Assembly: GCA_963813335.1 (NCBI GenBank)
Contig: CAWEYL010000003.1
Location: forward strand, 416,001 to 480,000
Direction: 5' to 3'
DNA from: an uncultured Chloroflexia bacterium
Lineage (GTDB): Bacteria > Chloroflexota > Limnocylindria > Limnocylindrales > CSP1-4
DNA: 64,000 nucleotides
Of this stretch, positions 1-64,000 are shown piece after piece; the stretch's first letter is position 1; each line of letters starts with the position of its first letter. The position numbers were made by a program, and so were the translations under genes. The notes beneath the pieces were generated by a model. It saw only the letters and a list, made by a program, of their open reading frames with translations, searched no databases and was not told the origin of the DNA.

Positions 1-262
1 CGCCGTTGGTGATCGAGATCGACAGGGCCTGGAGGTCGCGCGCGCCCCCGTCGACGATCTCGAGGCGCTCGACCGGCGCGGTCGTGGCCGCGGTGGCGGC
101 CGGCGCCGCGGCTGTCGTCGCCATGACCGGGGCCGGGGCCCGCTTCGCGGTCGGCGCGGCGGTCTTCGCCGCCGCGGCCCGTGTCGTGGCGGCCGGCTTG
201 GCCGTGCTGGTCCGCGGCGCCTTCGCCTTCGGCGACGGTGTGGTGGGGTCGGTGTCAGCCAT
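1..262 (-). CDS. Hypothetical protein, 5' part only (runs off the left edge), with an Ala/Thr/Lys-rich N-terminus
   Basis: ATG at 262 with a GAGGGA RBS; translates MADTDPTTPSPKAKAPRTSTAKPAATT...VERLEIVDGGARDLQALSISITNG, open to the window edge. Confidence 0.6.
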   Translation of the reverse strand, partial: MADTDPTTPSPKAKAPRTSTAKPAATTRAAAAKTAAPTAKRAPAPVMATTAAAPAATAATTAPVERLEIVDGGARDLQALSISITNG

Positions 263-450
263 GGGGTCCCTCGACGGCTCAGCGCCTCGGCGCGGGTGTT
301 GACGTTCGGGACCAGCGTACTCGCCACCCGGCCGGGTCGCACCGATGCCGCGCCGGAGGCCGAACTTCGAGACCTCATGTATCCTCCGCCGCGACGCAGC
401 CTCCCCAGGGCCGCGACAGGGGTTAGCGAGGGGTCCGCATCGTGGCGACG

Positions 451-1656
451 ATGAATCGTCCGTTGGCGCTCGGCATCGGGGCCGTCGCCCTGATCGCCGT
501 GGTCGGAGGCGCGGTCGTCGCCGGCGGCGGCGCATCGTCGAGCCCCGGGCCGTCGGGCAGCAGTGCCGCGCAGGTCACCACGTCGCCATCGCCGACGCTC
601 TCGGGCGAGCCGACCGCCTCGCCGTCGCCGACCGCCTCGCCGTCGCCGTCGCCCACCCCATCCCCGACGCCGATCCCGACTCCCGTCCTGGTGCCCGACC
701 CGCTCACCGGCCGGATGGTCACCCAGGCGGTCGCGAACCGGCGCCCGATCGCGATCATGATCGACGACCTCGGCCCGGCGCGGCCGCAATCCGGGTTCAA
801 CGCCGCGTCCGTCGTGTGGCAGGCCCCGGCCGAGGGCGGGATCCCGCGCTACATGATGATCTTCAACTCGACCATCCCGGGCCTGGTCGGCCCGGTCCGC
901 AGCTCGCGGTTCTACTTCATCACCTGGGCCGCCGAGTGGAAGGCGCTCTACGGCCACGTCGGCGGCTCGCCGCAGGCGATGTCGACGCTGCTGTCGAAGG
1001 GCAGCGGGCAGTACGTCTACAACGCGGACGAGTTCCGTTGGGGCGGCTCCTACTGGCGGATCAAGACGCGGTTCGCCCCCCACAACATGTACACCGACGG
1101 GAAGCACCTGCGCCGCCTGGCGGTGAAGGTCGGCGCCAAGGACGGCCCGGTCAAGGCGCACTGGCAGTTCGCGCCCGACGCGCCCCTCGAGGCGCGGCCG
1201 CAGGGCGGCACGATCGTCCTGACCTACCCCCAGAACAAGATCACCTACAAGTACGACCGGGCGACCAACACGTACCTGCGGTCCGTGACCGGCGAGCCCA
1301 AGCAGATCGACAAGGCCGACGGCAAGCGGGTCGCGCCCAAGAACGTCGTGATCATGAACATGATCTTCGGGCCGCTCAACGACGGGCACCCCAACAAGCA
1401 CCGCCTCGAGGCCAACGTCGTCGGCACCGGCAAGGCCTGGATCTCCACGAACGGGAAGACCATCAAGGGCACGTGGAGCAAGAAGTCGAACACGGCGCCG
1501 ACGCTCTTCTTCGACTCGGCCGGCAAGCCGGTCACGCTGACCGTGGGGCAGACCTTCGTGCAGGTCATGCGCATCGGGTCGGGCTACGCGATCTCCATCA
1601 AGGACGGCAAGGTCCCGACGGCCTCGCCCTCGCCGAGCGCCAGCACCTCGAACTGA
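451..1656 (+). CDS. DUF3048 (YerB-like) secreted or membrane-anchored protein
   Basis: N-terminal hydrophobic anchor, long Ser/Pro/Thr linker, motifs RPIAIMIDD, ARPQSG, AEGGIPRY, GPVRSSR and FAPHNMY typical of DUF3048; GTG at 442 is an alternative start. Confidence 0.85.
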   Translation: MNRPLALGIGAVALIAVVGGAVVAGGGASSSPGPSGSSAAQVTTSPSPTLSGEPTASPSPTASPSPSPTPSPTPIPTPVLVPDPLTGRMVTQAVANRRPIAIMIDDLGPARPQSGFNAASVVWQAPAEGGIPRYMMIFNSTIPGLVGPVRSSRFYFITWAAEWKALYGHVGGSPQAMSTLLSKGSGQYVYNADEFRWGGSYWRIKTRFAPHNMYTDGKHLRRLAVKVGAKDGPVKAHWQFAPDAPLEARPQGGTIVLTYPQNKITYKYDRATNTYLRSVTGEPKQIDKADGKRVAPKNVVIMNMIFGPLNDGHPNKHRLEANVVGTGKAWISTNGKTIKGTWSKKSNTAPTLFFDSAGKPVTLTVGQTFVQVMRIGSGYAISIKDGKVPTASPSPSASTSN

Positions 1657-1657
1657 G

Positions 1658-2989
1658 TCAGGCCCGCCGGATCCCCACGTCGGCGTAGACGGCACGGGTC
1701 TCGGCCGCCACCTGCGCCCACGTCCGCCGCTCGGTCGTCGCGCGCCGTCGAGCCGCCGCGGCCAGGCGACCGTGGACGCGGTCGTCGGCCCAGATCGTGC
1801 GCAAGGCGGTGGCCAGCCGGTCCGCGTCGCGCGCCTCGACCAGCACCCCGGCCGTCCCGACGATCCCGGGCAGGATCCCCACCGCCGACGCGACCACCGG
1901 CGTCGCGCACGCGATCGCCTCGGTGGCGGCCAGCCCGGCCGCGTCGGAGACCTCGGGGAGGATGGCGGCCCGGGCGCCGCGCAGCAGGCCGGCCGCGCTG
2001 GTCGTGGTCATGGCCGGGGCGTAGGCCAGGCACTCCCCGATGCCCTGCCGGGCGGCGACGCGGGCCAGCGACGCCCGGTCCTCGGGGCTCGCGCCGAGGA
2101 GCACGATGCGAGGCGGCCAGGCGACCCCGTCCGGCAGGCCGGCCGGACGGCCGGCCGCGGCGAGGGCGGCCAGCGCGCGCAGGAGCGTGGCGAGGTCCTG
2201 GCGCGCGTCGTAGCGCCCCGGATAGACCAGGTAGCGGCCGCCCAGCCCGAGCCGGTCGAGCTCGGCGGTGGCGTCGTCGTCCGCCACCGACGGTCCCGCG
2301 GAGCCGCGACCCGGCGCCGGGGTGAACGCCGGGCGTGGGGCGAGCGGGATCACCCGGATCCGATCGGGGCGGATGTGGAGCAGCCGTCGCGCGGCGGTCT
2401 TCACGGCCGGCCCGGCCACGATCACCGCGGCGGCGTCGCGCAGCAGGCGGCCGCGCAGGCGCTGCCCGAACCGTGCCGCCGCCGTGCGCCCGAAGGCCTC
2501 CGGCAGCTCCCAGGGCGCCAGGTCGAGCAGCGTCGCCACGATCGGGAGTCCGGAGGCGATGGGCAGCGGTCCGGCGCCGGCCGTGTGGTAGATCGCGCCG
2601 GCGGCCCCGCCCCGCTCGGCATGCCAGGCCGCGCCGAGCGATGCCCCGCGCAGCAGGAACGGGTCGACGGTCATCGCCCCGGAGCGGAGCAGGTGGGTGG
2701 GCGGCAGCAGCCGGCGGCCGACCACCGTGAGCCCACCGTAGGCGGGGGTCGGGTCGTCCAGGTCGCTGCGCAGGAGGAAGGCGAACGATTCGCCCTCCAC
2801 GGGGTCGTCGTCGTACGCCCCAAGGAGCGCGTCCAGGTACGCCGCCGTGACCGGGGCGCGCGGCGGTTCCTGGAGGGGCCGCGCATCGAGCACGACCCGC
2901 ACGCCCGGCGACCGGCCCGGCCCGGTCGGGCCGCTGGCGAGGGTCTCGCGCTTCGGCGGGTCGGGCACGGGACCGCCCGGACCGGTCAT
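1658..2989 (-). CDS. Glycosyltransferase family 4 (GT-B fold) with degenerate motifs
   Basis: RVVLDARPL, ATLLDLAPW, YLVYPGRYDARQD, LPEVSDAAGLAATEAIACATPVVAS, C-terminal TWAQVAAETRAVY; ATG overlaps the stop of the upstream gene (ATGA). Confidence 0.85.
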   Translation of the reverse strand: MTGPGGPVPDPPKRETLASGPTGPGRSPGVRVVLDARPLQEPPRAPVTAAYLDALLGAYDDDPVEGESFAFLLRSDLDDPTPAYGGLTVVGRRLLPPTHLLRSGAMTVDPFLLRGASLGAAWHAERGGAAGAIYHTAGAGPLPIASGLPIVATLLDLAPWELPEAFGRTAAARFGQRLRGRLLRDAAAVIVAGPAVKTAARRLLHIRPDRIRVIPLAPRPAFTPAPGRGSAGPSVADDDATAELDRLGLGGRYLVYPGRYDARQDLATLLRALAALAAAGRPAGLPDGVAWPPRIVLLGASPEDRASLARVAARQGIGECLAYAPAMTTTSAAGLLRGARAAILPEVSDAAGLAATEAIACATPVVASAVGILPGIVGTAGVLVEARDADRLATALRTIWADDRVHGRLAAAARRRATTERRTWAQVAAETRAVYADVGIRRA

Positions 2990-3783
2990 CGCCCGCCGCG
3001 CCGCCGCAGCAAGCGGTCGCGCAGCTCCTCGGCGCGGAGCTGGACGACGACCACGAGCGCCTCGACGATGATCCGGCGCGACATCTTGCTCTGGCCGACG
3101 CGGCGGTCGCGGAAGGTGATGGGGATCTCGCTGATGCGGGCGCCGGCGCGATCGGCGCGGAAGGTCATCTCGATCTGGAAGACGTAGCCGCCGGCGTGGA
3201 CCCCGTCGAACGGGACCTCGGCGAGGGTCGAGGCCCGCCACGCCTTGAAGCCACCGGTGAGGTCCCGGGGGCCGAGCCACAGCACGGTCCGGGCGAAGAC
3301 GCTCCCGCCGCGCGAGATCACCCGGCGCGGGAGCGACCAGTCGGTCACGCCGCCGCCCGGCGTGTAGCGCGAGCCGATGACGAGGTCCGCCGCTCCGTGG
3401 ACGACCGGCTCGATGAGCTCCGGCAGCACGGCCGGGTCGTGGCTGAAGTCGGCGTCCATCTGGACGACGATCTCGGCGCCGCCCTCGAGCGCGCGGGCGA
3501 AGCCGTCGAGGTAGGCCCGACCGAGGCCGGCCTTGACCGAGCGGTGGCGGACGCGGATCCGGGCATCGGCCGCCGCCATCTCGTCGGCCAGGCGTCCGGT
3601 GCCGTCGGGCGACCCGTCGTCGACGACGAGCAGGGTCGCGCCCGGGAGCGCCGCGAGGATGGCCGCGCCGATCGGGCCGATGTTCTCGGCTTCCTGGTAG
3701 GTGGGGAGCACGACCCAGACGCCCGTCCCCGGCAGCCGCTCGCCGACGATCGCGCCGGCTCGGGCGGGGGATGGGTCGGTCAT
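2986..3783 (-). CDS. Polyprenol monophosphomannose synthase (GT2, Ppm1/DPM1-like)
   Basis: VVLPTYQEAENI, VVDDGSPDGT, GLGRAYLDGF, QMDADFSHDP, DLTGGFKAWR, GYVFQIEM, FRDRRVGQSKMS. Confidence 0.92.
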   Translation of the reverse strand: MTDPSPARAGAIVGERLPGTGVWVVLPTYQEAENIGPIGAAILAALPGATLLVVDDGSPDGTGRLADEMAAADARIRVRHRSVKAGLGRAYLDGFARALEGGAEIVVQMDADFSHDPAVLPELIEPVVHGAADLVIGSRYTPGGGVTDWSLPRRVISRGGSVFARTVLWLGPRDLTGGFKAWRASTLAEVPFDGVHAGGYVFQIEMTFRADRAGARISEIPITFRDRRVGQSKMSRRIIVEALVVVVQLRAEELRDRLLRRRGGR

Positions 3784-3811
3784 CGCCGGCAAGTGTACGG
3801 GCCGCTGCCCG

Positions 3812-6316
3812 TCAATGAGGCCTGACCACGATCTTGCTGACGGCCTCGGTGGTCCCGAACCGGCTGGTCGCGCGGACCACGAGGCGATAGGTCCCGGGCG
3901 CGGCCCACGAGCCGGCGTCGCTCTTGCCGTCCCACGTCGGGGCCACGCTGCCGCGCAACGCGGCCCGGTCGGCCCAGATGGTCCGGACGAGGGTCGTGCC
4001 GTGGTAGACCCCCACCTTGAGGCGGGCGTCGCGGAGGAGGCTGATCGTGGCCCTGGCCGTCTCCTTGCCGCGCGGGTCGAACGAGGCGACGGACCAGGCC
4101 GCCGAGCGGATGGTCCGGTCGACGAGGACCGTCGCGTCGCGCACGGTCCGGTTGCCGGCCGCGTCGAACCCGTCGATGCGCAGGGTGTAGCGGCCATCGC
4201 GGACGAGGCCGCCGCCCGGGCGGGTCCCGGTCCAGCCGGTCGTCCACGCCGCCCTCGCGGCGACCGTCCAGCGGCGGATGGCCGCGCCGGACGGGTCGAG
4301 CAGGCTGACCGACCCGCTGAGCGGCTCGGTCGACGTCCAGCCCAGGCTGATGCGGGCCGTGGGACCGGCGACGCCCGGCGTCAGGAACCAGGGCGCGACC
4401 GATGGCGTGACCGACGCGCGCCTGCGGTCGACGACCACGTCGAACGAGCGCTTCGCGCGGTTGTTCGAGGCGTCGGCGGCCCACAGGGTGATGCGGTAGC
4501 GCCCGTCGCGGACGACCCTGGACCCCGGTCCCGTGCCGGTCCACGTGAACGACGGCGCGCGGCCGGGAACGGACCCGTTGCGGATCGCCTTGCCCACCTT
4601 GCTGCCGCTCAGCGGCGCGACCGAGTAGCCCCAGCGGACGAGGCCCGTGACCGTGAGCCGCATCGTGACCGTGTCGCCGTGGCCGTTGCCGTCGGGCGAG
4701 AACCGTGCGGCCGAGATCGTCGCGGCGCCGATGGCCGGCGGGACCTTGTCGGTGATGAACTTGGCCTTGAGCGCCGCGTAGAGCTCGGGCCGGCTGCCGT
4801 CGTAGCCGAGCGCCCAGATGCCGACGCCGCGCAGCCCCGCCCGGTTGACGAGGTCGTACTTCGCCTTGAGCGCGGTGACGTCGTCGAAGTAGAGCTGGCG
4901 CCACGGCTTCACGCAGCCATAGGCCGTCGTGCAGTTCTCGCGCCGGTAGGCGATCCACGAGACGCCCTCGACCGGGTCGTACTTGCGCCCGTAGGCCAGC
5001 GCGAACTCACGGGCGATCGCGTACGGGATGGCGACCGAGGCGCCGTACTTCGTGCCCGAGATGTTCGTCGAGTGGAGCGCCTGGTCCGCGGTCGACCAGG
5101 CCCGCCCGTAGTAGGGCACGCCGAGGATGACCTTCGAGGCCGGGATCCGCGCCAGGTAGGCCGCCACCGTGTCCGAGATGTCGTAGGCCGGCCCGCCGAT
5201 CGGGGCGACCGACCCGACGGGGCTCGAGCCCGCCGTCCGATAGTCGTAGCCCATGATGACCACGGCATCCGCGGCACCCCGGGCGGTGCCGTCCTTGATC
5301 GGGTAGTTCCCGATCCAGCCGGTCGTGTCGAACGTGAGCTGATAGCCCTTGGCGACCTTGTTCAGCTGGGATCGCACCGCCCGGACGAGCGACGTGAACT
5401 CGTCGGCGTAGCCCGAGGCGATCGGCTCGAAGTCCAGGTTCACGCCGTCGGCGCCCCGGTCCCGGACGGCCTGCGCGATCTGGCGGGCGAGGCGGCTGCG
5501 GTAGGCGGGACTGCCGAGGAGGGACTTCTGGCGGGCGAGCCCGCTCGAGGTCCAGGCGAAGCTCTGCACGGTCAGGACGACCCGCGCGCCGCTCCCATGC
5601 GCGGCGTTGATGACGCTCGTCATCCGCGAGCTGGTCCAGCCGCTCCAGCCGACCGTCGGCGAGCCGCCCGCGCCCTTCTTCTGGAGGTTGCCGGTGCCGT
5701 CCGCGCCGACGCCGAAGTAGGCGACGGTCGAGATCTTCTCCCAGTCGAGCCGGGTGGAGCTGTCGGCCAGCTCCCAGTACGGCAGGAAGCCGAAGACCTC
5801 GCGGCGAAGGCCGCCCGGGTCGACCGCGGCGGCGAGCTCGAAGGTTGGCTGGCCGGCGGTGCCGTCCCAGGTCGCGCTGGCGGCGTCGATCACGGTGGAC
5901 GGGTCGACGACGGGCCGGTCGTCGCCGACGGAGACGGTCGCGACGGCGTCGCCGCCGGGGTCGGCTGCGGCCGTCGGGGCATCGCGCATCGTGCTCCCCG
6001 AGACGCGCCCCGATGGCAGGTCCCTGGGCGACCCGCCGTCGACGGGCCAGCGATCGGTGGCGCGTGGCGTGAACGGGACCGTCACCCGGCCGCCCGGCTT
6101 GAACGCGATGCGATCGCCGGCATGGGCGAGCGCCTCCTGGTATTGCACGGTCGGCTGGATGCCGGGGCTCGCGGGGCCGGTCGTGGTGGCCGCCTCGGCG
6201 CCATCGGCGCCGGCGGGCGGCAGGCCGACCAGCGCGAGCAGGCCCAGCGCGAGCGCGAGGCGGCGGGGCGTGCGGGCGGGCACGTGGTGGTGAGCGATCG
6301 GCACGACGGTCCTCAT
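3812..6316 (-). CDS. Secreted GH18 glycoside hydrolase with three C-terminal FlgD-Ig-like domains
   Basis: Signal peptide; EVFGFLPYW, ADGVNLDFEP, IMGYDY, KVILGVPYYG, GVGIWALGYD; C-terminal repeats with FSPDGNG, WTG...DGRY and WDGK...PGTY. Confidence 0.88.
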   Translation of the reverse strand: MRTVVPIAHHHVPARTPRRLALALGLLALVGLPPAGADGAEAATTTGPASPGIQPTVQYQEALAHAGDRIAFKPGGRVTVPFTPRATDRWPVDGGSPRDLPSGRVSGSTMRDAPTAAADPGGDAVATVSVGDDRPVVDPSTVIDAASATWDGTAGQPTFELAAAVDPGGLRREVFGFLPYWELADSSTRLDWEKISTVAYFGVGADGTGNLQKKGAGGSPTVGWSGWTSSRMTSVINAAHGSGARVVLTVQSFAWTSSGLARQKSLLGSPAYRSRLARQIAQAVRDRGADGVNLDFEPIASGYADEFTSLVRAVRSQLNKVAKGYQLTFDTTGWIGNYPIKDGTARGAADAVVIMGYDYRTAGSSPVGSVAPIGGPAYDISDTVAAYLARIPASKVILGVPYYGRAWSTADQALHSTNISGTKYGASVAIPYAIAREFALAYGRKYDPVEGVSWIAYRRENCTTAYGCVKPWRQLYFDDVTALKAKYDLVNRAGLRGVGIWALGYDGSRPELYAALKAKFITDKVPPAIGAATISAARFSPDGNGHGDTVTMRLTVTGLVRWGYSVAPLSGSKVGKAIRNGSVPGRAPSFTWTGTGPGSRVVRDGRYRITLWAADASNNRAKRSFDVVVDRRRASVTPSVAPWFLTPGVAGPTARISLGWTSTEPLSGSVSLLDPSGAAIRRWTVAARAAWTTGWTGTRPGGGLVRDGRYTLRIDGFDAAGNRTVRDATVLVDRTIRSAAWSVASFDPRGKETARATISLLRDARLKVGVYHGTTLVRTIWADRAALRGSVAPTWDGKSDAGSWAAPGTYRLVVRATSRFGTTEAVSKIVVRPH

Positions 6317-6435
6317 CCGGGTGGCGGCGGTCGTTCGACGCTACCCCTCGGCGGCGCCCGCGGGTAGGCGACGAAGGTCCCGGTGCGGACTGGTACGGTG
6401 CGGTCTGGTGGGGAGCGGGTCGGTCCCCCGCGGGC

Positions 6436-8740
6436 CTAGTGGAGCGGCAGGTTCAGGTTCGTGTAGGACTTGCGCCCGGCCGCGTCGGCGCCGTAGACGC
6501 GCAGCTTGAGCGTGCCCGTCCCGCCGCCCGTCTTCAGGTAGAAGACCGCGCGATACGTGTTCGCGGCCGTCTTGGTCATCGCCATGCTCCATGCCGCCTT
6601 GCCGGGCTGGACGATCGAGATCCGCGGCGCCGCCTTCTGCGTCTCGGCCGAGGTCGCGTAGACGATCATCTTCTGGCCGCGGGCCGGGGTGGAATCGCCG
6701 ACCCGGAAGCCGTAGGCGTTCATCTCGAAGGCGACCGCCTGCGTGCTCGTGGTCAGCGCATCGGTCGTGGTCACGACCGAGGTGTACCTGCCGATCGGCA
6801 GGCGGCCCGAGGCGTCGCTCTTCATGGCGTCGTAGCTGCGCGTGTACGAGCCGGCGTCCTGTGCCTGGGCATCGACGAGCGTGTCGACCACGGTGCCGGC
6901 GGCGTCGCGGATCGTCCAGGTCACGGTCGCCGGATGGAGGAGCCGGTAGCCCAGCACGGTCGTCGCGGCGTACTGGTCGCCGTCCTGCGGGTAGAAGAGG
7001 GTCCGCGACGTCGTCACGAACCCGAGCGTCGTGCTCACGCGGACCGGCCGGGCGATCGCGGACCCGGTGTTGCCGACCGAGTCCGTCAGGGTGAACCGGA
7101 CGTCGTACAGGCCGTCGGCGACGACCGTTCCGCCGCTGTCGCGGCCGTCCCAGCTCATGACCGGCGAGCCCGCCTTGACCGCGACGGCGATCTTGCGGAC
7201 CAGGGTGTCGGCGCCGTCGACGACGCGCATCGTCAGCGTCCCCGCTTCCGGCGCCACCGAGGTGAAGGCGACGGTCTCGCGCAGCCCGTCGCCGTTGGGG
7301 CTGATCAGGCCCTCCGGATCGGCGGCGGGCGTGACCGCGCCGAGCTCGGGCGCGACGGTGTCGACGGTGAGCGTGCCGGCGGTGGACGTGGACGCGTTGC
7401 CCCAGCCGTCGACGGCGTCGACGCTGACCGCGTACGCGCCGTCCGCGACCGTGACCCCGCCCGAGGTGCCGCCCCAGGTCAGGCTGAACGTCGCGCCGGT
7501 CCCGGTCGCGGTCTTGATCGTGCTGCCGTCGGCCCGCTTGACCGTGGCCGTCCAGGCGGCCGATTCGGAGAGGTTCCCGGAGATCGTCGCGGTGTCGGTC
7601 ACGCCGTCGCCATTGGGCGAGAAGCGCGCGGCGCCGCCGTCGACGCCCCAGACGCGCGGGGCGGCGCTGTCCTTGGGGACCAGGTCGCCGGCCGCCACCC
7701 AGCCGTCGATCGAGGGGTCGTCCAGGCCCTGGACGTGGACCGCCGTGCCGGCGACCACGGCCGTCGCCATGCTGCTCACGACGTGCAGGCGCGTGCCGGC
7801 CGGCAGGACCGCGGGCGGGTCGCCCTCGGCGGCGGGGGTGAGCGCCGAGCTGTCGAAGAGCGCGGCGCCGGCCGGGCCGGCCGCCGCGTTGCCGGGCACG
7901 ACGAGCCTGGTCGGGTCAAGGCTCGTGTCGGCCCACGTCGCGCCGGTGACGTCGTCGGTCGTCAGGCCCGGCTTCGCGACGAGCGAGCGGTAGTAGCCCG
8001 CCGTCGAGCTATCGGTGTCGGTGTAGGCCGTGGCGCCCGACGTGCGGGAGGACGCGAACGACTTGACGTGGTCGTGGAAGTTCGGGGCGCTCCGCCAGAC
8101 CTCCTCGATGGTGGCGTGGGTGGTGAACAGCGCCCGGATGTACGGCTCGGGGTTGCCGTGCCCGTCGGCGATGACCGCGCGCGCCCGGCCGCCCTTGAGG
8201 AAGCCCGCGCCGTAGTTGTCGACCCGCTGGCGGGCCACGGTCACGGACGGGGCCGCGTTGCCCGGCTCCGAGTTGCCCGACGCGTAGCACAGGTGGCTCA
8301 GGATCGACGACCGCGTTCGGCGCCAGGGCGAGCGTCGAGACATAGGGCTCGCCGTAGTACTGGTTGTTGTAGTCGCCGTTGCCGGCGGTGGCGTTGAGCC
8401 CGAAGCCGTCCTTGGTCGTGTACTTCGAGTCGTAGGTGTACGGGCTCGGCCATCCGTTGCCGTGGCCGAAGTAGATGACGATCGAGGCGCCGGTCGTCGC
8501 CGACTTGACCTTCGACCAGGTCGCGTTCGGGCTGTAGACCTTGACGACGTTCGAGGTGTACTTGATCGCCTCGGCGTAGGCGCGGTCGGCGTCCGCGCGA
8601 TACGAGGCGGTCGCGCCGTGCGTGGCCCCGACGATGATCACCACCTTGGCTCCCGCGGGAGCGGCCGCGCTCGCGGCCGGGGCGAACGCGCCCAGGGCGG
8701 CGAGCATGGCGAGCAGCAGGGCGGCGACGAGTCTGCGCAA
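6436..8740 (-). CDS. Secreted protein with an N-terminal putative caspase/gingipain-like (clan CD) domain and FlgD-Ig-like repeats; one frameshift near 8305
   Basis: Joining ORF 8009..8740 (signal peptide, KVVIIVG, IVIYFGHGNG) to ORF 6436..8343 restores NAVVILSHLCYASGNSEPG; repeats FSPNGDG, ISPNGDG, FYPQDGD, WDGRD...DGLY. Confidence 0.75.
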
Positions 8741-8911
8741 ACGGGCGCTCCGAAGCGATGGGTGGGGTCGGTCGATCGGTCCTCAGGCTGGTGGATGAAC
8801 GTGCGGCGCTCAATCACAGGATGGTCCGGTCCGCGCCGTAGGCCCATCGGGGCCGGCGAGTCCGGTGGTGAGTGGAGCGGTGGGGTTGGGGTGCGGTGGG
8901 GGTCCGCCCGG

Positions 8912-9512
8912 TCATTGTCCCTTGTCGCGCAAGCGCACCACCAGGTCCGCCAGCGCCGGGGCCGTCCGGTCCCGCTCGGAGACGATCGGCCGCCCGTCGC
9001 GCGTCCCGTCGACCGCCGGCCACCGGACCGCGGCCGTCGGGTCGTCCCACGCGAATCCCAGCTCGTCGCTCCCGTCGTACGGGTTGGTGACGAGGTACAG
9101 CATGCCCAGCGGTTCCAGGGCCAGGAACCCGTGCGCGACGCCGGCCGGGATGACGACCCAGCCGTCCTCGCCGATCTCGCGGGTCTCGACGACTGGCCGG
9201 CCGCCGGAGCCGTCGAGGACGGGCCGCAGGTCGACGAGCGCGACGAACGCCCGGCCCGAGGCGACGATCCAGTAGTCCAGCTGGCGGCGGTGGTAGTGCA
9301 GGCCGCGCAGGACGCCCAGGCGCGGACGTGGACAGGTTCGCCTGGACGAACGTCGGCGCGACGCCCGGGTCCGCGCCCGCGTCGCGCGGGTCGATCGCCG
9401 GGAACCGGTCGGCGCGCCACAGCTCCCGGAACGCGCCGCGGGCGTCCGCCATCCGCGCGACCGCCCCGTAGCGGACGCCGGGCAGCGACGACGCGGGGCG
9501 CTCGAGGCTCAT
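8912..9512 (-). CDS. rmlC: dTDP-4-dehydrorhamnose 3,5-epimerase; frameshift near 9317
   Basis: DARGAFRELW, FVQANLSTS, (V)LRGLHYH, IPAGVAHGF, FAWDDP, IVSERD; ATG overlaps the rmlD stop. Confidence 0.9.
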
Positions 9513-10435
9513 CGGGCGCGCCCGGGGGCGGCCGCCTGCCGCCGTGCGCGCTCGAGCGCGGGCGCGTAGTCGGCCATCGCGTCGGGCCACGGCCGGAGGG
9601 GCTCCCCGGACGGGAGCGGGGTCGCGGCGAGGACGCCCCAGCGCGGCGGGACCGAGGCACGCTCCCAGGTCGCGCCGGGGACGTGCTCGACCCGGACCGC
9701 CAGGCCGAACCGCCCGACGATGTCTTCGGCCCATAGCGCCCGGGTCGCGGTCAGGCCGTTCACGACGTGGTGGACGCCCGCGTGCGCGTCCTCGGCCAGC
9801 AGTTCCACGATGGCGTCGGCGACGTCGAGCGTGTACGTCGGGGTGCCCCATTCGTCGGCCACGACACGGAGCGGCTCCCCGGCCGCCGCCGCCCGGTCCG
9901 CCGCGGCGAGGATCTTGCGCGGGAAGTCGGGCTCGCCGGGGCCGAACAGCCAGGCCGTCCGCACGATGCCCAGCCGGCCCCCGCCCGCCGCGTCGGCATA
10001 GGCCGCGCCGGCCGCCCGCTCGCCGGCCAGCTTCGAGACGCCGTACGGGTTGCCGGGCGACGGCTCGTCCGCCGGTCCGTAGCCGAGGCCGTCGGTCCGC
10101 GCCCCGTCGAAGACCTCGTTGGTCGAGACCACCACGAGGTCGATCCCGCGCGCGGCGCACGCCCGGGCGAGCACGCCGGTCGCGGTCCCGTTGCGGGCGA
10201 GCGCGCGGTCCGGGTCGCGGGCGCAGCCGTCCACGTCGGTCCAGGCGGCGGCGTGGACGACGACCTCGGGCCGGTCGCGGTCGAGGGCCGCGGCCACGCC
10301 CTCGGGGGCGTCGAGGTCCAGCTCGCGGCGTCCCCATGCGAGCGGTCCGCCGGGGCCTGGGAACGGGGCGTCGGCGAGCGCGCCGACGAGCGCCGACCCG
10401 AGCCGCCCGGTCGCGCCGGTGACGGCGATCCGCAT
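9509..10435 (-). CDS. rmlD: dTDP-4-dehydrorhamnose reductase
   Basis: MRIAVTGATGRLG, HAAAWTDVDGC, STNEVFDG, YGVSKLAGE, RTAWLFG, DEWGTPTY. Confidence 0.92.
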   Translation of the reverse strand: MRIAVTGATGRLGSALVGALADAPFPGPGGPLAWGRRELDLDAPEGVAAALDRDRPEVVVHAAAWTDVDGCARDPDRALARNGTATGVLARACAARGIDLVVVSTNEVFDGARTDGLGYGPADEPSPGNPYGVSKLAGERAAGAAYADAAGGGRLGIVRTAWLFGPGEPDFPRKILAAADRAAAAGEPLRVVADEWGTPTYTLDVADAIVELLAEDAHAGVHHVVNGLTATRALWAEDIVGRFGLAVRVEHVPGATWERASVPPRWGVLAATPLPSGEPLRPWPDAMADYAPALERARRQAAAPGRAR

Positions 10436-11479
10436 CAGCCGGCCGAGCGGAGGCGCGCCCCGTACTGGCGCTCGTAGTACGCGTCCCAGTCGTCCGAGCG
10501 GGCCGCCCGCCACCACGCCTCGTTGGCGACGTACCAGTCGACCGTGGCCGCGAGGCCGGCCTGCGAACGGGACCCGCGGCGACCAGCCGAGCGCCGCGAT
10601 CCTCGTCCCGTCCATCGCGTAGCGCCGGTCGTGACCGGGTCGGTCCTCGACGTGGCGCACCAGCGACCACGGCTTGCCGAGGTGCTCCAGCAGCAGCCGG
10701 ACGATCTCGCGGTTCTCCATCTCTGACCCGCCCGGGACGTTGTAGGTCTCGCCGCTCGCCCCGTGGCGCAGCACGGTGTCGATCGCCGCGGCGTGGTCGG
10801 ACACGTGCAGCCAGTCGCGCCGCTGCCGGCCATCGCCGTACAGCGGCAGCGGCCGGTCGTCGATGGCGTTCGTCACGAACAGCGGGATGAGCTTCTCGGG
10901 GTGGTGGTACGGGCCGTAGGTGTTCGCCCCGCGGGTCACGACCGCGTCGACCCCGTGGGTCACGACGTAGCTGCGCACCAGCAGCTCCCCGGCGGCCTTC
11001 GCGGCGGCGTATGGCGAGCGCGGCGCGAGCGCATCGGTCTCGACCGACGCGCCGGTCGCCACCGAGCCGTAGACCTCGTCGGTGGAGACCTGGACGAAGC
11101 GCGGCTTGCTCGCGGCCGTGCGGCACGCCTCCAGGAGCACGTGGACGCCGATGACCCCGGTCCGCAGGAACGCCTCGGGGTCCAGGATCGAGCGGTCGAC
11201 GTGCGACTCCGCGGCGACGTTCACGACGGCATCCGCCTCGGCGACCAGCGGCCCGACGACCGTCGCGTCGGCGATGTCGCCGCGGACGAACCGCAGCCGC
11301 GCGGCCAGCTCCGGGTCGTCGCGGACCGGGGCGAGGTTGGCCTCGTTGCCGGCGTACGTCAGCTTGTCGAGGACCGTGATCTCGGTCCCGTCCCGGCGGC
11401 CCAGGACGTCGCGGACGTAGCACGAGCCGATGAACCCGGCGCCGCCGGTGACCAGCAGGCGACGGTAGCGGTCCGTCAC
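10435..11479 (-). CDS. rmlB: dTDP-glucose 4,6-dehydratase; frameshift near 10562
   Basis: LVTGGAGFIGS, DKLTYAGN, AAESHVDRSI, VSTDEVYGS, SPYAAAKA, EDRPGHDRRY; the C-terminus GLAATVDWY...YYERQYG lies in the adjacent frame. Confidence 0.93.
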
Positions 11480-12237
11480 GACGACGGCCGCTCCACCGGC
11501 GCCGCCAGCCGGCCGGCCGCGTCGTCGTCGCGCGCCAGCTCGGAGGCGCGCAGCAGCGACGGGACGGTCCCGGCGTCGGTCCAATGACCCTCGTAGACCG
11601 GGGCGTAGAGCCGGCCGTCGGGGATGTAGTGGTTGAGGACGTCGGTGATCTCGAGCTCGCCGCGGCCGGACGGCGACAGCCCGTCGATGACGTCGAACGC
11701 GTCCGGGCGGAGGAAGTAGACGCCGATCGGGATGAGGTCGCTCTTGGGCGCCTCGGGCTTCTCCTCGAAGCCGACCACCCGGCCGTCGGCGTCCAGCTCG
11801 GCGACGCCGAACCGCGCGGGGTCGGGGACCTGGTAGAGGAGCGTGCCGGCGCCGTACGGGCCGGATTCGAAGGCCGCCGCCACGGGTGCGAGGGCCGGAC
11901 CGCGCAGGATGTTGTCGCCGAGGATGCAGCAGAAGGCGTCGTCGCCCACGAAGTCGCGGGCGAGCCCGATGGCATGGGCGATGCCCAGCGCGCCCAGCTG
12001 GTAGCGGTAGGTCAGGTCGAGCCCGAAGTGGGCGCCGTCGGCGAGGAGCTCCACGACGTCGCCGACGCTCTTGCCGCCGACGATGACCATGACCTCGCGG
12101 ATGCCCATCCCGGCGAGCGTCTCGATGGGGTAGTAGATCATCGGCCGGTCGTAGATCGGCAGGAGGTGCTTGTTGGTGACGATCGTCAGCGGATAGAGCC
12201 GCGTCGCCGTCCCGCCGGCGAGGACGATGCCCTTCAT
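11476..12237 (-). CDS. rmlA: Glucose-1-phosphate thymidylyltransferase (short form)
   Basis: MKGIVLAGGTATRLYPLT, KHLLPIYDRPMIYYP, ILGDNI, FEEKP, SGRGELEITD, WTDAGT. Confidence 0.93.
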   Translation of the reverse strand: MKGIVLAGGTATRLYPLTIVTNKHLLPIYDRPMIYYPIETLAGMGIREVMVIVGGKSVGDVVELLADGAHFGLDLTYRYQLGALGIAHAIGLARDFVGDDAFCCILGDNILRGPALAPVAAAFESGPYGAGTLLYQVPDPARFGVAELDADGRVVGFEEKPEAPKSDLIPIGVYFLRPDAFDVIDGLSPSGRGELEITDVLNHYIPDGRLYAPVYEGHWTDAGTVPSLLRASELARDDDAAGRLAAPVERPSS

Positions 12238-12275
12238 CGGTCGGCCTTCATCCCGCCCAGCCTACCAGCCAGGGA

Positions 12276-13238
12276 TCAGGGTTTCGGGGTCGATCGGGCG
12301 TGCGCTGACGGGGTGGGCGTGAAGCACGGCTGCTCGCCCGGCGGCAGGACGGTACCGCTGCAGTCGACCGGCTGCTGGCCGATCGGCGGCAGGCCGCCGT
12401 CGTAGTCGAGCACCACGAGCACGTACTCGAGCTTGTCGAGGTCGGCGGTCGGCCGCAGGAAGGCGGTCTGCACGACGTCGTTGGCGTCGAGCCGTACGTC
12501 GACCACCTGGCCGATCAGCAGGCCCTTGGGATACGGCGAGCGGATGCCGCCGGCGAGCTCGATGCCGGCCGTCACGACCTCGTCGCCGAGCGAGATCTTC
12601 TCGCCCGAGTCGATCTGGCTCATGACCATGACGCCGCCGAGCTGGCCGACGACCTCGCCGGTGGCCGCGCTCGAGACGAGCTGGCCGATGACCGTGGAGT
12701 CGGCGTCGGTGAGGAGCGTGACCGTGGCGCTGTCGGGCCCGACATCGGTCACCCGACCGGCGAGCGCGCCGCCCGAGGTCACCACCGCGTCGCCGAGCGC
12801 GATGCCCGCGTTGGTCCCCTTGTCGATCGTCACGACCCGCCGCAATTCGAGCGAATCGCGGCCGATGACGGCCGCCGCGGTGGTCTTGTGGTCGAAGCCG
12901 GCCTGCAGCTGGAGGAGGCCGGTCAGCAAGTCGTTCTCGCGGCGGATCTCGTCGACCTGGGTGTTCTCGGCCGTGAGCCGCTCGTTCTGGTCGCGCAGCT
13001 GGGCGTTGTCGGTGCGCAGCCGGTCGATCTCGGTGACCGCGGTCGCGACCGACGCGATCCCGCCGGCGACGCTGTCGAGCGCGCCCTGGATCGGGCGGAA
13101 GGCGTAGCCGATGCCGCTCTGGAGGTCGCGCACGCCGGGGTTCGAGGAGAAGGCCATCATCAGGACCGTCACGACCAGCAGGACCGTGAAGACGATGCCG
13201 CGCCGGCGCGCTGCCCGATTGGCGAAGGCCGAGCTCAT
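12276..13238 (-). CDS. mreC: Rod shape-determining protein MreC
   Basis: N-terminal TM helix, coiled coil, AAVIGRD, TIDKGTNAGI, GRVTDV, YPKGLLIGQV; directly downstream of mreB. Confidence 0.92.
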   Translation of the reverse strand: MSSAFANRAARRRGIVFTVLLVVTVLMMAFSSNPGVRDLQSGIGYAFRPIQGALDSVAGGIASVATAVTEIDRLRTDNAQLRDQNERLTAENTQVDEIRRENDLLTGLLQLQAGFDHKTTAAAVIGRDSLELRRVVTIDKGTNAGIALGDAVVTSGGALAGRVTDVGPDSATVTLLTDADSTVIGQLVSSAATGEVVGQLGGVMVMSQIDSGEKISLGDEVVTAGIELAGGIRSPYPKGLLIGQVVDVRLDANDVVQTAFLRPTADLDKLEYVLVVLDYDGGLPPIGQQPVDCSGTVLPPGEQPCFTPTPSAHARSTPKP

Positions 13239-13263
13239 CGCTGGATCCCCTGCATGGCGTCGC

Positions 13264-14316
13264 TCAGCGCGGCGGCCGCGAGTAGGTCTCGGCGACCAGC
13301 ACGCGGTCCATCCCGTCGAGCTCCTCGAGCACGATCCCGGTCCCGCGGGCCACGCAGGTCAGCGGGTCGTCGGCGACGTGGACCGGCATCTGGGTCGCCT
13401 CCGCCACGCGCCGGTCGAGGCCGGCCAGGAGCGCGCCGCCGCCGGCCAGCACGATGCCCTGGTCCATGATGTCGGCGACGAGCTCCGGCGGGGTCTCCTC
13501 GATGGTGTCCTTGACGGTGTCGACGATCTGCGCGACCGACGGCTCGATGGCCTCGCGGATCTGGTCCGCGCCGACCTCGACGCTGCGCGGCAGCCCGGTC
13601 AGCAGGTCGCGGCCGCGGAGGGTGACCCGCTGGGCGTCCCATTCGCCCGGGTAGGCCGAGGCGATCGCGATCTTGATGTCCTCGGCCGTGCGCTCGCCCA
13701 GGAACAGGTTGTACTCGCGGCGGGCGAACGTGACGATGTCCTGGTCCATCTCGTCGCCGCCGATGCGGATCGAGCGCGAGACGACGATCCCGCCGAGGCT
13801 GAGGACGGCGACCTCGGTGGTGCCGCCGCCGATGTCGACGATGAGGCTGCCCGACGGCTCGCTGACCGGGAGGCCGGCGCCGATGGCGGCGGCCATCGGC
13901 TCCTCGATCAGGCGGGCCCAGCGGGCGCCGGCGTTGAGGGCGGCATCGCGGACGGCGCGCTTCTCGACCTCGGTCACGCCCGACGGGATGCCGAGCAGCA
14001 TCCGCGGCCGCGGGATGAGCCCGACGCGGTCGTGGACCCGGTTCACGAAGTACTTGATCATCTGCTCGGTGACGTCGAAGTCGCTGATGACGCCGTCGCG
14101 CAGGGGCCGGATGGCGATGATGTTCGCCGGCGTCCGGCCGACCATCCGCTTCGCCTCGGCGCCGATGGCGAGCACCCGCCGGGTCTTGGCGTCGATGGCG
14201 ACGACGGACGGCTCGCTCATGACGATGCCGCGGTTGCGGACATGGACCAGGGTGTTGGCGGTCCCGAGGTCGATGCCGATGTCGCGGGAGAAGAGGCCGA
14301 GGATCCGGTCGAGCAT
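13264..14316 (-). CDS. mreB: Rod shape-determining protein MreB
   Basis: DIGIDLGTANT, EPSVVA, RPLRDGVISDF, IEEPMAAAIGAG, VDIGGGTTEVAV, GIVLAGGGALL. Confidence 0.97.
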   Translation of the reverse strand: MLDRILGLFSRDIGIDLGTANTLVHVRNRGIVMSEPSVVAIDAKTRRVLAIGAEAKRMVGRTPANIIAIRPLRDGVISDFDVTEQMIKYFVNRVHDRVGLIPRPRMLLGIPSGVTEVEKRAVRDAALNAGARWARLIEEPMAAAIGAGLPVSEPSGSLIVDIGGGTTEVAVLSLGGIVVSRSIRIGGDEMDQDIVTFARREYNLFLGERTAEDIKIAIASAYPGEWDAQRVTLRGRDLLTGLPRSVEVGADQIREAIEPSVAQIVDTVKDTIEETPPELVADIMDQGIVLAGGGALLAGLDRRVAEATQMPVHVADDPLTCVARGTGIVLEELDGMDRVLVAETYSRPPR

Positions 14317-14478
14317 GGTCGGGGAAGCGTCCTTGGAACAACGATCGTCAGGTCGCCGCGTGGGCACCGCGGATGCGTGCCGGGTCGCGCGGGATCACGC
14401 ACGGATGGGGAGAGCCCGGGCAGTATACCCGGTCACTCCGGGAATCCCCGACGAGCCCCTCGTGGACCCGTCCCGCGC

Positions 14479-15039
14479 CTAGGCGAGGAACGGGATCTTG
14501 ATGTCCTTCGGGATGAGCGGACCGAGGATCGTCAACATGATCGGGACGGTCGTCGCCCGGAGCGCGTCGGCGATCCACGAGTTCGCGAGGCCGTCGTGAT
14601 AGAACTTGAGGAAGAAGATGCCCTCGGCGGTCTTGCCGAGGAGGTTCGGCTGGCCGTAGAAGGTGTCCAGGATCGCGATCGCCGACGAGGCGATGAGGAT
14701 CGCGACCAGGCCGCCGAGGATCGCGCCGATCACCGAGTCCGCCATCTGCGAGACGCCGACGAGCACGGTCTTGCCGTACAGCCGCCCGACGACGATGTTG
14801 CCGATGATGAAGACCGCGGTGAACGCGATCGCGTAGCCGACCATCTCGGCGTAGCCCTTGGGGAGTGTCGTCCAGATGCGCTCGACGATCGCCCCGACGG
14901 GCCCGCGCAGGTACGCGCCGGCGACGAATGCCACCAGCAGCATGATCAGTCCGATGACCTGGCGGACCAGCCCGCTCCGCCAGCCGACGAACACGCCGCC
15001 GACGATGAAGGTGCCGAGGATGAGGTCCATCGTGTCCAC
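14479..15039 (-). CDS. cvpA: CvpA family membrane protein
   Basis: MDLIL...GWRSGLVRQVIGL, four hydrophobic segments, DSVIGAILG. Confidence 0.8.
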   Translation of the reverse strand: MDTMDLILGTFIVGGVFVGWRSGLVRQVIGLIMLLVAFVAGAYLRGPVGAIVERIWTTLPKGYAEMVGYAIAFTAVFIIGNIVVGRLYGKTVLVGVSQMADSVIGAILGGLVAILIASSAIAILDTFYGQPNLLGKTAEGIFFLKFYHDGLANSWIADALRATTVPIMLTILGPLIPKDIKIPFLA

Positions 15040-15104
15040 GGTGCCGCGTCCCTCCGGTTCGTGACGGTCAGGCCCCGAACGATACGAGGGCCGCGCCCGT
15101 CCGT

Positions 15105-15848
15105 TCAGCCGGCCGCGCGACCCGTGGTGCCCACCCGGTCGAACGCGATCCCGCGGTCGCGCATGGAGATGTACGCGTCGTGCCCGATCACGAGGTGGTC
15201 GAGGAGCTGGATGTCCAGCATCCGGCCGGCGGCGAGCGCCTCGGCGGTCAGGTGCAGGTCGTCCGGCGAGGGAGTCGGGTCGCCGGAGGGGTGGTTGTGG
15301 ACGAGGATGATCCCGGCCGCGTTGAGCCGCACCGCGTCGCGATACAGCTCGCCGACGCGGACCAGCGACGAGCTCACGTTCCCTTGGTACACCGTGGCGA
15401 CCCGCAGCACGTGGTTCTTGGTGTCGAGGATCACGACGCGCAGCTCCTCGCGCTCGAGCCGGCCCATCTGGAGGATCAGCCGGTCGGCGACGTCACGCGG
15501 CCCGCGGATCGACCAGCGGCCCGACGGCCAGTCCGCCAGCAGGCGGCGGCCGAGCTCGAATGCGGCGACCAGCTGGGCCGCCCGTGCGGTCCCGACCCCT
15601 GCCAGCCCGGCCAGCTCCAGGTCCGTGGCCCGCGCAAGTCCCGTGAGCCCGTCGTGCGCGGCGAGCGCGTCCTCGGCCAGGTCGACGGCCGATCGGCCGC
15701 GCGATCCGGAGCCCCAGATGAGGGCGATCAACTCGGCGGCCGTGAGCCCGCCCGCGCCGCGCAGCGCCAGCCGCTCCCGCGGCCGCTCGGCGATCGGGAC
15801 CTCCCGGATGGCCCGTCCGCGGGGAAGCGCCACCTGATCCTCGGCCAC
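15105..15848 (-). CDS. radC: RadC (JAB/MPN domain) family protein
   Basis: ERPRERL, LTAAELIAL, GVGTARAAQL (HhH), EELRVVILD, HNHPSGDPTPSPDD, LLDHLVIG; GTG at 15848 with a GGAGGT RBS. Confidence 0.93.
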   Translation of the reverse strand: MAEDQVALPRGRAIREVPIAERPRERLALRGAGGLTAAELIALIWGSGSRGRSAVDLAEDALAAHDGLTGLARATDLELAGLAGVGTARAAQLVAAFELGRRLLADWPSGRWSIRGPRDVADRLILQMGRLEREELRVVILDTKNHVLRVATVYQGNVSSSLVRVGELYRDAVRLNAAGIILVHNHPSGDPTPSPDDLHLTAEALAAGRMLDIQLLDHLVIGHDAYISMRDRGIAFDRVGTTGRAAG

Positions 15849-15954
15849 CCGTGAGCACCTCCGCAGCGACGACAGGGCGGTCGAGGCGTCCCCGGGCCCG
15901 GACGACGGGAGCCCGCCGATTCCCCCCGCCATCCGGACCTCGAGGACAGGGTCC

Positions 15955-16011
15955 AGCCTATCGGCGGGCACTCACCGGGCTCTCACCGGCGCCTTTGCCG
16001 GCGCTCACCGG
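15955..16011 (-). promoter_or_regulatory. Putative radC promoter: -10 TAGGCT preceded by 11-bp-phased CCGGTGAG direct repeats
   Basis: Plus-strand CTCACCGG at 15971, 15982 and 16004; AGCCTA at 15955-15960. Confidence 0.55.
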
Positions 16012-16042
16012 CGACCGGGGTGCCGGCGTGCCGCGGCGCGGC

Positions 16043-17134
16043 TCAGGCGACGGAGCGCGTCGCGACCTCGGCGAGGATCAGCAGGATGGCGTTGAACCCG
16101 GCGTGCAGCCCGAACGACGACCAGATCGAGCCGCGGCGCACGAACAACCAGCCGAGGGCGAGCGCGACCGGCAGCCGGGTGGCGAACCCGATCACGGCCA
16201 GTCCCGCCGTCTCGCCGAGGGTGTTCCCGGCGACCCCGATGACGTGGGCCAGCGCGAAGACCAGCGCCGCCCGGACGATCCCGCGGCGGACGCCGAGGGA
16301 GCGGACCCACGCCGTCGTCGCCAGCCCGCGGAACAGCATCTCCTCCCCGAACGGCGCGATGATCGCCCCGGCCAGGAGCTGGAGGGCGAACCCGGTGTTC
16401 TCGCCGGCCGGCGGCAACGGGCTATCCGGTGTCACGCCCAGCAGGGTGATGAGGATCGCCGAGATCGGCACCGTCACCACGATCACCGGCAGGGCCCACA
16501 ACGCTCCCCCGCCCATCTCCGTGAAGGCGCGGGCGTCCAGGCGGCGAAGCCCCATCTCGGCCCACGTGAGCGCGCCGGCGTCGACCACGAGCAGGCGGAT
16601 CAGCCCGAGGTAGACGAGCGCGAGGACGAGCACGGAGAGGAACTGCCCGGTCGGGCCCTGGACGTCGATGCCGACCAGGGTCGCCAGCTCGCCGATCAGC
16701 GCTCCGGCGAGGAACGAGATCGGGATCGCCGCGGCGAAGACGAGGATCGGCGACGGGCCCAGGTACGGCATGCGGCCGGCGGCCCGGCGCTCGATGCCCT
16801 GCGAGCCCGCGGCGCAGATCAGCCCGATGGCGAGGATCGTGAACCCGGCGAACAGCATCACGAGCGTCGCCGCCCCGCCGCCCGAGAGGATGCCGATGAC
16901 GATCAGGGCAAGGCCGGAGAGGCTCCCGAGCCAGCCGACGACGAACAGGGCGGGCGCGGCGCGCCCCTCGATCGTGAACGTCGAGGCACCGGGCCGGGAC
17001 GGGCCGTCGGGCGAGGCGGGCGGGGCGCCAGGCGGGGCGGCGTCCGGAGCAGACGGGACGAGCGGCTCCGCGAGGACCAGGTCGTCCGGGTCCGGGCGTA
17101 TCGGACGTTCCGGATCCGGGCCTGGTGGGATCAA
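16043..17134 (-). CDS. CPBP (CAAX/Abi) family intramembrane glutamic endopeptidase
   Basis: Multi-TM protein with APFGEEMLFRG, FALAH and HAGFN motifs. Confidence 0.9.
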   Translation of the reverse strand: MIPPGPDPERPIRPDPDDLVLAEPLVPSAPDAAPPGAPPASPDGPSRPGASTFTIEGRAAPALFVVGWLGSLSGLALIVIGILSGGGAATLVMLFAGFTILAIGLICAAGSQGIERRAAGRMPYLGPSPILVFAAAIPISFLAGALIGELATLVGIDVQGPTGQFLSVLVLALVYLGLIRLLVVDAGALTWAEMGLRRLDARAFTEMGGGALWALPVIVVTVPISAILITLLGVTPDSPLPPAGENTGFALQLLAGAIIAPFGEEMLFRGLATTAWVRSLGVRRGIVRAALVFALAHVIGVAGNTLGETAGLAVIGFATRLPVALALGWLFVRRGSIWSSFGLHAGFNAILLILAEVATRSVA

Positions 17135-17790
17135 CGCTCGGGGATCGGATCCTGGGCGGGAGCCGTCCGCGCGCCGGCGCTCTTGCCGGTCAGCGATGGA
17201 CGGGTCGACGGGCGGACCTGCGCGGCGGCGGATGTCGTGCTGGCCGGGACGCGGGCCGTCGCGTCACGCCGGCTGGTGGTGGGCTCCAGGACGGCCGCGG
17301 CGGCTACCTCGCGGCGCTCGAAGTCCTTCCCGCACCAGGCGCACAGCGACCAGTCCATCCCCACGAGGCGGCTGCAGTTGGGGCAGACCCGGTTGAGCCG
17401 CGTCCGGCAGCTCGGGCAGATGATCCACTCGTCGTTGATCGTCCGGTCGCAGCCGGGACAGTGGTGGATCGACTCGACCTCGGCGAGGAGCGCCTCCTCG
17501 GCCAGGTTCCGCTCCCAGACCTCGCCGATCTTCTCGTGCGGCCGGATGATCTTGTAGACCCAGACCGCGAAGATGAAGAAGATCGGGGTGAAGACGATGA
17601 TCCCGGCAGCCGCGAGGTACGGCAGGATGACGTTGGCCGAGCGCTGCTGCATGTCGCGGAACGCCCAGTAGGCCGTCGCCAGCCAGATGATGACGAGGTA
17701 CACGCCGATGAGGCGGAGGCCGACCTGGACGACGGGGCTGCCGAAGATGCCGCCGATCGTCGAGCCGATCTGGGCGAGGATGTCTTCCAT
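17131..17790 (-). CDS. Membrane protein with a double zinc ribbon
   Basis: Two TM helices followed by CPGC...CPSC...CPNC...CAWC. Confidence 0.85.
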   Translation of the reverse strand: MEDILAQIGSTIGGIFGSPVVQVGLRLIGVYLVIIWLATAYWAFRDMQQRSANVILPYLAAAGIIVFTPIFFIFAVWVYKIIRPHEKIGEVWERNLAEEALLAEVESIHHCPGCDRTINDEWIICPSCRTRLNRVCPNCSRLVGMDWSLCAWCGKDFERREVAAAAVLEPTTSRRDATARVPASTTSAAAQVRPSTRPSLTGKSAGARTAPAQDPIPER

Positions 17791-17913
17791 GCCTCTGGAC
17801 GAGTGCCTCCGTGCGCGCCTGACGCTCGAACCTGACGGTGGGGACCGGCCGTCGAGGACGTCCGGCGCAGTGTAGCAGGGGTCGCTGCGGCCCTCGGATG
17901 GGCCCGACCTCGC

Positions 17914-19067
17914 TCAGACGGGCGGTTCGGCGCGCACGTGACGGGCCCGCCACGCGGCCAGCACACCGGTGGCGATGAGGACGAAGCTGCCGACCGCCAC
18001 CGCCAGGACCCCGATCCCGGCACCCAGCGGGCCGAACAGGTACGGCCACGTCAGGCCGAGCGAGAAGACGCCGAGGGCGAACCCGGCCAGCCCCGTCCGG
18101 ACCCACGGTGGTGCCGGCTTGCGGACGACCGAGAGAGCCACGACCGCCACCGCCCAGAGGAACACGAGCAGGTGCGCCGGGCCGGCCAGTCCCCACGTGT
18201 CGAAGTAGCCGACGCCGCTGGCGCCGAGGACGGTTCGCGACCACGGGAGGAGCATGCCGATCGCGATCAGGCCGGCGCCGGCGACCGTGGCCCAGTCCAG
18301 CCCGGGGTCGAGCCAGGCGAGCTCGTCCGGCGACGTCGCGGGCGCCGGCGCGCCGGCCGGCGTGGACGTGGTCGAGGCCACCGGGGCGGCTCCCGCGGGA
18401 GCCGCCGCACCCGCGGCCGGCGCGGCCAGGGGGATGACCGCCGGGGGCGCCGAGAACTGCGGCGGGAGCGGTCGCGGCTCGGTGGTGGATGACACCTCCG
18501 ACGGTGTCGGTTCGACCTCGGGCGGGGGTGCCGCCTCGGGCGGGGGCGCCTCGACGGGCGGGGCCTCGGGCGGCGCCGCCTCGGCGATGGCCGGTGCTGA
18601 CGCGCCCGCCGTCGCGGCGAGGAGGCTCGGCGATGGGGCGAGGGGCGCGGTGCGGCGGCGGGCGCCTTGGTCGCCTGCGTGCGTCCCTTGCCGAGCGCCG
18701 TGCGCGGCGGTGGCAGCGCCCCGGCCCCGACGCGAGTCGGGGCAGCCGGTGCCGGGGGCGGCGCCGGCGGGGTCGCGCCGGGTGGCACGTAGGCGCCCGC
18801 GACCGCGGCCGAGGCCGACTTGCGGGCCGCCCGCAACCTGGCAGGCTCAGCCGGAGGCGCCTCGACGACCGGGTCGGGTCCGGGATCCGCGGCGATCTCG
18901 CCGGCGGTGGAGGGCGTCGCGACCGGAGCGGGTGCGTCGGCTGCGGTGAGGGTCGGGCGGACGCCGCCCGCGACGGAGGCGAGGAGCGTGCCGCACGCCG
19001 GGCACGAGAGGCGCCCGTAGGGCACGACCTCGCTGCAACCCGGGCAGACGATCGCACGTTCGGTCAT
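17914..19067 (-). CDS. Zinc-ribbon protein with a Pro/Ala-rich linker and a C-terminal 4-TM domain; frameshift(s) around 18610-18650
   Basis: ORF 18267..19067 begins MTERAIVCPGC...CPAC (GAGGTG RBS); ORF 17914..18495 encodes an LLPW-containing 4-TM domain; a low-complexity linker joins them. Confidence 0.6.
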
Positions 19068-19104
19068 CGCTCACCTCGACAGCCGCCTCGCGCGCTGGGC
19101 GGAC

Positions 19105-20082
19105 CTATAGCGTGCCAGACGTCAGGTGCGCGTTCCAGCCCCCATTCGGGTCAGTCGCGCCGGCGCCAGATGCCGACCCCGAGCGCCGCGCATCCACGGT
19201 CCACGCCGCATGCCGCCAGGCGCAGGCCACGCCGGCCAGCACGAGACCGCCGATCCACAACGCCACGAACGCGATGACCGACGCGACGATCAGCAGCGGG
19301 TCGCCGGTCGAGAATCCGACCTCGACGGCGTGCCAGGCGGCGGCCGCGGCCGCGACGGACGGGACGAGCACGAGCAGCAGGCCGATCGACGGGACGGCGA
19401 ACACGACGACGGTCCGGACCGGATGCCGGAGGATGCCGGCGATCGAGCCTCGCAGTGCCCCGCCGGCCGACCGACCGTCGAGCACCGCCCGACGGGCGGC
19501 GACGCCGCCGACGATCTCGCCGAGCAGCCAGGTGACGAGCACGACGACCACGGTGCCCGGCACGGAACGGAGGACCCGCCAGGCGATCGGCGTGGCCGCG
19601 TCACCGGGGAGCGTCAGCTCGCGGTACGTGGCCGCGACGATCGCGTTGGTGCCAACGGCCAGCGCCGCGGCGAACGGCAGCATCGCGACGAGACGCGCCG
19701 CGAGGATCCGCGCCGCCACGCGGCCGTCGGTGACGCCGGTCGGGAGCGGCACCCCGCTGGCGACCTCCTCGTCGGTGGCCACGACCCGGATCAGCTCGGC
19801 CTCGGCGGCCGCGGCCAGCAGGCCGCCGCCGATGAGCCAGACGAGGAACGCGACCGCGACACCGGCGACGACCGCCACGAGTGCCGTCGACACCCCGCCG
19901 AAGACGAACGAGATCAGCAACGGCCCGACGAGGTCGGCCAGGCCGGCCGGCGTCGGGATCACCACGATCGGGACCAGGAAGACCAGCAGCCCGCCGCGGA
20001 CCAGGAAGGCCGCGAGGGCGAGGAGCCAGGTCGACGGACGAGCCAGGGTCACCAGCAGCGAGCCGGCGAGCGTGGCCCGCAT
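19105..20082 (-). CDS. Hypothetical polytopic membrane protein
   Basis: 325 aa with about 6 hydrophobic helices; follows the UPF0182 gene after a 2-nt gap. Confidence 0.75.
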   Translation of the reverse strand: MRATLAGSLLVTLARPSTWLLALAAFLVRGGLLVFLVPIVVIPTPAGLADLVGPLLISFVFGGVSTALVAVVAGVAVAFLVWLIGGGLLAAAAEAELIRVVATDEEVASGVPLPTGVTDGRVAARILAARLVAMLPFAAALAVGTNAIVAATYRELTLPGDAATPIAWRVLRSVPGTVVVVLVTWLLGEIVGGVAARRAVLDGRSAGGALRGSIAGILRHPVRTVVVFAVPSIGLLLVLVPSVAAAAAAWHAVEVGFSTGDPLLIVASVIAFVALWIGGLVLAGVACAWRHAAWTVDARRSGSASGAGATDPNGGWNAHLTSGTL

Positions 20083-20084
20083 CG

Positions 20085-23000
20085 CTACTGGGCCGGGCTG
20101 GCCGACGGTGCGGGCGACGGCAGGCCGAGGGTCGGGGCCAGCTGGTCGAGGCGGTCCAGCGCCGCCTTGACCGCCGCGGTCTCGGCGCCGTAGCCGGCGA
20201 AGTCACCGGCCCGCAGGGCAGCCTGGGCCAGGTCGTAGTGGCGGTTCGCGTAGGCGATCAGCCCGGCCACGTCATCGGGCAGCGGCTCGATCGGGCCGGC
20301 CGACGCGGTCGGACCCGGCGTCGGCGTCGGTCCGGGCGTCTGCCCGGGGCTCGGCGACGGGGTGGGCGACGGCGACGGGCCGCTTCGGGCCTCGGCCGCG
20401 AGCAGGAGATCGACGGCGCCGCCGAGGGTGGGTGCCCACACCACGTTGCGGTTGGACGCCACCACGATCCGCTGGAACTGGGGGAAGGCGAGGCTGGTCG
20501 ATTTCAGGTAGACCGGCTGGAAGTAGATGATCGAATCGCCGATCGGGACCACGATCAGGTTGCCCCGGATGACCGCGCTGCCCGACTGGTTCCAGAGGGT
20601 GACCTGCTGGCTGATGATCGGGTCCTGGTCGATGCGCGCCTCGATCTGGGTCGGCCCGAAGACCGTCGATTCGGCGGGGAATCGGTAGACCCGCGTGGTC
20701 CCGCGGTTCGGCGCGTCGTTCCGGGCCGCGATCCAGGCGATCATGTTCGGCCGGTTCTCGGGAACCATCGGTTGGAGCAGCAGGAACTCCGCCTTCGACT
20801 CGCCCGGCATCCGCATGACGACGTAGTAGGCCTCGGACGGCAGCGTCTGCTCGTTGCCGGTCGAGGTCGGCACCGTCCACAGGTCGTCGGTGCGGAAGAA
20901 CTGCTGCGGGTCGGTCACGTGGTAGCGCCCGAACATGTTGGTCTGGACGTTGAACAGCTGCTCGGGGACGCGCAGGTGGCGCTGCAGGTCGGCCGGCATC
21001 TGGTCGATCGGGGTGAACAGCGTCGGGAAGACCCCCTCGTACGCTCGGACGATCGGGTCGGTCGGGTCGGCGACGTAGAAGTGCATGGTCCCGTCGTACG
21101 CGTCGACCGTGATCTTCACGCTGTTGCGGATGTAGTCGATGTCGTCGGACCCGAGCCCCGATCCGGGCAGGGCGCCCGGGTCGAAGGCCTGCGCGTTCGG
21201 GAACCGGTCCGACGTCGTGTAGGCGTCCTGGATGTAGACCAGCTCGCCCGCGAGTCGTCGACGACGAGGTACGGGTCCTTGTCGAACTTGAGGAACGGGG
21301 CGATGCGGCTGAGGCGATCCGACAGCGAGCGATGGAACAGCAGCTGGCTGTCGGCCGTGACCTGGTCGCTGATCATCAGGTCCAGGTCGCGGAAGCGCAG
21401 CGAGAACAGCAGGCGCATGAGCGTGTTGTCGAGCTTGATCCCGGTGGTCCCGGTCCAGCGCGTCTCGGTGCCATTGGCCGAGGAGGCGTCGCCCGCGCCG
21501 GTCGGGAAGTCGAACTCGGCCTGCTTGGCGCCGACCACGACGTAATCGGACGGCCGCTCCCCGAAGTAGATACGCGGCTGGGTGATCGCCGGCGCGCCGC
21601 TGACGGAACGCGGTGGGAGATCGCTGATGAACAGGTCCGGCTGGCCGTCGTTGGTGACCTCGTTGACGGGCACCATCGCGACGCCGATCCCGTGCGTGTA
21701 GACGATCCGCTGGTTGACCCAGCCGGTCGCGTTGGGGTTCTGCTCGAGCGCGAGCTCTCGTCCGGAGAGCATGACCTGGCGCTCGTCGCCGGCGATCGTG
21801 TACCGGTCGGTGTCGACGTCCGTGAAGTCGTAATAGCGGCGGATCGTCTGGAGCTGGTCCAGCGTGTCCTGGAGCGGCCGGTAGTCCCAGAGCCGGGCGT
21901 TCTGGAAGGTGTCCGGCTCCGAATCGACGAGCGCCTGGGTCAGCGGCTGATCGCCCTTGAACGGTGGGTTCTCCCAGCCTTCCAGGCCGTAGGCGAGGCG
22001 GGTCATCGCGATGTTGTTGGCGATATACGGCTGCTCCTGGGCGAACTTGTTCGGTTCGACCGAGAGCCGCTGGATGGCCCACGGGTAGACCTGGCCGACG
22101 GCCAGCGAGGCGATGAACCAGACGGCCACGGTCAGCCCGAGCGGCCAGACGTAGCGCGTGAACGCCGCCCCGACGAGGAGTGCGGCGGCGAGCCCGGAGA
22201 TCACCGTCAGCACGTCGAAGGCGAAGAACTGCGCGTGCTGGTCCGTGAAGCTCACGCCGGTCGCCACGCCGCGGGTGCTGTACACCAGCTCGTACTTGTC
22301 GAGCTGGTAGCCGAAGGCGACCGACAGCAGGAACAGCCCGCCGAGCACGGCGATGTGGACGCGGACCGGCGTCGAGAAGACCAGGCCGCCGCGCGCCGCG
22401 CCGACGAGGTACCGGGCGCCGACCACGATGAGCGAGCCGATCACCAGCGCATTGAAGAGGCCCTGCATCAGGCGCAGGAACGGGAGCTGGAACAGGAAGA
22501 AGCCGATGTCGCGGCCGAAGATCGGGTCCGTGACCGCCGCCGCGCCGGCGGGCGCGAACGGGACCTGGTGGGCCCACAGCAGGATGGTCTCCCACGCCGC
22601 CGCGAGCGAGCCGCCGATGGTCAGCGCGAGCAGCCCCGAGACGATGACGAGCCCGACCCCGGCGATCGGCGTCAGGTCCGGCAGGTCGTCGGCATCGAAG
22701 ACGATGGTCCGCGGCTCGCCGAAGCCCGGCGATCCCGGACGTCGTCGGCCGCCGGCACTGGAGCTTGCCGCGTCGTTGACCCGGTCGATGATGCCGCGCA
22801 GGCTCGACGGCCCGGTCCCCGGCGGCGGGCTGAGCCGGTTCGCGATCGCCAGGTTGCCGAGCAGGACCACGAGCGCGAGGGCGAGGCCGCCGATGAACAG
22901 CAGCGCCTGGGCGCCGACCCGGGTCCAGAAGACGCCGTCGAAGTGGATGCTGGCGTACCACAGGGCGTCGGTCCACAGGTCGATGCCGAAGCTGAACAGC

Positions 23001-23320
23001 AGGAAGAGCGCGATCAGCGCGGCGAGGATGACCCACAGGCCGATGCGCCGGCCGCGCCCGGAGCGGGCGCCGTCGTCGGGGCCGCCAGGCGCGCGCCGGC
23101 GCCGGATGTGCTCCGGCGGGGGCCGCTCGGCGTCGTCCGAGGACGCCTCGTCGTCGCCGTGCTCCTGGTCGGCGTCGTCGTCGTCCCGGTCGTCGTCGTC
23201 GGTGTCCGGCTCGTCGGGGTCGCGCTCGTCCGGCGGCTTCGGGGTGGGGTCCGGCTCGCCGCGCGCCTGTGCTTCGCGGCGGCGCAGCTCCTCGAGGAAG
23301 TCGTCGAACATGTCACGCAT
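20085..23320 (-). CDS. UPF0182 (COG1615) family membrane protein; frameshift near 21250
   Basis: WTDALWY, DPIFGRDIGFFLFQLPF, EQPYIANNIAMTRLAYGL, NARLWD, DVDTDRY, YTHGIG, DKDPY, then YIRNSVKITVDAYDG, VIRGNLIVVP in the second frame. Confidence 0.93.
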
Positions 23321-23348
23321 CGTCCGCGGAGTCTAGTCGGTATCGGCG

Positions 23349-23807
23349 TCAGGGCCGGTGCAGGCCCTCGATCGACGTGCGGAACGCCGCCAGGACGGTC
23401 TCCGCGAGCTCGTTCGGGCGCATCGCCGCGGCGCGGGCCGGCTCGAACCGGAAGGCCGCGCGGATGACCAACGCCGTCCGCCACGGCCGGGTCGGGTCGT
23501 CGGGCGGGGCGAGGGTCCCGAGGCGCAGCTGGAGGCGGCCCTCGTCCTCGAGGATCAGCCCTGACAGCGCCCCGGCGATCGAGGGCCCCAGGCGGGCGAG
23601 CGGCGGATCCGGCGGCGGGCCGGCGGTCGGGGCGACATCGCGGAAGCTCACGATCCCCTCGTCGTCGGCGACCCAGACGATCGCCAGCCACCAGCCGTCG
23701 GGGGCGTCGGTCGGTCGGGACATCCCGGCGCGCAGCCGCCGGTCGCCGATCCGGACCTCGTGCTCGCGCAGGAACGACGGGCCGGGCGGAGGGAGGCGTT
23801 CGGGCAC
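23349..23807 (-). CDS. Hypothetical protein
   Basis: GTG start 6 nt after a TATCCT -10; MPERLPPPGPSFLREHEV...DGWWLAIVWVADDEGIVSF... has globular-looking composition. Confidence 0.65.
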   Translation of the reverse strand: MPERLPPPGPSFLREHEVRIGDRRLRAGMSRPTDAPDGWWLAIVWVADDEGIVSFRDVAPTAGPPPDPPLARLGPSIAGALSGLILEDEGRLQLRLGTLAPPDDPTRPWRTALVIRAAFRFEPARAAAMRPNELAETVLAAFRTSIEGLHRP

Positions 23808-23841
23808 GCGGGCAGGATAGCCGGGCGCGGGCCGGGACCGG

Positions 23842-24471
23842 TCAGGCGGGGGTGTCGCCCTCGGCGGCGGCGGTCTCGGCGGCGCCATCGGCGGTCTCGG
23901 CGGCCGCGGCCTCCGTCTCGGTCGCACCATCCGCGGTCTCGGTCGCGGCGGCCGTCGTCTCGGCGGCCGCGGCGGCGGCTTCCTTGGCCGCAGCGTCGCT
24001 GGCCTCGCCGACCTCGTCGATCGCCTGCTCCGCGGCGGCACCGATCCCGGCGATCTCCGCCGCGTCCGGGAACTCGACGACGCGCCCTTCGAGGGCCGCA
24101 TCGGTCTGCATCGCGACGGCCTCCGCCTGGAGGTTCGCGATGTCGGCCTGGATCCGCAGCTTCAGCATCTCGCGCTTGACCGCGGGGTCCGGCGGGGCGA
24201 TGGCACCGGCCTCGGCCGGGGTGATGGTGTCATCGGGCACCTCGCCGCCGAACCACGACAGGAGGCGGCTCCGCTGCCGGCTGGGCGTCTTGGCGCGGAT
24301 GATCGCCTCGGCGTCGATGGCGGTCAGCCCGGGGAGCGACTGCTCCGTGCCCGTCGTCAGGGCGGCGTGGCACGACGGGCAGACCTCGACGTCGGGCTTG
24401 GGGAGTACCGCGGAGCACCACGGGCAGATGGACGCCGCGGTGTCGTCGCCGTCGGTCATGGGCTCGGTCAC
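23842..24471 (-). CDS. Zinc-ribbon protein with an acidic Ala/Glu/Thr-rich tail
   Basis: CPWC...CPSC near the N-terminus, a coiled coil and an AAAET-repeat C-terminus. Confidence 0.75.
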   Translation of the reverse strand: MTEPMTDGDDTAASICPWCSAVLPKPDVEVCPSCHAALTTGTEQSLPGLTAIDAEAIIRAKTPSRQRSRLLSWFGGEVPDDTITPAEAGAIAPPDPAVKREMLKLRIQADIANLQAEAVAMQTDAALEGRVVEFPDAAEIAGIGAAAEQAIDEVGEASDAAAKEAAAAAAETTAAATETADGATETEAAAAETADGAAETAAAEGDTPA

Positions 24472-24542
24472 TCCTTCATGCTAGCCGCGGGTCCCGCGTG
24501 GGCCATGGCCCATCCGTCAGGGGCGTCGCGGCACCGCTATGA

Positions 24543-26297
24543 CTACTCCCACTCGATGGTCGCCGGGGGCTTGGAGCTGATGTCGTAGACGACCCGGTTG
24601 ACGCCGGGGACCTCGTTGACGATGCGCGAGGAGATCTTGCCGAGCACGTCGTAGGGCAGCTTGGCCCAGTCCGCCGTCATCCCGTCCTCGCTCGTCACCG
24701 CCCGGATCGCCACCACGTTCGCGTAGGTCCGCCCGTCGCCCATCACCCCGACGCTGCGCACCGGGGTCAGGATCGCGAAGCTCTGCCACAGGCTGCGGTA
24801 CAGGCCGGCGCCCTTGATCTCGTCGATGACGATCCAGTCCGCCTCGCGCAGCGTGTCCAGCCGCTCGGCGGTGACCTCGCCGATGATGCGGATCGCCAGC
24901 CCCGGACCCGGGAACGGCTGGCGCAGGACCATCGCGTCGGGCAGGCCCAGCTCCGTGCCCACCCGGCGGACCTCGTCCTTGAACAGGTAGCGCAGCGGCT
25001 CGATCAGCTGGAAGCGCAGGTCGGCCGGCAGCCCGCCGACGTTGTGGTGGGTCTTGATCTTCTGGGCGGCCTTGGTCTCCGACGTCGCCGACTCGATGAC
25101 GTCCGGGTAGAGCGTGCCCTGGGTCAGGAAGTCGATCCGGCCGAGCTTGGCCGCCTCCTCCTCGAAGACGCGGATGAACTCGTCGCCGATGATCCGCCGC
25201 TTCTGCTCGGGATCCTCGACCCCGGCCAGGCGGGCCAGGAACCGCTCGCGGGCGTCGACCATGACCAGGCGCATCCCGAGGTCGCGCTCGAAGGTGACGC
25301 GGAGCAGCTCCGACTCCTGCTTGCGCATCAGGCCGTGGTCCACGTAGATGCAGGTCAGGCGATCGCCGACCGCGCGATGGACCAGCGCGGCCGCCACCGC
25401 CGAGTCGACGCCGCCCGACAGCGCGCAGATGACGAGGCCGTCCGAGCCGGTCTCGGCCGCGTGACGGTCCACGCGCTCGCGGATGCCGGCGACGGTCGTG
25501 TCGATGAAGTTGGCGGCCGTCCAGTCGGGCTCCACGCCGGCGATCCCGACCACGAAGTTGCGCAGCACGTCGCGGCCGCGCGGCGTGTGGACCACCTCGG
25601 GGTGGAACTGGATCCCGTAGAGGTTGCGCTCCGGCGCGGCCAGGCCGGCGTACGGGTTCGAATCGGTCTGGGCGGTCCCGGTGAAGCCCTCCGGCAGCCG
25701 GGTGATCGAGTCGCCGTGGCTCATCCACACGGGCTGCTCGCGGTCGATGCCCTGGAAGAGGCCGTCCGCGGTGGTGATGCTGACGTTGGCCGGGCCGTAC
25801 TCGCGCTTGTCCGCCGCGAGGACGTCGCCGCCGAGCTCGTGGGCCATCAGCTGCGCGCCGTAGCAGATGCCGAGGACCGGGATCTTCCCGTTCCAGACGG
25901 CCGGGTCGGGCCGCGGCGCCTCGGCGTCGTAGACCGACATCGGGCCGCCCGAGAGGATGATCGCGCGTGCCCCGCGACGCTCCAGCTCCTCGTACGGGGT
26001 GTCGTGCGGCAGCAGCTCCGAGTAGACGTCGAGCTCGCGCACCCGGCGCGCGATCAGCTGCGCGAACTGGCTGCCGAAGTCGAGGACGACGACCGTGCCG
26101 GGCGCGCGGGTCGTGGCGCCGCTGGGTCGGTCGTCGGGGGAGCGGTCCGGGGCCGGGGCCTTGAGCGCCGTCTCGAGGTAGGCCTCCACCTCGGCGTCGT
26201 CCGGGGCGAGGACCCGGTGGCCGGCGTTCGCCGCCTCGCCGTGGACCGTCTTGCCCCGCTGTGGATGTGCCGAGTCAGCCCCCTCGCCGTCCGCCAA
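24543..26297 (-). CDS. guaA: GMP synthase (glutamine-hydrolysing)
   Basis: [73 protein letters not shown]; TTG start with a GGGGAGG RBS. Confidence 0.97.
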
Positions 26298-26399
26298 TGT
26301 CGCCTCCCCGTCGCGCCTCGCCTCGGGCCACGCCGCCCGTGGTGACAGTGTACCGGGCCGGGCCCGGCCATCGACGGGTGCGCTCCGGCGCCGCCCCGC

Positions 26400-26795
26400 T
26401 CAGTCGCGGTTGCGCATCGCCTCCGCGGCCATCTCGAAGTAGCGCCCGAGGTCCGCGGCGACGTCGCGCGGCGGGGCCATCCCCTCGACGGCCGCGTGCA
26501 TGTGGACGAGCCAGCGGTCGCGCTCGGCGGGCCCGATCGCGAAAGGTGCGTGGCGCATCCGCAGCCGCGGGTGGCCGCGCTCCTGGTCGTAGGTCGTCGG
26601 GCCGCCCCAGTACTGGGCGAGGAAGAGCGTCAGGCGGTGCCGGGCGCCGGCGAGGTCGGCCTCGGGATAGATCGGGCGGAGGAGCGGGTCGGCCTCGACG
26701 CCCTCGTAGAAGCGGTCGACCAGGCCCTCGAAGAACGGCATCCCGCCGGCGCGGACGTAGAGGCGCTCGGGGGTGGAGGGATCGGCCGTCGTCAC
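26400..26795 (-). CDS. glbO: Group II truncated hemoglobin
   Basis: LVDRFYEGV, FLAQYWGGP, RGHPRLRMRH, ERDRWL. Confidence 0.93.
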   Translation of the reverse strand: MTTADPSTPERLYVRAGGMPFFEGLVDRFYEGVEADPLLRPIYPEADLAGARHRLTLFLAQYWGGPTTYDQERGHPRLRMRHAPFAIGPAERDRWLVHMHAAVEGMAPPRDVAADLGRYFEMAAEAMRNRD

Positions 26796-26822
26796 GGCCC
26801 GAGTCTAGCGGGGCCGGGCGGC

Positions 26823-26966
26823 CATCGGGTCCGGCAGTCCGGTTTCGCTGCTCCGCGGCCGCTTCTCCCGTCTGACGGACCGGGCGATGCACGACGAGCG
26901 GTCCATGGGTCCGGGGTCGCTGCGTGAAGCGCCCCCAGCGAAGCATCACGCAGCCAGAGCGGACTC
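26823..26966. repeat. Two tandem long imperfect hairpins in the intergenic region
   Basis: CATCG-GGTCCG (26823-26833) pairs with CGGACC..CGATG (26876-26889); GCTGCGTGA (26919-26927) pairs with TCACGCAGC (26946-26954), extended by GGGTCCG/CGGACTC. Confidence 0.5.
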
Positions 26967-27009
26967 CGAAGCCGCGTGGGGCCGAGGCCGGCTCGCGCGG
27001 CGCCGACGG

Positions 27010-27126
27010 CTAGCGGGTGTGGCGCTGGTGTCGACGCGTTCGCCCGTCGCCGGCGAGGTGCGGGGCCGCGAGGTCCAGCATCACGAGGGCTCCGAGGGCG
27101 ATGACCAGGAGGTTGACGGCGTCCAT
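27010..27126 (-). CDS. 38-aa single-TM small protein (below the ORF-track size cut-off)
   Basis: MDAVNLLVIALGALVMLDLAAPHLAGDGRTRRHQRHTR*; GC3-rich codons, hydrophobic N-half and basic tail. Confidence 0.6.
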   Translation of the reverse strand: MDAVNLLVIALGALVMLDLAAPHLAGDGRTRRHQRHTR

Positions 27127-27174
27127 GCCCGACACGATGGACCGGGCCGTCGCAGATGTCCTCCGGCGAGCGTG

Positions 27175-27197
27175 GTCATCCGCTCGCGACGGATGAC
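27175..27197. promoter_or_regulatory. Perfect inverted repeat GTCATCCG-N7-CGGATGAC, candidate operator
   Basis: Seen directly, about 50 nt upstream of the 38-aa ORF; related CGGATG half-sites at 28638 and 28646. Confidence 0.45.
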
Positions 27198-27273
27198 GTA
27201 GAAGCCGCCGGCTGGGCCGGCGGCTCCACGATCTGCGTGGGTCCGGCGGTGCGACCGCCGCGCGGACCGTGCC

Positions 27274-27771
27274 CTAGGCGGCGGCTGCGGCCCCGGCCTT
27301 GGCGCGCCACCCGGTGTCGACCGTCTGCCGGGTGCCCCGCCACGCGAACCGCGCGGCGACCGCCCACAGGCCGATCATCCAGATCATCAGGCCCAGGCCC
27401 TGCGCCTTGGCCACGCCCGCAGGGAGCGAGCTGGTCGCGCCGATCGGGTCGAGTCGCGTCAGCGTCACGAGGATGCCGTAGGCCGCGACACCGATGCCGA
27501 TGCCGGCGAGGTAGGCGACCAGCCGGCCGCTCCACGCCCGGCCCCGGATGAGGCCCACGACGGCGACCATGTGGGCGATGCCGAAGGCGACCGTCGGGAT
27601 GACCAGGATGCTCCGGGTCGTCGGGTCGATCGAGGCCGCCGGCAGCGCGACCAGGCCGATGCCAAGCACCGCCGCTCCGGCGAGGAACGTCGTGAAGGCG
27701 GCGAAGCCACGGGTCCCGCGACGGCGCGGATCGGCGATCAGGGTCGGGGCGGTTCGGGTCGACGTGCTCAC
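27274..27771 (-). CDS. 4-TM membrane protein (paralog B)
   Basis: GTG start with a CAGGAG RBS; MSTSTRTAPTLIADPRRRGTRGFAAF...; ends AGAAAAA. Confidence 0.7.
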   Translation of the reverse strand: MSTSTRTAPTLIADPRRRGTRGFAAFTTFLAGAAVLGIGLVALPAASIDPTTRSILVIPTVAFGIAHMVAVVGLIRGRAWSGRLVAYLAGIGIGVAAYGILVTLTRLDPIGATSSLPAGVAKAQGLGLMIWMIGLWAVAARFAWRGTRQTVDTGWRAKAGAAAAA

Positions 27772-27803
27772 GAGGGTCTCCTGTCGGTTCGATGCGATGA
27801 CGG

Positions 27804-28284
27804 TCAGGCGGCCGCGCCGGCGACCGGAGCGCTGCTGCGGCGGCCGCCCGTGGCGCGAGCCACGAGCGACGGCGACCACGACGGCGGCGAAGATGGCGGT
27901 GAAGGTCCCGACGATCTCGAGGCCATCGAGGGCCCGGTCGGACGGGACGGCGGCGAACGGATCGTTGCCGAGGACCAGCAGCACCAGGGCGGCGAGGCCG
28001 ATCACGGTGGCGGACCCGGCGACGACGAACGCCGCGATGTCGGCCTTGGGATGGTCGAGCATCAGCGCGAACCCGACGATCACGGCGACCAGGGCGAAGG
28101 CGCCGACGAACGGGGTCAGGGCGACCATGTCGTCCAGCAGCGCCTTGTCGGCGACGCTGATCGCGAAGTCGCGCGTGTCGATGACCCAGCGGGCCACCGC
28201 GATGCCGAAGGCGGTGAGTCCGGTCAGGGCGCCGCCGGCGACGAGGATGAGTCCGGCGAGGAAGCGGGGGAATGAGGCGGTCAT
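27804..28284 (-). CDS. 4-TM membrane protein (paralog A); probable frameshift near 27850
   Basis: ATG with an AGAAGGAAG RBS; MTASFPRFLAGLILVAGG...LGNDPF; the shifted frame ends RSSAPVAGAAA* just before the RBS of the next gene. Confidence 0.65.
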
Positions 28285-28307
28285 GGTGTGTGGTCTTCCT
28301 TCTGGTT

Positions 28308-28544
28308 CTAGATGACGACGGCGTGGTCGAGGACGCCTGGCAGGCGCCACTCGGGGTCGGCGTCGATGACGCGGTTGGCGGTCTCGCCGTTGTGGCGAGC
28401 CACGGCGGCGAAGAAACGAGCCCGGCGGTGCGACACGATCCGGGCGTCCTTGCACGGGCAGCCCTCGACGAGGCAGCCGCTCCGAAGCGTGGCGGCGGGG
28501 GCGAACACGATCGGCTCGGTCCGAAGCTGATTCGGGTGGAACAT
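28308..28544 (-). CDS. 78-aa protein with a CxxxxCxC motif
   Basis: AAGGAG RBS; MFHPNQLRTEPIVFAPAATLRSGCLVEGCPCKDARIVSHRRARFF... Confidence 0.7.
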   Translation of the reverse strand: MFHPNQLRTEPIVFAPAATLRSGCLVEGCPCKDARIVSHRRARFFAAVARHNGETANRVIDADPEWRLPGVLDHAVVI

Positions 28545-28651
28545 CGCAGCTGACTCCTTCCTGTCGGTCCGGGATGGCCCGATGACCAGAGGATGGGATC
28601 GGCGCATGGCGGCGGGCATGGTCGAGCGCCCGCAACGCGGATGGACGGATG

Positions 28652-29107
28652 TCAGCCCTGGGCGGCCGACTCCAGGCGGATCCGGAATGCCGCGAGGTCG
28701 AGGGCGGCCGCGCGCCTGACCTGCGGCGCCGCCATCGATTCGAAGGCGCGGTACTTGAGCGGCAGCCCGACCGTGAGGCGCCAGCGCAGGGTGCAGCCTG
28801 TCGCCGTCGGTTCGATGGTCGCGTCGATGTCGATGGAGACCCCACTGGCGTCCTTGCCGGTCACGGCGAACCGGCTCGGCGCCTCGAGCGCGATCACGCG
28901 GGCCTCGAGCGTCGCCGAACGGCCGGCGACGCGCTGGTCGATCCGGAGCGTCGAGCCGGTCGCGAGGTCGCCGGCGGTCAGCCGCTCGACGCGGACGATG
29001 CCGCTGGCGATCAGCCAGGTCGGCCAGTGTTCGACGTCGACGAGCTTGGCGAACGCCTCGCCCGGCGGCCGCGCCACGACGACGTCCTGCTCGAGGGTGA
29101 TCGCCAT
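28652..29107 (-). CDS. SRPBCC/START (polyketide cyclase-like) family protein
   Basis: MAITLEQDVVVARPPGEAFAKLVDVEHWPTW, C-terminal DLAAFRIRLE helix; start overlaps the upstream stop. Confidence 0.8.
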   Translation of the reverse strand: MAITLEQDVVVARPPGEAFAKLVDVEHWPTWLIASGIVRVERLTAGDLATGSTLRIDQRVAGRSATLEARVIALEAPSRFAVTGKDASGVSIDIDATIEPTATGCTLRWRLTVGLPLKYRAFESMAAPQVRRAAALDLAAFRIRLESAAQG

Positions 29108-29445
29108 CAGCCAGATGCCCGTGGGACGAGCCGGAAGGACGGCCCACGGCCGAGCCCCTCGGACGGCGTCCCGTAGCGCAGGATCAGCTCGCGGATGGCG
29201 TGGGCGTGGTCGGCACCCTCGAGCGGGATCGCCGTGGCGTCGAACGAGCGCTCCCCCACCGTCACGCGGCAGTCCGGATCGGCGAGCAGGTTCTCGCCCC
29301 ACTTCGAGTCGGTGTTCGCCGCCACCAGGAACGAGCCGTCGTCCGCTTCGATGAAGCCCACGGTCGCCGCCCGCTCCTCGCCGGTGCGCCGTCCGCGCGT
29401 CACGATCCGGAGGACGCGCCCATGGGCGACCAGGTCGGCGTTCAT
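29107..29445 (-). CDS. Deazaflavin (F420)-dependent nitroreductase family protein (Ddn-like)
   Basis: LRIVTRGRRTGEER, WGENLLADP, VTVG. Confidence 0.85.
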   Translation of the reverse strand: MNADLVAHGRVLRIVTRGRRTGEERAATVGFIEADDGSFLVAANTDSKWGENLLADPDCRVTVGERSFDATAIPLEGADHAHAIRELILRYGTPSEGLGRGPSFRLVPRASG

Positions 29446-29474
29446 CGCCGGTCGGGGATCGGACGGCGGGGACG

Positions 29475-31622
29475 TCAGGCGGCCGCCTTCTCGTCGACCT
29501 TCTTGCCGCCGTACGTGCCGGTCACGCTGGTATTCCCGTCGCCGTCTCGCTCGTAGGACAGGCGATCCCTGCCGGAGGACAGGCGCATCTCGAAGGTGCC
29601 GGCGTCGTCATCGGTCTCGCCACGCGCGGTCAGCGGCAGGTCCGGCGTGAACTCGCAGGCGCGCAGGACGACCTGCGTGCCGGCGTCGGTCGGCGTGTAC
29701 GTCACCGTCCCACCGAAGTCGCAGCCGGCGGTCACCGCGTCGGTGCCCTCGAAGTAGATGTAGTCGTGCGTGTTGAAGACGTGGCCGTCGACAGAGGTGG
29801 CGAGATCGAGCGCGTCCCGGTAGAGCCGCGCCGTCTGGGCCGGGTTGGCGACGTAGGCATCGACCATGTCCCAGTCCGTGCACGTGGTGATCCGCGCGGA
29901 CGGCGGCGTCCGGCTCGTCAGCCACGCTGTCAGGAGGTCGTCCGGGCAGGCCTGGCCCCAGCCGTAGATCACGTGCGGTCCGCCGACGGCCTGGACGAAC
30001 CAGGCGTCCTTGAGCCGGCTGTAGATGCGCATGCCGTTCGCGATCGGGGTCGCGGGGTCCGTCGTCGAGGTCAGGACGAAGACCGGGTACGGCGTGTCCT
30101 TGAGCGGGGCGGGCCGCGTCGGATCGGTCGTCGCCGCCGGCCAGTAGAGGCACGGCAGGTCGCCGTAATAGGCCGTCTCGAGCCGCGAGTCGTTGATGCC
30201 GTACGCCTCGGCGCTGGCGACCCACGCGTCGAGCCGCGCGTCGGTGTCGCCCGCGTCGGGGAAGAACGCGTAGTCCTGGCACTCGACGGCGTAGTACAGC
30301 GCGTCCGAGTAGCTGGGGTCCTGCTGCGGCTCGAGGGTGTCGGGATCGAGCCCGAGCGCGCCGTAGACCTCGCGGGCGAGCGGCACGTAGTCGCCGCGCG
30401 ACGCGGCGCCGAGCGCCCGCTGGAGCAGGAGCCGGTCGTACGAGTAGTAGAGCGCGTTGAACGCGGCCGTCTCAAGGTCGGTGCCGCTCAGCGTCCGCTG
30501 CTCGGTCGTGCCGTCGGACTTGGTGAAGTCGAAGGTGAGCGGGCCGCCCAGGAGCGCCGTCGCGAGCGCGTCGTACGCGGCGAGGGCGTCGCCGCCCCGG
30601 ATGTCGCGCTTGCAGGTCGCGTCGGCGGTGCAGGCATGGAGCACCGAGACGAGCGTGTCCTCAGCGGAGCGGGTGGCCTCGACGTAGTAGGTCGGGCCGT
30701 CGATCGTCAGGTCGACCGGGCCGTCGACGTAGAGCGTCGCGATGTGGTCGGGGTGGGCGGCCGCGTAGGTCTGCACGAACTGCGTGCCATAGCTCAGGCC
30801 GTAGAGGTCCATCTTGTCGACGCCGAGGTAGGCGCGGACGGCCTCGAGGTCCTCGACCGCCTGCTTCGTCGCGTAGAAAGGCAGGTCCGCCTCGGCCACG
30901 CCCGTTTCGGCCACGCAGTCCTTGGCGAAGGTCTCCGCCGCGGCGGCGGCGGCGGAGCGCTCGGCCGGGACCTGCGGTCGGGCGGTCGACTGGTAGTAGG
31001 TCGCCGCGGCCTTGGTGCACTGGATCGGCCCCGAGAGGCCGATGCCGCGCTGGTCCAGCCAGACCATGTCGTAGTCCTCGACGATCGACGCTCCGTAGTA
31101 GTCGTCGACATAGCCATCGCGGGTGGGGATGTCGCTGTAGCCCGGGCCGCCGGTGATCTCGACGTAGGTGCCCTTGCGCTCCTTCGTCGCCTTGTGGATC
31201 GCGAAGGTCACCTTCCAGGTCGGTCCGCCGGCCGTGGTCGCGAAGTGGTCCTTCGGGACGGCCAGCGTCACGCATTCGAAGACGGTCGTGTCGGGACAGG
31301 TCTGCCTGGAGACCAGGGTGTAGGCGGGCGCGGCCGGCGTCGCCGGCGATGCCGGAGTCGAAGCCGGTGGCGCCGCGCTTCCCGGCGCAGCTGGCGACGC
31401 GGCCGTCGAGGCGCTGGGCGAGGATTCGGCAGCGGCCGACCCGGACGGCGCGGGACTCCCGGACGCCGGCGGGGCCGAGGCCGGGAGCTGGGCCGGCCGG
31501 TTCGGCGAGTACGTCCAGCCCGGCGCGATGCCGGATCCGCACGCGGCGACCAGCAGGGCGACCGCCGCGACGGTCAGCGAGTGTCGAAGACGAGGAGTCC
31601 GTGATCGATGGGTGGGTGGCAC
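29475..31622 (-). CDS. Lipoprotein alpha/beta hydrolase (TAP-like peptidase family)
   Basis: Lipobox VAAC, Pro/Ser/Ala linker, FECVTLAVP, TGGPG, DQRGIG, GLSYGT nucleophile elbow, DPATP, GGPH. Confidence 0.88.
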   Translation of the reverse strand: MPPTHRSRTPRLRHSLTVAAVALLVAACGSGIAPGWTYSPNRPAQLPASAPPASGSPAPSGSAAAESSPSASTAASPAAPGSAAPPASTPASPATPAAPAYTLVSRQTCPDTTVFECVTLAVPKDHFATTAGGPTWKVTFAIHKATKERKGTYVEITGGPGYSDIPTRDGYVDDYYGASIVEDYDMVWLDQRGIGLSGPIQCTKAAATYYQSTARPQVPAERSAAAAAAETFAKDCVAETGVAEADLPFYATKQAVEDLEAVRAYLGVDKMDLYGLSYGTQFVQTYAAAHPDHIATLYVDGPVDLTIDGPTYYVEATRSAEDTLVSVLHACTADATCKRDIRGGDALAAYDALATALLGGPLTFDFTKSDGTTEQRTLSGTDLETAAFNALYYSYDRLLLQRALGAASRGDYVPLAREVYGALGLDPDTLEPQQDPSYSDALYYAVECQDYAFFPDAGDTDARLDAWVASAEAYGINDSRLETAYYGDLPCLYWPAATTDPTRPAPLKDTPYPVFVLTSTTDPATPIANGMRIYSRLKDAWFVQAVGGPHVIYGWGQACPDDLLTAWLTSRTPPSARITTCTDWDMVDAYVANPAQTARLYRDALDLATSVDGHVFNTHDYIYFEGTDAVTAGCDFGGTVTYTPTDAGTQVVLRACEFTPDLPLTARGETDDDAGTFEMRLSSGRDRLSYERDGDGNTSVTGTYGGKKVDEKAAA

Positions 31623-31679
31623 GGCGGTCAGCCTAGGGCGCCGGCGGCTCGGTGCCGACCGGGTGTCGCGGTCCGCGCG

Positions 31680-32870
31680 TCAGCGGCCGCGCTGCCAGGA
31701 CTTGCCCTCGGTCTGCGTCGAGGGCGCGTAGACCATCTCGACCCGCTGCATGTCGCGGATCGTCCGGGCGCCGAGGGCCGCCATCGACTGGCGCAGCGCC
31801 CCGACGAGGTTCTCGCTGCCGTCGGTCACATGCGCCGGCCCGAAGAGGATCCGCTCGAGCGTCCCGACCGTCCCGACGTTGATGCGCGTCCCGCGCGGGA
31901 GCGTCGGCGACGGCGCGGCCATGCCCCAGTTGGTGCCACGACCGGGCGCCTCCTCGGCGCGGGCCAGCGGCGAGCCGATCATCAGCACGTCGGCGCCGGC
32001 GGCGATCGCCTTGGCCAGCTCGCCGCCGCGGCGCATGCCGCCGTCGGCGACGACCGGGATGTACTTGCCCGTCTCGGCGAAGAAGGCGTCGCGGGCCGCG
32101 GCCACGTCGCTGATCGCGGTGACCTGCGGGACGCCGATGCCGAGGACCTCGCGGGTCGTGCACGCGGCACCTGGCCCGACGCCGACGAAGACCGCGGCGG
32201 CGCCCTGCTCCATCAGCGCGAAGGCCGCCTCGGCGTTGGTCGTGTTGCCGACCGCGACCGGGATCGGCATGTAGCGGGTGAACTCGGCGAGCGAGAGCGG
32301 GTCGTACTCGGTGGCGAGGTGGCGGGCGCTCGAGACCTGGCTCTGGACGAGGAACAGGTCGGCGCCGTGCTCGGCGCAGAACGGGCCGAAGCGGCGGGCG
32401 GCACCCGGGGTGGCGGCGACGGCCGCCTTCGAGCCGGCGTCGTGGATGGCCTGGAGCCGGGCCGAGATCAGGTCCTCGCGGATCGGCTGGGCGTAGACCT
32501 CGGCGAGGATCGCCTGGACCTCGTCGGCCGGTGCGGACGCGATGCGCTCGAGGATCGCGTCGGGCTCGTCGTAGCGGGTCTGGACGCCTTCGAGGTTGAG
32601 GATCGCGAGGCCGCCGAGGCGGGCGAGCTCCCCGGCGACGCGCGGGTCGACGACCGCGTCCATCGCCGACGCGATGATCGGGATGGCGAGGTCGATGCCG
32701 GCGAACGTCTGCGCGAGGTCGACGTCGGCGGGCTCGATGGTGTCGGTCCCGGGCGCGAGCGAGACGTCCTCGAAGCCATACGTCGGCCGGATCGTGTCGA
32801 CCTTCGAATGGAAGACCCGACGCTGCGCCGCGCCGTCCGGGGTGTGCGTCGTCGCCGTTCGGTCGATCAC
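31680..32870 (-). CDS. guaB: GuaB3-type IMP dehydrogenase family protein (no CBS domains)
   Basis: [57 protein letters not shown]; GTG start with a CAGGAGG RBS. Confidence 0.92.
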
Positions 32871-33373
32871 GTGGCCCTCCTGTGCCGCCTCACGGTGGGC
32901 TGCCTGTGGCCCCGAGTCTACCAGCGAGGCGGCGACGGCCGACGGTTGCGGGTCCAGTGCCATCTCGAATCCGAGCACGGATGGCGGGTGCATGTAGTCT
33001 CATGCGATGAGCAGGAACTCTTCGGCGGGCGGCGATCGCCTTCGACCGCTAGCCGCGGTCTGTGTTGCACGAGCGCTGACCGGCTGGACCCCTCCCCAAC
33101 CACGGCGGGCGACGGCTGGCACCGGTTGAGACCTATCGTGAGCCGCAGGGTACGGACAGCAGCCATCGATCGGAATCGTCGTCCAGGCGACGTCGGGTCC
33201 CTCGACGGACGGGCACTGACGGTCCGAATCGGGCGGCGGCGATTGCCTTATCCCGGTATTTCACGGTCATCGAGGCTCACGTCGACGAGAACGTCGTGAC
33301 CGCCCGGTTTGACCGAGTGATCAAGCCCGGATCGGGCGGCGACCAGATCGATGTATGTCCGCTGGCCAGCCGA

Positions 33374-34055
33374 TCACCTTTCGCGTCTCGATCGACAGGC
33401 ACCCGGGTTCCGCTCCACTATGTCCTTCAACTTGACGACAGCAGCTTGAAGCAGCCTTGACGAAGTCACATGCGGCGCGATGTCGGTGACGATCGAGCCC
33501 AAACCATGATCGCGATCCTGAGCACCATGGGCAAGACGACCAGATGCACGTCGGGTCAACGGATCGCATCCTGTGCGAAGCCCATCCAGTGCCAATTCGA
33601 ACCACGCGGCACGTTCCGGGTCCGCGAGGTCGTCGCGGATGCGTTCGATCGCCGTGCGGTAGCCCGGCCAGACGACCTCGCGGTGGGCGTCGTCGATCGG
33701 GAGCCAGCGGGCGCCGTCGTGCTCGTGCGACAGCGTCGGCTCGGCGCCGGGCGCGACACGGACCGCGAAGACCGCGGCGGTCATGACCCCATCGACGGAC
33801 GGCTCGTGGAACTGGTTCACGAGGTCGAGGTCGTAGAACGCCTCGATGGCGTCGGCGTCGAAGCCGGTCTCCTCGCGGAGCTCGCGGAGCGCGCCCTCGG
33901 CGACGCGCTCGCCGTCTTCGAGCGACCCGGAGACGCACTGCCACAGGCCGGGCAGGATGCGCCCGGGCGCGCGGCGGATCAGCAGGATCTCGCGGCCCCG
34001 CGCGAGCGTCGCGGAACATCCAGCAGTCGACGAGGTCCGGCCGGAACGGGCTCAC
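33374..34055 (-). CDS. NUDIX hydrolase; frameshift near 34000, true 3' end uncertain (possibly near 33556)
   Basis: ILLIRRAPGRILPGLWQCVSGSLEDGERVAEGALRELREETG (Nudix box), LSHEHDGARWL; GTG overlaps the dinB stop. Confidence 0.82.
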
Positions 34056-34633
34056 GCGACGAGCCGGGCGCGCATGTCGTTCAGCTGCTCCAGGTGCATC
34101 AGGTCGTGGACGCCCGCGAAGACCAGCCATTCGCCGCAGCGCAGCCGCCCGACTTGCTCGTGGACCAGCGGGCACGGCTCGGCCTCGTGGCCGGCGACGG
34201 TCCGTGCGAACCGCTCGATCAGCCGCTGGCTCTGGCCGATCTTTCGCAACAGCGTCGCGCGGTCCTGGTCGGCTGTGCCGGGGATCCCCTGGACGACATG
34301 GGGCGCGTCCGCGGGCCAGCGCCCTGCCGCCGCCAGCGATGCGGCCATGGCGAGACCGGCCCGCGACTCGCAGTCATGGCCGATGCACTGGGCGACGTTC
34401 CAATCCCCTTCCCCGCCGGGCAGCGTGAACGCCAAGTCCGGAAGCTCGTCCACGAACGCGGTCAGCGCCGCGGCCAGCGAACCCAGCTGGAGCCCGATCG
34501 CCTCCGCGGTGCCCGGCCCGCCTCGACGGCGGACCTCACGGCGGACCTCGATGAGCCGGCCGGTCTCGATGCCGCGCCAGGCCGCGACGATGTCGGGTGC
34601 CCCCGGTTCGAGCGCATCGACCCAGGTCGTCAA
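34052..34633 (-). CDS. DinB/YfiT superfamily protein
   Basis: GEGDWNVAQCIGH...HEQVGRLRCGEWLVFAGVHDLMHLEQL (His triad); TTG overlaps the hicB stop. Confidence 0.82.
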   Translation of the reverse strand: MTTWVDALEPGAPDIVAAWRGIETGRLIEVRREVRRRGGPGTAEAIGLQLGSLAAALTAFVDELPDLAFTLPGGEGDWNVAQCIGHDCESRAGLAMAASLAAAGRWPADAPHVVQGIPGTADQDRATLLRKIGQSQRLIERFARTVAGHEAEPCPLVHEQVGRLRCGEWLVFAGVHDLMHLEQLNDMRARLVA

Positions 34634-34839
34634 ACCTCGACAGCGTCCGTCCAGGCAGACGGCTCCGGGAGTGGCTCGTGCGCGACCCGCATCGAACGGA
34701 CATGTTCCTCGATCGCGTCCCGGATCCGCCGCTCGACCTCGGCCCGCGTCCGACCCGTCGCGACACACCCGGGGAGGTCCGGGACGTACGCCGAGAAGGT
34801 CCCCCCAGCGCGCTCGTAGACCACGGCATAGCGCTTCAT
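34630..34839 (-). CDS. hicB: HicB family antitoxin (short, no DNA-binding domain)
   Basis: MKRYAVVYE...FSAYVPDLPGCVATGRTRAEVERRIRDAIEEH...PLPEP. Confidence 0.93.
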   Translation of the reverse strand: MKRYAVVYERAGGTFSAYVPDLPGCVATGRTRAEVERRIRDAIEEHVRSMRVAHEPLPEPSAWTDAVEV

Positions 34840-35037
34840 CGTTCGTCTCCCTTGAGGCCTGCCTGCCTCAGGATACTGTTCCAGGTCCCGCGGGCCAGAT
34901 CGTCACGACGGTCTCCCGGCGATCGTCGACGAGACCCGGCCGAACGGGGTGGCGAAACTGACGATGGCTCCCGCGGGTTCGCACGAGCTGCCATCCGTGC
35001 TCCTGAGGATGTCGATCGCGTCTCGGACCTTCGGCAT
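34836..35037 (-). CDS. hicA: HicA family mRNase toxin, interrupted by about three indels
   Basis: Reconstructs to MPKVRDAIDIL.EHGWQLVRTRGSHRQFRHPVRPGLVTIAG..DDLARGTWNSILRQAGLK with the GSH motif; stop overlaps the hicB ATG. Confidence 0.8.
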
Positions 35038-35043
35038 CGGCCG

Positions 35044-35078
35044 AAGCTATCGAGCGGCGCTCACCCCGCCCTTACCCG
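35044..35078 (-). promoter_or_regulatory. Putative hicA promoter: -10 TAGCTT with two 11-bp-phased GGTRAG boxes
   Basis: Plus strand AAGCTA 35044-35049, CTCACC 35060, CTTACC 35071; same geometry as upstream of radC. Confidence 0.55.
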
Positions 35079-35092
35079 GCGCCAGGCTCAGC

Positions 35093-35422
35093 TCACAGCC
35101 GCTCGAAGCGCTCCACCGGGAGGACGAAGACCGTGGCGCCGCCGACCTCGACCTCGAGCGGGTAGGGCATGAAGAACTCGCCCGGCTCCATGATCGGCGG
35201 CATCGGGTTGACGGTCTGGGTCCGCGACGTGCAGTTCTCGCGGACGATCCCGAGGACCTCCTCGACCTCGGCGTCCTCGACGCCGAGGATGATCGTCGCG
35301 TTCGACTGCTTCAGGAATCCGCCCGAGCTGTGCAGGCGGGTCGCGCGGAACTCCTTGTCGAGCAGGGCGTCGACCAGGGCTCCGGCGTCTTCGTGATGGA
35401 CGATCGCGACGACAAGCTTCAT
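35093..35422 (-). CDS. darA: Cyclic-di-AMP receptor DarA/PstA (PII-like)
   Basis: MKLVVAIVHHEDA, ATRLHSSGGFLKQSNAT, EVEVGGATVFVLPVERF. Confidence 0.93.
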   Translation of the reverse strand: MKLVVAIVHHEDAGALVDALLDKEFRATRLHSSGGFLKQSNATIILGVEDAEVEEVLGIVRENCTSRTQTVNPMPPIMEPGEFFMPYPLEVEVGGATVFVLPVERFERL

Positions 35423-35517
35423 CGCGGGGAGTATCCCGGCGCGGACGCCGCCGGTCAACGCAGATTCGCGAGGTGTACGATGCCGGCTCCGACCGAAGCG
35501 TGCGTGCAGGAGAGCCC

Positions 35518-36540
35518 GTGACCAGCGACGCCCGACCCTCTGACCCCCGCGCGTCCCTCGCCGCCACGGCCGTCGCCGTGTCGCGCGCCACCGACCTCGA
35601 TGCCGCGCTGAGCGCCATCCTTGGCGCGATCGAGGCCTCGATGCAGCCGTTGATGGGCGCCGTCCTCGTGCAGGATCCGGACCGGAGCGGCCTCGTCGTC
35701 GCCGCTTCGTCCAGGATGGACGCCGATGCCGACGCGCGATTGACGGCTGCGGTCGCCGATCCGACCCATCCGTTCGCGGAAGCCGCGAACGCGCGCGTCG
35801 CGACGTTCGATCGCGAATCGACCCTACCGACGGGCAATGCGTACGTCGGCGCCTACCTGCCGCTCCTCAGCTCCACCGGCGGTGCCGAAGTGTCGCTCGG
35901 GAGCATCGGCTTCGGCTGGCTGGCGCCGCGTGCCCTGGATGCCGACGAGCGCGACGCCCTCGAAGGGTTCGCCGCGCTGGCGACGCTCGCGGTCGAGCGG
36001 GCGCGACTCGAATCGACGGCGGCCGAACGCTCCGAGTGGTTCGAGCGCCTGGCCCACAGCGACGCCCTGACCGGGCTCGCGAACGAGCGGACGGTCGGCC
36101 GGGTGCTCGAGCTCGAGCTGGCGCGTGCCGGGCGGCAGACCAGCGAGGTGTCGCTGGCGATCTTCGATATCGACGACTTCCAGGCGACCAACCGCGACGG
36201 CGGCCATGCGGCCGGCGACGACGTGCTTCGGCGCGTCGCGGCCGTGCTGGCCGAATCGGTCCGGCTGGTGGACACGGTCGGGCGGATCGGCGGCGACGAG
36301 TTCGTCCTGATCGCGCCGGGGTCGGCCGGGATGACCGTGGCGCAGCGCGTCATCGACGGGATCGCCGCCCTGCCCGCGGTCGCCGGCAAGGATGTGTCCG
36401 TCTCCGCAGGCGTCGCCCGGTTCCCGGTCGATGGCTCCGACGCGGACGAGCTCATCGCGTCGGCGATGGCGGCGCTCCAGGCGGCCCGCGCCGAGGGCCG
36501 CGGCAAGGTCGCGGAGCCGGCGGCGGCCCCCAAGGCCTAA
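35518..36540 (+). CDS. GAF-GGDEF diguanylate cyclase
   Basis: GAF-like N-terminus; DALTGLAN, DIDDF, GHAAGDDVL, RLVD I-site, GRIGGDEF; GTG start with a CAGGAG RBS. Confidence 0.9.
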   Translation: MTSDARPSDPRASLAATAVAVSRATDLDAALSAILGAIEASMQPLMGAVLVQDPDRSGLVVAASSRMDADADARLTAAVADPTHPFAEAANARVATFDRESTLPTGNAYVGAYLPLLSSTGGAEVSLGSIGFGWLAPRALDADERDALEGFAALATLAVERARLESTAAERSEWFERLAHSDALTGLANERTVGRVLELELARAGRQTSEVSLAIFDIDDFQATNRDGGHAAGDDVLRRVAAVLAESVRLVDTVGRIGGDEFVLIAPGSAGMTVAQRVIDGIAALPAVAGKDVSVSAGVARFPVDGSDADELIASAMAALQAARAEGRGKVAEPAAAPKA

Positions 36541-36543
36541 GCG

Positions 36544-37404
36544 CTAGGCGACGGCCGAGGCGGCTCCCGACGACACGACCGGTCCGGCCGGGGCGGTCGC
36601 GCCAGGCGCCGGTTCGCGGGTCAGCACCACCTGGATCCCGGCCGCCGGGTGGACGCCCGACGTCGCCAGGTACCCGGTCCCGTCGCGGCCGACCTGGAAG
36701 CCGCCGATCGCGACCGGGACCTTGTCCTCGCCGATGAGCCACGCCTCGTAGACCTCGTTGCCCTTGGTCGGGTCGAGGTCGTGGACGGCCAGGGTCAGCG
36801 TGCCGTCCGGGTTCATCGCCGCGAGCCCGGCCGCCTCGGAGGCCTCCGCGGGCCGGAGCACCGCGGTCATCGATCCGTCCTGCGCCGCGAGCTGGAGCAC
36901 GGCAGCGACATCCCGCTGGTATTGCTCCGCGCCGTTGAGCTGGTTCTGGAGGAACAGGTTCCAGCCGGCGAGCGCGACGATCGCGACGACGGCGGCGACG
37001 CGGAGGATCCACGAGGTCGGCGAGGTCTTGCGTGGTGCGGACGCGGACGCGGCCTTCGTGGTCGGGAACGGGATCGGCTCCTGGACGGCGGTCGTTGGCG
37101 CGAGCTCTGGTTCCGCGCTCATGGGCGCGCTCGACGGCGCCGACCGCGCCTCGAGATCCGCGGCCGCCGCCGCCATGATCCGGCCCTTCAGCGCCGCCGA
37201 CGGCTCGACGACCGGCACGGACTCGAGCAGCACCGGCAGCACGGACCCCGCCTCGGCGATCTCGGCGTGCGCATCCGAGCAAGTCGCGAGGTGCTCGCGG
37301 ACCGCGGCCTCCTCGGCCGGGTCGAGCGCGCCCAGCACGAACGAGTCCGCCATCTCGCGGACGTCGTCGCAGGTGAGGCCCGTGGCGCGCATGTCGTCGG
37401 TCAT
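36544..37404 (-). CDS. Anti-sigma factor (zinc-finger + RskA domain)
   Basis: CDDVRE..FVLGALD...HLATC, TM helix, YEAWLI, VVLTREP. Confidence 0.88.
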   Translation of the reverse strand: MTDDMRATGLTCDDVREMADSFVLGALDPAEEAAVREHLATCSDAHAEIAEAGSVLPVLLESVPVVEPSAALKGRIMAAAAADLEARSAPSSAPMSAEPELAPTTAVQEPIPFPTTKAASASAPRKTSPTSWILRVAAVVAIVALAGWNLFLQNQLNGAEQYQRDVAAVLQLAAQDGSMTAVLRPAEASEAAGLAAMNPDGTLTLAVHDLDPTKGNEVYEAWLIGEDKVPVAIGGFQVGRDGTGYLATSGVHPAAGIQVVLTREPAPGATAPAGPVVSSGAASAVA

Positions 37405-38051
37405 GGTGCCCCGCCCTCGACGATGGTGCCGTCGGCCGCGACCGGCTCGACGTCGCCGGGATCGTCGACGGTGAGCGCACGGCGCATCGCGAGCAGCCCG
37501 AGCCGCATCCGGCTCTTCACGGTCCCGAGCGGGGTGTCCATCCGGAGCGCGATCTCCTGCTGCGTCAGGCCGCCGAAGTAGGCGAGCTCGATGGCCTCGC
37601 GCTGGACGTCGGAGAGCACGGCGAGCGCGCCCCGGACGGCGTCGGCATCGAGGTTCGCGGAGACCTCCGTCCAGATGTCGGGCAGGCGCAGCTCGACGGG
37701 CGGCACGTCCTCGCGCTCGGGCAGCTCGGTGGTCGGCTTGCGCCGGCGGATCGCGTCGATCGCCCGGTGGTGGACGATCGACAGCAGCCAGGTCTTCACG
37801 CTGCCGCGCCCCTCGATGTAGCGGGCGGCATTGCGCCAGGCGCCCAGGAAGGCGTCCTGGACGACGTCCTCGGCAAGCGTGGCGTCACTCGTGATGCGGT
37901 AGGCGATGGAGTAGGCCATGGTCCTGTATCGGTCGTAGAGCTCTTCGAGGGCGTGGAGTTCCCCGGCGACGATCCGCTCGAGCACGGCCCGGTCCGCGTC
38001 GTCCGCCGGGGACCCGACGCGCCGTTGGAGCGAGCCCGATTCGTCCGTCAT
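37401..38051 (-). CDS. ECF sigma-70 factor (SigK-like)
   Basis: LYDRY, AEDVVQDAF, WLLSIVHHRAID, QREAIELAYFGGLTQQEIA..PLGTVKSRMR. Confidence 0.93.
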   Translation of the reverse strand: MTDESGSLQRRVGSPADDADRAVLERIVAGELHALEELYDRYRTMAYSIAYRITSDATLAEDVVQDAFLGAWRNAARYIEGRGSVKTWLLSIVHHRAIDAIRRRKPTTELPEREDVPPVELRLPDIWTEVSANLDADAVRGALAVLSDVQREAIELAYFGGLTQQEIALRMDTPLGTVKSRMRLGLLAMRRALTVDDPGDVEPVAADGTIVEGGAP

Positions 38052-38737
38052 CGTTCGATGCGTGCGGCGGAGGGCCGCGGTTCACTTCGTGCGAGCCGGT
38101 CGTCGACCGCGCGCACCATCGCGGCGGTGACCGAATCCAGCTCCTGGGTCGCATCGACGACCGCGAATCGCTCCGGCTCGGCCTCGGCCAGGGCCAGGAA
38201 CCCGTCGCGCACGCGGCGGTGGAAGGCGAGGTCGAACTCGGCCTCGAAGCGGGTCACGTCGTCGGGCGCCTTGCGCGCCAGGCCCGCCTCGACGGGCAGG
38301 TCGAGCAGGATCGTGAGGTCGGGGCGGAGACCGTCCGTGGCCGCCGCTTCGAGGCCCCGGAGCACGTGGAGCGGCACGCCGGCGCCGTAGCCCTGGTAGG
38401 CGAGGGTCGAATCGGCGAAGCGGGCGCAGACCACGGTCCGGCCGTCCCCCAGCGCGGGCCGCAGCACCTCGCTCACGAGCTGGCGCCGCGCCGCATCGAA
38501 CAGGAACGCGTCGGTCAGCGGGTCGCTCCGTCCGCCGGCCCCGGTCCGGGCCAGCAGGACCTCGCGGATCCGCTCGCCGAGCCAGGTGCCGCCCGGTTCG
38601 CGGGTCGAGACGACGTCGTGGCCGCGCCCCGCCAGCCAGGCGACGAGGCGGTCGGCCTGCGTCGTCTTGCCGGCCCCTTCGGGGCCTTCGATGGTGATGA
38701 ACCAGCCGCGGTCGCGCGGGGTCCCGGGTGCGGTCAC
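38048..38737 (-). CDS. tmk: Thymidylate kinase
   Basis: FITIEGPEGAGKTTQ, TREPGGT, RFADSTLAYQGYG, PDLTILLD, FHRRVRDGF. Confidence 0.95.
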   Translation of the reverse strand: MTAPGTPRDRGWFITIEGPEGAGKTTQADRLVAWLAGRGHDVVSTREPGGTWLGERIREVLLARTGAGGRSDPLTDAFLFDAARRQLVSEVLRPALGDGRTVVCARFADSTLAYQGYGAGVPLHVLRGLEAAATDGLRPDLTILLDLPVEAGLARKAPDDVTRFEAEFDLAFHRRVRDGFLALAEAEPERFAVVDATQELDSVTAAMVRAVDDRLARSEPRPSAARIER

Positions 38738-38803
38738 GTCCCGAGTGTAGCCGGGGGCGGGGCCGGGCCCGACGCGCGCTCGCGATACCCTGTCGCCACT
38801 GCC

Positions 38804-40430
38804 ATGAGACGACGACTGCTCGCCGGCCTCGCCTTCGCCTGGATCGCCGCGGTCGCGCTGCCGGGGATCGCCAGCGCGCACCCGCTGGGCAACTTCACCA
38901 TCAACCACCACGCCGGGATCAGGGTCGAACCCGACCGCGTCCTGCTCGACGTCGTCATCGACCAGGCGGAGATCCCGGCCTTCCAGGCGCGCCTCCAGTA
39001 CGACACCGACGGCGACGGCGAGCTCAGCGACGACGAGATCGCCGCGGGCCGCCTCGCCGGCTGCGCATCGCTCCAGCCGGCGCTCGCCCTCGAGGTCGCC
39101 GGGGCGCGCGCGTCGCTGACCCTCACCTCGGCGGGGCTGTCGTTCCCGCCCGGCGCGGGCGGCCTGTCGACGCTCCGACTCGTCTGCGAGTTCGAGGCGC
39201 CGCTCGCGGCGCCGATCACGGCCGCGACGGCCATCACGTTCCGCGACACCTCGTTCCCGGAGCGGATCGGCTGGCGCGAGATCGTCAACCAGGGGTCGGG
39301 CACGACCGCTCGCCGTGACCGCGGGCGTGGACCGCTCGACCAGCCCGTCCGCCCGGCTCACGTCGTACCCGAAGGACCTCATCGCGGCGCCGCTCGACGA
39401 CCGCTCGATCGCGATCACGGCGTCGCCGGGCGGCGCCGAGCTGGCGCCGGTCACGTTCGCCGATGCCACGCCGGTCGCGTCGCCGACGACCCCGGTCGTC
39501 CCGGCCGCGGCCGCCGCCGCACCCGCCTCGGCGACGCAGGGGTCCGTCCCCGGCGGCGTGACCGGCGGGGAGCTGCCGTCGATCTTCGGGAGCGCCGACC
39601 TCACCCCGATCGTGCTGCTGGTCTCGCTGCTGACCGCGATCGGCCTCGGGGCCGCCCACGCGCTCACGCCAGGCCACGGCAAGACGCTGATGGCCGCCTA
39701 TCTCGTGGGCTCGCGCGGGACCGCGCTCCACGCCGTCGGGCTCGGGCTGTCGGTGACGCTGTCGCACACCGTCGGGATCCTGGCGCTGGCCGCGATCATC
39801 GTCGGGGCGCAGGGCGTCCTGGCACCCGACGTGGTCGTCCGGACCGCGCCGGTCGTCGCGGCCATCTCGATCGTGCTGATCGGCGGCTGGATGCTCGTCG
39901 GCGAGATCCGGCGGCGACGCGGGGTCGCCGCGGCTGCCAGGGCGACCGCCCAGGACCACGATCACGGGCACGACCATCCGCACGCGCACGACCACGCCCA
40001 TCCCGCCGACCGCCCCGCCCAGGCGCACGTGCCCGAACACGAACCGGGCTACCACGAGCACGGTGGCGTCGGCCACACGCACCTGCCGCCGGCCGGCTCG
40101 ACCATCACGTGGCGAAGCCTGTTCGTCCTCGGCCTCGCGGGCGGGTTGATCCCGTCGACCAGCGCGCTGCTGATCCTGCTCGGCTCGATCGCGGCGGGAC
40201 GGCCGGCCTTCGGGCTGGTCCTCGTGGTGGCCTTCGGGCTCGGGATGGCGCTCGTCATGGGCGGCGTCGGCGTGGCGCTGGTGTTCGCGCGCGGCCGGCT
40301 GGAGCGCTTCGACGGCGCGTCCGTCCTCGGCCGCACCAGCACGCTCGTCCCCCTCGCCGCGTCGGTCGTCGTGCTCAGCCTCGGGCTGTACCTGACGGCC
40401 CAGGCCGTGGGCGGCGCCCCGGTCCTCTGA
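38804..40430 (+). CDS. Nickel/cobalt transporter (RcnA/HoxN-like) with an N-terminal extracytoplasmic domain; frameshift near 39310
   Basis: Signal peptide followed by AHPLGNFTINH; GAAHALTPGHGKTLMAAYLVG, SHTVG, His-rich loop, GGLIPS. Confidence 0.87.
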
Positions 40431-40508
40431 GCGGCCAGCCGAGCCGCGTTGCACTACGGCATCCGACCGATAGGCCGTCGCCGACCCCTCTGCTAGGCTC
40501 CGCGGCGC

Positions 40509-41957
40509 ATGCGAGACCTGACCGACCGCGCCCTCGACACCGCCTCGTCGCTGGGCGCCGGCTACGCCGATATCCGGATCGTCCGCCGGCTCGATGAGAG
40601 CGTCGCCATCCGCACCGGCCGCGTCGAGGGCGTCGCCTCGGGCGAGAGCGAGGGGTTCGGCGTCCGCGTCCTCGTCGACGGCGCCTGGGGGTTCGCCAGC
40701 AGCCACGTCCTGACCGCCACCGAGATGGACCGCGTGGCCGGCGAGGCCGTGCGCATCGCCCGCGCGAGCGCCACCGCGCTGCGCGACCCGGCCATCCTCG
40801 CCGACCGTCCGCCGGCCAGCGGCCGCTACGAGACGCCGGTCGCCGAAGACCCGTTCGCGATCCCGCTCGAGCGCAAGATCGGCGACCTGCTCGCGGCCGA
40901 CCAGGCCGCCAGCCGAGTGAAGGGCATCGCGTTCACCGAATCGATGTACGCCGCCGAGCGCGAATGGAAGACGTTCGCGGCATCCGACGGCAGCTTCACG
41001 GAACAGGTGATCACCCACACCGGGACGTCCGTGGAGGCCAATGCCGTCGACGGCGACGAGCACCAGCGGCGCTCCTACCCGGACGCCGGCGGCGGCTGGA
41101 ACGCCGGCGGCTACGAGTTCGTCCGCTCGCTGGACCTGGCCGCGGCGGCCGAGCCGCTCGCCGACGAGGCCGTGGCGCTGCTCAGCGCCCCGCAGTGCCC
41201 GTCCGGCCGGTTCACCGTGATCCTCGACCCCAGCCAGCTGTACCTGCAGGTCCACGAGAGCTGCGGCCACCCGACCGAGCTCGACCGGGTCTACGGCACC
41301 GAGGCGTCGTACGCGGGGACCAGCTTCCTCACGACCGACAAGCTCGACGAGGGGTTCCGCTACGGCTCCGACCTGATCGACATCGTCGCCGACGCGACCG
41401 CGCCCGGCGGGATGGGCACGTTCGGCTGGGACGACGAGGGCGTCGCCGCCCAGTCCGTGCCGCTCATCCAGGGCGGGATCCTCGTCGGCTACCTGACCAG
41501 CCGCGAGACCGCGACGAAGATCGGGCGGGCCAGCGGCGGGGCGATGCGTGCCGACGGCTGGAACCGCATCCCGCTCATCCGGATGACCAACATCAACCTG
41601 CTGCCGAAGCCCGGGATGAGCCTCGACGACATCGTCGCCGACACCGACGACGGGCTGTACCTCTCGTCCAACCGCTCGTGGTCCATCGACGACCGGCGCC
41701 TGAACTTCCAGTTCGCGACCGAGGTCGCCTACGAGATCAAGGGCGGCAAGAAGGGCCGGCTCTTCAAGAACCCGACCTACACCGGGATCACCTACGAGTT
41801 CTGGCGCTCGTGCGACGCGGTCGGCGACGAGTCGAGCTACGTGATGCTCGGCACGCCCAACTGCGGCAAGGGCGAGCCCGGGCAGGGCGCCCACGTCGGC
41901 CACGCGGTCCCGGGCGCGCGGTTCCGCGACGTCCAGGTCGGGGTGGGCAAGTGGTAG
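40509..41957 (+). CDS. tldD: TldD family metalloprotease
   Basis: GFGVRVLVDGAWGFAS, HESCGHPTELD, DDEGV, PLIRMTN, CGKGEPGQ. Confidence 0.93.
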   Translation: MRDLTDRALDTASSLGAGYADIRIVRRLDESVAIRTGRVEGVASGESEGFGVRVLVDGAWGFASSHVLTATEMDRVAGEAVRIARASATALRDPAILADRPPASGRYETPVAEDPFAIPLERKIGDLLAADQAASRVKGIAFTESMYAAEREWKTFAASDGSFTEQVITHTGTSVEANAVDGDEHQRRSYPDAGGGWNAGGYEFVRSLDLAAAAEPLADEAVALLSAPQCPSGRFTVILDPSQLYLQVHESCGHPTELDRVYGTEASYAGTSFLTTDKLDEGFRYGSDLIDIVADATAPGGMGTFGWDDEGVAAQSVPLIQGGILVGYLTSRETATKIGRASGGAMRADGWNRIPLIRMTNINLLPKPGMSLDDIVADTDDGLYLSSNRSWSIDDRRLNFQFATEVAYEIKGGKKGRLFKNPTYTGITYEFWRSCDAVGDESSYVMLGTPNCGKGEPGQGAHVGHAVPGARFRDVQVGVGKW

Positions 41958-41991
41958 CGGGGCGCCGGCACTCGATCGCCGCGGTCGCTCG

Positions 41992-43344
41992 ATGATCGAC
42001 GACCGCGCGGAGGATGCGCTGCGGCTGGCCCAAGCGGCGCTCGCCCACGCGATGCGCGAGGGGGCGACCGAGGCCGAGGCGCTGGTGATGGCCGACGACG
42101 CCGCGCTCACCCGCTTCGCGAACAGCCAGATCCACCAGAACGTCGCCGAGACCAACGCGGTCGTGAACCTGCGGTTCGTGGTCGGCAAGCGGGTCGGCGT
42201 CGCGTCGTCCGGGCGGACCGACGACGAGGGCCTGCGGCTGCTGGCGTCGCGCGCCGCGGCCATCGCGCGGGTCGTCGAGGAGCTCGAGGACTGGGGCGGG
42301 CTCCCCGGGCCGACCGAGGCCGAGGACATCGAGGCGGGCTACAGCGCGGCGACGGCCGGCGCGAGCCCGGAGTCGCGGGCCGACGGTGTCCGCCAGGTGA
42401 TCGCGGCGGCCGACGCCGCCGGGGTGACCGCCTATGGCTCGTTCTCGACCGGCACGGAGACCGCGGCCATCGCCAACAGCAAGGGCGCCCGCCAGCGCGG
42501 GACGCGGACCGTGTCGCAGCTCCTGACGGTGTCGATGGGGCCGAACGGCGGGACCGGGTACGCGGAGGCGGCCGCCGTCGACAGCACCACCATCGACGCG
42601 GCCGCGATCGGGCGGGAATCGGCGGAGAAGGCGCGCGCGACCGCGAACGCCGTCGCCGTCGATGCCGGCGACTACCCGGTGGTCCTCGAGGAGTACGCCG
42701 TCGTCGACCTGCTTGACATGCTCGGCTACCTCGGGTTCAGCGCCCAGGCCGTCCAGGAGGACCGCAGCTTCGCGGAGCCCGGGAAGCGGATCGGCTCGGA
42801 CCTCGTGACCATCACCGACGACGGCTTCGACCCCGCCGGCCTGCCGATGGCCTTCGACTACGAGGGCGTCGCGAAGCAGCGCGTGCCGCTCGTGGAAGCC
42901 GGCATCTGCCGCCAGGTCGTCTACGACGCGCAGACCGCCGCGCGCGACCGCGTCGAGTCGACCGGCCACGGGCTGCCGGCCCCGAACACGTGGGGCCCGT
43001 TCCCGCTGAACATGGTCATGACCGCCGGGACCGCGAAGCGCGACGACCTCGTCGCCGGCATGGACCGCGGCCTCCTCGTCACGCGGTTCCACTACACCAA
43101 CCCGGTCCACCCCAAGCTCGCGATCGTCACGGGCATGACCCGCGATGGGACGTTCCTCGTCGAGGACGGGAAGATCGTCGCCCCGGTCCGGAACCTGCGG
43201 TATACGCAGAGCTACCTCGACGCGCTGGCGGGGATCTCGGCCGTCACCGCGGAGCGGCGGACGCTGCGCGGCAACCTCGGGGCGGTCGTCGTGCCCGCCG
43301 TGCGCATCGACGGCTGGACGTTCACGGGGACGACCGAGCACTAG
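41992..43344 (+). CDS. pmbA: PmbA/TldE family protein
   Basis: TRFANSQIHQN, FDYEGV, STGHG, TGMTRDGTF; lacks the HExxxH motif; follows tldD. Confidence 0.88.
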   Translation: MIDDRAEDALRLAQAALAHAMREGATEAEALVMADDAALTRFANSQIHQNVAETNAVVNLRFVVGKRVGVASSGRTDDEGLRLLASRAAAIARVVEELEDWGGLPGPTEAEDIEAGYSAATAGASPESRADGVRQVIAAADAAGVTAYGSFSTGTETAAIANSKGARQRGTRTVSQLLTVSMGPNGGTGYAEAAAVDSTTIDAAAIGRESAEKARATANAVAVDAGDYPVVLEEYAVVDLLDMLGYLGFSAQAVQEDRSFAEPGKRIGSDLVTITDDGFDPAGLPMAFDYEGVAKQRVPLVEAGICRQVVYDAQTAARDRVESTGHGLPAPNTWGPFPLNMVMTAGTAKRDDLVAGMDRGLLVTRFHYTNPVHPKLAIVTGMTRDGTFLVEDGKIVAPVRNLRYTQSYLDALAGISAVTAERRTLRGNLGAVVVPAVRIDGWTFTGTTEH

Positions 43345-43395
43345 CCGACCCGGGCCGGGTACGCTGCCTGCCTGACCGACCCGACCGGAGGACCG

Positions 43396-44668
43396 ATGAC
43401 CGCATTCGATGTCGACGCCCTGCGCGCCGAGTTCCCCGCCCTCGCCCGCGAGCAGGGCGGGCGGCCCGTCGCCTACCTCGACGGCCCGGGCGGCACGCAG
43501 GTCCCGCAGCGGGTGATCGACGCCGTCGTCGGCTACTACACGACGATGAACGCCAACCACGAGGGCGCGTTCGCGACCAGCGTCGAGTCGGACGCCATGG
43601 TCGAGGAGGCCCACGCGGCCGTGGCCGACTTCCTCGGGGCCGGGTCGCCCGACGAGATCAAGTTCGGCCAGAACATGTCGACGCTGACGCTCCAGATCGG
43701 GCGCTCGATCGGCGCGACGCTCGGGCCCCGGGACGAGATCGTGGTCACGACCCTCGACCACGAGGCGAACGTCTCGACCTGGAAGGCGATGGCGGCCGAC
43801 CGCGGCGTCACGGTCCACCAGGTCGACATCCGGCCCGACGACGTGACCCTCGACCTCGAGGACCTCGAGTCGAAGCTCGGGCCGCGGACGCGGCTCGTCG
43901 CCGTCGGCTATGCCAGCAACGCGGTGGGCTCGGTCAACCCGGTCAAGGCGATCGTCGAGCGGGCGCACGAGGTGGGGGCGCTGACCTATGTCGACGCCGT
44001 GGCCTTCGCCCCGCACGGGCCGATCGACGTCCGGGCGCTCGACACGGACTTCCTGGTGACCTCGGTCTACAAGTGGTTCGGGCCGCACATGGGCGCGCTG
44101 TACGGCAAGGCCGCGGTGCTCGACGACCTGCCGGCGTTCAAGGTCCGCCCGGCGGTCGATCGCTTCGAGACCGGGACGCTCTCGTTCGAATCGATCGCGG
44201 GCACGCTGGCCGCGACGGACTACCTGCGCGATGTCGGTCGCTCGTACGGCGACGTGACGGCCGCGCCGGGGGCCGCCGGCGCGAGCGAGCGGCGGCGCGA
44301 GCTCGTGGCCGGCATGGTCGCGATCGCCGACTACGAGCGCGAGCTGGTCACCCGGCTCATCGCCGGCCTCGAGGCGATCCCGGGCGTGACCATCCACGGG
44401 ATCACGGACCCGGCGCGCTTCGCCGCGGAGCGCGTCCCGACCGTCTCGGTCTCCATCGATGGCGTGCACCCGCACGACGCCGCGACGACGCTCGGCCGGG
44501 ACGGGGTCTTCGTCTGGGACGGCGACTTCTACGCGACCGGGCTGATCGAGGCGCTCGGCAAGGCCGAGACCGGCGGCGTCCTGCGCATCGGGCTCGTCCA
44601 CTACAACACCGCCGCCGAGGTCGACCGGGTCCTCGCCGGCGTCGAGGCGATCGCCGCCGGCGCGATGA
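43396..44668 (+). CDS. Cysteine desulfurase-like class V aminotransferase (VC1184 subfamily); stop obscured by an indel
   Basis: LRAEFPAL, YLDGPGGTQVP, DHEANV, YASNAVG, YVDAV, SVYKWFGPH, FETGT, LRIGLVHYNT; out-of-frame TGA at 44666-44668. Confidence 0.88.
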
Positions 44669-45118
44669 CCGGAGCGGCCGTCGATCCAGGCGCAGCTGGC
44701 CCGCGGGTTCGACCCGGCCGAGCTGCGCCGGATCAAGCGGCTGTGGGTCCGCCACTCGATCGCCGAGGACCGCCGCGACATCGACGGGCTGATCGCGACG
44801 CTCGCGCCCGACTGCGTCTACGAGATCGTGGTCACCGGGCAGCGCTGGGCGGGCCACGAGGGCGCCCGGGCGTTCTACACCGAGCTCTTCGGGGCCTTCC
44901 CGGACAACGCGTTCGCCCTCAGCGAGATCGTCGTCGGGCCGCAGGGCGTGTTCGAGGTCGCGACGCTGACCGGCACCAACCAGGGGCCGTGGGCCGGGAT
45001 GCCGCCGTCGGGCCTCGCGGTCAGCCTCGAGGTGCTGATCTTCTTCCCGTGGGATCCCGGCACGGAACGGTTCCTCGGGGAGCGGATCTGGTTCGACCGG
45101 GGTCCGGCGCCGGGCTGA
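44665..45118 (+). CDS. SnoaL-like/ester cyclase (NTF2 fold) protein; indel near the start
   Basis: HSIAEDRRDIDGLIATL, GHEGARAFYTELFGAFPD, TGTNQGPWAGMPPSG, GERIWFD. Confidence 0.8.
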
Positions 45119-45211
45119 CCGGACGGTCCGAGTTGCGGAGGACCGCCCGCGCGGGCCATCATCGGGACGAGCCGGCGGACGACCCGCCGCCGCTACCGGG
45201 GTCTCCCACCC

Positions 45212-45955
45212 ATGATCCGAACCTCCCGAACGGCGATGACGGCCGCCTTCCTCCTCTCCGCGGCCGCCCTCGTCGCCGCCTGCGGCGGCAGCACCGCCTC
45301 GACCACGCCCGGCGCACCCACGGCGACGTCGGCCGCGCCGACGACCAGTGCCGGGACGGGCGAGTCGCCCACCTCGACGCCGGCCGGAGGCGAGACGGCC
45401 GAGCCGTCGCTCGGTGCGCTCCCGTCCTTCGACATCGGGCAGCTCGCCTCGGGGCTCGAGAACCACGACTCCTACAAGGCCTCGCTGTCGATCGGCGGCA
45501 CCGAGTCCTACAGCACCACCGTCGTGACCAAGCCGGTCGTCTCCAGGGACATCGTCCTCAAGGACGGGACCCATATCGTCGTGGTCGGCGACGAGGCCTG
45601 GATGGGCCAGGCAGGATCACCCCTGGCGTCCGTGCCGACCGCGCTGGCGACCCAGCTCTATGCGGCCTTCGATCCGACCGTCCTGTTCAAGAGCTTCTCC
45701 GGGCCGGAGTGGGCGGCGAGCTCGGTCGACAAGGGCACCGAGCAGAAGAACGGGCAGAACACGCACCACTACCACATCAATTCCACGACGGCGGCCGGCG
45801 GTTTCTCGGGGATCCCCGCGGGCGCGTCGATCGACGTCTGGGTCGCCGATGAGGGCTACCTCGTGTCGCTCGTCGCGACCGGGTTCGGCCAGGACCTCGA
45901 CATCGAGGTGACGAACATCGACGACCCGGCCAACAAGGTCGAGAAGCCCAGCTGA
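45212..45955 (+). CDS. Lipoprotein, possibly LppX/LprAFG (LolA-like) fold
   Basis: Lipobox LVAAC, Ser/Thr/Pro linker, GTEQKNGQNTHHY, DVWVADEGYLV, TNIDDPANKVEKP. Confidence 0.75.
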   Translation: MIRTSRTAMTAAFLLSAAALVAACGGSTASTTPGAPTATSAAPTTSAGTGESPTSTPAGGETAEPSLGALPSFDIGQLASGLENHDSYKASLSIGGTESYSTTVVTKPVVSRDIVLKDGTHIVVVGDEAWMGQAGSPLASVPTALATQLYAAFDPTVLFKSFSGPEWAASSVDKGTEQKNGQNTHHYHINSTTAAGGFSGIPAGASIDVWVADEGYLVSLVATGFGQDLDIEVTNIDDPANKVEKPS

Positions 45956-45961
45956 CGTCGC

Positions 45962-47392
45962 GTGAGCGGCCCGGCGCTCGACGCGATCGTCGTCGGCGGC
46001 GGGCCGAACGGCCTCGCTGCGGCCATCACGGTGGCCCGGGCCGGGCGATCGGTCCGGGTCTATGAGGCGGCCGCCACGATCGGTGGCGGGGCACGGACCG
46101 AGGAGCTGACACTCCCCGGGTTCCGCCACGACGTCTGCTCCACGATCCTGCCGCTCGCGCTGGCCTCGCCGTTCTTCCGCACGCTGGACCTGGCGGCCCA
46201 CGGGGTCGAGTTCATCCAGCCGGACGCACCATTCGCGCAGCCACTCGACGGTGGACGGGTCGCGGTCGCGGAGCGATCGCTCGCGGCCACGGCGGCCGGC
46301 CTCGGCGGGGCGGACGGGCGGGCGTGGAGCCGGCTGTTCGGCCGGCTCGTCCGGGAGGCTGACGACCTCGGGCCGGAGCTGCTCGGGCCCGTGGTCCACG
46401 TGCCGCGCCATCCGCTGCTCCTCGCCCGGTTCGGGCTGCCCGCGCTGCGGTCCGCGGTCGGCCTGGCCCGGTCGCGGTTCGAAGGCGAGCCGGCGCGGGC
46501 GCTGTTCGCGGGGGTCGCGGCGCACGCGATGCTCCGCCTCGATCGCCCGTTGAGTGCCTCGTTCGGGCTCGTGCTCGGGACGTACGCCCACGCGGTCGGG
46601 TGGCCGATGGTCCGCGGCGGCGCCTCGGCCGTCACCGAGGCGATGACCGCGGAGCTGCGGTCGCTCGGCGGCGAGATCGTCACCGACCATCGGGTCGCGT
46701 CGGTCGCGGAGCTGCCCCCGGCACGGGTCACGTTCCTCGACGTCACGCCCCGGCAGGCGGTCGCGATCGCCGGTGAGCAGCTCCCCGCGCGGGTCCGCGG
46801 CCGCGCCGAGCGGTTCCGCTACGGGGTCGGCGTCTTCAAGGTCGACTGGGCGCTCGACGGGCCGGTGCCGTGGGCGGCCGAGGGGTCACGCCGGGCCGCG
46901 ACCCTGCACCTCGGCGGGACGCTCGAGGAGATCGCGGCATCCGAGGCGGACGTGGCGGCCGGCCGTCATCCCGAGCGGCCGTATGTGCTGTTCGTCCAGT
47001 ACGCGCCGTGGGATCCGAGCCGCGCGCCGGAGGGCCGGGCCGTCGCCTGGGCGTACTGCCACGTGCCTGCGGGGTCCACGGTGGACATGACCGAGCGGAT
47101 CGAGGCCCAGGTCGAGCGCTTCGCACCGGGGTTCCGCGACCGCATCCTGGCCCGCTCGAGCCTCGGGCCGGCGGCGATGGAGGCCCACGACGCGAACGAC
47201 ATCGGCGGCGACATCAACGGCGGCATCCAGGACATCCGCCAGCTGGTCTTCCGGCCGTGGCCCGCGTGGGATCCCTACCACCTCGGTGCCGGGCTCTATC
47301 TCTGCTCGTCCTCGACGCCGCCCGGCGGCGGCGTCCACGGCATGAGCGGCTGGCACGCCGCGCGGTCCGCGCTGCGGCGAGACCTGGCCTGA
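45962..47392 (+). CDS. Phytoene desaturase-like FAD-dependent oxidoreductase (COG1233)
   Basis: DAIVVGGGPNGL, GGGARTEELTLPGFRHDVCS, GGDINGG, YLCSSSTPPGGGVHGMSG. Confidence 0.9.
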   Translation: MSGPALDAIVVGGGPNGLAAAITVARAGRSVRVYEAAATIGGGARTEELTLPGFRHDVCSTILPLALASPFFRTLDLAAHGVEFIQPDAPFAQPLDGGRVAVAERSLAATAAGLGGADGRAWSRLFGRLVREADDLGPELLGPVVHVPRHPLLLARFGLPALRSAVGLARSRFEGEPARALFAGVAAHAMLRLDRPLSASFGLVLGTYAHAVGWPMVRGGASAVTEAMTAELRSLGGEIVTDHRVASVAELPPARVTFLDVTPRQAVAIAGEQLPARVRGRAERFRYGVGVFKVDWALDGPVPWAAEGSRRAATLHLGGTLEEIAASEADVAAGRHPERPYVLFVQYAPWDPSRAPEGRAVAWAYCHVPAGSTVDMTERIEAQVERFAPGFRDRILARSSLGPAAMEAHDANDIGGDINGGIQDIRQLVFRPWPAWDPYHLGAGLYLCSSSTPPGGGVHGMSGWHAARSALRRDLA

Positions 47393-47427
47393 GACGGTTC
47401 GCGCTCCCCAGCTGCGCGCCGACCCCG

Positions 47428-47707
47428 ATATGCACCTTCTCCACCGGCGGACCTTCCCCAAATCGTGATGCACCTCGGCTGCATATGCCGCCAATGGCCG
47501 TGGGATGGGAGTCCCTCCGCATCGATATGCACCCACGGATGCATATTCGGCGGCCACGGCGTGGGGCTGGGTGCGCCCTGCCGCACGAGTCGGCGCGGGC
47601 CGGACACGCCAGACACACCAGAAATGCAGCCAGGGTGCATACGCCTCGATATGCAGCCGAGGTGCATACGCTTGGCGAGATATCACCCTGGCGGAGATCG
47701 TGCATAT
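47428..47707. repeat. Nested inverted-repeat element built from ATGCA-N7/8-TGCAT palindromes (REP/REPIN- or MITE-like)
   Basis: Outer IR 47428-47447 / 47688-47707; perfect 19-bp IR 47468-47486 / 47649-47667; inner IR 47527-47544 / 47624-47640; lies between convergent genes. Confidence 0.75.
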
Positions 47708-47720
47708 TCCGGACGCAGAC

Positions 47721-47764
47721 GATCAGCCTGCGGCGATCAGCCTGCGGCGAATCAGCCCTGCGGC
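47721..47764. repeat. Short tandem repeat GATCAGCCTGCGGC, two exact copies plus one degenerate
   Basis: Seen directly; the third copy includes the stop codon of the 47752..48582 gene. Confidence 0.65.
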
Positions 47765-48582
47765 TCGGCCCTTGTCGGCGCATCGTCGGCGGCACCCGCA
47801 GCCGCTCCCGCACCCGCGCCGGCGCCCGCAGCCGCACCGACCCCCGGGCCGGCCGGCGGCGGCTCCCCGGGCCCCAGCTCACGCCGGAGCCACAGGCCCA
47901 GCAGCAGCGCGCCGGCCGCCGGGATCGCGCTCCACGCGACGAACATCAGCAGCACGACCGTGAGCACCACCCGGATGTCGGACATGGTCGCCTGGATGCT
48001 GCCGCTCTCGAGCCGGACCGCCAGGTCGTCGAGCGAGGTCGCCAGCGCCGCCAGCGAAGCCGAGTTCGCGGCCAGCAAATCCTGGTCCGCCGTCAGGCTC
48101 GTCGCGACGTCCTGCAGTCGCTGGTCGAGTCCGGCCAGGTTGGTCGTGAGGGTCGCCACGACATCGGCTGCCGGCGCCAGGGGATGCTGACCGAGGATCC
48201 CGAAGTCGCGGAACGACGCCTCCAGGGCGTTCAGCGTCGGCCCCATCGCGCCCACGGTCGTCGCGGCCTGAGAAACGGTCGCGGCCGTCGAGTCCAGCGT
48301 GACCCCCACCGAATCCGCGGTCGCCGCCGCGTCGGTCAGCGTGTCGGCGGTCCGGTGGACGGTCGTCGCGAGATCGCGGATCGTGGCGTCGATCTGGTCC
48401 GCCGCGCCACCCAATCGCCCCAGGGACCAGATGAACGCCAGCAGGCCGATCGCGGCGACGACGACACCGATCGTGCCGTAGGCGAGCAGCCCGACACTCA
48501 GCCGGCGCAACCCCTCGCGCAGGCCGACCGGCTTGTCCGCGGGCGGCTCCACCGAGGACGGGGCCATATTCGGTTCGGTCAT
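47752..48582 (-). CDS. Hypothetical 2-TM protein with a long helical extracytoplasmic domain
   Basis: N- and C-terminal TM helices flanking an Ala/Thr/Leu heptad-like region. Confidence 0.75.
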   Translation of the reverse strand: MTEPNMAPSSVEPPADKPVGLREGLRRLSVGLLAYGTIGVVVAAIGLLAFIWSLGRLGGAADQIDATIRDLATTVHRTADTLTDAAATADSVGVTLDSTAATVSQAATTVGAMGPTLNALEASFRDFGILGQHPLAPAADVVATLTTNLAGLDQRLQDVATSLTADQDLLAANSASLAALATSLDDLAVRLESGSIQATMSDIRVVLTVVLLMFVAWSAIPAAGALLLGLWLRRELGPGEPPPAGPGVGAAAGAGAGAGAAAGAADDAPTRAEPQG

Positions 48583-48583
48583 G

Positions 48584-49357
48584 TCAGACCCCCCGGAGGT
48601 CGACCATCTCGCCGACCTCGGTCAGCAGGCAGTGCACGTTCGGCGCCAGTTCCGAAGCGTACTCGGCGAAGGCTGCCGGCGGCTCAACCAGCCGCTCGGG
48701 GTAGACGAGACCACCCATCGAGTGCGGCCAGTACGTGCCCCAGTGGATCGGCACGGCCGCGCGCGGACGGATCAGCCGCAGGGCCTCGGCCGCGCGCTCG
48801 GGATCGAGGTGACGGCCGCGTCCCAGGGTCGGCCCCCAGCCCCAGACCGGGATGAGCGCGACATCGACCCGCGGCCCGGGCAGCATCGACATCTGCTCGA
48901 ACATGTCGGTGTCGCCGGCGAAGTACACGCAGCGCGAACCCTGGATGACGAAGCCCATCGCCGGCGCGGTCGGCCCGCGCGGCGGCCTGAACCCTGAGTG
49001 GTTGGCGGGCACGCCGTCGATGCGCAGGCCGCCGACCTCGGTCGACTCGCCGATCGCCAGCTCGCGCACGCTCGCGAAGCCGGAGGCTCGCAGCCACTCC
49101 CCGGCGCCGGCCGGCACGACGATCGGCGTCCCCGCCGCGACGTGCCTGAGCGACGGCAGGTCGAGGTGGTCCCAATGCAGGTGCGAGATCAGCACCGCGT
49201 CGAGATCGGCGAGGCGCGACCGCGCCGGGACCGGGACCTGGCGCTGGAGCGGCCCGACGCGCGCCCGCGTGACCGGGTCGGTGGCGATCCGTACGCCATC
49301 GATGTCGATGACCACGCACGAGTGGCCGACGAAGTCGAGGGTCAGCCCCCCGGTCAC
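48584..49357 (-). CDS. MBL-fold metallo-hydrolase (UlaG/NAPE-PLD-like)
   Basis: [38 protein letters not shown]. Confidence 0.9.
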
Positions 49358-51444
49358 CGCCAGGTGCTGCGCGCCGCGTCCGGGTAGAGCCGGACCCGGC
49401 GATACGGCTCGCGGCCGCGCGAGCGCGACACGAGGTTCGCCCGCTCGGCCATCTGGTGCTGGAGCCGCCGGATGTACGCGTTCTGCGGCGCGAGCTCCAC
49501 GGCCTCCGACGACGTCAGCACGACCTCGATGGCGTCCTCGGTCTCGCGCATCGCCGCCTCGCGCGGGTCGATCTCGAGCGAGAAGATCGAGGTCAGGCTC
49601 GCCTGCATCTGCTGCATCGTGTTGCTCTTGAGGACGTAGATCGGCATCGCCCGGTCCTCCGCGTCACGGAGCATCGGGGTCTTCTGCTTGTACTCGTTCT
49701 TGAGGGTCATCACGACGTCGGCCTCGTCGACGTCCCGGGCGATCACCACGGGGAGCTGCAGGTCGCGGACCGCCTGCTCGAGCCGCTTGCGGCTGATCCC
49801 CTGGGGGAGCACGCGGAGCGTCGGGAGCGGCGAGCCGCCGGGCACGAGCACGGTCTCGCCGTGGGGGCCCTCCTCGGTGCCGAGCGGCATGTCCTCGAGC
49901 TCGTCGTGCTCCAGCTCGTCGGCGTTGACCGGACCGGTCCCCTCCTCGGCCTTGAGCGCGTTGAGCGCCCGGCTGGCCTGGTCGCGCCAGGCCTTCTGGC
50001 GCTCGAGCTCGCGCGCCTCGCGGGCGCGCTTCTCGGCCGCGGTCGGCGTCCCGGCACGCTCGAGCGGCCCGCGATCCGCGATGTCGCCCGCGACGAACGG
50101 GGCGTCGGCGGGGGCCGGCACGCCGCGCAGCGCGGAGGACCCCGACGAGAACCGCTCACCGGGCATGACGCCCGGTGCGCCGCCCTCCGATGTGCCGCCG
50201 CGCGAGGCCGGCTCACGCCCGGACCCGCCGCGGGTCTGCCGCCAGCCGCCGGACGCGCCGGGCCGATAGCCGGCGCGCGACGCGGTCCCGCGCTCGGCCT
50301 CGCGATAGCCGCCGGTGCGATACCCGGCGCCGTCGCCGCGCCAGCCGGGCTCCATCCGCCACGGCGAGCCCGTCCCGACCAGCCCGGCGAACCGCTCCGC
50401 GCCGAGCTGCTCGCGCGGCGACGGCCGGGGCCGGCCCTGCGATCGATGGACGCCCTCCTCGTCGCGCCAGCGCAGCTCCGGGGCGACCGGGTCGCCGCGC
50501 AGCATCGCGTCGACGGTCTCGGCGACGTCGGAGTGGACCACGACCCGCTCGCGGTCCTGGATCTCGACGATGACGTCGAAGGTGGGCGGCGCCTTGCGCT
50601 CGAGGACGCTCTTCTGGGTCCGCCGCCGGCGGGCCTCCTCGTCGCCGAGGGTGACGCTCTGGATGCCGCCGATCAGGTCGGACAGGGTCGGGTTGAGCAT
50701 CAGGTTGTCGAGGTTGTTGCCGTGGGCGGTGCCGATCAGCTGGACGCCGCGCTCGGCGATGGTCCGCGCCGCGACCGCTTCGAGCTCCGTCCCGATCTCG
50801 TCGATGACGATGACCTGGGGCATGTGGTTCTCGACCGCCTCGATCATCACCTCGTGCTGCAGCGACGGGGTGCGGACCTGCATCCGGCGGGCCTTGCCGA
50901 TGGCCGGGTGCGGGATGTCGCCGTCGCCGGCGATCTCGTTGCTCGTGTCGACGACCACCACGCGCTTGCCCAGGTCGTCGGCGAGGACGCGGGCGGCCTC
51001 GCGCAGCATCGTGGTCTTGCCGATGCCCGGGCGGCCCATGATCAGGATCGACTTCCCGGTCTCGACGAAGTCGTTGATGATCTCGATGGTCCCGAAGACC
51101 GCGCGGCCGATCCGGCACGTCAGCCCGACGACCTTGCCGCTGCGGTTGCGGATCGCGCTGATGCGGTGGAGGGTCCGCTCGATGCCGGCGCGGTTGTCGT
51201 CGCCGAAGGTGCCGATGTGGTCGACCACGAAGGCGATGTCGGCGTCGGTGATCTCGCGCTCGAGGAGGGTCACCTCGGAATCCGGGAACCGGCCCTCGGG
51301 CCGGCGGCCCAGGTCGAGGACGACCTCGATGAGGGCGGTCCGGTCGGGCAGCGCGTTCACCGCGTCGACGACCTCCGGCGGCAGGGCCGCGAGGAGGACA
51401 TCGAGGTCGTCGACGGTCTCGAGCTGGCGGTCCGGGGATGCCAC
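49354..51444 (-). CDS. Ycf45/SpoIIIAA-like AAA ATPase with a C-terminal R3H domain
   Basis: [28 protein letters not shown] (Walker A), VIVIDEIG (Walker B), [15 protein letters not shown] (R3H); GTG start with a GGAGGT RBS. Confidence 0.92.
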
Positions 51445-51455
51445 GCTGACCTCCG

Positions 51456-52524
51456 CTATCGGACGCCGGCCGGCACGAGGGCCGGTTCGGCGACACGGAC
51501 TAGGGTTTCCTTCATGAGCAGCGTCACGCTGGCGATCGAAATCGAAGCCGGCGTCCTCCAGGCGCCGGTCGATCGGTGACTCGTAGGTTCGCACGGGTGC
51601 GATGATCCCGTGCTCCGAGCGTCGCTCGGCGTCCTTGGCGGTGCGCTCGGCGATGACGCCGAGCCCGAAGGCGACCAGCGCCGAGGAGTCCGCGTCCGGC
51701 CGGGCCACGACCTTGAGGTAGTGCGGCTGGTCCTCCTTGGCGACGCCCACCTGGACCAGGCCGGCCAGCTCCGTGCCGTCGCGCCCGCCGTCGGGCATCG
51801 CCTGGACGAACGCCTCGACGTCGGCGAAGCGCAGGATCGGGGCGAGGCTGGAGCGCGGCACCCGCCAGTGGCCGCCCTGGCGCTCCCAGTCGACGAGGCG
51901 GATGGCCTCGAGCCGGGCGACCGGCGTCGGCGTGGCGGCGGCGTACAGCCGGGACATGGCCAGGGCGTCGATCCCGGTCGCGGCCCGGATCCCGGCCTGG
52001 GCCGCGCGCTTCTCGGTCCAGGGAGCGGGGAGCGGGCGGTTCCCCGGCCGGGCGAGGATGCGCTCCTCGCCGTAGCGCATGAAGCCGGCCTGCATCAGCA
52101 GCTCGACGTTGCCGTCCATGTCCGCGCAGGCGACGTGGAAGCGCGCCGCGCCGCGCTTGGCGCCCTCGCGCAGCAGCTGCTGCACGAGCCGGTAGCGGAT
52201 GTCGCCCGCATCGGCCATGCCGACCGCGTCGAGCTCCACGATCGTCCACTCGTCGCGGACCGACTCGCGCTCCACGCGGACGAGGCCGGCGATCCGGCCG
52301 TCCTGCTCATAGACGTACATGAGGTCGTTCGGGCGGAAGGCGCCCAACGGCAGCCGGAACAGGCTGAAGACGCCGATCGGCGGGCCCGAGAGCGGGAGCC
52401 CCAGCGAGCGGGTGTCGGCCCCATCCGACTGGCACAGGCGCGACAGCTCCCCGAGGGCCGCGAGGTCCGTCAGGCGCGCGGCCCGGACCTTGCCGCTGCT
52501 GCGCGCGGCGCGCGGCTCGGTCAC
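51456..52524 (-). CDS. GNAT-like hypothetical protein; a frameshift near 51540 fuses it artificially to the next ORF
   Basis: [32 protein letters not shown]; the shifted frame ends ...[21 protein letters not shown] just before the RBS of the ATPase. Confidence 0.7.
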
Positions 52525-53159
52525 CGTGGCTGCCGCGCCCGGCGGGTGGGATGCGGGCGTCGGCCGGAGCCTTCGCCCGGGTCGTCGTGCTCGTTGGCCA
52601 TCGTCGCGACGAGCCGGTGGAAGCGCGTCTCGCCGGCCAGCTCCGGGTGGAACGCCGTGGCGATCACGTTGCCCTGGCGGACGGCCACGATCCGGCCGTC
52701 GTCGAGCCGGGCGAGGACGTCCACCGCGGGGCCGACCCGCTCGATCACCGGGGCGCGGATGAAGACCGCGTGGACGGGCGTGTCGCCGAGGATCGGGACG
52801 GCCAGCTCGGCCTCGAACGAGTCGAGCTGGCGGCCGAACGCGTTGCGCTCCACCGACACGTCGAGCAGCGGCAGGATCGGCGGCTCGCCGCCGACGATCT
52901 GGTCGGCCAGGACGATCATGCCGGCACAGGTCCCGAAGATGGGCGTGCCCGCCTCGGCGAGGTCCATGATCGGCTGGCGCAGCCCCCAGCGCTCGATCAG
53001 CTGGCGCATCGTCGTGCTCTCGCCGCCGGGCAGGATCAGCCCGCTGACACCGTCGAGGTCCGCCGGCTCGCGGACGCGCACGCCCTCCACGCCGATGGCG
53101 CGCAGCGTGTCGAGGTGCTCACGAAAGGCGCCTTGAAGGGCGAGGACGCCGATCTTCAC
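52521..53159 (-). CDS. pdxT: PLP synthase glutaminase subunit
   Basis: [44 protein letters not shown]. Confidence 0.96.
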
Positions 53160-53266
53160 AACGGCCTCTCCGAGCGCCGAGGCGACGCTCCTGCGAGCCA
53201 TCGGCGGGAGGATGCAAGGACCCGATCCTCATCGGTCGGCCGTCGTCGGACGCGTTGTCGTGGCCG

Positions 53267-54154
53267 TTACCAGCCGCGGACGGCGAGGCGCTCCTGGTCG
53301 GGGATCTCCTCGAGGGCGATCCCCCGCATCGGGGCTCCCAGGCCCTTCGAGACCTCGGCGATCTTCTTCGGGTCGTCGAAGAAGGTGGTCGCCTGGACGA
53401 TCGCGTTGGCCATGCGGGCCGGGTCCTCGCTCTTGAAGATGCCCGAGCCGACGAAGACGCCCTCGGCGCCGAGCTGCATCACGAGCGCCGCGTCCGACGG
53501 GGTGCTGATGCCGCCGGCGACGAAGTTCACGACCGGCAGCCTGCCGTTGGCCGCGACGTCCTTGACCAGGTCGTACGGGGCGCCCAGCTCCTTGGCGGCG
53601 ACGAACAGCTCGTCCTCGCGCATCCCCTGGAGGCGGCGGATCTCGGCGAGCACGTCGCGCAGCTGGTGGACGGCCTCGACGATGTTGCCGGTGCCGGCCT
53701 CGCCCTTGGTCCGCATCATCGCGGCGCCCTCGTTGATGCGCCGCAGGGCCTCGCCGAGGTTCCGGCAGCCGCACACGAACGGGACCTTGAAGGCGTGCTT
53801 GTCGATGTGGTTGTGCTCGTCGGCCGGGGTGAGCACCTCGGACTCGTCGATGTAGTCGACGCCGAGCGCCTCGAGCACCTGCGCCTCGACGAAGTGGCCG
53901 ATGCGCGCCTTGGCCATGACCGGGATGGTCACGGCGTCCATGATCCCCTCGATCATCGAGGGGTCGGACATGCGGGCGACGCCGCCGGCCTTGCGGATAT
54001 CGGCCGGGACGCGCTCGAGCGCCATCACGGCGACGGCGCCGGCATCCTCGGCGACCTTGGCTTGATCGGGCGTGACGACATCCATGATGACGCCGCCCTT
54101 GAGCATCTGGGCCAAGCCCTTCTTGGTGGCCCAGGTGGAGGTCTCGACGGTCAT
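53267..54154 (-). CDS. pdxS: PLP synthase lyase subunit
   Basis: [67 protein letters not shown]. Confidence 0.98.
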
Positions 54155-54253
54155 GTGAGCTGGATCCTCTGGTGGTTCTGCGCTCGGTCGTGCCGGCCGG
54201 GTCTGGCCCCGGGGTCCTCGCCCGTTCGAGTCGGCCGGTCTCCCGCGCGCGTC

Positions 54254-54309
54254 TGGATTATGTCACGGGTCTTCGCGTGTCCCACCCCTTGGTCCAGACG
54301 AGTGGTCCA
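54254..54309 (-). promoter_or_regulatory. pdxS promoter region with repeated TGGTCCA boxes (candidate MocR/PdxR-type operator)
   Basis: TGGTCCA at 54290-54296 and 54303-54309; TGGATTA at 54254-54260 overlaps a minus-strand CATAAT -10. Confidence 0.45.
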
Positions 54310-54418
54310 TGCGGGCACCACGGGGGGAGTGGCCGGGCGGCCGGGGAGTGGCGCGGCGCGACCCGGCGCGGCGCGGCGCGGCGCGGCGCCGTAGCCGTGG
54401 CACCTTCCGCCGGCGGAT

Positions 54419-54592
54419 ATGTCACTCATTCATCAGCCGACGCGGAAGGCGCACGGACAAGCCGCGTTCACTGGCCCCGAGACGCCGCGCCCGAGCGTGG
54501 CCAAGCACGATCCGACCTCGGACCAGTCACGATCCCGGCCCCGTCGGACTCCTTGCCGTCTCCCTTGCCCAGAAGATATGAATGAGTGGCAT
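54419..54592. repeat. Segment of about 175 bp bounded by a 15-bp inverted repeat
   Basis: ATGTCACTCATTCAT (54419-54433) / ATGAATGAGTGGCAT (54578-54592), 1 mismatch; preceded by a (GGCGC)n tract at about 54365-54389. Confidence 0.6.
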
Positions 54593-54639
54593 CGACGGGG
54601 GAGGAACGGGTCGGACGGAACCTTCGCCGCGGCCCCGAG

Positions 54640-55137
54640 TCACTCCTCCCCGAAGCGGAACCGCGTCATGTCGGTCGGGAACACCGACCAGGCGAACGCC
54701 TTGACCGGGGTCAGCTCCCAGAGCCCGCCCTCGGCCCAGTTCGACTCGCTGGCCTCGTAGCCTTCGGCGGCTCGGTACTTGGCGTAGCCCGCGAGGATCC
54801 GCCCCGCGAGCGGCTGCGCCGGCGCGACCAGCTCGCGCGCGACCCCTTCGACGATGACGACCTCCTTGCCCGACTCGACCTTGACCGCGAGGTTCGGGTT
54901 GGCGCGCAGGTTGCGCTGCCAGCGCGTCGGGCCGCCCTCGACGTACCAGCGGTCGTCGACCCACGCGCCCCAGATCGGGATCATGTGCGGCGCCGCATCG
55001 GCGCCCGCCGTCGCGATCCAGTAGGTGATCGCAGCCTCGAGGCGCTCGCGCGCCCAACTCCAGTCGAGGATCCCGTCGGTCGTCTCGGGGACCCCGTAGC
55101 CGGGGATCCAGGGCCGGTCGGCCCGCGGTGTCGCCAT
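54640..55137 (-). CDS. Pyridoxamine 5'-phosphate oxidase-like (split beta-barrel flavin/F420-binding) protein
   Basis: LDWSWARERL, YWIAT...PHMIPIWGAW, NLRANP, VVIVEG, TRFRF. Confidence 0.85.
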   Translation of the reverse strand: MATPRADRPWIPGYGVPETTDGILDWSWARERLEAAITYWIATAGADAAPHMIPIWGAWVDDRWYVEGGPTRWQRNLRANPNLAVKVESGKEVVIVEGVARELVAPAQPLAGRILAGYAKYRAAEGYEASESNWAEGGLWELTPVKAFAWSVFPTDMTRFRFGEE

Positions 55138-55147
55138 GACCTCGATG

Positions 55148-55876
55148 CTAGCGCGCGACCGTGCGGACGACCCCGGACATCAGCTTGGTGGCGCGGCGCG
55201 CATTGGCCGGCGACAGGCGCGAGAGCGCTTCGACCAGGCCGATCACGTCGTCGTCGGGCAGCCCGCCGAGCAGGTCGAACAGGCGGAGGATCGTCGAGTC
55301 CGGGATCCGGCCAAGCAGGTTGAGCGAGCGCTCGAGCTCGCGCGGCTCCAGTTGCGGGACGAGGCCCACGGCACGGTCGAACAGCCGGACGAAGACGAGG
55401 AACGCCGCGAGCCAGTCGCGCAGCGTGGCGAGCTCGGTGTCAGCGGGGTTCGCGGCCGCGGCAGCGGCAGCCTCGACCTCCTTGGCCTCGAGCACCGCGA
55501 TGATCGGGTCGCCCTCGCGGACCTTGCGCTCGGCGATGACCCGCCCGAACCACTGCCAGTGGTCGCCGACCGCGAGATAGGCCGTGCCCGCCGGTCCGCG
55601 CCGGCCGACGCGCCGCGGCTCCGGGACGCGCTCGACGATCCCCCACGACTCGGCCTCCGCGAGGGCCAGGCTCGCGGCGCGGTGGCTCAGTCCCAGGGCC
55701 TCGCGGACTTCGCGCTCGGTCAGCGGCTCCTGGCGTGCCATGAGGTAGGCCTGCACCCGGGCGATCGCCGGCGTGACGCCCCACGCCGCACCCATCTCGC
55801 CCCACGCCTCGGCGAGGTCGCGCCGGATGGCCTCGGCGGTGGCGCTGGGGGCGTGGCCGTTGGTCTCGTGATCCAC
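55148..55876 (-). CDS. GbsR/MarR family transcriptional regulator
   Basis: WGEMGAAWGVTPAIARVQAYLM, PLTEREVREALGLSHRAASLAL..WGIVER; GTG at 55876 is preferred because ATG 55930 overlaps the divergent promoter. Confidence 0.85.
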   Translation of the reverse strand: MDHETNGHAPSATAEAIRRDLAEAWGEMGAAWGVTPAIARVQAYLMARQEPLTEREVREALGLSHRAASLALAEAESWGIVERVPEPRRVGRRGPAGTAYLAVGDHWQWFGRVIAERKVREGDPIIAVLEAKEVEAAAAAAANPADTELATLRDWLAAFLVFVRLFDRAVGLVPQLEPRELERSLNLLGRIPDSTILRLFDLLGGLPDDDVIGLVEALSRLSPANARRATKLMSGVVRTVAR

Positions 55877-55904
55877 GGATACACCGTCGACGATAACGTG
55901 CGCC

Positions 55905-55935
55905 TTGACAGTAGCGGGTTTCTCGTCCATAACTT
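55905..55935 (+). promoter_or_regulatory. Sigma-70-type promoter for the divergent membrane protein/SDR operon
   Basis: Consensus TTGACA at 55905-55910; CATAAC/TAACTT at 55928-55935, just before ATG 55941. Confidence 0.6.
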
Positions 55936-55940
55936 GCTAT

Positions 55941-56785
55941 ATGAGAGTAGCACGACAGGGTCGGGAGAACCGTTGGCGCAGTCGCTGGGCGGGCGCCGCG
56001 GCGGGCATCATCCCGGCCGCGACGCTGACGGCACTCTTCGCCGTGTCGGGCTCGCTCGACTCGGCCGCCGACGGCGTCCGCACGTTCGCCGAGTTCGCGC
56101 TGTGGGGCGGGGCGGTCGGCTGGGTCGTCGGGCCGCTCGCGGTCGGCGGTGGTCGGACCATCCGGATGGCCGTGCCGGCATTCGCGCTCGTCGGACTCGG
56201 CATCGGCGCGGCCCTGGCGGTCGTCCAGGCCGCCCTGGACACGATCGCCACGCACGGTATCGACCCGGTCGCGGTGATCGGGGCGATGGTGGCGCGCGGT
56301 GCCTACGCCGTCGTGTCCACCCTCTACCTGCTCGGTCCGGCGCTCGCCCTCGGGCTGCTGTGGTGGCTGGGCACCCGCCCGCTCCTCGAACGCTCGGTCG
56401 GTGTCCCGGGCACGGCCGGCACGGCAGCGCCGCGGTCACGCACATCGGCGACACGCCGCTGGGCGATCGGGTTCGTGACGGGCCTCTGCGTCGGCGTCAG
56501 CGTGCTGGTGACCGGGATGCTCGGCGCGGTCCTCGGGATCCTGGCCATCCTCCTCCTCGGGATCGAGCCTGAGCGCGCGGCGCCCGTCGGCGGCCTGTTC
56601 ATCGGCTGGGGCATCGGCTGGCTGGCCATCTTCGGCACGGCCTCGGCACGCTGCGGCGACGGCTGCACCTTCCCGGACCTGACGCCCTGGATCGCGACAT
56701 CGTCGGCGCGCTCGCGGTCGGCGTGGTCCTGACGCTGCTCGCCGTGCAACGGCGCGGCTCTGACACGAGGGCAACAACCACATGA
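55941..56785 (+). CDS. Polytopic membrane protein; frameshift near 56700
   Basis: About 7 TM helices; the shifted frame VGALAVGVVLTLLAVQRR...TT* ends in an ATGA overlap with the next gene. Confidence 0.65.
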
Positions 56786-57684
56786 GGATCGCCATCACCG
56801 GCGGGACCGGCTTCGTCGGCGGCCGGCTCGCCGAGCGCCTCCGCGCGGCCGGGCACGACCCGGTCCTGGTCTCGCGGCGCACCGGCGCGTCACTGACCGA
56901 CGGCGTCGAGGCACTCGCGGCGGCGTTCGATGGCTGCGACGCCGTCGTCCACTGCGCCGGCATCAACCGCGAGATCGGCGAGCAGACCTACGCGGCGGTG
57001 CATGGCAGCGGCACGCAGGCCGTCATCGACGCGGCACGTGCCTCAGGCGTCCGCCGCATCGTGATGCTGAGCTTCCTTCGCGCGCGTCCGGACGGACCGA
57101 CCACGTACCACCGCTCGAAGTGGGCGGCCGAGGAGATCGTCCGCGCCTCCGGCCTGACCCACACGATCCTCAAGGCTGGCGTCGTCTATGGCCGTGGGGA
57201 CCACATGCTCGACCACCTGAGCCACGCATTCCACACGTTCCCCGTCTTCGCACTGGTCGGCATGCACGAACGACCTGTCCGGCCCGTGGCCGTCGACGAT
57301 GTCGCTCGGCTGCTCGAGGCGGCGGCGCTGGGCGATCGACGCCTGGCCGATCGGACGATCGAAGTCCTCGGCCCCGAAACCATGCCGCTTGGCGAGGCCG
57401 TCCGGCGCGTCGCCCGAGTCACCGGTCGCCGGCCGGTCTTCGTGCGCCTCCCGATCGCGGCGCACCTGTTGATCGCCCGCTTCGCCGAGGCGCTGATGCG
57501 GGTCCCGCTGATCTCGATCGCACAAGTCCACATCCTTGCGGAGGGCATCGTCGATGCGGCGCCGTTCGCCGACCAGCCGCCGGCCGACCTGGCGCCGGCC
57601 ACGGCCTTCTCGGACGAGGCGATCCGCGACGGCTTGCCGGAACCGGGTGGGTTCGGGTGCAGCGACCTCAGGTGGGCAGCCTGA
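56782..57684 (+). CDS. Atypical SDR, NAD(P)H-binding (NDUFA9-like) oxidoreductase
   Basis: MRIAITGGTGFVG, VVHCAGI, YHRSKWAAEE, VVYGRGD, PVAVDDVA. Confidence 0.88.
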   Translation: MRIAITGGTGFVGGRLAERLRAAGHDPVLVSRRTGASLTDGVEALAAAFDGCDAVVHCAGINREIGEQTYAAVHGSGTQAVIDAARASGVRRIVMLSFLRARPDGPTTYHRSKWAAEEIVRASGLTHTILKAGVVYGRGDHMLDHLSHAFHTFPVFALVGMHERPVRPVAVDDVARLLEAAALGDRRLADRTIEVLGPETMPLGEAVRRVARVTGRRPVFVRLPIAAHLLIARFAEALMRVPLISIAQVHILAEGIVDAAPFADQPPADLAPATAFSDEAIRDGLPEPGGFGCSDLRWAA

Positions 57685-57745
57685 CCATCGCCACGTGCGG
57701 CGTCTGGACGAGACGCGCAACGCGACGCTCGAGGCCGAGGCGGAC

Positions 57746-58252
57746 CTAGCCGCGCCGGTCGATCTCCTCGCGCAACGCCCCGAGGATCTCGAGCTCGATC
57801 AGGTCCTTCGGTCGGCCGGCGGCGCGTTTCATCGCCATCAGGTCCTGGAGGCTGGCGATCTGCACGGCAGCGCCGTGCAGGGTCGTGCCGACGGCGTGCT
57901 CGAGGAGCCGCTGGTAGTCGAATCCGGGATCCGGTGCGGCCAGCAGGTCGAAGTCGCCGTAGCGGGTGGTGAGGGTGAAGAGGCCACCTGCCCGCAGCGT
58001 TCGGGCGTCGAGCGGCGGCATCCGCGGACCATCCGGAGGGAGGCCACGCCGGATGGCAGCGAGCTTCGACAGGGCATCCGCAAGCGCCGACAGGTTGTCA
58101 GGATCGCGGGCGTAGCAGATGTCGATGTCGGCCGTGAGCGACGGTGAGCCATGGGCTTGACTCGCGATGCCACCGATCAGGACGAACCTGACCCCATGAC
58201 GGATCAGGACCTCGAGGATGAGGTCTGGCCTGAAGCGGGGAAGCTCGCTCAT
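57746..58252 (-). CDS. Pol-beta superfamily nucleotidyltransferase (candidate toxin)
   Basis: VRFVLIGGIA...HGSPSLTADIDI, DFDLL, ASLQDLMAMKRAAGRPKD. Confidence 0.82.
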   Translation of the reverse strand: MSELPRFRPDLILEVLIRHGVRFVLIGGIASQAHGSPSLTADIDICYARDPDNLSALADALSKLAAIRRGLPPDGPRMPPLDARTLRAGGLFTLTTRYGDFDLLAAPDPGFDYQRLLEHAVGTTLHGAAVQIASLQDLMAMKRAAGRPKDLIELEILGALREEIDRRG

Positions 58253-58575
58253 TCGGCCACCCGGCGGAGACGACGTCGGAACTCCACCATCTCGGTGTCA
58301 TCGGCCATCGACACCGCCAGGCGCTTGGACATCGGAACGTCCAGGCGCTCCTGGATCTGCGACCGGTCCACGCCGATCCCGAGGCGCGGCAGCGATTCGA
58401 GGCCGTAGCCGCATGCCTCGAGCAGGCGATCGAGCGTGCCGACGCGCGGATCCACGCGGCCGCGCTCGATGCGCGCGATCGTCTCCTGCGGGATGCCGGC
58501 TTTCGCGGCCAGCTGCCGCTGGGTCAGCTTCGCGCGCTGCCGCGCCTCTCGGACCATCCGCCCCGCCATCGACAT
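58249..58575 (-). CDS. XRE-family HTH protein (candidate antitoxin)
   Basis: VREARQRAKLTQRQLAAKAGIPQETIARIERGRVDPRVGTLDRLLEACG; GGAGG RBS; stop overlaps the NTase ATG. Confidence 0.88.
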   Translation of the reverse strand: MSMAGRMVREARQRAKLTQRQLAAKAGIPQETIARIERGRVDPRVGTLDRLLEACGYGLESLPRLGIGVDRSQIQERLDVPMSKRLAVSMADDTEMVEFRRRLRRVAE

Positions 58576-58587
58576 CGCTCGATCCTC

Positions 58588-58631
58588 CGTGATGACGTAA
58601 ACATCATCACGTGGCGGGGCCGCGACGTCAA
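58588..58631 (-). promoter_or_regulatory. Promoter TTGACG-N17-GATGAT overlapped by the operator CGTGATGA-N8-TCATCACG
   Basis: Perfect 8-bp IR 58588-58595 / 58604-58611; CGTCAA at 58626-58631. Confidence 0.7.
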
Positions 58632-59107
58632 GTGATCGGCAGCGGCACCCATTTGCCGAGCGCGGTCGAGACCGCCACGAACAGCGGCAGCCCCTGGTCG
58701 ATGTCGACCTCGCACGACGCGATCCGCTCGGGGCCGGACGGCGCCGCGAACGTGTAGATGATCTCCTGACCATCGAACGCGGTCGGGCACTGGCCGGTGA
58801 ACGGGTGGCTCCGAAGCCCCGCGAAATCGGTGAGCTTGATCGCAGTGTCGATGGCGGCGACCTGCGCAAGCGGCACCGTCCCGAGGAAGTTCGGCGGCTT
58901 GGCGGCCTCGTGGACGGTTCCGTCGCGCTCGAGGACGACCGTGCGGCCGCACGTCCCCGCCGGGCATTCGCCGCCCCGGAGCTCGACGGTCACCAGCGGC
59001 CCGGCGGCGGTCGGGATGACCGACTCGGCCCCGCAGGCCGACACCGCGATGGCAACGAGCACGAGCACGATGAGCGCCGGGATGGGCGCACGACGACGGA
59101 CCTGCAT
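58628..59107 (-). CDS. Small lipoprotein with four additional cysteines
   Basis: Lipobox VSAC; [26 protein letters not shown]. Confidence 0.75.
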
Positions 59108-59161
59108 GGCCGCCCGACGATACGGGACGCCGAGCGGTTCCCGCGACGCTACCCTCATCCC

Positions 59162-60760
59162 ATGCCCGTCCTGCGCAGCCGGCTGGACCCGAACGCCTCG
59201 GAGACGCGCGCCAACCACGAGGCGATGGCGGCGCTGGTCGACGACCTGCGAGCCCGCCAGGCCGCCGTCGCGGGTCGCGGGGCCGGCGGCGACGACCGCT
59301 CGATCGAGCGCCATCGCGAGCGCGGCAAGCTCCCGGTCCGCGAGCGCATCGACCGGCTCATCGACCCGGGATCGGCCTTCCTGGAGCTGAGCCCGCTGGC
59401 CGCCACCGGCCTCTACGACGACGACGCGCCCGGCGCGGGGATCGTCACCGGCATCGGCCGGATCGAGGGCACGACCTGCGTGGTCGTCGCCAACGACGCG
59501 ACGGTCAAGGGCGGCACCTACTACCCGATGACCGTCAAGAAGCACCTCCGCGCGCAGGAGATCGCGCTCGAGAACCGCCTGCCGTGCCTCTACCTCGTCG
59601 ACAGCGGCGGCGCGTTCCTCCCGCTCCAGGCGGAGGTCTTCCCGGACCGCGACCACTTCGGCCGCATCTTCTACAACCAGGCGCGGATGTCCGCCGCCGG
59701 GATCCCGCAGGTCGCGCTCGTCATGGGCAGTTGCACGGCCGGCGGCGCCTACGTCCCCGCGATGAGCGACGAGACCGTCATCGTCAAGGGCACCGGCACG
59801 ATCTTCCTCGGCGGCCCGCCGCTGGTGAAGGCGGCGACCGGCGAGGACGTCACGCCCGAGGAGCTCGGCGGGTCCGCGGTCCACACCCGGCTGTCCGGCG
59901 TCGCCGACCACGAGGCGCTCGACGACGAGCACGCGCTGGCGCTCGGCCGGTCCATCGTGTCGAACCTGAACCGCCGACCGCCGGCGCCGCCCTGGGACCG
60001 CCGCGAGGTCGAGGCACCGGCCGTCGACCCGGCCGGGCTCTACGGCTCGGTCTCGCTCGACCCGCGCCGGCCGGTCCCGGTCCGCGAGATCATCGCCCGG
60101 CTCGTCGACGGCTCGCGCTTCCACGAGTTCAAGCCGCTCTACGGCGACACGCTGGTCACCGGCTTCGCCCACCTCGCCGGCTACCCGGTCGCGATCATCG
60201 CCAACGACGGGATCCTCTTCAGCCAGTCGTCGCTCAAGGGCGCGCACTTCATCGAGCTCGCGTGCCAGCGCCGGATCCCGCTGGTCTTCCTCCAGAACAT
60301 CACCGGGTTCATGGTCGGCCGCGAGTACGAGGAGGCCGGCATCGCCAAGGACGGCGCGAAGCTGGTCACGGCGGTCGCCTCGGCGGAGGTCCCCAAGTTC
60401 ACGGTGCTCATCGGCGGCAGCTTCGGGGCCGGCAACTACGCGATGGCGGGCCGCGCCTACCAGCCGCGGTTCCTGTGGTCCTGGCCGAACAGCCGCATCA
60501 GCGTGATGGGCGGCCAGCAGGCGGCCCGCGTCCTCTCGACGGTCCGGGGCGGGTTCGCCGACGACGCCGAGCGCGACGCCTTCGAGGCGCCGATCCTCGA
60601 GACCTACGAGCGCGAGGGCTCGCCGTACTTCGCGACGGCCCGGCTCTGGGACGACGGGGTCATCGACCCGCTGGACACGCGGCGCATCCTGACGATGGGC
60701 ATCGAGGCGGCGCTCCACGCGCCGATCCCCGAGACCCGCTTCGGGGTCTTCCGGATGTGA
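59162..60760 (+). CDS. mccB: Methylcrotonoyl-CoA carboxylase carboxyltransferase (beta) subunit
   Basis: [92 protein letters not shown]. Confidence 0.93.
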
Positions 60761-60798
60761 ATCCGCGGCGTCTCGCCGCGGTCCGCTAGCATCCGCGG

Positions 60799-61567
60799 GT
60801 GCCGACCGTCAGCCGTCTCAGCATCGCGCCCGTGCGCAGCCTCGGGCTGGAGCACCGCGACGAGATCCGCCTCGAGGAGAAGGGCGTCCTCGAGGACCGG
60901 CGGTTCTTCGTCATCGACGCGACGAACCGCCTGATCGACCAGCTGATCGAGGGCACGCTCGTCCAGGTCACGGCGTGGACCGACCCGGAGGCCACGATCC
61001 TGCGGCTCACGTTCCCGGACGGCACGGTCGTCGAGGACGCGGTCGAGCTCGCCGAGCCCATCGTGACCGCGATCCACAAGCGCACCGGGGTGGGCCACGT
61101 CGTGGTCGGGCCGTGGGGTCCGGCCCTCTCCGACTTCCTCGGCCGCGAGGTCCGGTTCGTCCGCTGCGACCAGCCGGGCGGGACGCGCATCGCCCATCCG
61201 GCCTCGCTCGTCACGGACGGCTCGATCGAGGCGCTCGCCGGCGTCCTCGGCGCCGGCGACATCGATGCCCGCCGCTTCCGGATGCTCATCGAGCTCGAGG
61301 GCGGGCGCGCCCACGAGGAGGACACCTGGGTCGGCTGCCGGGTCGCGCTCGGCGAGCGCGATCCTGCGCATCAGCGCGCCCGTGCCGCGCTGCGCGATGA
61401 CCACCCACGACCCGGCGACCGGCCACCGCGACCTCGACACCCTCCGCGCGATCAAGGACTACCGCGGCCTCGTCGACGGCAAGGACCTGATGTTCGGCGT
61501 GTGGGGCGAGGTCGAGCGGCCCGGGACCATCCGCCTCGGCGACCGCGTCCAGGTGCTGCCCGACTGA
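60799..61567 (+). CDS. MOSC domain protein; frameshift near 61358
   Basis: LSIAPVRS, DRRF, RRFRMLIEL, HEEDTW, then PVPRCAMTTHDPATG...GTIRLGDRV. Confidence 0.87.
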
Positions 61568-61591
61568 CCGGCTGCGGCCCGGGGGTCTGAG

Positions 61592-62153
61592 CTAGTCGGT
61601 GCGCTGGCCCGCCTGACCGGGCTGTTCGGTGGCAGCGGCCGGCGCGCCACCGCGGCGGACGAGGACGACCCAGGCGATCGAGGCCAGCGCGATCAGCGGC
61701 GAGACCCGCACCGCCGCGAAGACCCCGTCGCGCAGGACCGCCCCGGCCATGTCCGCGCCCTGGCCGAGCGGGTCCGTGCCGGCCGACCCGTAGATGGCGA
61801 CGACCAGGCTGGTCGCGAGGAACACGCCGAACATCGCCGAGACCACCGCGAAGAACGGGGCGCCGATCCCGATCGCCACCCCGGCGCTGATCGCCGATCC
61901 GCGCGAGCCGAGCGCGGCCGGCGTGAGCGCGGCGCCGAGCAGCGCGAGCCCCGGGAGCGCCATCGACCACCACCCAGACGCCCGCGCCGCCCGGGGCGCC
62001 GAGCCCTTCCGGCGGGGCGACGGAGACCGCGATCGCGACCACGATCCCGAACAGAAGACCGGCCAGCAGCGAGCCGCGGCGGGCGGCCCGGATCAACGCG
62101 AGCCGACGGCCGGTGGGGTCGGGCCGCCAGTTCGGGTCGGTCGGGGCGGTCAT
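61592..62153 (-). CDS. Hypothetical 4-TM membrane protein; frameshift near 61965
   Basis: MTAPTDPNWRPDP...GSLLAGLLFGIVVAIAV, continues in ORF 61592..61963. Confidence 0.55.
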
Positions 62154-62261
62154 CGGCGGTCCGTCGAACTGGTCCTGGTCCACGCTCGCGAGCCTAGCAG
62201 CGGCCGCGCGGCGTGGCCCCGTGACGTTCGGTGGGGCCGGATGGGTCGTTAGGATGACGTC

Positions 62262-63071
62262 GTGCCGCACACCGTCCGCCTCGAACGCACCGGCCCGGGT
62301 GGCGTCGTCGCCCGGGTGACGCTGTCGCGGCCCGACGTCCACAACGCCTTCGACGCGACGCTCATCGCCGAGCTGCGGACCGCGTTCGCGATCCTCGCCC
62401 GTGAGGGTCCGGCCACGATGCGCGCCGTCGTCCTGACCGGCGACGGGCCGTCGTTCAGCGCCGGCGCCGACATCAACTGGATGCGCGCCGCGATGTCGCT
62501 CGATGTCGAGGGCAACGAGCAGGACGCGATGGCGATGGCCGACATGCTCGAGACCGTGGACACGTGTCCCGTGCCGGTGATCGCGCGGGTCCACGGCGCG
62601 GCGCTCGGCGGCGGGATGGGGCTGTGCGCCGTCGCGGATCTCGTCATCGCCGAGAGCGGGACCCGGTTCGGCTTCACCGAGACGCGCCTCGGGATCCTGC
62701 CGGCGGTCATCTCGCCGTTCGTCATCGCCAAGATCGGCGAGAGCCACGCGCGGGCGCTGTTCCCGGGCGGCCGCCGCATCGATGCCATCCGCGCCCAGCG
62801 GATCGGCCTGGTGCACGAGGTCGTCGAGGGCGAGGAGGCGCTGGACGCCGCCGTCGACGCGGCCGTCGCGGACCTGCTGCTGGCCGGCCCGACGGCGGCG
62901 CGTGCCGCGAAGGCGATCGTCCGCGAGGTGCGCGGCCTGGGCCACGGATCGTCGAAGTGGCACACGGCGCGGGTCATCGCCCGGCAGCGCGTCAGCGAGG
63001 AGGCGCGCGAGGGCTTCGCCGCCTACGACGAGCATCGACCGCCGTCATGGGCACCCGACAAGGAGACGTGA
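62262..63071 (+). CDS. liuC: Enoyl-CoA hydratase family protein, probable methylglutaconyl-CoA hydratase
   Basis: RPDVHNAFD, FSAGADINWM, GAALGGGMGL, FTETRLGILPAVISPFV, SEEAREG; mcc gene context. Confidence 0.85.
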   Translation: MPHTVRLERTGPGGVVARVTLSRPDVHNAFDATLIAELRTAFAILAREGPATMRAVVLTGDGPSFSAGADINWMRAAMSLDVEGNEQDAMAMADMLETVDTCPVPVIARVHGAALGGGMGLCAVADLVIAESGTRFGFTETRLGILPAVISPFVIAKIGESHARALFPGGRRIDAIRAQRIGLVHEVVEGEEALDAAVDAAVADLLLAGPTAARAAKAIVREVRGLGHGSSKWHTARVIARQRVSEEAREGFAAYDEHRPPSWAPDKET

Positions 63072-63575
63072 CGCCGGACGGGCCGGTCGTGGCGTGCGTC
63101 GGCTGCGGCGGCCTCGTCCCGGACATCGACGGCCCGACGCACCGCTACCTCGAGAGCTCACCGGGATGCTGGGCGATCTACTCGGCGCTGCCCTATGGCG
63201 GCATGGCCGGTCCAGCCGAGCAGCCATATGCCTCGATGATGGTCGACGCGTACGCGGTGCAGCACCCCGGCCGGCCGGGCCGCTCGTCGACCCCGTCCGT
63301 CTGGATCCACCTCGCGGCGATGCACCTCGTGCTCCGGCGTGGCTGGCCGGCCGAACGCCTCATCGAGATCCGCCGCGTCGCCGCCGACGCCTACGACGGG
63401 TGGCCGTGGCTCACGCCGCCGGCATCGATGGGGCCGGTCACGGCCGTCGACGTGGCAGCGGCGCCGGCAAGCGAGGTCGCCGACCGCGTTCGTGCCTGGG
63501 TCGAGGGCGCGAGCGCCGCGTGGACGGCCCACGACCCCGAGATCGCAGGCGCTGACGGAGCGGCTCTTCGGCTGA
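63068..63575 (+). CDS. DUF5946-like protein; frameshift near 63550
   Basis: CVGCG, GPTHRYLESSPGCW, VDAYAVQHP, SVWIHL, WLTPP; GTG overlaps the liuC stop. Confidence 0.75.
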
Positions 63576-63611
63576 TCGCTCGGCGCTCGATATGCGACGA
63601 TCGCGACACAC

Positions 63612-64000
63612 ATGGCCGAGGAACTGAGCCCGAGCGAGGTCGCGCGACGTCTGGGGACGTCGACGCGGACCGTCCAGCGCTGGATCGAGAGCGGGAAGCT
63701 GCCCGCGCGACGCGTTGGCGGACGCTGGCGTGTCGCGAATGTCGCGTTTGACGCGTTCGAGCGCGATACGGCGGCCGGGCGACGGGCGCCGCGAGCCCGA
63801 TCCGGCGCCTCTTCGTGGCCAACCGCGGCGAGATCGCGGCACGGATCCAGCGGACGTGCGACCGCCTCGGGATCGTGGCCGTCCTGCCCGTCACCGACGG
63901 CCCGGATGCGCTCGACCTGCTCGACATCGATGCCGTGGTCGCGGCGGCCCGTTCGGCCGGCGCCGACGCGGTCCACCCCGGGTTCGGGTTCCTGGCCGAG
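63612..64000 (+). CDS. Excisionase/MerR-like HTH joined (via an indel at about 63760-63795) to a biotin carboxylase, probable MccA/LiuD; truncated by the window edge
   Basis: [41 protein letters not shown], then [20 protein letters not shown]...[13 protein letters not shown] in the adjacent frame, which has no start codon of its own. Confidence 0.8.

Follow-up and report, generated by a model that had tools for sequence, protein, structure and literature searches.

Few enzymes come with a DNA-binding domain of their own, but those few, BirA and PutA among them, have been instructive. Biotin-dependent carboxylases are among the best studied multi-subunit enzymes, yet no such DNA-binding enzyme is known among them. 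PutA, like NadR, is of the trigger-enzyme type, in which enzyme and DNA-binding domain lie in one polypeptide, and this combination is found, at the level of sequence motifs, at the locus described here. LiuR, the MerR-family regulator of liu/leucine catabolic operons in Proteobacteria, resembles the locus in that a MerR-type helix-turn-helix (HTH) is associated with methylcrotonyl-CoA carboxylase (MCC) genes. LiuR, however, is a separate protein with a MerR dimerisation helix and an effector region, whereas here an HTH of about 50 aa is followed by a linker and then by the enzyme. BirA, the group II biotin protein ligase/repressor of E. coli and B. subtilis, shares with the locus both the DNA-binding trigger-enzyme type and a connection to biotin metabolism, but it differs in enzyme family (a biotin ligase in BirA, an ATP-grasp biotin carboxylase here) and in HTH family (the BirA wHTH as against an HTH_17/MerR-like domain). 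A further difference is that the link between catalysis and DNA binding is established for BirA (PMC4016012, PMC5640590), whereas for the fusion it is hypothetical.

The closest solved relatives of the fused HTH are BldC of Streptomyces (6ama, 6amk), Xis of mycobacteriophage Pukovnik (4j2n) and RacA of B. subtilis (5i41, 5i44), which match it with TM values of 0.76-0.80 and 29-40% identity. Judging by their entry titles, all three are DNA-bound or DNA-binding MerR-like winged HTH proteins, but they are small and either stand alone or carry a coiled coil, whereas the HTH of the fusion is attached to an enzyme subunit of 600 aa. The enzyme part has the same domain order as the solved MCC alpha subunits of P. 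aeruginosa (3u9s) and human (8j4z). A full-text search of the literature found no description of an HTH-carboxylase fusion, and in the passages of PMC12776079 that use the term, 'helix-turn-helix' denotes only a structural motif of the MCC beta subunit. The fused proteins in public databases carry automatic names only. The enzyme-HTH fusion is real and, as far as this search went, undescribed.

The window, as I call the whole 64,000-nucleotide stretch analysed (G000:C3:416001-480000), ends within the gene in question, and the 12 kb around that end were examined as L001. On the forward strand, an ATG at 63612 opens an HTH_17 domain, as the sequence-only reading had claimed (residues 5-49 score 52.7 bits in Pfam, where the cut-off is 27, with E 5e-14), and the same frame matches the Pfam MerR HTH with 31.4 bits. 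Pfam, AF2 and Foldseek together place the coding sequence of this N-terminal MerR/excisionase-type winged HTH (residues 1-56) at 63612..63779. The MCC-alpha-like biotin carboxylase part begins at 63797 on the same strand and runs to 64000, where the window end truncates it; it lies in the -1 frame relative to the HTH, matches Pfam Biotin_carb_N with an E-value of 1.9e-16 and reads through HPGFGFLAE. Beyond the window the gene runs on for about 1.8 kb to G000:C3:481630, ending with a biotinyl domain (EAMKMEH). The switch of frame is bracketed by tblastn within the linker region at 63761..63797 (forward strand). Two further details of the earlier reading hold good. The carboxylase frame has a TGA at 63749..63751 (forward strand), after which the first ATG, GTG or TTG is GTG 63815, encoding the V inside FVANRGEIA, so that the carboxylase has no plausible start of its own; and the HTH frame meets no nearby stop, staying open until window-equivalent 64037, past the window end. 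Since the TGA is upstream of the frame break, it is not read if the two parts form one protein.

That they do so had been proposed as the simplest reading, and relatives bear it out. A query of 40 relatives with the carboxylase N-terminus yielded an orthologous locus in 19 genomes of the same genus. By tblastn all 19 have the HTH in the same frame as the beginning of the carboxylase N-terminus next to it, and in 17 of the 19 the first HTH residue is encoded by an ATG and the frame stays open through ANRGEIA; the others are L007, truncated by a contig end, and L008, broken inside the HTH. Three same-genus loci (L019-L021) have a frame change further downstream, inside the N-terminal segment. 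The larger set counts one locus per genome; L007, L008, the locus of the window itself and four second loci from genomes in the set are not part of it. Here one uninterrupted frame, with the HTH ATG or GTG as its start, contains both the HTH and ANRGEI in 64/64 usable loci. A stop after the HTH in relatives, which would have spoken for a separate carboxylase gene, or a frame change at the junction, occurs in none of the 64. The linker between the end of the wing and ANRGEI is variable in sequence and 20-45 residues long (median 27.5) in these loci.

The same architecture, which the sequence-only reading had suggested looking for in related genomes, is found throughout the best matches listed. 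Among the best 120 clusters listed, of 3107 matches in a search of a protein collection, every one combines PF12728 with PF00289, PF02786 and PF02785, and mostly also PF00364, at lengths of about 655-700. In the source records they are called, among other things, biotin carboxylase N-terminal domain-containing protein (Candidatus Limnocylindrales), '3-methylcrotonyl-CoA carboxylase alpha subunit' or 'excisionase family DNA binding protein'. In all five longer loci of relatives, a single ORF spans HTH_17, Biotin_carb_N, CPSase_L_D2, Biotin_carb_C and Biotin_lipoyl. The fusion is obligate in the sense that it lacks an alternative start and that the genomes carrying it yielded no unfused orthologue. 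The locus is therefore read, on comparative sequence grounds, as encoding a single polypeptide in which an N-terminal winged HTH of BldC/Xis/MerR type, about 55 aa long, is joined by a flexible linker to an MCC-alpha-like carboxylase. The different frames and the intervening TGA of the window as assembled would also fit two genes, one for a small HTH regulator and, behind it, one for a carboxylase that has a non-canonical start or is reached by programmed frameshifting, but I reject both versions as scarcely credible, because the junction is unbroken in all 64 counted relatives, no start codon precedes the GTG inside FVANRGEIA in the carboxylase frame, and the alignment shows no conserved Met or Val near the junction.

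How far the fusion extends was gauged with residues 1-100 of the protein from one relative as query (E <= 1e-12). Matches were found in 138/301 genomes of the class, in 35/57 genera, and were confined to two families: 44/91 genomes of family f1 and 93/103 of family f4 have one, as against 0/12 in f2, 0/92 in f3 and 0/2 in f5. Six of the matching f4 genomes are flagged as unpublished (G189, G319, G274, G122, G156 and G131), and without them the counts are 132/295 in the class and 87/97 in f4. A sample of the whole phylum gave matches in 25/401 genomes, all in f1 and f4 (8/23 and 16/16, respectively), and the fusion was not found in the roughly 80 other Chloroflexota families sampled in that search. 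Because these sets are samples, absence here means that the fusion was not found in the genomes searched.

Four f1 genomes without the fusion were inspected for what they have in its place. Three have only BC-only genes of about 450 aa with 47-51% identity, and the fourth (G045) has an additional 51% identical match in a 672-aa open frame. These matches suggest that some such genera may lack the orthologue altogether. One f3 genome has an alpha-type paralogue that is 50% identical. Neither the HTH nor the upstream motif described below is present at the start of these unfused f1 and f3 genes.

Wider searches added less. A profile search of genome contigs with an alignment of the N-terminus recovered the HTH in 0 of the 80 loci kept; it was swamped by the generic [FL][IV]ANRGEI[AV] and is therefore uninformative on the range outside the phylum. 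It did give one Limnocylindrales record (L091), a related unfused carboxylase without the motif at its start. Residues 1-120 had no usable match in the Protein Atlas, in which the whole protein matched a 60-member Chloroflexota cluster and ordinary carboxylase clusters. When a profile of the HTH was run against 1.84 billion representatives and the 48 top matches were scanned, carboxylase domains were seen in 18, tandem HTH arrays in 6, an enoyl-CoA hydratase (ECH) plus HTH in 1, and the HTH only in 23, which had an unrecognisable tail or were fragments. Among the 48, the carboxylases and that one ECH plus HTH were the only enzymes found joined to this HTH subtype. The gene is often mis-called in indel-rich long-read MAGs, and the 23 HTH-only or fragmentary records among these closest representatives, together with the 'excisionase' names, indicate that automatic annotation both hides and mislabels the architecture.

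The enzyme part is predicted from its sequence to be a complete and catalytically competent MCC-alpha-like subunit with BC, BT and BCCP domains. The full protein of a relative aligns with P. aeruginosa MCC alpha (3u9s) over residues 56-662 (E 2e-136). Of the top PDB matches, 3u9s, 8rth, 8j4z, 8f3d and 8f41 are named MCC alpha, with 3u9s alone aligned end to end, and 9yx0 and 9tps are labelled merely biotin carboxylase; none of the 60 best solved carboxylase chains covers residues 1-55. The catalytic motifs are nearly universal (GGGGKG and RDCS.QRR each in 119/120 proteins, E.N.R.QVEH in 118/120), and AMKM, the biotin-attachment motif, is present in 115/115 full-length proteins. All the catalytic and biotinylation motifs can also be read in the window's own gene, across its frame pieces. 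The two families differ at the start of the enzyme: the best stretch of the Pfam Biotin_carb_N match covers profile positions 2-110 in f4 proteins and only 59-110 in f1 proteins, which indicates that the f1 proteins are without part of the BC N-domain.

The neighbouring genes belong to the same pathway. Upstream, on the same strand, are an enoyl-CoA hydratase gene, probably for methylglutaconyl-CoA hydratase, at 62262..63071 (Pfam ECH_1 3.8e-44) and an open frame at 58601..60757 with the gene of the carboxyltransferase, the beta subunit; its match to Pfam Carboxyl_trans (6e-144) covers positions 2-483 of the 493 in the profile. Next to the carboxyltransferase gene lies an XRE-type HTH gene of divergent orientation. 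The hydratase upstream and an HMGL-like gene directly downstream accompany the fused gene in the genome itself and in 5/5 relatives, drawn from both families, and Carboxyl_trans lies further upstream in the genome itself and in 3/5 of them (L192, L195 and L196). These neighbours identify a leucine-catabolic (liu-type) cluster and, together with the PDB matches, set the enzyme part closer to MCC alpha than to ACC, PCC or PC. The substrate specificity of such carboxylases resides mainly in the beta subunit, and gene context points to 3-methylcrotonyl-CoA as the putative substrate.

The frame break of the window is not shared with the 64 counted relatives. The sequence-only reading had remarked on the many indels of this assembly, and the remark is apt: three further frame changes lie in the part of the carboxylase gene downstream of the window, so that the carboxylase is spread over four frame pieces, and the UPF0182 gene of the window is split over two frames. 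Examined by eye, the first of the later breaks looks like one extra base in CGCGGCC, the second like one extra base in GCCGGGCGAG, and the third like two extra bases, or one missing, in CGCCGGCC.

Short contigs from four public sequencing runs were compared with the locus at >= 90% likeness. No public run contained more than 0.17 of the sampled words. Among the pieces listed, contigs of the four runs bridge the junction, and none spans frame breaks 2-4. One contig of run X1 (record 1, 314 nt, depth 2.55) matches L001 5584-5847 with 4 mismatches over 264 nt and is one base short at both 63780 and 63783; through this net change of -2 the carboxylase part continues the HTH frame, and no stop lies between the two. 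This joining contig is a single one, of depth 2.55 and 98% identical, and may therefore come from another strain. A contig of run X2 (record 9, 151 nt) over 63500-63613 has 0 mismatches and 2 indels (at 63548 and 63582), and a contig of run X4 has the same two indels, each one base away (63547/8 and 63581/2). Thus, over about 350 bases the assembly departs from near-identical contigs mainly by indels.

If the breaks were true mutations, the carboxylase of this particular genome would be a decaying pseudogene. Its at least four frame breaks within about 2.1 kb are indeed far denser than in the rest of the window, where some 62 kb contain one clear split gene (UPF0182), and this density counts against assembly error. 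The adjoining hydratase, carboxyltransferase and HMG-CoA lyase ORFs, moreover, cover their Pfam profiles fully, and breaks 2-4 are bridged by no short contig. Against decay, however, the frame pieces have 75-86% amino acid identity to relatives, keep the catalytic motifs and contain no in-frame stops, and there are indels between the assembly and the near-identical contigs (at 63547/8, 63581/2, 63780 and 63783), one of these contigs having zero substitutions. The gene is also broken, at different places, in further few-contig assemblies from this genus: frame breaks occur in 5/13 same-genus assemblies with <= 20 contigs and in 0/6 with >= 110 contigs, and in another few-contig genome (G046) the carboxyltransferase is likewise split. 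I therefore consider decay improbable and the break in the window very probably an indel error of the assembly. The fusion architecture of the lineage is not in doubt in either case.

The HTH itself has the features of a DNA-binding domain. A profile of 21 HTH sequences matches Pukovnik Xis (6e-8), RacA (5e-6) and BldC (3e-3) in the PDB, with lambda Nu1 and P2 Cox as further matches. The AF2 model (mean pLDDT 87.9) has the b-H-H-b-b-H topology of a winged HTH, with helices at residues 7-14, 18-27 and 43-55 and strands at 33-35 and 38-42. BldC is its top Foldseek match (TM 0.80, rmsd 1.4 A), in agreement with the BldC-like label that the domain had been given from its sequence, followed by the RacA-DNA complex, Xis, RdfS and MerR-family regulators; the E-values, 1.5e-3 and weaker, are modest because the domain is small. 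Nineteen of its 56 columns are invariant, among them R19, Q22, R23, W24, R34, R38 and R40, and the recognition helix and wing have a mean column identity of 75%. The genome holds six HTH_17 matches, of which the fused one is the best. BldC binds direct repeats head to tail.

The MerR family is marked by an HTH, a long dimerisation helix and a C-terminal effector region, and the fused domain does not have this build. The MerR and MerR_1 Pfam matches, which start from residue 7, end at residue 40, the sequence passes into the variable linker after about residue 55, and the MerR dimerisation helix is absent from the HTH part, which is thus not LiuR-type. The fold is nevertheless of a DNA-binding kind, and the invariant basic residues of the recognition helix and wing and a conserved candidate site hint indirectly that the domain may bind DNA.

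The candidate site is an invariant promoter/operator-like element of 14-18 bp, here TATGCGACGATCGCGACA, recognised by its conservation and by a position weight matrix (PWM), at 63591..63608 on the forward strand and ending 3 nt before the ATG. It consists of an extended -10 (TG-n-GACGAT) followed by CGCGAC, with an inner dyad GCGA-N3-TCGC that lengthens to GACGCGA-CAA-TCGCGTC in some genera; alternatively, it can be seen as a direct repeat GCGAC-N4-GCGAC. It is the sole conserved upstream stretch in the 19 same-genus loci, and across loci it ends 0-5 nt before the start. A GACNNT-CGCG-like anchor is present in the loci of 66/66 genomes and GCGACNNTCGCG in 61/66. The positions that flank the hexamer, GC before GAC and CGCG after it, are near-invariant (61-64 of 66 loci) and so as conserved as the hexamer itself. 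A TG at -15/-14, typical of an extended -10, is present in 52/66 loci, and a TTGnnn 17-18 bp upstream is found in 11/14 of the loci without TG as against 5/52 of those with it. In f4 the first base of the ATG or GTG lies exactly 7 nt past the -10 T in 22/22 loci, which implies a leaderless mRNA; in f1 the distance from the -10 to the start is mostly 10-11 nt. To judge by these spacings, the element reads as a promoter of the sigma-70 type with an extended -10, from which the mRNA would start with no leader or almost none.

The element is closely tied to the fused gene. The exact 14-mer GCGACAATCGCGAC occurs in 84/103 f4 genomes, almost always once and adjoining the fused gene (82/101 without the unpublished G274 and G189), compared with 5/92 f3 genomes (4/91 without the unpublished G139) and 2/12 f2 genomes; the reversed 14-mer, used as a control, has 1 match in 301 genomes. 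Where a copy does not adjoin the fused gene it falls within coding sequence, except in G023, where the 14-mer precedes an unrelated Ig-like membrane protein gene. The element is absent directly upstream of 10 unfused carboxylase genes. In the window's whole genome it is the top PWM match (score 31.4), and scans of that genome with the exact pattern, relaxed patterns and the PWM found no other promoter-located site. The second-best match is at 63731-63748 on the minus strand, inside the HTH coding sequence, and has weaker counterparts at +119 to +128 in 7 other loci; such coding-region matches look like a by-product of VA.VA and DA.DA codons. Two more extra matches, in L031 and L044, are upstream, at about -111 to -115.

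How, then, might the HTH and the element be connected? The overall explanation that I favour, by a modest margin of belief, combines the fusion, an intact enzyme and its own promoter with autorepression through the dyad. Alpha subunits in the assembled enzyme would use their HTH domains to occupy the dyad over the -10/discriminator and so block RNA polymerase. The carboxylase would in this way repress the gene that encodes it and probably also the next gene, that of HMG-CoA lyase. That the HTH binds the candidate site at its own promoter is, on the available sequences, about an even bet, and autorepression through the upstream element would be the result of such binding. The sequence-only reading had gone further and supposed control of liu transcription, and in this respect it is not upheld. 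The only candidate site is that at the fused gene's own promoter, the upstream carboxyltransferase and hydratase genes have none, and genome-wide pattern and PWM scans found no wider liu regulon. Regulation by the HTH, if there is any, would therefore extend to the fused gene and probably to that of HMG-CoA lyase, and not to the upstream beta-subunit and hydratase genes.

The most serious competitor to autorepression accepts the fusion as real and denies that the HTH is an autoregulator: the upstream element would be only a strong core promoter of a leaderless mRNA, and the HTH would have some other role, such as non-specific nucleoid tethering, a part in protein-protein contacts or assembly, or binding at undetected sites. 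Promoter function alone does explain much of the element, namely the complementary use of TG and -35, A-11, T-7 and the 7-nt spacing in f4, so that TG-n-GACAAT, the reciprocal distribution of TTGnnn and the fixed distance to the start are all accounted for, and the genome is without a second promoter-located site. It does not, however, account for the positions without a known promoter role that are near-invariant across two families, nor for an exact 14-mer kept in so many f4 genomes while flanks and linker diverge freely, and the strong conservation of the recognition helix and wing also speaks against it. I regard a promoter without autoregulation as a distinctly less probable reading than autorepression through the dyad.

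Trigger-enzyme function is plausible on this combination of domains and site. It is rather doubtful that binding of the candidate site depends on the state of the enzyme, as it would in a true trigger enzyme. A bolder and equally tentative idea is that the MCC holoenzyme itself might be the transcription factor, with the six tethered HTHs of an alpha6beta6 assembly on the dyad, gated by beta assembly, biotinylation or 3-methylcrotonyl-CoA. MCC filamentation is reported to respond to substrate (PMC12776079).

The fusion and its one-per-genome element form a compact, testable protein-DNA pair in an uncultured lineage that is abundant in soil and freshwater, and the locus offers a clean example of the extended -10 leaderless promoters of Chloroflexota. 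If autorepression gated by the enzyme is true, leucine catabolic flux would set the transcription of the alpha-subunit and HMG-CoA lyase genes, and the biotin carboxylases would have in the fused protein their first DNA-binding trigger enzyme, conserved across two Limnocylindria-like families of Chloroflexota.

The fused carboxylase itself differs between the two families of the class that carry it, as part of the biotin carboxylase N-terminal domain is missing from the f1 proteins, both in the window (63830-63960) and in relatives (loci L194-L196 compared with L192 and L193). In f1 proteins the Pfam family Biotin_carb_N is matched either as two stretches or over profile positions 59-110 only, whereas f4 proteins match positions 2-110.

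The plus-strand DUF5946 ORF (63068-63751), which begins upstream of the fusion, lacks its own stop codon; it stays open across the entire HTH region until the TGA at 63751. The stretch of most interest here is 63547-63582: compared with the window, short contigs from two public sequencing runs, X2 and X4, miss one base at 63547/8 and carry an extra one at 63581/2. With these two changes DUF5946 would end near 63575; this is probably one more assembly indel. The minus-strand UPF0182 gene (20088-23332) is split over two frames, with Pfam profile positions 2-563 encoded by the ORF at 21119-23332 and positions 559-770 by that at 20088-23312; this is a further frame break in the assembly. On the same strand, a single open frame (9512-12247) combines the domains of an RmlB-type dehydratase at residues 265-561 with those of an RmlD-type reductase at 605-890, and no stop separates them. 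Either the two are fused or a stop has been lost.

Across the genome, the promoter element that precedes the fused gene has its second-best match (PWM score 24.4) on the minus strand at 63731-63748, within the sequence that encodes the HTH. In seven other loci, weaker counterparts occur at +119 to +128, encoded by VA.VA and DA.DA codons, and the match is probably a by-product of coding. Its distance from the promoter site is 120-140 bp. Elsewhere, in a genome of the same genus (G023; L168:1501-2712), the exact 14-mer of the element stands 1 nt before the start codon (ATG) of a gene for a membrane protein with an Ig-like domain, and I did not find the fused carboxylase in this genome. At the locus of another relative (G186, L050), the region upstream of the start of the fused gene carries two copies of GCGACAATCGCG with a spacing of about 28 nt.

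Three further ORFs lie in or next to the leucine-catabolic cluster. Between the carboxylase and HMG-CoA lyase genes, just past the window, is a small ORF of 47 codons (L001:7690-7830, in the 12 kb around the window end; G000:C3:481690-481830 in the organism's own genome) to which no Pfam family was matched. The plus-strand ORF at 60790-61587, in which MOSC_N is the only Pfam domain seen, occupies the same cluster position as a MOSC-domain gene in relatives, and may be another frame break. Finally, an XRE-type HTH_3 gene (58252-58989, minus strand; E = 2.6e-15) is divergent from the carboxyltransferase gene, and could be a regulator in its own right for the cluster's upstream part.
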